From a virus (Duplodnaviria; Caudoviricetes): a stretch of DNA of 25,608 bases. The notes under the pieces are model-generated. The model did not search any database. It worked only from the letters and a program-made list of their open reading frames with translations, and was not told the origin of the DNA. Location: positions 1-25,608 of IMG/VR virus record IMGVR_UViG_3300032225_001959; one strand, written 5' to 3'. Positions 1-25,608 of the stretch are shown piece by piece. The stretch's first letter is position 1, and every line of letters begins with the position of its first letter. A program made the position numbers and the translations under genes.

Positions 1-457
1 CTCCTACCAAGGCACAGCCATCATAGAAAAACATGTTCCAAGGTTCGATGTTCCCCCAACGATCTCGCCATAGTATGGGCAAGTTCTTGGCATGTGGTCT
101 GTGAGTGTCTGTACCCGGACGTCGGATATACTGTACTACATCTACCCCATCCAAGATGTCAAGATATTCACTTCCAGCCCAGTAGGCACCCATGCAGATA
201 CCAAGATACCTTCCGCCACGATTGACAAATTCACGCACAGGTTCAGCACTGTGTCTAAACAATGAATCAAATGTGTCTGCATCGCCAATGCCACCAGGCA
301 CAGCAATCATGTCTACATCGTCAAAGAACACATCTTCCAATCGATTACGACCAAATATTTTGAATTTATAATGATCGCCTAAGGCTCGCATGAGCCCATT
401 ACCGCTTTGTACACTACATTTGGGATCGTGCAAGAACAGGGCTATGGTGGGTTTCAT
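1..457 (-). CDS. BPL_N / class I glutamine amidotransferase-like domain protein (3' end runs off the window)
   Basis: Not in the ORF track. Translated by hand from ATG at 457: MKPTIALFLHDPKCSVQSGNGLMRALGD...DMIAVPGGIGDAD...REFVNRGGRYLGICMGAYWAG. The PGG motif and the G-x-C-x-G nucleophile elbow are typical of this fold. ATGA overlap with the upstream stop. Confidence 0.8.
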   Translation of the reverse strand, partial: MKPTIALFLHDPKCSVQSGNGLMRALGDHYKFKIFGRNRLEDVFFDDVDMIAVPGGIGDADTFDSLFRHSAEPVREFVNRGGRYLGICMGAYWAGSEYLDILDGVDVVQYIRRPGTDTHRPHAKNLPILWRDRWGNIEPWNMFFYDGCALVG

Positions 458-612
458 TCAGTATTTAGTGGGGGTTTTTTGACAGTTTTCTTACGGACTT
501 TTGGGCTGAGCAATTTGGCTTCTTCGAGTGCTCGATCAGTAGCAGGACTGGTTCTATGTGGTGCAGGAGAAGCAGGGGGATAACGGTGTGGAATTCGTTT
601 AAACCAACTCAT
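454..612 (-). CDS. Small basic, Pro-rich hypothetical protein (52 aa, MSWFKRIPHRYPPASPAPH...)
   Basis: 3' part of track ORF 454..705. Start moved to ATG 612 because the longer version runs through a terminator and a TAAATA motif lies 5 nt upstream of this ATG. The stop overlaps the next start (ATGA). Confidence 0.55.
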   Translation of the reverse strand: MSWFKRIPHRYPPASPAPHRTSPATDRALEEAKLLSPKVRKKTVKKPPLNTE

Positions 613-652
613 ACAGATATTTACATCTGTGCTCAAATCATTAAACACGGAC

Positions 653-679
653 AAAAAAATACCCCAAAATTTGGGGTAT
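653..679 (-). terminator. Rho-independent terminator
   Basis: Minus strand reads ATACCCCA-AATTT-TGGGGTAT, followed by a T run. Confidence 0.8.
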
Positions 680-726
680 CTGCTGGTTACGAGTTCCAGC
701 GCCACTCTATCGTTGTGGTCGATTGC
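653..726 (-). ncRNA. Candidate small structured RNA of about 70 nt (two hairpins plus terminator)
   Basis: TAAATA at 730-735, then CCAC-AACGATAGA-GTGG, GCTGG-AACTCGTAA-CCAGC and the terminator. No credible ORF. Confidence 0.45.
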
Positions 727-758
727 TTTTATTTATGTACGTATATATTACAATGATA

Positions 759-1049
759 TTACACAGTTAACATTCTAATCAAACCCACAGTGTCTATGCT
801 GACCAGTAGGCAGTAGTTAGCCAGCATTCCAAACGATTGGCGAGTCCAACTAGCCCAAGCATACATAGCACAACCACTGATCCATATAGGGTAAAGTACC
901 AGGAGAGGGGGATTAGGTACAGTGGTAGCCATCGTAATACTGCACCCAATGCTAATAGCCCAAGCCAGTACTTCCACGACAAACCTAAATGGGTTAGTTT
1001 TGTAATCACTTTTGATCCAATCAAAGATGTTGAGAAATATATTGTTCAT
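759..1049 (-). CDS. Small multi-pass membrane hypothetical protein
   Basis: About three hydrophobic segments (FVVEVLAWAISIGCSITMA, LLVLYPIWISGCAMYAWASW, FGMLANYCLLVSI). The start could be 1049 or 1061. Confidence 0.7.
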   Translation of the reverse strand: MNNIFLNIFDWIKSDYKTNPFRFVVEVLAWAISIGCSITMATTVPNPPLLVLYPIWISGCAMYAWASWTRQSFGMLANYCLLVSIDTVGLIRMLTV

Positions 1050-2052
1050 AAAGTTGTTCACTTGCTAAGTTTTTGCCCTTGGCTTCGACCTGTATATCAA
1101 ACTGGTCACTAAAGCCCAGTACCCAGTCGTTCACAGCACTATTCCAACAGAAGTCGCTGTGTGCTCGGAGTTTCTGCTTTTTATAACCTCTAGCAAGAAG
1201 TTCAGCAAGGTCTGGTCGAACTGTTCGATCATGGTCAACCAAAACGTCCTCGCGACTAGTACTAAAGTGCATTGCAGGACGAACACCGCGCCAAGAGTCA
1301 ACAACCCGACTTGTACGAACGTCCTGCGGTTCGATGTATTCGCCGGTGTTGATCCAGTGGTGGTGTACATCCAACACAAGAGCCACGTGCTGAGCCACAG
1401 CCAAAGTAGTGTCCAATCCATTTGTCATCTCGTCATTTTCGATGGTAATCAAGTTCCTGGCCTCGGGAGTGAGGCGGCCCAGGGTCTTTAGGAATTTAGC
1501 GGGACCACCTTTGCCCGATAAATGCACGTTGATCTTGAATCCGTGATCATGCCATTCACTGCCATAGCCCATCCATCGGGCCATATCAGCGTGATACTCG
1601 AATTCTAGGATACTGCGCTCTACGATTTCGTCTGACTCACTGGCCAACACACAAAACTGTCCAGGATGGAAACTGAGACGTACGCCAAGGCGTCTTGCGG
1701 TTTCGCCAATGGGTGCAAATATCCGGGCGCAGTGATCTTGTATCTCTTGTCGTTGCCACCAGTCAATCCAATCTTTCTCAGTGTAGCCCTGTAGCATTTC
1801 ACTGCCCAATCGAACCATTCTGCGACCTTTGGGCAAGGTGGCCACACGTTCGATCAGTTTCACAGCGGCAGCGGCATTGTGGTTCATAATATCCCACTGT
1901 CGCTGTTCTGCCTCACTCTTGTGCTCACGAAGCCAGCGCATGGTAGTTGATCTGCCGTTTAGGTCACGGTCCCGTGCGTTGACTTTCATGCCCCCACATT
2001 CTGAGGGATCATTGAGCCATTTGCAACAAAAGCCAATTTGTGGTATAGTCAT
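1021..2052 (-). CDS. uvsE: UV damage endonuclease (UVDE/UvsE)
   Basis: Motifs IGFCC, RLGS, RLSFHPGQF, NVHLSG, IENDE, LDVHHH, HFS, AHSD and EAKGK match the UvsE TIM-barrel family. Confidence 0.93.
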   Translation of the reverse strand: MTIPQIGFCCKWLNDPSECGGMKVNARDRDLNGRSTTMRWLREHKSEAEQRQWDIMNHNAAAAVKLIERVATLPKGRRMVRLGSEMLQGYTEKDWIDWWQRQEIQDHCARIFAPIGETARRLGVRLSFHPGQFCVLASESDEIVERSILEFEYHADMARWMGYGSEWHDHGFKINVHLSGKGGPAKFLKTLGRLTPEARNLITIENDEMTNGLDTTLAVAQHVALVLDVHHHWINTGEYIEPQDVRTSRVVDSWRGVRPAMHFSTSREDVLVDHDRTVRPDLAELLARGYKKQKLRAHSDFCWNSAVNDWVLGFSDQFDIQVEAKGKNLASEQLYEQYISQHL

Positions 2053-2058
2053 GCTGTA

Positions 2059-2087
2059 ATTATACTGTTATTTGAATAATTTGTCAA
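2059..2087 (-). promoter_or_regulatory. Consensus sigma70-type promoter of uvsE (probably leaderless transcript)
   Basis: TTGACA-17 nt-TATAAT, then 6 nt, then ATG. Confidence 0.85.
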
Positions 2088-2160
2088 TGAAATAACCATT
2101 ACAATTAGAGATTAAAATAATTGTATCGGTAAATACAGATACATTAATTTGGAGACAACA

Positions 2161-2424
2161 ATGTTTAAAACTACTATTACTTTTCCAGACGTCATTCTAC
2201 CGAAAAGTTTTATGACTTCTTTAGATAACTACCTGATTCCTTTGGTCGATTCAGGAAAAACAGATGGTTTAGTTTATACATATTTCAGTGACGAGCACTA
2301 TGTCGCTTCGCGGAGATGGCGTGATTTGGAAACGGCTCAACAGTATGTAGATTATACATTATCCCTTTTTGAAATAGATATAAGACCTTCAGTGACATCT
2401 TCAATTGAAGAAATCATTCTCTAA
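2161..2424 (+). CDS. Hypothetical protein (87 aa)
   Basis: GGAGA Shine-Dalgarno before ATG 2161 and TAAATA at 2130-2135. It fills the gap between uvsE and the amidinotransferase and overlaps the latter's 3' end convergently. Confidence 0.65.
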   Translation: MFKTTITFPDVILPKSFMTSLDNYLIPLVDSGKTDGLVYTYFSDEHYVASRRWRDLETAQQYVDYTLSLFEIDIRPSVTSSIEEIIL

Positions 2425-3325
2425 TCAGATCCAAAGTTACACAATGGAAGCCGCCTCCCAATGTGCGGCTATGACGTAATTCCATGGGTATTACCGTGAA
2501 TTTATAGGATTCGAGTGTTCGAATCAGTTCAATTTGGTTCCGGTCACATATGACTGTGTGTGGATCCACTACCAACATATTCATTGCTATCCATTTTGAT
2601 GCATACGGATACTCATGAAATCCCTGTGCTACCACATCATTCACCCAAATTTTGTGCCATCCATCGAATACTTGTGGCACGTTATCAAACGTCACACGGC
2701 TGGCATTGAGCATGACCAGGCCTTCACGTAAGGGCACAATAGTCGAATCAATATGCACCCCTGCGTAGAAGTTGCACAGTTCAATTGTCACACCCGGAAA
2801 TTGTTCACACAACCAATCATATGCTTTGCGATTACCACTTGCAGATTCTAGGAACAACATCTTATCTCCCAGTCTACATACATTGGCCGCATCTAGCACA
2901 AATCCTTCGTTCCTGGGCATGAACAAATAACGGTCGGCACTATCCACTATGTTGTGGTAGCATTGTAATTCCATGTCTCTACATGGATACATCATGGCAG
3001 TGTCAACTATGGTTGATCCGTACACAAGAAGCCGATCACGTGGGCAATAATTGTACATGCCATCGTGAATTTGGAAATTGAGCAGATCCGGACGAACTAC
3101 TTCTACGCCCAGGCTCATCAGTGTTGTTACAAGACTATCCAAGTCTTCGTTGGTTTCTTCAATTATGCGTTGTGAAACAGGACCACGTGGAACAGGTGTT
3201 TCTTTCCAGGTTGTTTTTTCGCCTTCCAGAGCAAACACAGGATCGTTCACAGGCCAATTGGCATCAGTTGCTGATCCTACTACTATGCGTTTGAGTGTAC
3301 TCCACTCGTTGAAACTGCTGATCAT
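2414..3325 (-). CDS. Amidinotransferase (glycine / inosamine-phosphate StrB1-like)
   Basis: Motifs NEWSTLKRIVVG, YNYCPRD, DAANV, HIDSTIVPLREG, WIAMNMLV and HSRTLGGGFHCVTLD. The Asp/His/Cys catalytic residues are intact. A start at 3325 gives an ATGA overlap with the upstream stop. Confidence 0.9.
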   Translation of the reverse strand: MISSFNEWSTLKRIVVGSATDANWPVNDPVFALEGEKTTWKETPVPRGPVSQRIIEETNEDLDSLVTTLMSLGVEVVRPDLLNFQIHDGMYNYCPRDRLLVYGSTIVDTAMMYPCRDMELQCYHNIVDSADRYLFMPRNEGFVLDAANVCRLGDKMLFLESASGNRKAYDWLCEQFPGVTIELCNFYAGVHIDSTIVPLREGLVMLNASRVTFDNVPQVFDGWHKIWVNDVVAQGFHEYPYASKWIAMNMLVVDPHTVICDRNQIELIRTLESYKFTVIPMELRHSRTLGGGFHCVTLDLIRE

Positions 3326-3840
3326 AGCCATCCTGTAAGTTGTAGAGTATATCTTGGATCTAGGCCAAGGTTGGCTGCCATGTGAGGTGCATCATATGCC
3401 CATTCAATCACATCACCTGCTCGCCAATTGATTTTAGCAACACCATCATATTCTGCGTAATGCCCTGATTTCCAATCTTCCAAAAACACAACTGCTCTGC
3501 GTATGCGATGCTCCTGTCCTTGTAGTTTGAACAATTCAATATAGCGTAGGTATAGGTCGCTGTGTGTGGGAAGAACTGTGCCGGTTGTCATTCTATAGTA
3601 ACTGGTACCAATGTTTTTCCACCCTAGATTGCTATAGATATTGACAAATTGATTATTCCATGCAGGTTGTGTACTGCGCATGTCGCACATGTCTCCAGTG
3701 AATTTAGGGTAGTAGCCTTGGTTTGTCCATTTAACAATACTGTCTGCATCATTGAACTGTTCGTTGATGTACAAAAGTTTTTTAAACTCGTTATCCCAAA
3801 ATTTTGGAATATGATATTTAATTATTTCGTGTGTTGCCAT
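3322..3840 (-). CDS. Putative 2OG-Fe(II) oxygenase / cupin-fold protein
   Basis: H-x-D (PTHSD), distal His (APHMAAN) and Arg (PRYTLQ) with double-stranded beta-helix spacing. Confidence 0.65.
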   Translation of the reverse strand: MATHEIIKYHIPKFWDNEFKKLLYINEQFNDADSIVKWTNQGYYPKFTGDMCDMRSTQPAWNNQFVNIYSNLGWKNIGTSYYRMTTGTVLPTHSDLYLRYIELFKLQGQEHRIRRAVVFLEDWKSGHYAEYDGVAKINWRAGDVIEWAYDAPHMAANLGLDPRYTLQLTGWL

Positions 3841-5056
3841 AAGGTATTACAGTTAAGCCTTGTATTGCAGTAAGTTTACGCCAGGGGTCAACAATGATAC
3901 TGCCGCTTGGGATTGTACAGTACGGCAATGTATCTGTTTGGCCATCGATATAATTGTAGGTAATTTTGCGATTGTGTGCCCATAATATCACTGCGGGTCC
4001 TACCAATTCAGAGACCACTTCTGCAGGATCATCTGCCAAGGGGTCAAGATATCGCACCCCAAATCCGGCTTGTTTCACATAGTGTCCTACCAAGGTACTA
4101 TATGATCCAATGCAGTAAGCCACATCAGGTTTGTAGGCCTTGCCATGAATCACAACGCTCATACCGTGTTGTTTGGCTTGATCAACCAAGAACATGGCAA
4201 GGTTCCGTGCTTGTATTTCTCTGGCATGCATTACAGTATCAAACAAGTCGTAGCCGATATCATACTCTTGGGCCAACCAACGCAAGGCAATGTTGTCACG
4301 TGGGTGGCAAGCACCTGCATCGCCCATGCCTGCTGTCATGTACTTGGGGCCCATGATACGCATGGTACTGCGTGACAATGCATTAGTCACAACATCAACA
4401 TTGATGTGTCCTATGCGCATGGCAAAGTCTTGAATCATGTTGACCAAGCCCACTTTGGCCGAAATAAATGTGTTGTAGAATATTTTGATTGCTTCGCACT
4501 CGTCCCAGGTACCAATTTCGTACCGTGGATCGTTTTGCATCACAGTATCATACAACTCACGAAGTTCGCCAGCCAGTGCATTGGGATTGCCATCTTCTGT
4601 ACCGATCATGATCATTTCAGGATTTACCATGTCCCACTTTACACTACCCATGGCAATCAGGTATGGGTTGTACAAGAATTGGTGCCTGCTGTCCAATCTA
4701 GGAACAAATTCCCTGCGTGTGGTTCCCGGCAATACTGTAGAAATCAACACAACCTTTTTGGATTCCAATGCATGGATATTAATTTTGTTTATTGCATCAA
4801 TCACAGCATCATAACCAAAGTCTCGAGGTTCCAGGTGTGAACTAGGAACTGCACCATCATAACCTTCTGCATGTGGAGTAGGAACAGCAATAAAGATCCA
4901 TTCACTTTGGTTCACAAGTTCATTGATGTCACAGACTTTTACTGAGTTGCTTGAGCGTGGGTAAATATCATAGCCTCTGACTTCATGCCGCTCTGCTAGG
5001 ACTTCAGCACAATCAAGACCCAGTTTCCCGATCCCAATAAATCCAATTTTTTTCAT
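3818..5056 (-). CDS. UDP-glucose/GDP-mannose 6-dehydrogenase family protein
   Basis: GIGKLG Rossmann motif, IAVPTP, STVLPGTT, EAIKIFYNTF, GACHPRD (catalytic Cys) and GKAYKPD. Confidence 0.9.
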   Translation of the reverse strand: MKKIGFIGIGKLGLDCAEVLAERHEVRGYDIYPRSSNSVKVCDINELVNQSEWIFIAVPTPHAEGYDGAVPSSHLEPRDFGYDAVIDAINKINIHALESKKVVLISTVLPGTTRREFVPRLDSRHQFLYNPYLIAMGSVKWDMVNPEMIMIGTEDGNPNALAGELRELYDTVMQNDPRYEIGTWDECEAIKIFYNTFISAKVGLVNMIQDFAMRIGHINVDVVTNALSRSTMRIMGPKYMTAGMGDAGACHPRDNIALRWLAQEYDIGYDLFDTVMHAREIQARNLAMFLVDQAKQHGMSVVIHGKAYKPDVAYCIGSYSTLVGHYVKQAGFGVRYLDPLADDPAEVVSELVGPAVILWAHNRKITYNYIDGQTDTLPYCTIPSGSIIVDPWRKLTAIQGLTVIPYGNTRNN

Positions 5057-5059
5057 ATT

Positions 5060-6352
5060 ATGAGTGTACCTTTAGACAGATTATACAATTTTTTAGGCGA
5101 CGTTTGCAACCATGACGATCTAATAATTTATCGGTTTATGCCACACGGCTCAAGAAATTTGCACGATCTTGTTTCATTCTCGGCCAATCAGAATTCAATC
5201 ACTGGAAAAGCATTGATGTTTCATGATCAGGAGTGTTTGAATTATGATTTTTATAACCTGCAGGATTTCGAAGATATATCAAAAAAAATCAAGCGATATT
5301 GGCTGCCAGAATATAATTCCATGTTTCAACCCCACGCTGATAAATTTCACCACATGTTAAAAAACATGCATCTTCGTGCAAAACTCATTTACCCAATTTT
5401 AAATAAAAATGATCAAGTTTTATTGTGTCATTCTGAAAAAAATAGTCGTGAATTAGAACGTTATGAACAGAATAATTTCATTGGTGTGTATTATTGGAGC
5501 CACGCACTTATCGCACGAGATTGGTTCAGATACGCCGAATTAGACCCAGCATTGACTGTTGATTTTGATCAAATTACCAAAGATTTTTTGATATACAATC
5601 GTGCATGGAGTGGCACAAGAGAATACAGATTGACATTTGCAGAAATGCTTTTGAATCAAAATTTACATAGAGTTTGTCATATAAACTTCAACAAAATTGA
5701 TTCAGGAAATTGTTATGTAGATCATAAATTTGCAAACACAGAATTATCAATTGATCGCAAAGATATTGAAAACTATCTAGATTCAAATGATGTTGACGCT
5801 AGTGCCAGTGCTGATTATAACAATAAAGATTATGTTCAATGTGCTATAGAGGTAGTGTTGGAAACACTATTTGACGATCAACGGCAGCATCTTACTGAAA
5901 AAGCATTACGTCCTATTGCTTGCGGACGACCATTTATATTGGCTGCTACACCTAATAGTTTGCAATATCTACGAGACTATGGATTTGAAACTTTTGACGG
6001 ATTAATCAATGAATCATATGATATGATCAATGACCCGAGAGAACGATTATTTGCTATTGTTGAAGAGATGCAAAGAATTAGTTCTTTAGCACCAGATTTG
6101 AAACAAAAACTGTGGCAGCAATTGTATGAGATTTCTGCAAGAAATAAACAATTATTTTTTTCAGATCACTGGCACGATTGCATAGTGTCTGAGTTCAAAA
6201 ATAATTTTGAGTCAGCAATTAAACGTGTGACTTCTACTGAAAAATATTGGAACTATCTAAAAAAATCAGTGGCCGAAGATGACCTAAACTATCATGATTA
6301 TCTTATTTTCGATCCAGATAATTTAATTCAATTTAATCCTATGCGTTCTTGA
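5060..6352 (+). CDS. Hypothetical protein with a glycosyltransferase-like (GT10-like) C-terminal motif
   Basis: 430-aa ORF. The segment EVVLET...LTEKALRPIACGRPFI...LRDYGFETF resembles the E-N/T...TEK donor-binding region of GT10-like proteins. Confidence 0.6.
   Translation: MSVPLDRLYNFLGDVCNHDDLIIYRFMPHGSRNLHDLVSFSANQNSITGKALMFHDQECLNYDFYNLQDFEDISKKIKRYWLPEYNSMFQPHADKFHHMLKNMHLRAKLIYPILNKNDQVLLCHSEKNSRELERYEQNNFIGVYYWSHALIARDWFRYAELDPALTVDFDQITKDFLIYNRAWSGTREYRLTFAEMLLNQNLHRVCHINFNKIDSGNCYVDHKFANTELSIDRKDIENYLDSNDVDASASADYNNKDYVQCAIEVVLETLFDDQRQHLTEKALRPIACGRPFILAATPNSLQYLRDYGFETFDGLINESYDMINDPRERLFAIVEEMQRISSLAPDLKQKLWQQLYEISARNKQLFFSDHWHDCIVSEFKNNFESAIKRVTSTEKYWNYLKKSVAEDDLNYHDYLIFDPDNLIQFNPMRS
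5080..5109 (-). promoter_or_regulatory. Putative sigma70 promoter for the sugar-dehydrogenase operon, inside the divergent gene
   Basis: TTGCAA-18 nt-TATAAT on the minus strand; -10 box 23 nt upstream of ATG 5056. Confidence 0.45.
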
Positions 6353-6695
6353 CTAGTATGCCGTCCCAACTTCCCACAGGCGGAGTTTTTTTGTAGTCAA
6401 GCACACGATTCAATAGATCTGTATAGAACGTATCAAGTTCCCCACCCCAACGTCCCATAAGTCCCGCAATTGCTTGCTCACAATAATTCCAATGTTGTTT
6501 ACGGTAAGCATCCATTAGGTCTGCATGAATCTTCTTGTATGATTCCATGGTAATAAATTCATCTGGCGTTAATTTTTCAACCAAACAATATGCTGTGACT
6601 GTGTTGTCGCTATCAGCAGTGCGAAAAGTATCCAGTTCAAGTTTGATATAATGATCTGATAAAGTATCAACCGAGTCGCCAAATATAATGTTCAT
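6339..6695 (-). CDS. Hypothetical protein resembling the C-terminal tail of class III adenylate/guanylate cyclases
   Basis: LELDTFR...AYRKQHW...FYTDLLNRV...PPVGSWDGILVK. AAGGA SD upstream. Confidence 0.65.
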   Translation of the reverse strand: MNIIFGDSVDTLSDHYIKLELDTFRTADSDNTVTAYCLVEKLTPDEFITMESYKKIHADLMDAYRKQHWNYCEQAIAGLMGRWGGELDTFYTDLLNRVLDYKKTPPVGSWDGILVKNA

Positions 6696-6719
6696 TGTGT
6701 TTCCTTTTAAATATGTATC

Positions 6720-7511
6720 ATGAGTTTAGCATTTGATTTAATTTCTGATTTACATATCGAAACTTGGCCCACTGAATTCGATTGGACGTACCAGGCCACT
6801 AGTCCTGTGTGTATTGTTGCAGGCGACATTTCTCGAGATCGCGATATTCTGGTACGCACTCTTAAACACCTGGGCAAGTGTTACCAAGCAGTATTTTATG
6901 TTGACGGCAACGACGAACATTATCATCAATTAGAGGATCTAGGGCACAGTTATAGCGATCTTACAAAACGACTACGTCGTATTCCCAATGTGGTTTACCT
7001 ACAAGACAATGTGGTGATAGTGGATGGTGTTGCTATTTTGGGCACCAATGGGTGGTGGGGGTTTGATTTCGATTTAGGAATTGATCCCGAACAAGCCTCA
7101 CAATGGGCTCAAAATAGATATCTCATAAACGAAACTGGAACCAAAGGTATAGCAAGAATGAGCAATACTGATGCCACATATATGATATCTAGTGTGGCTA
7201 GATTACAAACTCACAAAGAAGTTCGAAAGATTGTGATGGTTACGCATACTGTGCCAGATCCTGCACTAATTGCACACGATATAGATCTAGATGGTACTAT
7301 GAGATTCAACACCATGGGCAATAGGCTCATGATGCAGGCCATGGCGGCCGACACCGAAAACAAACTACATACCTGGTGTTTTGGGCATTATCACGGTAGC
7401 GTAGATCAGGTTAGATCAGGAATACGATTTGTAAATAATTGTCGCGGTAGAGGAGATACACCCTATGCCAAGACGGTGTATTATCCCCAACGAATTGTTA
7501 TAGATTTTTAA
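6720..7511 (+). CDS. Calcineurin-like metallophosphoesterase
   Basis: Motifs SDLH, AGD, GNDE, TH and GHYH. Confidence 0.85.
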   Translation: MSLAFDLISDLHIETWPTEFDWTYQATSPVCIVAGDISRDRDILVRTLKHLGKCYQAVFYVDGNDEHYHQLEDLGHSYSDLTKRLRRIPNVVYLQDNVVIVDGVAILGTNGWWGFDFDLGIDPEQASQWAQNRYLINETGTKGIARMSNTDATYMISSVARLQTHKEVRKIVMVTHTVPDPALIAHDIDLDGTMRFNTMGNRLMMQAMAADTENKLHTWCFGHYHGSVDQVRSGIRFVNNCRGRGDTPYAKTVYYPQRIVIDF

Positions 7512-7819
7512 ACCTGGCCCTCGGGCTCGACTCTGATCTGCAATGGATAGTTTTGGGCTCGGGCCAACATGGTTACTTCAATGCCTTTTTGTTCGGCCAC
7601 TTCATAAGGTAACACTGCCACACAGGCTGATCCAGCATCATGAATATCAGTTGTGATTGTATGAGCAGTATCCGCGGTGTAGTCAAAGTATTCCATCAAT
7701 GTTTCAACCACAAATTCATATGTGGTTTGATTGTCATTGAGGTATACAACACGGTACATGGGTGGTTCTTTTAAATCCTCAGCAGGTTTAATTCGTGTTC
7801 TTGTGTCGCTTTGTGCCAT
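7508..7819 (-). CDS. clpS: ATP-dependent Clp protease adaptor ClpS
   Basis: PPMYRVVYLNDNQTTYEFVV...IHDAGSA...EVAEQK...AR...YPL. AAGGA SD. Confidence 0.92.
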   Translation of the reverse strand: MAQSDTRTRIKPAEDLKEPPMYRVVYLNDNQTTYEFVVETLMEYFDYTADTAHTITTDIHDAGSACVAVLPYEVAEQKGIEVTMLARAQNYPLQIRVEPEGQV

Positions 7820-7861
7820 TTCAGTTCCTTGTTGTTCAGTAGGAGCACAATGCCCCTACTG

Positions 7862-7900
7862 TATTTACACTATTATATTACACAGTATATGTGATAGCAA
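7862..7900 (-). promoter_or_regulatory. Tandem sigma70-like (TTGCTA-17-TATAAT) and TAAATA promoter motifs upstream of clpS
   Basis: -35 at 7895-7900, -10 at 7872-7877, TAAATA at 7862-7867, followed by an 11-bp leader hairpin. Confidence 0.55.
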
Positions 7901-8330
7901 TAGTCTTTGGCTTGGCGTCTTCCGGCACTTCACGTTTTAAGTGAACACTCAAAATACCCAGTTCAAGGTGTGCATTGCTGATCTCCACATGGTCCGCAAG
8001 TTGGAATTCTCTACGGAAATCTCTGTTGCTAATGCCTTTGTGCAGATAGTTTGGCTCAATTTTTTCACTATCGGGTTGATACTCTTTGCCTTCAATGATC
8101 AAGAACTTTTTGTCCTTGGTCACTGACAGGTTGTCAAGACCAAATCCAGCCACCGCAAGACTAATCATGTACTCATCTTCATTGATTTGTACAATGTTAT
8201 AGGGTGGATAGTTTGAAGTGGATTGTTGAGTACTCACACGCATGAGATCATCAAACATGTTATCAAAACCGATACCAAATTTGTGAAGTGCGGGAATATC
8301 AAAAGAACGAAGGGTGAGAGTTTTTGTCAT
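7878..8330 (-). CDS. Small heat-shock protein (Hsp20, IbpA-like)
   Basis: IGFDNMFD, NYPPYNIV, LAVAGF, YLHKGISNRDFRREFQLA, GILSVHL and the I-x-I tail (IAI). Confidence 0.95.
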   Translation of the reverse strand: MTKTLTLRSFDIPALHKFGIGFDNMFDDLMRVSTQQSTSNYPPYNIVQINEDEYMISLAVAGFGLDNLSVTKDKKFLIIEGKEYQPDSEKIEPNYLHKGISNRDFRREFQLADHVEISNAHLELGILSVHLKREVPEDAKPKTIAITYTV

Positions 8331-8395
8331 TTGTTTTCTCCTTTATAATAAGCAAGATGACTTGTGATGTAGCCCCACTATGGGCACTACATGTT
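8326..8395 (-). promoter_or_regulatory. ROSE-like RNA thermometer in the hsp20 5' UTR
   Basis: UCUU-G-CUU pairs with the SD AAGGAGA with a bulged G. GUCAU can pair with AUGAC at the start codon. An upstream hairpin ATGTAG..CTACAT lies at 8367-8392. Confidence 0.75.
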
Positions 8396-8429
8396 TATTT
8401 ATTATAGAGAAAAAAATTGATTCAGTAAA
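8396..8429 (-). promoter_or_regulatory. Overlapping sigma70-like (TTTACT-17-TATAAT) and TAAATA motifs upstream of hsp20
   Basis: -35 at 8424-8429, -10 at 8401-8406, TAAATA at 8396-8401. Confidence 0.55.
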
Positions 8430-8646
8430 GCTTCTTCGGCAATTCTTGGTTGGCCAGTTTCTTCTTCCAACGATTCTTTGCGGCACTCAATTTGAGTTTA
8501 CGAGCGGTGGTAGGTTTGGTATAAAATTCACGGTCGCGAAGTTCATTCAGCAGTCCTGTTTCCATGATTTTCTTTTTGAACTTGCGTAGAGCCCGGTCTA
8601 CGTTGCCGTCTTGAACTAGTACTGATCTACCCCTGAGCTTTTGCAT
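8422..8646 (-). CDS. rpsU: Phage-encoded ribosomal protein bS21
   Basis: NVDRALRKFKKK...GLLNELRDREFYTKPTTARK..AA..R is the bS21 signature. AAGGA SD, with TAAATA at 8671-8676. Confidence 0.92.
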   Translation of the reverse strand: MQKLRGRSVLVQDGNVDRALRKFKKKIMETGLLNELRDREFYTKPTTARKLKLSAAKNRWKKKLANQELPKKLY

Positions 8647-9838
8647 TCACTTCCTTTAATTCTGTAGGAGTATTTACCTGATTTGTGTCAATAAACACAT
8701 GGTCGATACCTTCCCTACGATAACGGGCCAAATAGAACATATGGGGCAATAGCACACGCTCTAGTTCCGAGTGCAATCCTCTGGCACCAGTTTTGTTTAA
8801 AATAGTGCGATCTGCAATCATTTCTAGTGCATCGGGGCTAAACTCTAGTTCTACTTTGTCTTGCCCAAACAACCAGGAATACTGCTCTATGTAACTGTGT
8901 TTGACATCTAGCAAAATACGGATCAAATCTTCTTTTGTGAGTTCGCTGAGTGCTACCCAACTAGGGAAACGTCCCACAAATTCTGGAATCATACCAAACT
9001 TTATTAGATCTTCGGGTGTGGTTTGATCTAGCGTTACTGTATCGTTTTTAATTTTGGCGCCAAATCCAATACTGGTTCCTTGCACACGATTTTTAACAAC
9101 ATTGTCCAGTCCCACAAACGCACCACCAGCAATAAACAAAATATTAGTGGTATCAATTTCGATCATCTCCCCCGAAGGATGTTTGCGGTTGCCTGTGGGA
9201 GTGACTCTGCACTTGGTGCCTTCTACTAATTTAAGCAAGGCCTGCTGTACACCTTCTCCTGACACGTCTCGTGTGATACTGGCGCTTTCGCTACGTCGAC
9301 TAATTTTGTCAATTTCGTCAATGAACACAATGCCACGCTGTGTTTTGGCAATATCTCCACCGGCGGCTGCAAACAATCTAGAAATCAAACTTTCTACGTC
9401 ATCGCCTACATAACCGGCTTCAGTTAAACTTGTGGCATCTGCAATAACAAATGGCACATCCAAATAACGTGCCACAGTCTTGGCCAGCAATGTTTTGCCC
9501 GATCCTGTGGGACCAAGCATGAGAATATTACATTTCTCAACTTCCACATCTGGATCAGGATTAGTGATGCGTTTGTAGTGATTAACAACTGCTACACTTA
9601 GCACCTGCTTGGCTCGATCCTGGCCAATCACATACCGGTCCAGATGTTGTTTGATCAGCAATGGATCAAGTTCAATGGGCTCGCTTGGTTTGACAATATG
9701 CTCATCGTGAAGCAAGGTCTCACAAAGTTCTACACACTCGTTACAAATTGCAACTTGTTCGCCCACTATAAGTTTGGCCACTACGTCTTTATGTTTACCG
9801 CAAAAACTACAGGTGTTGATTGATTCATTAGATTTCAT
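8627..9838 (-). CDS. clpX: ATP-dependent Clp protease ATP-binding subunit ClpX
   Basis: C4 zinc domain (CSFC..CNEC), Walker A GPTGSGKT, GYVG pore loop, Walker B IVFIDEIDK, RDVSGEGVQQALLK, RKH loop, IGF loop and GARGL. Start placed at MKSNES (9838). Confidence 0.96.
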   Translation of the reverse strand: MKSNESINTCSFCGKHKDVVAKLIVGEQVAICNECVELCETLLHDEHIVKPSEPIELDPLLIKQHLDRYVIGQDRAKQVLSVAVVNHYKRITNPDPDVEVEKCNILMLGPTGSGKTLLAKTVARYLDVPFVIADATSLTEAGYVGDDVESLISRLFAAAGGDIAKTQRGIVFIDEIDKISRRSESASITRDVSGEGVQQALLKLVEGTKCRVTPTGNRKHPSGEMIEIDTTNILFIAGGAFVGLDNVVKNRVQGTSIGFGAKIKNDTVTLDQTTPEDLIKFGMIPEFVGRFPSWVALSELTKEDLIRILLDVKHSYIEQYSWLFGQDKVELEFSPDALEMIADRTILNKTGARGLHSELERVLLPHMFYLARYRREGIDHVFIDTNQVNTPTELKEVNAKAQG

Positions 9839-11387
9839 TAGGATTCTTTGTTTGTAAGTAATGTGCCACTTGTTCACGTTCGCTATCACTCAACAAGTCC
9901 GGATCATATTCACCAGTACTTATTTTATCTATCAGGTGTTCAATGTAAGCCAAGTCGTAAGTGTAACTGTCGCTGAGATTTTTGTCAACTGCAATCCAAT
10001 TGCTTCCATTATATTTGTACAGCACACTGGGCATGACGTCCACTCGCACAAAGGTGTCACCTTTGTTGGAATTTTCTGGAAAACTGATACCAAAGCCACT
10101 GTGACTTTGTCTGCCATCGGCATTGTCGGCCACCAGGCCCATCCAAGGCAATTCGGCAATTTCTCCACGCATAAACTTGTAGCGTTGGTTCTTTATGGTA
10201 TCCTCAGGATTAGCGAGCTTCCATTTTTTGATAGCGGCCTTAATTTCATCATCATCATCAATTTCTTCGTCTGGCGGCTCAACCGCCGGCATTTTGTCAA
10301 ACCGTGACACCATGCGTTCATTATCATACACGTGAAGATCAGGTTCGGGTTCATGATGCTCGTCCACGAACTCGTATTCGATTTCAATTGGTGCAAACTT
10401 GATAGGTTCCTCACCATCGACATTGTCTATTACATCGCATTTCTTGTTGGGGCAAAACAGGCCAATGCCTGGAGCATCTACCAAGGGTGTGCCGCATTTG
10501 TAGCAAGGTATAGGATCATCGGGAGGTTCTGGCACTGACGCTTTTATTTGTTCTATCTGATCCGTGGTTAGCGGACCATCGTCGGGCGGGTACTGGGGTT
10601 CGGGTTCATCATGTATGAATCCTCCGGTGCCTTGCCTTGCCCATTCAAACTGTTTGTTGGCAGCCAGAATTAAAGTTAGTGCTAGTGGGTCAAACACCAA
10701 CACAATCATGATGATTACTAAACGTACAGCACGTTCTAGCACATTCGAATCAGGATTGTCTCCATATACTAATGCCGCAATGTATTTGATTGGACCTACT
10801 TCTGATTCAACCTTGCGGAACTCAGCCGCTAGCGGTGCTCGTTCTTCATTAAGACCAGTAATCTTTTTCTGTTCGGTTTCGATGTCAGCAAGTATCCTAG
10901 CCCGTTCACGTTGCTGGCCTCTTCGTATTGCAACTGCTTTGTCGGCACCTTTTTCATCTGCTGATCGGCCCATAACTTGGTCCACAGCCTCATCCATCTG
11001 TTTAAGTGCCCGGCGGTCGGCTTCAATATTGTCACGAGATATCTTGATCTTTTCATCGTAGATTGCTACCTTTGCTACTGCGTCACCTGATACCAGGCTT
11101 TGGTCTGAATGGGCCTTGGAGAGATATCCAAAGATGCCCATTGATGTCAACAGCATCAGGAATGCCACAGCAGGAACCAGATACACCTTGAACAACACTC
11201 CTACTCGTTGCCAGTTGTTGTGCAACCAAACAGTGGCCACAATCTTTCCCAGTTCCAATGAGCCGCCCATGATCATCACAGGTATGGCTGCCGCGGAGAA
11301 GATGGCTGTCAAGCCTGCTACTGAATAATAAGCGGCCACACAACTAAGCAAGATTGCTGTGGACAGGATGCTGAAACCAAATATCAT
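9828..11387 (-). CDS. Membrane-anchored coiled-coil protein with a Zn-ribbon-like motif and an acidic C-terminal region
   Basis: Three N-terminal TM helices, a long coiled coil, a fourth TM (LVIIMIVLVFDPLALTLILAA), CYKC..CPNKKC and a Pro/acidic linker. TAAATA lies 7 nt before the ATG. Confidence 0.75.
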   Translation of the reverse strand: MIFGFSILSTAILLSCVAAYYSVAGLTAIFSAAAIPVMIMGGSLELGKIVATVWLHNNWQRVGVLFKVYLVPAVAFLMLLTSMGIFGYLSKAHSDQSLVSGDAVAKVAIYDEKIKISRDNIEADRRALKQMDEAVDQVMGRSADEKGADKAVAIRRGQQRERARILADIETEQKKITGLNEERAPLAAEFRKVESEVGPIKYIAALVYGDNPDSNVLERAVRLVIIMIVLVFDPLALTLILAANKQFEWARQGTGGFIHDEPEPQYPPDDGPLTTDQIEQIKASVPEPPDDPIPCYKCGTPLVDAPGIGLFCPNKKCDVIDNVDGEEPIKFAPIEIEYEFVDEHHEPEPDLHVYDNERMVSRFDKMPAVEPPDEEIDDDDEIKAAIKKWKLANPEDTIKNQRYKFMRGEIAELPWMGLVADNADGRQSHSGFGISFPENSNKGDTFVRVDVMPSVLYKYNGSNWIAVDKNLSDSYTYDLAYIEHLIDKISTGEYDPDLLSDSEREQVAHYLQTKNPNEI

Positions 11388-11393
11388 AGAGTA

Positions 11394-11708
11394 TTATTTA
11401 CCGGGTTCTACTTGTCGTACCGCATGTTTGATTGCTATCCAGGTACCAAATGCAGGATCTGGCACCTCAAACCACACACGTTCTGCATGTCCATCCAGGC
11501 GCCAGAGACTGGCATGTTCAAGTCGCCGTTTGACATGGGCTTGACTACGCCAGTTTCGACCAAACTGTGCTCGTGCTTCTCGCATGATATCATACCATGT
11601 GTCCACACTTGACAGTTCGAAATATAATTTGTGCATGGGCAAGGCCGTTGTTTTAAGAGAGTCAAGGGACGGAAGCATGAAATCAGTGGCTTCTATTTTA
11701 ACAGACAT
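11394..11708 (-). CDS. Hypothetical protein (104 aa)
   Basis: AAAGGA SD. An in-frame TAA directly before the ATG fixes the earliest possible start. Confidence 0.7.
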   Translation of the reverse strand: MSVKIEATDFMLPSLDSLKTTALPMHKLYFELSSVDTWYDIMREARAQFGRNWRSQAHVKRRLEHASLWRLDGHAERVWFEVPDPAFGTWIAIKHAVRQVEPGK

Positions 11709-11719
11709 TTACATTCCTT

Positions 11720-11900
11720 TCACTGTGATTTCCAACTTGAGCATACACCGGGTATCAGCCGGTTTTGACTCATTGCTGAGTCTTGGACAGTGTCTCAACC
11801 TTGTGGGCATTATATCTACCTGCCACGGCTATGTCGGGCCCGGGCGTTCACGCACCCCGCTCATACCATTAGATCGCCACCATTTTCTTGCTCATGCACA
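11720..11900 (-). ncRNA. Candidate structured noncoding RNA or long cis-regulatory leader
   Basis: Gap of about 190 nt directly after a consensus promoter, with at least four hairpins (one capped by a GNRA loop) and a closing helix TGAGCA/TGCTCA. Confidence 0.65.
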
Positions 11901-11905
11901 AAGTT

Positions 11906-11935
11906 ATTATACATGAGGAGTGGTGACAGTGTCAA
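11906..11935 (-). promoter_or_regulatory. Sigma70-type promoter
   Basis: TTGACA-18 nt-TATAAT. Confidence 0.8.
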
Positions 11936-11936
11936 C

Positions 11937-12320
11937 TTACTGTTGTTCTAAACTCAATGGTCCATTAAACCAAGTTTCTGTGTCATCCTGGCTCCAGCCT
12001 TCGCCTTCCCAGGCATCATAGCCTTCTTCGTCCCAGAGTTCATCCATGCGTTGTTGTTCTTCCTCGCTCATGTCTTCAGGATATTCAACATCTACCCAGC
12101 AACCATCATCTAGATTGTCAAGTTCAAAGTCATAGTCGGTGGCAAATACTTCAAGTCCGTCAGGATTTTCTAAATCAATATCAGGTCTTTCGTCACTTTC
12201 ACAATACACTGTGCCCCAACGAAAGCCGGTGCTACGTTTGATTATTTTTCCGTCCTTGTACCAGAACTCAGTCTCTACGACGTTTTTCTTTTCTAGTGTT
12301 GTAAGTACCCATGTAGTCAT
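11937..12320 (-). CDS. Acidic hypothetical protein (127 aa)
   Basis: Tightly packed ORF after yccA with an AGGA SD. Very rich in D, E and W. Confidence 0.75.
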   Translation of the reverse strand: MTTWVLTTLEKKNVVETEFWYKDGKIIKRSTGFRWGTVYCESDERPDIDLENPDGLEVFATDYDFELDNLDDGCWVDVEYPEDMSEEEQQRMDELWDEEGYDAWEGEGWSQDDTETWFNGPLSLEQQ

Positions 12321-12322
12321 GA

Positions 12323-13012
12323 TTATTTCCTATCCCCAAACAGTTGTAACAAATTCAAGAACAAGTTGATAAAGTCCATGTAGAGTGTCAACGCACCACG
12401 CACCTCTGCGGCATCAGTAGTTTCTACACTGAGTTCTTCACGGATCTGTTGTGTGTCATAGGCAGTCAGGCCCAGAAAGATGACAATGGCCAGAGCAGAG
12501 ATCACCATCTGCATCACGGTGCTGCCAATAAAGATGTTGACTATACTGGCAATACAGATGGCGATCAAACCAACAAACATAAACTGTCCCATGCTCTCAA
12601 GACTGTGTTTGGTAAAATATCCATAGCCACTCATGACCGCAAACAAGATGGCTGACCCCATGAATGCACTCACAATTGACCCCATGGCAAACACAGCAAA
12701 GATCATTGAGAAACTCAGGCCCATCAAGGCCGCAAAGCCATGTAGGCATAACTGTGCCACTGGTTTGCTTGGATCATTGCCCAGCACCATGCTCACACCA
12801 AATATGGCTGCCAAGGGTGCAAAGATCACAATCCACTTCATTACACCTGTAAAAAAGAACTGTAGCAACTCAGGTGTGGTTCCCACCCAGTAACTGACCA
12901 GCATCGACACGATCACTGCTAGACTCATGTGTCCGTAAACACGGCCCATGGCTGTGTTGATTTGCTCTGCTGAACGGTATTGTTCATCATTAAATATAAC
13001 GGTATCATTCAT
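12323..13012 (-). CDS. Bax inhibitor-1/YccA family membrane protein
   Basis: Seven TM helices with RVYGHM, YGYFTK, GLTAYDTQQI and GALTLYMDFINLFLNLL. AAGGAG SD. Confidence 0.92.
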   Translation of the reverse strand: MNDTVIFNDEQYRSAEQINTAMGRVYGHMSLAVIVSMLVSYWVGTTPELLQFFFTGVMKWIVIFAPLAAIFGVSMVLGNDPSKPVAQLCLHGFAALMGLSFSMIFAVFAMGSIVSAFMGSAILFAVMSGYGYFTKHSLESMGQFMFVGLIAICIASIVNIFIGSTVMQMVISALAIVIFLGLTAYDTQQIREELSVETTDAAEVRGALTLYMDFINLFLNLLQLFGDRK

Positions 13013-13023
13013 AATATTCTCCT

Positions 13024-14205
13024 TTAAGGTCTATTGGTTGGCCACTTGGTAGCGTCGGCCATTGCTTCATCTTCTACGCTGAGTATTTCTACATAACTAC
13101 TGCACTCTGGACATACCATCTCATCGTCTGCATTATTTAACGTATCGTCAATGGGACCTTCCCATGCACAGCCTTTACAGGCACAATTGATGAGTTTTAA
13201 TCCTTCTGCCGCATCTGATGCCGTCAATGCTTCAAACTCTGCTTTGAGTTCTTCCAGTGCATCTTCTAGATCCATTACTCGATCTTCTGTAGTGCCCGCA
13301 TCTGGATCTTGTGCAAGTCCGCGCCATTCTTTGATCTTGATTATCTTGTCTGGATCATCATAGTCCTCTTCAACTGTCCAACTGTTGACCCAATTGGATC
13401 CTGTCCACAATCCGCGATGTTCCCAGGAGTTTTTGCCTGCAGTTTTGATCATGTACTGACCCACGTGTACTGGTTTGACTTTCTTGGGGAACCATTCGGT
13501 CATTTCATACTCAATGTCATCCATGGTGGCATATTTTTCCCAGGTGTTTGAATCCTTGATCAAGTACAAACCAAACTCCGAGCCTTTGCCATTGGTATCG
13601 CCACCCCAGTTGTCGATTTGTTCACCATCGTATTTGACACTATTGATGATGTCACAGCCGTCAATCTCGTCGTAGCCCAGTTCCAATTTTGTGATGTCAA
13701 ATGGTTGCTTGAGTTCAATTTCACCTTCAAAGAATGTGCCTTTTTCACTGCTGACCCCGAAGAATACCACAGTACCCACAGGGTTCATACCAATCCAGTA
13801 TTCCTCGCCACCGCCCCATTCAGGTTCAGGGTTGCCATCATTGTCTTCATAACCTGTAATATCTTCTAGACGTTTTTCATAAATGGTATCACCATTTTCA
13901 TCGTCAATTTGTACCGTACCAGCATTGCGGTCAAGACCATGTTCGTGACATATATTGTCGCAATCATAGTAACTGCCTGGTGTGAATGGCCACATTTCTT
14001 CGGGAATATTGTTTTCTTCTGCGTAGTCACTTTGCCAGGCAAATTCGCTGAGATCCAATCTACGATGTCGGAAGTAATCGTAGATCTTGCGATCTACACT
14101 ACCCATGATATACTCACCACCGTAACCCCACAAATGAATCTTGTAGGTACGTGGAGTAAATTTTAAAACTTCAATAAGTTTTTCATGTTCTTTAACTGTA
14201 GCCAT
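13024..14205 (-). CDS. Acidic multidomain hypothetical protein with a C-terminal Zn-ribbon-like motif
   Basis: 393-aa ORF with a GAGGA SD and CKGC...CPEC near the C-terminus. Confidence 0.75.
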   Translation of the reverse strand: MATVKEHEKLIEVLKFTPRTYKIHLWGYGGEYIMGSVDRKIYDYFRHRRLDLSEFAWQSDYAEENNIPEEMWPFTPGSYYDCDNICHEHGLDRNAGTVQIDDENGDTIYEKRLEDITGYEDNDGNPEPEWGGGEEYWIGMNPVGTVVFFGVSSEKGTFFEGEIELKQPFDITKLELGYDEIDGCDIINSVKYDGEQIDNWGGDTNGKGSEFGLYLIKDSNTWEKYATMDDIEYEMTEWFPKKVKPVHVGQYMIKTAGKNSWEHRGLWTGSNWVNSWTVEEDYDDPDKIIKIKEWRGLAQDPDAGTTEDRVMDLEDALEELKAEFEALTASDAAEGLKLINCACKGCAWEGPIDDTLNNADDEMVCPECSSYVEILSVEDEAMADATKWPTNRP

Positions 14206-14206
14206 T

Positions 14207-14317
14207 TTAGTCCTCTATTAAAAAATATCCCGAAGCCGGGTACTGCACTTGTAACCATTCCAGCAGACCTGGTTCCCATGGTAATTGTATTTCTAAATTT
14301 CGAGATGAAATTTTCAT
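14207..14317 (-). CDS. Small hypothetical protein (36 aa, MKISSRNLEIQLPWEPGLLEWLQVQYPASGYFLIED)
   Basis: Below the track cutoff. ATGA overlap with the upstream stop; ends 1 nt before the next ATG and fills the gap exactly. Confidence 0.65.
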   Translation of the reverse strand: MKISSRNLEIQLPWEPGLLEWLQVQYPASGYFLIED

Positions 14318-14724
14318 CTATAACTCTTGTCTAGTCGGGTATTGGTCAAACCTGCAATGGTCTGAAACTGATCCCAAGCATCTTTCACTGCAGGACGATT
14401 CATCATCTCTGAATCAGGTAGCACAGTTTCCAACCATATTTCAGGGCGACGAGCAGGATTCCATCCAAACTTGCGTGGCTGGTGGAACTTGCCTGTTTCC
14501 CAAAGTTCAATGCTGACGCTTCGGAATCGATCTTCATCTGCATCCTCGTACTCATACCATTCAGGATTGCTACCAAAGCGATAGCCTTTCCAGATACCCT
14601 GCCACTGTTCATCATCTCGTGGATCAAAATCTGTACGAGTGATCAGCACAAGGACATCCGCAATGTCCACTCGACCTTCTACAATGTCTTTGACGCATCG
14701 GCTGTAACTGAGTCCAATTTTCAT
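14314..14724 (-). CDS. Hypothetical protein (136 aa)
   Basis: ATGA overlaps at both ends. Confidence 0.75.
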   Translation of the reverse strand: MKIGLSYSRCVKDIVEGRVDIADVLVLITRTDFDPRDDEQWQGIWKGYRFGSNPEWYEYEDADEDRFRSVSIELWETGKFHQPRKFGWNPARRPEIWLETVLPDSEMMNRPAVKDAWDQFQTIAGLTNTRLDKSYR

Positions 14725-15338
14725 TTTTGTTCCAAGTCATTTAATAATTCAAAATCTATTAGAGGATGGGCATTTTTAAAATTCTCAATTGAGTTCACAG
14801 TATCAGTATAATCTGAAACTATTGCAAAAATAATTCGAGAAGTTTCGATATTTTCGACGCTGTGACACCTTGATACTTCGTAAGCATACCATTGATTTTT
14901 TTGGAATCTATATTGACCAAATTTTGATACGCTATCATAATGATAATTTACAGCACCATCAATGTCTGTATCTTTGATTGCATCGTAAAAAACTGTATCA
15001 ACATTATTGCCGCCCGTTTCTAAATAGTAATTTAAGGCCACACCACGCTTTCTGTCAACATGTGGAGGCATGCATGCCGGTAACAGTTGAGTATTTTTCA
15101 TAACACCTATTAGACCTGTGATAGGCACATTGAAAAATTTTCCATATTCTTGTTGGGTTTGTTTTTCTAGCAAGGACCTATCAAAATAATGCAAGGCACT
15201 GTTTACTGTTTGATTGTGAAAGTCATCTAACCATTGTTTCTTCCTTGCATCTAATACAAGTGTTGAAACAAAATTATGTATAGATGTGACCAATCCCGGC
15301 GACGGGGGCGGCAGATCTATTTTGTAAACTTGAATCAT
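14721..15338 (-). CDS. Putative 2OG-Fe(II) oxygenase-like protein
   Basis: PPHVD (H-x-D), distal His in RCHSVEN and Arg in SRII. AT-rich. Confidence 0.6.
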   Translation of the reverse strand: MIQVYKIDLPPPSPGLVTSIHNFVSTLVLDARKKQWLDDFHNQTVNSALHYFDRSLLEKQTQQEYGKFFNVPITGLIGVMKNTQLLPACMPPHVDRKRGVALNYYLETGGNNVDTVFYDAIKDTDIDGAVNYHYDSVSKFGQYRFQKNQWYAYEVSRCHSVENIETSRIIFAIVSDYTDTVNSIENFKNAHPLIDFELLNDLEQK

Positions 15339-15454
15339 TTATTTTCTGCTTTTTTTTCAATGGGCGGAGGAAAGTAAGGCTCAATTATGTAGTGTGTGCT
15401 GGTCCACCAGCCAAAGGCAGTGATCATGCCTGCTACAAATATTTCAAGTACCAT
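15335..15454 (-). CDS. Small single-TM hypothetical protein (39 aa, MVLEIFVAGMITAFGWWTSTHYIIEPYFPPPIEKKAENK)
   Basis: Below the track cutoff. Fills the gap, and its stop forms an ATGA overlap with the next gene. Confidence 0.65.
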   Translation of the reverse strand: MVLEIFVAGMITAFGWWTSTHYIIEPYFPPPIEKKAENK

Positions 15455-15674
15455 CTTTTATTCCTAAGGTCATGGGTGCGTGATCCAACACATCTTGATC
15501 GTTTTTACGATAAAAATATGCATCGGGATCTGTGATTGTGACACACAAGTCACTGTGGTGTATGTCATAGTCCACAAAGTTGTGATCAGCATCATACACC
15601 CGAAACACATACTCTCCGTTGAATAAATCTAACAAGTGTCCGCGAACACCATCTGCTGATATTGGTTTAGTCAT
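15444..15674 (-). CDS. Hypothetical protein (76 aa, MTKPISADGVRGHLL...)
   Basis: Start moved from 15785 to ATG 15674, which lies 6 nt after a consensus -10 box. This avoids overlap with the lipoprotein gene. Confidence 0.7.
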   Translation of the reverse strand: MTKPISADGVRGHLLDLFNGEYVFRVYDADHNFVDYDIHHSDLCVTITDPDAYFYRKNDQDVLDHAPMTLGIKDGT

Positions 15675-15680
15675 ATACAA

Positions 15681-15709
15681 ATTATACAAGAAGTTGATTA
15701 GAATGTCAA
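15681..15709 (-). promoter_or_regulatory. Consensus sigma70-type promoter (probably leaderless transcript)
   Basis: TTGACA-17 nt-TATAAT, then 6 nt, then ATG. Confidence 0.85.
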
Positions 15710-17068
15710 CTGACTTTTGGCATAACCAAAATAGGTTATGGTTGCGGCACCATTGCTCCAAGAATTGCTTATAGCAAAGTTCCAAGCACCGTTTATCCGG
15801 ACCGGAATCATAATGCCTGCGGTGTTGCTGTTACTGCCACTCAGCAAGTTGTAGGCCTGAGTCACAGTATTTAGGTAAGAGCGTTTGGCCTGTGTGAATG
15901 TGCCTGTGCCCGAGTTGATCCAGGCCTGATTGGCACTGTCAGCCGTACCACTTGAACTCATAGTGTTGTTGGTGTTCATTAACCAAATATCTAACTTGCC
16001 ATCACCGTTTAAATCAATCAACTTTGGAGTATAACTGGCCAGGGCACTTTGATTGTAGCCACCAACAAATGCAGTGTCAGTAGTTTCGGTAAATGTTAAA
16101 TTGCCCTGGTTAATGTATATCTGCACCTGGCTTTGTGGTCCGGCTGTGTTGGTTACTGAGTTGTCATACAAATAACTAACTACCACAATGTCTAACCAGC
16201 CGTCACTGTTCAAATCTCCCACAACACAACTCACGTCATGACTGCGCCCAACGGATGTGGTATTAGATCTGTCAAAATAAGGAACTGGTAATTCTGCTAC
16301 CTTGTAATTTTGTAGATTACTGTCAAGTTTGTAAATCCACGTGTCCTTAAAGGCAGTAGCAACACTGACATCAACCACAACAATCGACGTGGCTCCTGAA
16401 CTGTCAAGATCTCCTGAACACAATCCACTACCGCGAAATGCCTGTGAGCCAGCCCAACCGCTGTAGTTTGGCATGTATGTAAAACCATTTGCCTGGTTGT
16501 TTATCCAAAAATCACCATACTGATTGGCAATATCCAGCCAGCCATCCTTGTTGAGATCTATAACCGTAGAACCATGACTCCAAGTTAGGCCTGCCACATC
16601 CACACGCAAATGACTTTGGCCTGAACGACTCATAAATGCTACGGACTGATTTGATTGACTGGCCAAATCGCCATCAGTAAACCCTGCAAAAAAGATATCA
16701 TCAATGCCGTCATGATTAAAATCAGCCACCAGGGGATAATGCACTGACAACGCAAAGTCACCGCCTAAAATGTCCGTTGTTGCATCTGATACGCCACTGG
16801 CAGTGATTTGATATATTTTCACGCTGGGCACTGTGATACCAACTAACCAACCACTAAGTACCACATAGGTACTGCCATTACCTTTGAAATCACCTGTGAC
16901 TAAACTGGGAATAAAAGGATTGCTACTACTCGCGGCATTTATGCTTGATATTGATGCATTGGTGGTAACCATAGTACTACTAGAACTAGATGTTCCGGAC
17001 CCACCACCGCCTCCACCACAACCTGTTAGAGCCACTGCCAGGGCAGAGATTACAAGTGCAAGTTTCAT
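15698..17068 (-). CDS. FG-GAP/VCBS-repeat lipoprotein
   Basis: Signal peptide with lipobox LTGC and a Gly/Ser linker. Repeats GDFKGNG, ADFNHDGIDD, IDLNKDGWLD, GDLDSSG, GDLNSDGWLD and IDLNGDGKLD. Confidence 0.85.
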   Translation of the reverse strand: MKLALVISALAVALTGCGGGGGGSGTSSSSSTMVTTNASISSINAASSSNPFIPSLVTGDFKGNGSTYVVLSGWLVGITVPSVKIYQITASGVSDATTDILGGDFALSVHYPLVADFNHDGIDDIFFAGFTDGDLASQSNQSVAFMSRSGQSHLRVDVAGLTWSHGSTVIDLNKDGWLDIANQYGDFWINNQANGFTYMPNYSGWAGSQAFRGSGLCSGDLDSSGATSIVVVDVSVATAFKDTWIYKLDSNLQNYKVAELPVPYFDRSNTTSVGRSHDVSCVVGDLNSDGWLDIVVVSYLYDNSVTNTAGPQSQVQIYINQGNLTFTETTDTAFVGGYNQSALASYTPKLIDLNGDGKLDIWLMNTNNTMSSSGTADSANQAWINSGTGTFTQAKRSYLNTVTQAYNLLSGSNSNTAGIMIPVRINGAWNFAISNSWSNGAATITYFGYAKSQLTF

Positions 17069-17077
17069 AACAATCCT

Positions 17078-17275
17078 TTAGTTTCTATCAACTTTCACAC
17101 AGATATATCCAGTTCGTTTGTCTTTGGTTTGAGACAAACGTTTTTGTTCTTGGCGACAAGTATTCCAAGATGTGAAATAGTCTAATGGCTGATATTCCAA
17201 CGTCAGCGAGCCACTTGCAGGATTTTGGGCCACCATTACTGCCACCAGTACTATTTCATACAAAGGAGTCATCAT
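17078..17275 (-). CDS. Small hypothetical protein, possibly exported, with two Cys
   Basis: ATGA overlap with the ligase stop and a hydrophobic N-terminus. Confidence 0.6.
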   Translation of the reverse strand: MMTPLYEIVLVAVMVAQNPASGSLTLEYQPLDYFTSWNTCRQEQKRLSQTKDKRTGYICVKVDRN

Positions 17276-18645
17276 ACTTTCTCCCCTGTATCAAAATCTC
17301 GGAATCTCAAGAATCTTGGGAATCTGAGACTGTAGGTTCCGTCTTGATTTTGGGTGACTGCGTCCGCTTGCACTTCAACCAAGTGACCAAGTAACTGATC
17401 CCTATTGGCCCAATACTCATCACGAACAGTATCACTAAAGCCAGTACCAACATTAACATGAATTCTACGGTCATTGTCTTCTCCTTCACAAATTATAGCA
17501 CCCAACCGACCTGCATTGCGACCAGTACCTTCTTCAAACCCAATAATGTTAAGATCAACTGAGATTGTAGGTTTCCATTTCATCCACGAGTCTGAACGTT
17601 TGCACTCGTAGGGTGCGTCCATACTCTTGATCATAATACCTTCAAAACCTTCAGCCACAGCATCCTCAGCAAAACGATTCATGATGTCATGCCCTTCGGC
17701 GGTGTCCAGATCCACTTCTAAACCGTTCATTATACGTAAACAAGTGGTTTCTAAAAGACGTTCCTTGGACTTTTCAAGCCACTCAATGCGTTTGTACTGT
17801 TGTAGGTTGCAATGTCCTTCTTGCAATGACTCTAGAGGAATGATATCAAATATGTGATACACCATGCCTTCAGTCACAGCATCCGTCTTGCGATGTGCCT
17901 GCTTCATGAGTTTCTGGAAACTCTCGCCCACAATCTCGCCGTCTAATACAAAACGTCCACCGGTGCCACGACCCCATTGGAAATGCTTGCGGGCATCTTC
18001 AATGGCATCTGCAATCTGTGGGAAGTTCTCAAACTCTTTGCCATTGCGACTGAACAACGTGACATTGGCACCATCAACCACTGCTAACACACGCACACCA
18101 TCCAGTTTGACTTCTAGCCGTTTGATGCCTTTTAGTTTCTTGGGTTGGTCAGTAGAATCTTGTGCCAGTTGACAAGTAAACACAGGAATTTTGTATTCAG
18201 TTCGGCCCAGTACTTTGTTAAGAGTTTTTTCTGAAATGCCACAACGCAGGTCTTTGGTCATGACTCTACGGGCCAAGTTGTTCCACTCGTCACTATCAAA
18301 CATCTGGCTCATTTGCTCAATGCTTTCTCTAGCACGATTGCCTGTGATGTATCGGGTGCGAAGTGCTTCCAGCAAGGCCCAGAATTTTGTCCAAGGGTTG
18401 GGCCGACTGGTCAAGCCTTCAGTTTCAGGAACTTGACGGATGTTGAATGTATAGAAAGGATTGTAAGCCTGGTAGCAGTTAAAGAGAAAACATTGTGCAT
18501 CAGCACTGCCCAGTTTGGCGGCCATCAATGCTTTTTCAATTGTTTTTTCTTTGTGTATGCGACTGTCCGAACTTTCTAGATCACGGATCCATCCTGCCGC
18601 CACTATGCTGTCAAACCTTTCGTTTGAGAAGTCGGTTTCATTCAT
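17272..18645 (-). CDS. ATP-dependent DNA ligase
   Basis: Motif I EVKLDGVR, FSRNGK, LDGEI, IFDII, EGIMIK, WMKWK, VGTGFSD and SLRFPRFLRFR. Confidence 0.95.
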   Translation of the reverse strand: MNETDFSNERFDSIVAAGWIRDLESSDSRIHKEKTIEKALMAAKLGSADAQCFLFNCYQAYNPFYTFNIRQVPETEGLTSRPNPWTKFWALLEALRTRYITGNRARESIEQMSQMFDSDEWNNLARRVMTKDLRCGISEKTLNKVLGRTEYKIPVFTCQLAQDSTDQPKKLKGIKRLEVKLDGVRVLAVVDGANVTLFSRNGKEFENFPQIADAIEDARKHFQWGRGTGGRFVLDGEIVGESFQKLMKQAHRKTDAVTEGMVYHIFDIIPLESLQEGHCNLQQYKRIEWLEKSKERLLETTCLRIMNGLEVDLDTAEGHDIMNRFAEDAVAEGFEGIMIKSMDAPYECKRSDSWMKWKPTISVDLNIIGFEEGTGRNAGRLGAIICEGEDNDRRIHVNVGTGFSDTVRDEYWANRDQLLGHLVEVQADAVTQNQDGTYSLRFPRFLRFRDFDTGEKV

Positions 18646-18657
18646 ATATTTAAGTGA

Positions 18658-19014
18658 TTACCACGATGAGTTATAAAACACTTTTAAACCCAGGAACAAT
18701 TCCGCTCGGGCTTTCTTGATGAACTCAAGATCTTGTTCTTTGTAAAAGTCATCTGACTCGTTGCCAAAAAAGAATCCCTGCGTACTCGGCAGTTGGTCAT
18801 GTGTTATTGCACGTTCCAGTTCATCCAGATCCTCCCAGGTCAATTCAAGTTCGATGCCGTTGAATGATTTATATGAATAACCTTTTTCCTTAGCCAGTCG
18901 CTCCATCCAACCATGCAGGTTAGGATGTTTACGCCAGTAGGCGAGTTCACGTTGACCAGTTTCGTAGTCTGCTTCTGCCTTAGCGGCGGTGTATGCATAC
19001 ATGTCCAGACCCAT
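18658..19014 (-). CDS. Conserved phage hypothetical protein (MGLDMY...YWRKHPNLHGWM type)
   Basis: AAGGAG SD and a TAATG overlap. I recognise the N-terminal motif as common in phage proteins of unknown function. Confidence 0.8.
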   Translation of the reverse strand: MGLDMYAYTAAKAEADYETGQRELAYWRKHPNLHGWMERLAKEKGYSYKSFNGIELELTWEDLDELERAITHDQLPSTQGFFFGNESDDFYKEQDLEFIKKARAELFLGLKVFYNSSW

Positions 19015-19169
19015 TACTTTGCTCCTTGATGATGTTTAAATTCGCGTTTGAGCCAAAATTTATATCGGTTAAAATATTCTTGTGCGGTTAGTTGTGGTTC
19101 AAGGCCATAACTGATCAGTTCGTCAACATGCTCGTACCACTTTTCTCTGCACCAAGAACGGAAGTTCAT
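19014..19169 (-). CDS. Small hypothetical protein (51 aa, MNFRSWCREKWYEHVDELISYG...WLKREFKHHQGAK)
   Basis: Below the track cutoff. ATGA overlap upstream and TAATG overlap downstream. Confidence 0.75.
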   Translation of the reverse strand: MNFRSWCREKWYEHVDELISYGLEPQLTAQEYFNRYKFWLKREFKHHQGAK

Positions 19170-19477
19170 GCTGTCACCATCTGTCCTTCAACAATCTCCA
19201 ACATGTTTGCCGGGATCTTCCACAAGCCGCCGTCACGGTCATTACGAACTGTGACATACTTGATGGCAATCTTTTTCACTGTGCCTGTGGCACCTGCGGG
19301 ATTTTTAGAACTGACCCAACGCACTCGAACGCCCACGTCTAGGTTGCGTTTGACCTGCTTGCGAAGACTGATCTGATTGAAACGGATGGCGTCAGCCATA
19401 CTACGAAGTTCAACATCGGTCCACGTGCCAAACATGATGGCAGAGTTGAGTTGCTGGATGTCTGTGAGTCGTTCCAT
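19166..19477 (-). CDS. Hypothetical protein with an SH3/KOW-like C-terminal barrel
   Basis: LDVGVRVRW...GTVKKIAIKYVTV...WKIPANMLEIV. AAGGAG SD and its own promoter. Confidence 0.75.
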   Translation of the reverse strand: MERLTDIQQLNSAIMFGTWTDVELRSMADAIRFNQISLRKQVKRNLDVGVRVRWVSSKNPAGATGTVKKIAIKYVTVRNDRDGGLWKIPANMLEIVEGQMVTA

Positions 19478-19507
19478 TCTGGGCTCCTTTTAAGTTTCTA
19501 TACAAGT

Positions 19508-19536
19508 ATTATAACAAATTGGGAATTTCTGGTCAA
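19508..19536 (-). promoter_or_regulatory. Sigma70-type early promoter
   Basis: TTGACC-17 nt-TATAAT with extended TGn, followed by an AAGGAG SD. Confidence 0.85.
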
Positions 19537-19691
19537 TCCACGTAATAGTGTACGGACTGTGAGAGCGCAGACAACTTGTCCATGATGTCTCTATACACTT
19601 GATCGCATTCTGCCAGTTGGTCGCCACTGCAACAGGATTCGTCTAGCATGGTTTCAACTTCGGCTAATTTTGCAAGAATTGCTTCGCGCAT
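19533..19691 (-). CDS. Small hypothetical protein (52 aa, MREAILAKLAEVE...)
   Basis: AAGGAG SD 7 nt before ATG 19691 and its own promoter. Confidence 0.7.
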   Translation of the reverse strand: MREAILAKLAEVETMLDESCCSGDQLAECDQVYRDIMDKLSALSQSVHYYVD

Positions 19692-19721
19692 ATCTGACTC
19701 CTTTTTACTGAACATGTGTAT

Positions 19722-19750
19722 ATTATAGCAAAAGAGCATTTATTGGTCAA
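19722..19750 (-). promoter_or_regulatory. Sigma70-type early promoter
   Basis: TTGACC-17 nt-TATAAT with extended TGn. Confidence 0.85.
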
Positions 19751-19757
19751 CCCAAAG

Positions 19758-19784
19758 AAAAACCCTGCACAGGGCAGGGTTTTT
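19758..19784. terminator. Rho-independent terminator, potentially bidirectional
   Basis: AAAAACCCTGC-ACAGG-GCAGGGTTTTT downstream of the beta-barrel gene. Confidence 0.85.
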
Positions 19785-19805
19785 GTAGTACTAAAGTATT
19801 ACTTT

Positions 19806-20366
19806 TTAGAAACCGCGTGTGTAAGCAATGGCCCAGACCTTTTGGTCGTTGTCGCCTTTGACACGGTCGTAACGCACACCAATAGAATCAACTTTGGTCA
19901 CGGCATATGAAACACCTGCACGAACTGTGTGTGTTTGGTCGTTGTACAAACCACTGTCGGCCGCACTGCGGAAACGATATCCAACTTTGGCTGTCAAGCC
20001 AGCGACTCCTGGAACTGGTGCAGTGACACCTGGCTCAATTGAGTAGTATGAGAAGTTGGTTGTGTTTGTGTACTTTTGACCCAATGCCACACGAGTATAG
20101 CCATTGATGCCTTCAGCCATCGGCATTGTACCAGTAACACCTGCTTCCAAGCGTGTGCTCAGAGCGTTGGTGCCTTCAGTTTGTGCATTACTGAAAGCCA
20201 AGTCACCAGCGAACACGCTCGTGATATCTTTCTTGATACCCAAAACACTTTGACTTTGACCGGCGGCACCATTGTTATTGATGCGCTGACCTTCGACCGT
20301 GAAACTGTCGGCTGCAAATGCAGTACCTGTAATGGCCAAGGCCAAAATTGCAAAAATTTTCTTCAT
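19806..20366 (-). CDS. Outer-membrane beta-barrel (porin-like) protein
   Basis: Sec signal ending AFA, alternating amphipathic beta strands and a C-terminal Y-x-x-x-F (YTRGF) beta-signal. It has its own promoter and terminator. Confidence 0.8.
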   Translation of the reverse strand: MKKIFAILALAITGTAFAADSFTVEGQRINNNGAAGQSQSVLGIKKDITSVFAGDLAFSNAQTEGTNALSTRLEAGVTGTMPMAEGINGYTRVALGQKYTNTTNFSYYSIEPGVTAPVPGVAGLTAKVGYRFRSAADSGLYNDQTHTVRAGVSYAVTKVDSIGVRYDRVKGDNDQKVWAIAYTRGF

Positions 20367-20408
20367 TTAGTTTTTCCTTTTAAAAGTAGAATGACATAGT
20401 CAATCTAT

Positions 20409-20437
20409 ATTATATATGCGTATTTGTACTAAGTCAA
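20409..20437 (-). promoter_or_regulatory. Sigma70-type promoter for the beta-barrel gene
   Basis: TTGACT-17 nt-TATAAT. Confidence 0.75.
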
Positions 20438-20468
20438 TACAAAATCAACCTCAAAATAGCCAATTTGA

Positions 20469-22508
20469 TCAGGTAACTGGTTCAATTACCGGAATCGGTG
20501 CTATGTCTGGATTGCTGGGTATTTGATTGGTATTATATAAACCGGCCGCACTCAATCTTGCATTGTTACGACCTTCACGCATGGCACCCACGATGGCCTG
20601 CCCACCAAGGGTTGTGGTGTCGGAGATGTTCTCCAAAAACTCAGCCGCATCGCCTGAGGCTGTGAGTAGTCCGTAGTAAGGCAAGTTTTGTACAAAAGCA
20701 TACACACTATTCTTATCGCCGGGCTGTAACAGGAAATAATCGATACCGGCCTCAGTAGTATACTTGGCACTCAAGTTCATTAAGTTGGCCATGTAGGTCC
20801 AGGCTGTGTTGAGTATGGTTATATTTGGATTGCCACTGAGCGCGGCAATAGCCGCGTTGGCATTGGTAATTTGCGTTTGAACTCCAGCATCGTTGACTGC
20901 TGACAAAATATTTACGTATGCTGTGTTCAAGGTGGCAAGACTGCCAGCACCTTGCAAGGTGTTGATGGCTGCGGTGGCAGTGGTCAATTGTGCGGCAAAG
21001 TTGTCGCTATCAATGGCTAGACCTAATACATCATAAGTGGTAATAGTGTCATTAGGTCCTGTGCCTGTGGCCATTGTGGTTGAAATGTAATTAGTTACTG
21101 AACTGTCAACTGGTGTAGTTTGCGCTTGAATCAGTGGCAAGTTGGCCATTGTACTAAGGCCGCCTAGTGTAGTAGGTGTCCAATAGGCAGTATTGTTGAT
21201 GTTGGTTCCAGCAGGTACATCAGTTGTGGCACGGTAGTAAGTAGGCACCGGAGAGCCATAACCGACCACAGCATTGGCTAGGTATGGTTGTGTTACATTC
21301 CAAGGATTGTCAACGTTGCCTAATACTGTATCTGCTAATTTTGGCAATGTAGTAGTAGGAATATTATTAATTTGTTGAAAGGATACCTGGATGGCTTTGT
21401 TAGCAGTGGCCTGAGCAGGTGGAATAATTTTACCTAGTTCATCACAACCACTTGCCGTGGGCAAGTAACTGTTAACTATAGGAGAGATGCTGGAATTTAC
21501 TGCGCCAGTTGAGTTAAAAATAGGCACCGGGCCGTTGGGACTAGGAGTTTGCAATGATGCATAACTCAATGGAAACATGATCACTGGGTTTAACAAATCA
21601 TCAAGACTATCAATTCCCGGAGTAGTTACTCCCAGAATATCTAATATCTGTGTTAATGCATCGCCCGACAATGTAGTAATTGCATTGTACGCCATCAACT
21701 GTAATTTATCAAACTCGTTTTGTGTTAGGCCTGTGGGATTGTTCAGTCCCACACGATTGTCATTTACTAGATTAGCAATATCAGTGGCCGATAGTCCCAT
21801 GCTGATTAAGACATTTTGCAAATCAGGAACAGTGCGTCCCCGAATACCGGCCAATGCAGATATCTGTTGCAATAGTCCAGCGGGGGTGCCATACAAATCC
21901 AACTTGCCCATGTTCCACAAGTTGCCTTGATTGGCCAGGTCAACTCCAAAATTGGGCAAGTCTGTTGATACACTGGCAATGTTGGCAGTTACCAAATCAC
22001 TCATGTTGGTAAACAACGGACCAAGATACTGATTGGCATTGGCCGAACTGTTGATATACTGATTGGTACTGGCAATATAGCCTTGCATGGCCACAAATCC
22101 TTGACCAAACTTGCCCGCATCGCCATTGCCAAGATAGGCCGCACAAGTTTGTTCTATCAAGTTTGAAAATCCCGATGGATCAATTGTGCTGCCGTCCACT
22201 GCGCCAAGGTAATTGATCAAGTATTCACTGTTCAGGTAAGGATATGTGCCCACAGGAGATTCTGGTATACTGTTGCCCAGTGCAGGACATACTGTGGCAC
22301 CAATTCTCAAGAGACTGTTCAAGGTAGACTGTGTGGCAAAACTCTGTGCTTTGTAAAAACTCACTGCCGCAAGAAAATTTCCAATCACAGTGGTAGCATT
22401 GAATGACTGAATAGCAGTGGCCAATGCGGCAGGAAAAGGTTTTAGACCTTGGTTTTGCAACAAGGCCACAGATGCTGTTAACTGTAGTGGACTGAGAATA
22501 CTGGGCAT
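20469..22508 (-). CDS. Probable virion structural (baseplate/tail-associated) protein
   Basis: 679 aa, rich in A/T/N/G/L and poor in charged residues. Translationally coupled (TAATG) to the PAAR gene. The function is an inference. Confidence 0.6.
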   Translation of the reverse strand: MPSILSPLQLTASVALLQNQGLKPFPAALATAIQSFNATTVIGNFLAAVSFYKAQSFATQSTLNSLLRIGATVCPALGNSIPESPVGTYPYLNSEYLINYLGAVDGSTIDPSGFSNLIEQTCAAYLGNGDAGKFGQGFVAMQGYIASTNQYINSSANANQYLGPLFTNMSDLVTANIASVSTDLPNFGVDLANQGNLWNMGKLDLYGTPAGLLQQISALAGIRGRTVPDLQNVLISMGLSATDIANLVNDNRVGLNNPTGLTQNEFDKLQLMAYNAITTLSGDALTQILDILGVTTPGIDSLDDLLNPVIMFPLSYASLQTPSPNGPVPIFNSTGAVNSSISPIVNSYLPTASGCDELGKIIPPAQATANKAIQVSFQQINNIPTTTLPKLADTVLGNVDNPWNVTQPYLANAVVGYGSPVPTYYRATTDVPAGTNINNTAYWTPTTLGGLSTMANLPLIQAQTTPVDSSVTNYISTTMATGTGPNDTITTYDVLGLAIDSDNFAAQLTTATAAINTLQGAGSLATLNTAYVNILSAVNDAGVQTQITNANAAIAALSGNPNITILNTAWTYMANLMNLSAKYTTEAGIDYFLLQPGDKNSVYAFVQNLPYYGLLTASGDAAEFLENISDTTTLGGQAIVGAMREGRNNARLSAAGLYNTNQIPSNPDIAPIPVIEPVT

Positions 22509-22789
22509 TATCCCGCCCTTACATTGGTACTACCGCCAGCACGGGAATGACCACAGGTATCTGTACATCCAGTTGTGATAATTCCTATCCCGCCTGCCTT
22601 TACTGTGCCACTTCCACCTGTTGTGGTAGCAGCCTGGTGTGGCGGATGCGGGCGTCCAAATGGTGCGTGACTGCTCACAGGATTACCATTAACAGTGACT
22701 GGGTTACCATTCACACGTACAGAGGCAACACCTCCAGAGACTACTCCCCCTGCACCGTTTGCATCACCATCTCGCTGTACTGCTGGCAT
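22508..22789 (-). CDS. PAAR-domain spike-tip protein
   Basis: MPAVQRDGD...SVRVNGNPVTVNG..H...HPPH...GSGTVKAGG...TCGH...GSTNVRAG, with His/Cys metal ligands. Confidence 0.88.
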   Translation of the reverse strand: MPAVQRDGDANGAGGVVSGGVASVRVNGNPVTVNGNPVSSHAPFGRPHPPHQAATTTGGSGTVKAGGIGIITTGCTDTCGHSRAGGSTNVRAG

Positions 22790-22790
22790 G

Positions 22791-23090
22791 TTACCCCAAT
22801 ATAAGTTTCTTGTCCGGAACTTTGATGCCTGTGGTTGCTTCGATGTATTTCATTTTGACAGCGTCTTCAGCATAGGCATAAAGTGATATGCTGTTGATAT
22901 TTAGTTGTATTTCCCGCTTGATATCTGCGGTGAACATTGAAGGCACAAGTCCCATGCCTTGCGGGCCCGGAGCCACGCTCACAGGGTCACTGACAGTGAT
23001 CCATTCAGTACCAGGTTTTTCAACGCGGGCAATTAACTCTTCCCCAGAGTTGAGTTTGAAGGTGTACACTTGATTTTGGTCGAATTTCAT
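22791..23090 (-). CDS. Conserved phage protein, Sm-like fold (FKLNSGEELIA motif)
   Basis: K-L-x-S-G-E-E-x-I-A motif seen in small proteins of large myoviruses. Start set at MKFDQ. Confidence 0.65.
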   Translation of the reverse strand: MKFDQNQVYTFKLNSGEELIARVEKPGTEWITVSDPVSVAPGPQGMGLVPSMFTADIKREIQLNINSISLYAYAEDAVKMKYIEATTGIKVPDKKLILG

Positions 23091-23091
23091 T

Positions 23092-23727
23092 TTAAACTTT
23101 CTGTATAACAATTTGATAGTTGATCATTTTGACTTTTATATGATTTTGGAACATGTTTACAAAAGCATCAATTGACATTTTAGGACGATCTAATACGTCT
23201 GCACCGTCTTTCCAAAGATAATCATCAAAAATCATGTATCCATTCTTTTTTAACAATGCAAATGCCATCACTGAATCTGCCAACACTTCGTCTGCACTGT
23301 GACTGCCATCCACATAGACAAAATCAAATTGGGCTTTTTCTACTATTAGTTCGGCTAGAGCATAAAAACTCAGGGTTGGCATGAGTCGTATTGTTTGTCC
23401 CGGCAACCGGGCTAAGTCAGTATTGTGACGGAACACTTGCTCAATTAAGTTTGGTGCCGGTGCCTGATCATTTCGAAAAGCACTAAGTGGTTCATTCGCA
23501 AAAGGATCTATGCAGGTGATTGTACCATTTTCGGTTAATAAATTTTCCAACATCCAACAAGTGCTACGACCTTCGTGACAACCAATCTCTAAAATTGACG
23601 CCGGAGGTGAATCCATTTGTTCTTTGGTATATTCAAAATTTATCAGGCCGTTTGTAAACCAATCAGCAGTAAAAAATTTGTTGGTTTCAAGAGTTGGTAT
23701 CTTTTCTTTCAACCAGGCCATGGTCAT
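23092..23727 (-). CDS. Class I SAM-dependent methyltransferase (Methyltransf_24-like)
   Basis: ILEIGCHEGRS, CIDPF, FDFVYVDGSH and GYMIFDDYLW. The start is uncertain (23727 chosen). Confidence 0.85.
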   Translation of the reverse strand: MTMAWLKEKIPTLETNKFFTADWFTNGLINFEYTKEQMDSPPASILEIGCHEGRSTCWMLENLLTENGTITCIDPFANEPLSAFRNDQAPAPNLIEQVFRHNTDLARLPGQTIRLMPTLSFYALAELIVEKAQFDFVYVDGSHSADEVLADSVMAFALLKKNGYMIFDDYLWKDGADVLDRPKMSIDAFVNMFQNHIKVKMINYQIVIQKV

Positions 23728-23737
23728 CGATTTGGCA

Positions 23738-23959
23738 TCAACTGAGCCGTTTTCTAAGTTCATTAAATCCTCCTACAAGTTCTTCATCTAAAAATACCTG
23801 TGGCAATGTTCGTGCAGTTGGTACTGCTTCTAGAAGTTGTTCTTTTGTCCAGTCTGTGGACACGTTACGTTCTTCGTATTCGATGCCTCGGCTTTCTAGT
23901 AGTGATTTGGCTTGAACGCAGAAAGGGCACTGGTCTTTTGACCATACAATTGCTTTCAT
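23738..23959 (-). CDS. Glutaredoxin
   Basis: CPFC active site, TLPQVF and VGGF. AAGGAG SD, near nrdB. Confidence 0.95.
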   Translation of the reverse strand: MKAIVWSKDQCPFCVQAKSLLESRGIEYEERNVSTDWTKEQLLEAVPTARTLPQVFLDEELVGGFNELRKRLS

Positions 23960-23961
23960 TA

Positions 23962-24414
23962 TTATTCTCCTTGTAGTTGTGATGTGTCGTATGTTTTGAA
24001 AAAGATGTCTTTCTTAACCGGGCCGTAATCACCAGGGCCATGACGCACAATGTAGTCGTTGCCACGAGTGTATTCTAAGTTGCCCCAGGTGGCTTTAATT
24101 ATACCGTCATGATCTGCTAGTTTGGCCAGTTTAGTAACGCCGCCTTTTGGTGTGCCAGTACCATCTCCGTTATCATCGTACTTGCTGTGAAAGTTATCTG
24201 GATCCATGGGCCAGAATTCTCCTTTGGCACCTGGGCCCATGATGTAGTGACCCTTCTTGTGCGGAACAGGACCTTCTAAAGTTTTAGTAACACCGTCCTG
24301 TTGAGCAATAGTATATGGAACAGGAATAGGCTTTTTAAAAGTTTCGAATCCGCCGTCACGAAACCATGCATCTGTAACGCCTTGCTCTTCCATTAAATTA
24401 ATTAAATTTCTCAT
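23962..24414 (-). CDS. PGDYG-family protein with an internal duplication
   Basis: Contains the literal HGPGDYGPVKKDIFFKTY and an earlier related unit, TLEG...GHYIMGPGAKGEFWPMDPDNFHSKY. Confidence 0.7.
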   Translation of the reverse strand: MRNLINLMEEQGVTDAWFRDGGFETFKKPIPVPYTIAQQDGVTKTLEGPVPHKKGHYIMGPGAKGEFWPMDPDNFHSKYDDNGDGTGTPKGGVTKLAKLADHDGIIKATWGNLEYTRGNDYIVRHGPGDYGPVKKDIFFKTYDTSQLQGE

Positions 24415-25511
24415 AGTTCAGGTAATTCCTCGTAATCAATTGAGTCACTCATGACGCCAATAACATAGTTAGTTGACTCGTTCTCCTGCAGTGCAGTTTG
24501 TTTCTTGCTGGTATCTACATGTTTGGTAAACCATGGAATAGGTGTAGAGCGCGGTGCTGGCTCAGTATATTTGATGCCAATTTCTTTCAGTGCCGCATTG
24601 GCAGTGTAGTCCACAAAGTCTTTGAGAATATTGGCATTGAGTCCTATCACAGGACCTTTCTGGAACAGGTAATCAGCCCAGGCTTTTTCTTCACGGATCA
24701 CCTCCAGGTACATTTGATACACTTCAGTCTCACATTCCAATTTGGCTTCAGCAAAACGTGGATCTTCCTTGACCACTTGATTGATCAACCAGCCGGTCCA
24801 CTCTTTGTGTAGCAGTTCGTCCTGTAGGATTAACTGAATAATGTTGCCATTGCCAATAAAGATCTTGTTTTCTACCATGGCTAGGCTTGTGGCAAAACTC
24901 ACCATGAAGCGAAACGCTTCCAAGGCATAGGAGGCATTCAGTGCCAACCAAATGGCCTTGATATGTTCGCGTTCAGCAAACTCTTCTAGTAGTTCTTTGC
25001 GACAATTGATCATGTGCAAGCGATCGTAGTAGTTGCCCACACTTGATGCCATGTCTACAATCTCTTGTGTGTCGTGGATTGTGTTGAACACATCCTTGGG
25101 CACGTTGTAAATGTTGCGAATGATGTGACTGTAACTGCGAGAGTGAATGTTGGTTTCAAAGAATGTCCAGTTGTAGACTAAACTTTCTAGTTCAGGAATA
25201 CTCACAACAGGTGTAAAGATTTGGCTGGGGCCACGACCCTGCAAACTGTCCAAGGCTGTTTGACGCAACAGGTTACTTGTGAAGATATGCTTGACTGTGT
25301 CCGATGCGTCTTTGAAGTCTTGTGCGTCTTTGGTCAGAGAAATTTCTTCAGGTACCCAAAAGAATCCACGTGCTTCTTGTTCGTACTTGACCAGTTTATT
25401 GTATTTGACTTCTTCAAATCGTTGAATGGTCACAGGACCTGCTGGATCCAGGAACATTTTTCTTGAAAGATAATCTGTTTTTGTTTTTAAATTGTATTGT
25501 GCTTGACTCAT
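24411..25511 (-). CDS. nrdB: Ribonucleotide reductase class Ia beta subunit
   Basis: FFWVPEEISL, QTALDSLQGR, ETNIHSRSY (radical Tyr), LEAFRFMVSF, DELLH and C-terminal ALQENESTNYV. Start at MSQAQY with an AGGA SD. Confidence 0.95.
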   Translation of the reverse strand: MSQAQYNLKTKTDYLSRKMFLDPAGPVTIQRFEEVKYNKLVKYEQEARGFFWVPEEISLTKDAQDFKDASDTVKHIFTSNLLRQTALDSLQGRGPSQIFTPVVSIPELESLVYNWTFFETNIHSRSYSHIIRNIYNVPKDVFNTIHDTQEIVDMASSVGNYYDRLHMINCRKELLEEFAEREHIKAIWLALNASYALEAFRFMVSFATSLAMVENKIFIGNGNIIQLILQDELLHKEWTGWLINQVVKEDPRFAEAKLECETEVYQMYLEVIREEKAWADYLFQKGPVIGLNANILKDFVDYTANAALKEIGIKYTEPAPRSTPIPWFTKHVDTSKKQTALQENESTNYVIGVMSDSIDYEELPEL

Positions 25512-25608
25512 TTGTATTTTCCTGATGCAAGTACTATCTTGCAAATATGTTCTAATCTCTCTATGTGCTCATAGGCACGCCATGGTGTGACATCAATTGC
25601 CACAACCC
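25508..25608 (-). CDS. C-terminal end of a probable class II aldolase/adducin family protein (partial)
   Basis: Hand translation: VVAIDVTPWRAYEHIERLEHICKIVLASGKYK*. ATGA overlap with nrdB. Only 32 residues are visible. Confidence 0.55.
   Translation of the reverse strand, partial: VVAIDVTPWRAYEHIERLEHICKIVLASGKYK

Follow-up and report, generated by a model that had tools for sequence, protein, structure and literature searches.

The minus strand of the window, a 25.6-kb virus record analysed over its whole length of 25,608 nucleotides, carries at positions 11632..11897 a structured RNA of 266 nt which, judged from strong comparative sequence evidence, is a real and uncatalogued RNA class of giant lake phages. 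Its extent is drawn from covariation, from the lengths of its homologs and from the ends of contigs in RNA libraries. An initial annotation of the window had proposed a new, conserved and promoter-driven structured RNA at this place. Covariation and the absence of a matching Rfam family bear this proposal out; the size of about 190 nt with an end at 11720 and the closing helix given for it were wrong, as the RNA closes at 11632 and runs 26 codons into the gene of a 104-aa protein.

New ribozymes and RNA machines are chiefly sought among large structured RNAs whose junction bases are invariant, and few such large RNAs are known from phages. The phage RNA is small (~220–300 nt) and probably has defined ends, so that its activity is directly testable. 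Phages with and without the RNA offer a natural, built-in comparison.

Locus, promoter and operon

The RNA is preceded by a minus-strand promoter of the sigma-70 type (11906..11935), with the −35 hexamer at 11935–11930 and the −10 hexamer at 11911–11906. This TTGACA-18-TATAAT, already recognised in the initial annotation, matches at 12 of 12 positions, is the best of 15 promoter sites within 9000–14500 and keeps both hexamers across 22 close homologs. Counted downstream from the −10 hexamer, the RNA's first G stands at the seventh base in 98 of 138 distinct copies and at the ninth in 38 of them, as in the window copy. The gap at 11709–11936 (228 nt) is the longest and, with a GC fraction of 0.49 vs 0.22–0.42, the most GC-rich of the nine window gaps above 30 nt, and no terminator-like site lies within it, all in agreement with the earlier description.

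The 104-aa basic protein is encoded downstream on the minus strand (11394..11708), followed by a 519-aa protein as the second gene of the run (9828..11387, minus strand, called from the sequence). The two genes adjoin each other in 54/54 loci tested. The 519-aa protein matched no family above the cut-off in Pfam, PHROG or NCBIfam; it has hydrophobic stretches that likely span the membrane, and likely a coiled coil too. The remainder of the likely operon (7508..9889) consists of the minus-strand genes for ClpX (8627–9889), ribosomal protein S21 (8422–8646), Hsp20 (7878–8330) and ClpS (7508–7819), each identified by a Pfam match above the cut-off.

The DNA upstream of the promoter varies. The acidic 127-aa gene found there in the window (11937–12320) is a variable insert, other genes take its place in other loci, and one contig from an RNA run skips 11957–12322. 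In eight loci of a divergent class of the RNA (L311, L313, L314, L316, L318, L319, L322 and L325), terminator-like hairpins followed by T runs stand just upstream of the promoter and separate it from the upstream genes. Further along, the window encodes a phage Bax inhibitor-1/YccA-family membrane protein (12323–13012) near the protease and chaperone gene run. A UDP-glucose dehydrogenase is clustered with three unassigned enzyme-sized genes at 2414–6352.

Secondary structure and covariation

The fold was derived from a main alignment of 43 sequences below 90% identity and comprises 51 pairs in 13 helices. Covariation, proposed in the initial annotation as a check, is found in 33 of the 51 pairs, which show compensatory changes among the 43 homologs. 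The pairs are formed in 95.6% of cells, vs 28–41% for slid registers. A deeper alignment of 44 sequences, including 15 divergent ones, has a mean column identity of 51%, and 25 of the 30 pairs in the 3' two thirds of the RNA change on both sides. Over both alignments, the true register pairs in 91–96% of cells and slid registers in 26–44%; since the pairs were picked from the same alignments, these shuffle controls are not probabilities. Mutual information computed on the plain alignments, with no structure supplied, ranked true pairs first, the top pair being 11878–11805, and its pairs show the fold entering the 104-aa gene. About 60 positions are conserved at 97% or more in 60 representatives.

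By folding energy, a check named with the initial annotation, the window copy does no better than shuffled sequences: z is +0.27 over 186 nt and −0.42 over the full 266 nt. Six homologs range from z −4.0 to +0.6, the slice being off by one base for two of them. It is covariation, then, and not energy that carries the structure. Single-sequence folding, itself no better than for shuffles, agreed with the comparative structure in only 16 of 69 pairs, and RNAalifold on the plain alignment recovered seven pairs; both were set aside.

The ends of the RNA are joined by the covarying terminal stem P0, whose 5' strand (11887..11897) pairs with 11633–11643. The 3' strand, together with an overhanging A at 11632 (11632..11643), falls inside codons 22–26 of the 104-aa gene. 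P0 is paired in 96.6% of cells, 8 of its 11 pairs show compensatory changes, and at least 10 of the 11 form in 136 of 138 copies. It encloses domain I and the long-range helix K, and helix K in turn encloses domains II and III. Helix K, supported by covariation, pairs 11796–11793 with 11657–11660 (11657..11796); its four pairs are present in 44 of 44 sequences with eight different 5' strands, and it is followed by a conserved CUURRA-NN-AAC run.

Domain I (11803..11880, covarying) holds helix P1 with one bulged base (11807), helix P2 (11874–11870/11814–11818, 5/5 pairs compensatory), the variable hairpin P3 (11867–11827), which is short in locus L077, and a conserved GUGGC loop strand. The L077 copy (L077:2856-3093) is a natural minimal version of 222 nt from which P3 is nearly all gone, and would make a good construct for structure work. 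Domain II (11721..11792, covarying) is composed of P4 (11792–11787/11721–11726), P5, the GNRA hairpin P6 (11782–11767), a conserved run of A and the hairpin P7 (11763–11747). Domain III (11661..11720) consists of hairpin P8, which carries a Shine-Dalgarno-like AAAGGA and the AUG at 11708–11706, and of P9 (11702–11698/11661–11665) and P10 (11693–11689/11672–11676), paired in 99% and 97% of cells, respectively, each with compensatory changes.

Domains I and II are likely connected by a pseudoknot in which 11824–11821 pairs with 11740–11743 (11740..11824). Support is moderate: the main class pairs in 98% of cells with zero compensatory change, and in the 15 divergent copies the fourth pair reads G–C, U–A, C–G, U–G or A–U in seven and is broken in eight.

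Parts of this fold had been recognised from the single sequence. The GNRA hairpin at 11767–11782, the hairpin at 11747–11763 and the outer stem 11867–11862/11833–11827 all exist and covary. The supposed closing helix TGAGCA/TGCTCA was not confirmed, its six pairs forming in 2/5, 20/42, 15/43, 6/43, 43/43 and 39/43 homologs, and the same is true of GTGGCA/TGCCCAC (9/43, 6/43, 27/41, 43/43, 27/43 and 4/43); the strands of both covary with other partners. The inner GCGT/ACGC stem is not conserved. Two further ideas were rejected. The hairpin loop 11752–11758 is hardly an anticodon mimic, as several homologs have another hairpin there or a longer one, and a DNA transposon with terminal repeats does not suit a terminal stem rich in G–U pairs and an element that is single-copy at a fixed place.

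Overlap with the gene of the 104-aa protein

The distance from the AUG to the end of the RNA is 77, 80 or 83 nt in 135 of 136 main-class copies called, which suggests that the overlap is translated in frame. The RNA is 222–276 nt long in this class and 282–303 nt in the divergent class (17 loci). The latter has lost the main-class AUG; its gene begins instead at an AUG further on, in P10, preceded by a new GGAG. Helix K, P4, P9 and many unpaired bases are retained despite this shift of the start codon from P8 to P10, so no single ribosome site dictates the architecture of the core. In both classes the start codon lies inside the fold and the RNA lies 5' of the initiation region, as in a translational operator; in the window copy the start codon is held by just 3–4 weak pairs.

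The 104-aa protein is predicted to be disordered over residues 1–20, and residues 26–100 are predicted to form a small alpha/beta fold that starts where the RNA ends (AlphaFold pLDDT 78.5). The fold was likened to ferredoxin-like domains, with a generic best structural Z of 7.0 and no clear relative. No family was found in Pfam or PHROG, NCBIfam gave at most E 0.1, Foldseek returned no match at E 0.001 or better, and the ESM Atlas yielded unnamed viral clusters only.

Homologs and occurrence among phages

Searches with the 104-aa protein gave 21 loci, then the best 80 of 112 viral and the best 80 of 156 metagenomic loci. From these, 93 distinct upstream RNA copies were obtained; the extraction pattern failed to fit 5 loci, and another 13 lacked sufficient length. 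A pattern for the RNA that is independent of the protein found 111 viral loci, 104 of them with the RNA, and wherever the flank of a copy found by this pattern was long enough, the small protein gene came after the RNA (101 of 101). A profile search detected the RNA in 280 of the 296 sequences collected by then, 138 of them distinct at full length.

No Rfam family matched, the outcome under which the initial annotation had considered the RNA new. In Rfam 15, searched with the whole window, the gap alone, locus L046 and six further loci, all matches were at chance level (10–26 bits) and below threshold. ARAGORN found no tRNA or tmRNA, and BLAST against cultured-phage records found neither the RNA nor the 104-aa protein. 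In the literature, no title or abstract describing the RNA was found; four files of the PMC10690425 supplement hold none of the motifs searched for, and the RNA may be in the remainder of that catalogue. Near-complete relatives bearing the RNA are 320–364 kb in size with 23–32 tRNAs (5/5 genomes); in all five the RNA is single-copy and far from the tRNA arrays. The sole real match among GTDB genomes is a phage-like contig in one metagenome bin. A bin labelled Haliscomenobacter (L297; G051:C31 and C57) has two contigs with the RNA; the genes of the one examined are in phage order, which makes wrongly binned phage DNA no less likely than a link to a host. In a single contig (L099:3040-3075), a deletion has taken away the 3' strand of P0 together with part of the protein start, a broken copy or an assembly error.

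A search with distant proteins added 45 loci, of which, judged by eye and with duplicates collapsed, 18 have the RNA (17 in divergent form) and 27 lack it while the small protein is intact. The tie between the RNA and the 104-aa gene proposed in the initial annotation is supported, the gene coming after the RNA in 101 of 101 copies; obligate pairing with the protein is weakened by these 27 of 45 loci. Model R2 gave 92–115 bits for three RNA-bearing controls and, in 11 RNA-less loci, no match where the RNA would be expected; nor is there a copy elsewhere in five near-complete genomes that lack the RNA (5/5).

On a 54-row tree, RNA-less rows are nested among RNA-bearing ones, and RNA presence changes seven times, at least five of these changes being forced by strong branches; the tree is a quick version, rooted for drawing only, with two very long branches that are probably wrongly picked frames. 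The RNA has been gained or lost at least five times while the protein stayed, repeated loss being the simplest reading, and it is an accessory module. Of the records compared, many of which are fragments, S21 was found in 14 of the 22 without the RNA and in 24 of the 28 with it. As the protein is intact without the RNA, and S21 occurs with and without it, neither is a dedicated partner. That the RNA is never found away from the small-protein gene (101/101) suits a cis element and counts against a stand-alone RNA.

In RNA-less loci the protein usually lacks its first ~20 residues. The small gene starts 5–6 nt after a −10-like hexamer in 10 of 19 loci (L306, L308, L320, L321, L323, L324, L327, L328, L332 and L344, around position 2501 in each), and judging from this spacing its message is likely leaderless there. 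Locus L096 keeps part of the residues lost elsewhere, and the protein stands next to a seeming remnant of the RNA 3' end (L096:2970-3050), the 5' 200 nt being gone; this is possibly a recent loss of the RNA.

Contig ends in RNA libraries

Nineteen sequencing runs from 14 studies hold 5–12% of the words of a 1.6-kb stretch. Seven of the 19 were examined, namely six RNA runs and X1, which is probably DNA. They were chosen for holding the stretch, and the assembled contigs cannot show strand, level or true ends. In three RNA runs from three studies, coverage within 11480–12020 is confined to 11632–11897. In run X12, a contig 95–99% like the window has its first letter exactly at 11632, with no loose end. 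In run X7, a 225-nt contig of a relative's variant passes from 11632 straight into 81 further letters, and all 30 letters shown at this joint equal the 5' start of locus L185 from the first G. The joint is oriented head to tail, not as a fold-back, and has no added letters. The joined form at the RNA is absent from every fetched locus, and in X1 the window-like variant continues beyond 11632 and 11897 and the L185-like variant beyond 11632.

As to metatranscriptome ends, which the initial annotation recommended looking at, two of the six RNA runs mark 11632; X8, X10 and X13, like the window-like contigs of X7, end early, at 11647–11725, and a contig of X6 (11572–11768) crosses 11632. The joint occurs in one contig of one of the six RNA runs and alone marks the 5' end of the RNA; as contig depth is a mean, the joint may be rare. 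It could result from a reverse-transcriptase jump across the closed terminal stem. Whether circle or library artefact, it places one end of the RNA on the base that opens the terminal stem and the other one base past the stem. The summed contig depth in X7 is 450 over 11687–11797 vs 0–57 outside the RNA, which is no measure of level. Two contigs thus give a first, limited sign that the RNA exists as a discrete, possibly circular molecule. Rolling translation of such a circle was rejected, as the stop position is not conserved (three copies, read by hand).

Possible function and alternative explanations

About an even chance can be given to a stable stand-alone RNA that would be cut from the operon transcript and whose folding would compete with translation of the overlapped gene. 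It would act as the core of an RNA–protein particle; candidate partners, by analogy with OLE RNA, are the 104-aa protein, the membrane protein and S21. A role in phage translation or protein quality control is the most likely candidate. Transcription would start at, or two bases before, G11897, and the new transcript would have two exclusive fates. In one, a ribosome on the internal start codon would melt helix K and P0, and the protein would be made. In the other, the transcript would fold first, be cut downstream in the AU-rich sequence beyond P0 and be trimmed to A11632; some trimmed molecules may then be joined end to end. Stable bacterial RNAs are trimmed to a short overhang. Because the cut-and-trim fate destroys the gene start, RNA supply and protein synthesis would be coupled, possibly with feedback in which the protein favours the folded fate. 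If true, this coupling would be an unusual one, in which a stable RNA is made by a cut through the first part of a translated gene.

A cis-acting translational operator is a possible reading, with a clearly smaller chance than the stand-alone RNA. The fold would close over the start of the first gene, and a ligand would keep it closed and so tune the operon; the simplest such ligand would be the 104-aa protein or S21. The discrete RNA would then be the stable leftover after the message is cut, as folded leaders can persist as stable decay leftovers, and the joint would be a library artefact. The RNA is always directly ahead of and overlaps the same gene (101/101). In 10 of 19 RNA-less loci the gene starts 5–6 nt past a −10-like hexamer, and the RNA thus takes the place expected of a leader. 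The start codon falls within the fold in both classes, at different places, and the protein survives loss of the RNA, like regulators that have another main target. Fixed position and protein survival are thus explained equally well by a leader; the invariant core and the exact ends are explained less well. Three domains, some 60 positions at 97% or more and a terminal stem of 11–12 bp exceed, in our judgement, what gating needs, just 3–4 weak pairs hold the start codon in the window copy, and contigs from two studies end exactly one base past the terminal stem. Even as a leader only, the RNA would be a translational operator that is new and unusually large.

Catalytic readings have lower probabilities. 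It is unlikely that the RNA is a circular ribozyme resembling a stripped-down RNase P core, which would excise itself from the front of the operon message and thereby switch the operon off. A much reduced RNase P-like ribozyme that matures the phage tRNA arrays, with the small protein as helper, is quite improbable. The order of elements resembles RNase P RNA when compared by eye with the Rfam consensus. As in class A (RF00010), a terminal stem of similar length, here 11–12 bp and covarying, joins the 5' and 3' ends, and the 3' strand of the long-range helix ends, by eye, in CUUA close to that stem; next come, again by eye, a stacked helix bearing two hairpins, then a joint rich in A, then another two helices. 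RNA-bearing genomes hold 23–32 tRNAs (5/5), and reduced RNase P RNAs exist according to the part of PMC13462272 available, which also describes type T RNase P as retaining a conserved core that is absent from the phage RNA. No signal of homology appeared in model or profile tests, for which the E. coli RNA was the sole direct comparison: it scores at noise level with model R1 (2.3 bits, E 8.7), has no match with R2, and is rated by three sequence profiles no higher than 300 shuffles. RNase P P4 is a pseudoknot of ~8 pairs formed by regions I and V with a bulged U, whereas helix K has four pairs, is nested and lacks an internal bulged U; the bulged helix P1 of the phage RNA is local, and its bulge is a C in the window copy, unlike the bulged U of RNase P. 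There is no equivalent of P2/P3, and no GGAAAGUCC region and no region I/IV in order; the strand after P0 has no covarying partner that would make a long-range P2, a candidate P2 between 11884–11882 and 11668–11670 shows no compensatory change, and 11670, a candidate position, pairs locally. RnpA is absent from 10/10 genomes, and RNA-less genomes carry tRNA arrays too (17–21 tRNAs in 4/5, at a stricter cut-off). A permuted RNase P or a group I intron, considered on the basis of motifs, had no Rfam support.

Least probable of all is a new kind of self-processing RNA, which would cut or join its own ends and circulate as a circle. The head-to-tail joint is clean, with no added letters, the 5' end lies at the likely transcription start and next to the 3' end, and many junction bases are invariant. 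A phage RNA ligase was not found with the three families tried (the control of one search was blank). The joint is present in one contig only, X12 has a plain stop at 11632, as a linear end would give, and no ribozyme family in Rfam matched. Bacterial circles can arise without known catalysis, as described in the available part of PMC10504365. The stand-alone RNA remains the preferred explanation.

Comparison with known RNAs

OLE is the closest analogue in gene neighbourhood. The ole gene adjoins the gene of its membrane protein, and OLE RNA binds bS21 (PMC12054373, in the part available). The phage RNA is likewise a large structured RNA beside a membrane-protein gene, with S21 three genes on; this likeness is one of gene neighbourhood only. 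OLE measures ~600 nt, compared with 266 nt here, and belongs to Bacillota chromosomes rather than phages; the phage RNA has no Rfam match, and the 519-aa protein is much larger than the 21-kDa OapA and has no family match. The OLE particle has OapA, OapB, OapC and bS21 as partners. In PMC9723584, phages with bS21 show a different gene context, and neither "noncoding" nor "intergenic" appears in the part of that article available.

ROOL and GOLLD are ornate phage RNAs whose function is unknown and which are often near tRNA islands, according to the accessible part of PMC12286853. They share with the phage RNA an ornate structure and a home in phages with tRNA arrays. The phage RNA differs in being smaller, in having no Rfam match, in lying far from the tRNA arrays (5/5) and in overlapping a translated gene. 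At 222–303 nt it stays below the 500–800 nt or more that characterise OLE, ROOL and GOLLD.

Among autogenous leaders, no Rfam family matched the phage RNA. The E. coli alpha-operon S4 pseudoknot is an autogenous translational operator. Its fold likewise encloses the ribosome site and early codons of the first gene, in an operon with a translation gene; the phage RNA is more than twice as large, has a closed terminal stem and shows signs of a discrete product. DucS of Bacillus altitudinis is a bacterial noncoding RNA reported in linear and circular forms (PMC10504365). For the phage RNA a circular form is a possibility that comes from one contig.

ARAGORN's lack of a tmRNA agrees with the terminal stem, whose third pair is A–U in 43/43 sequences and so differs from an alanine-type acceptor. 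Sub-threshold matches to the tmRNA model RF00023 occur in 9 of 10 genomes, all elsewhere than the phage RNA. Pieces of this kind at G002:C1:105127-105627, G004:C1:146543-146597, G005:C1:219021-219076, G017:C1:287977-288199 and G027:C1:203295-203634 lie in or near the tRNA regions; they might be divergent or two-piece tmRNAs.
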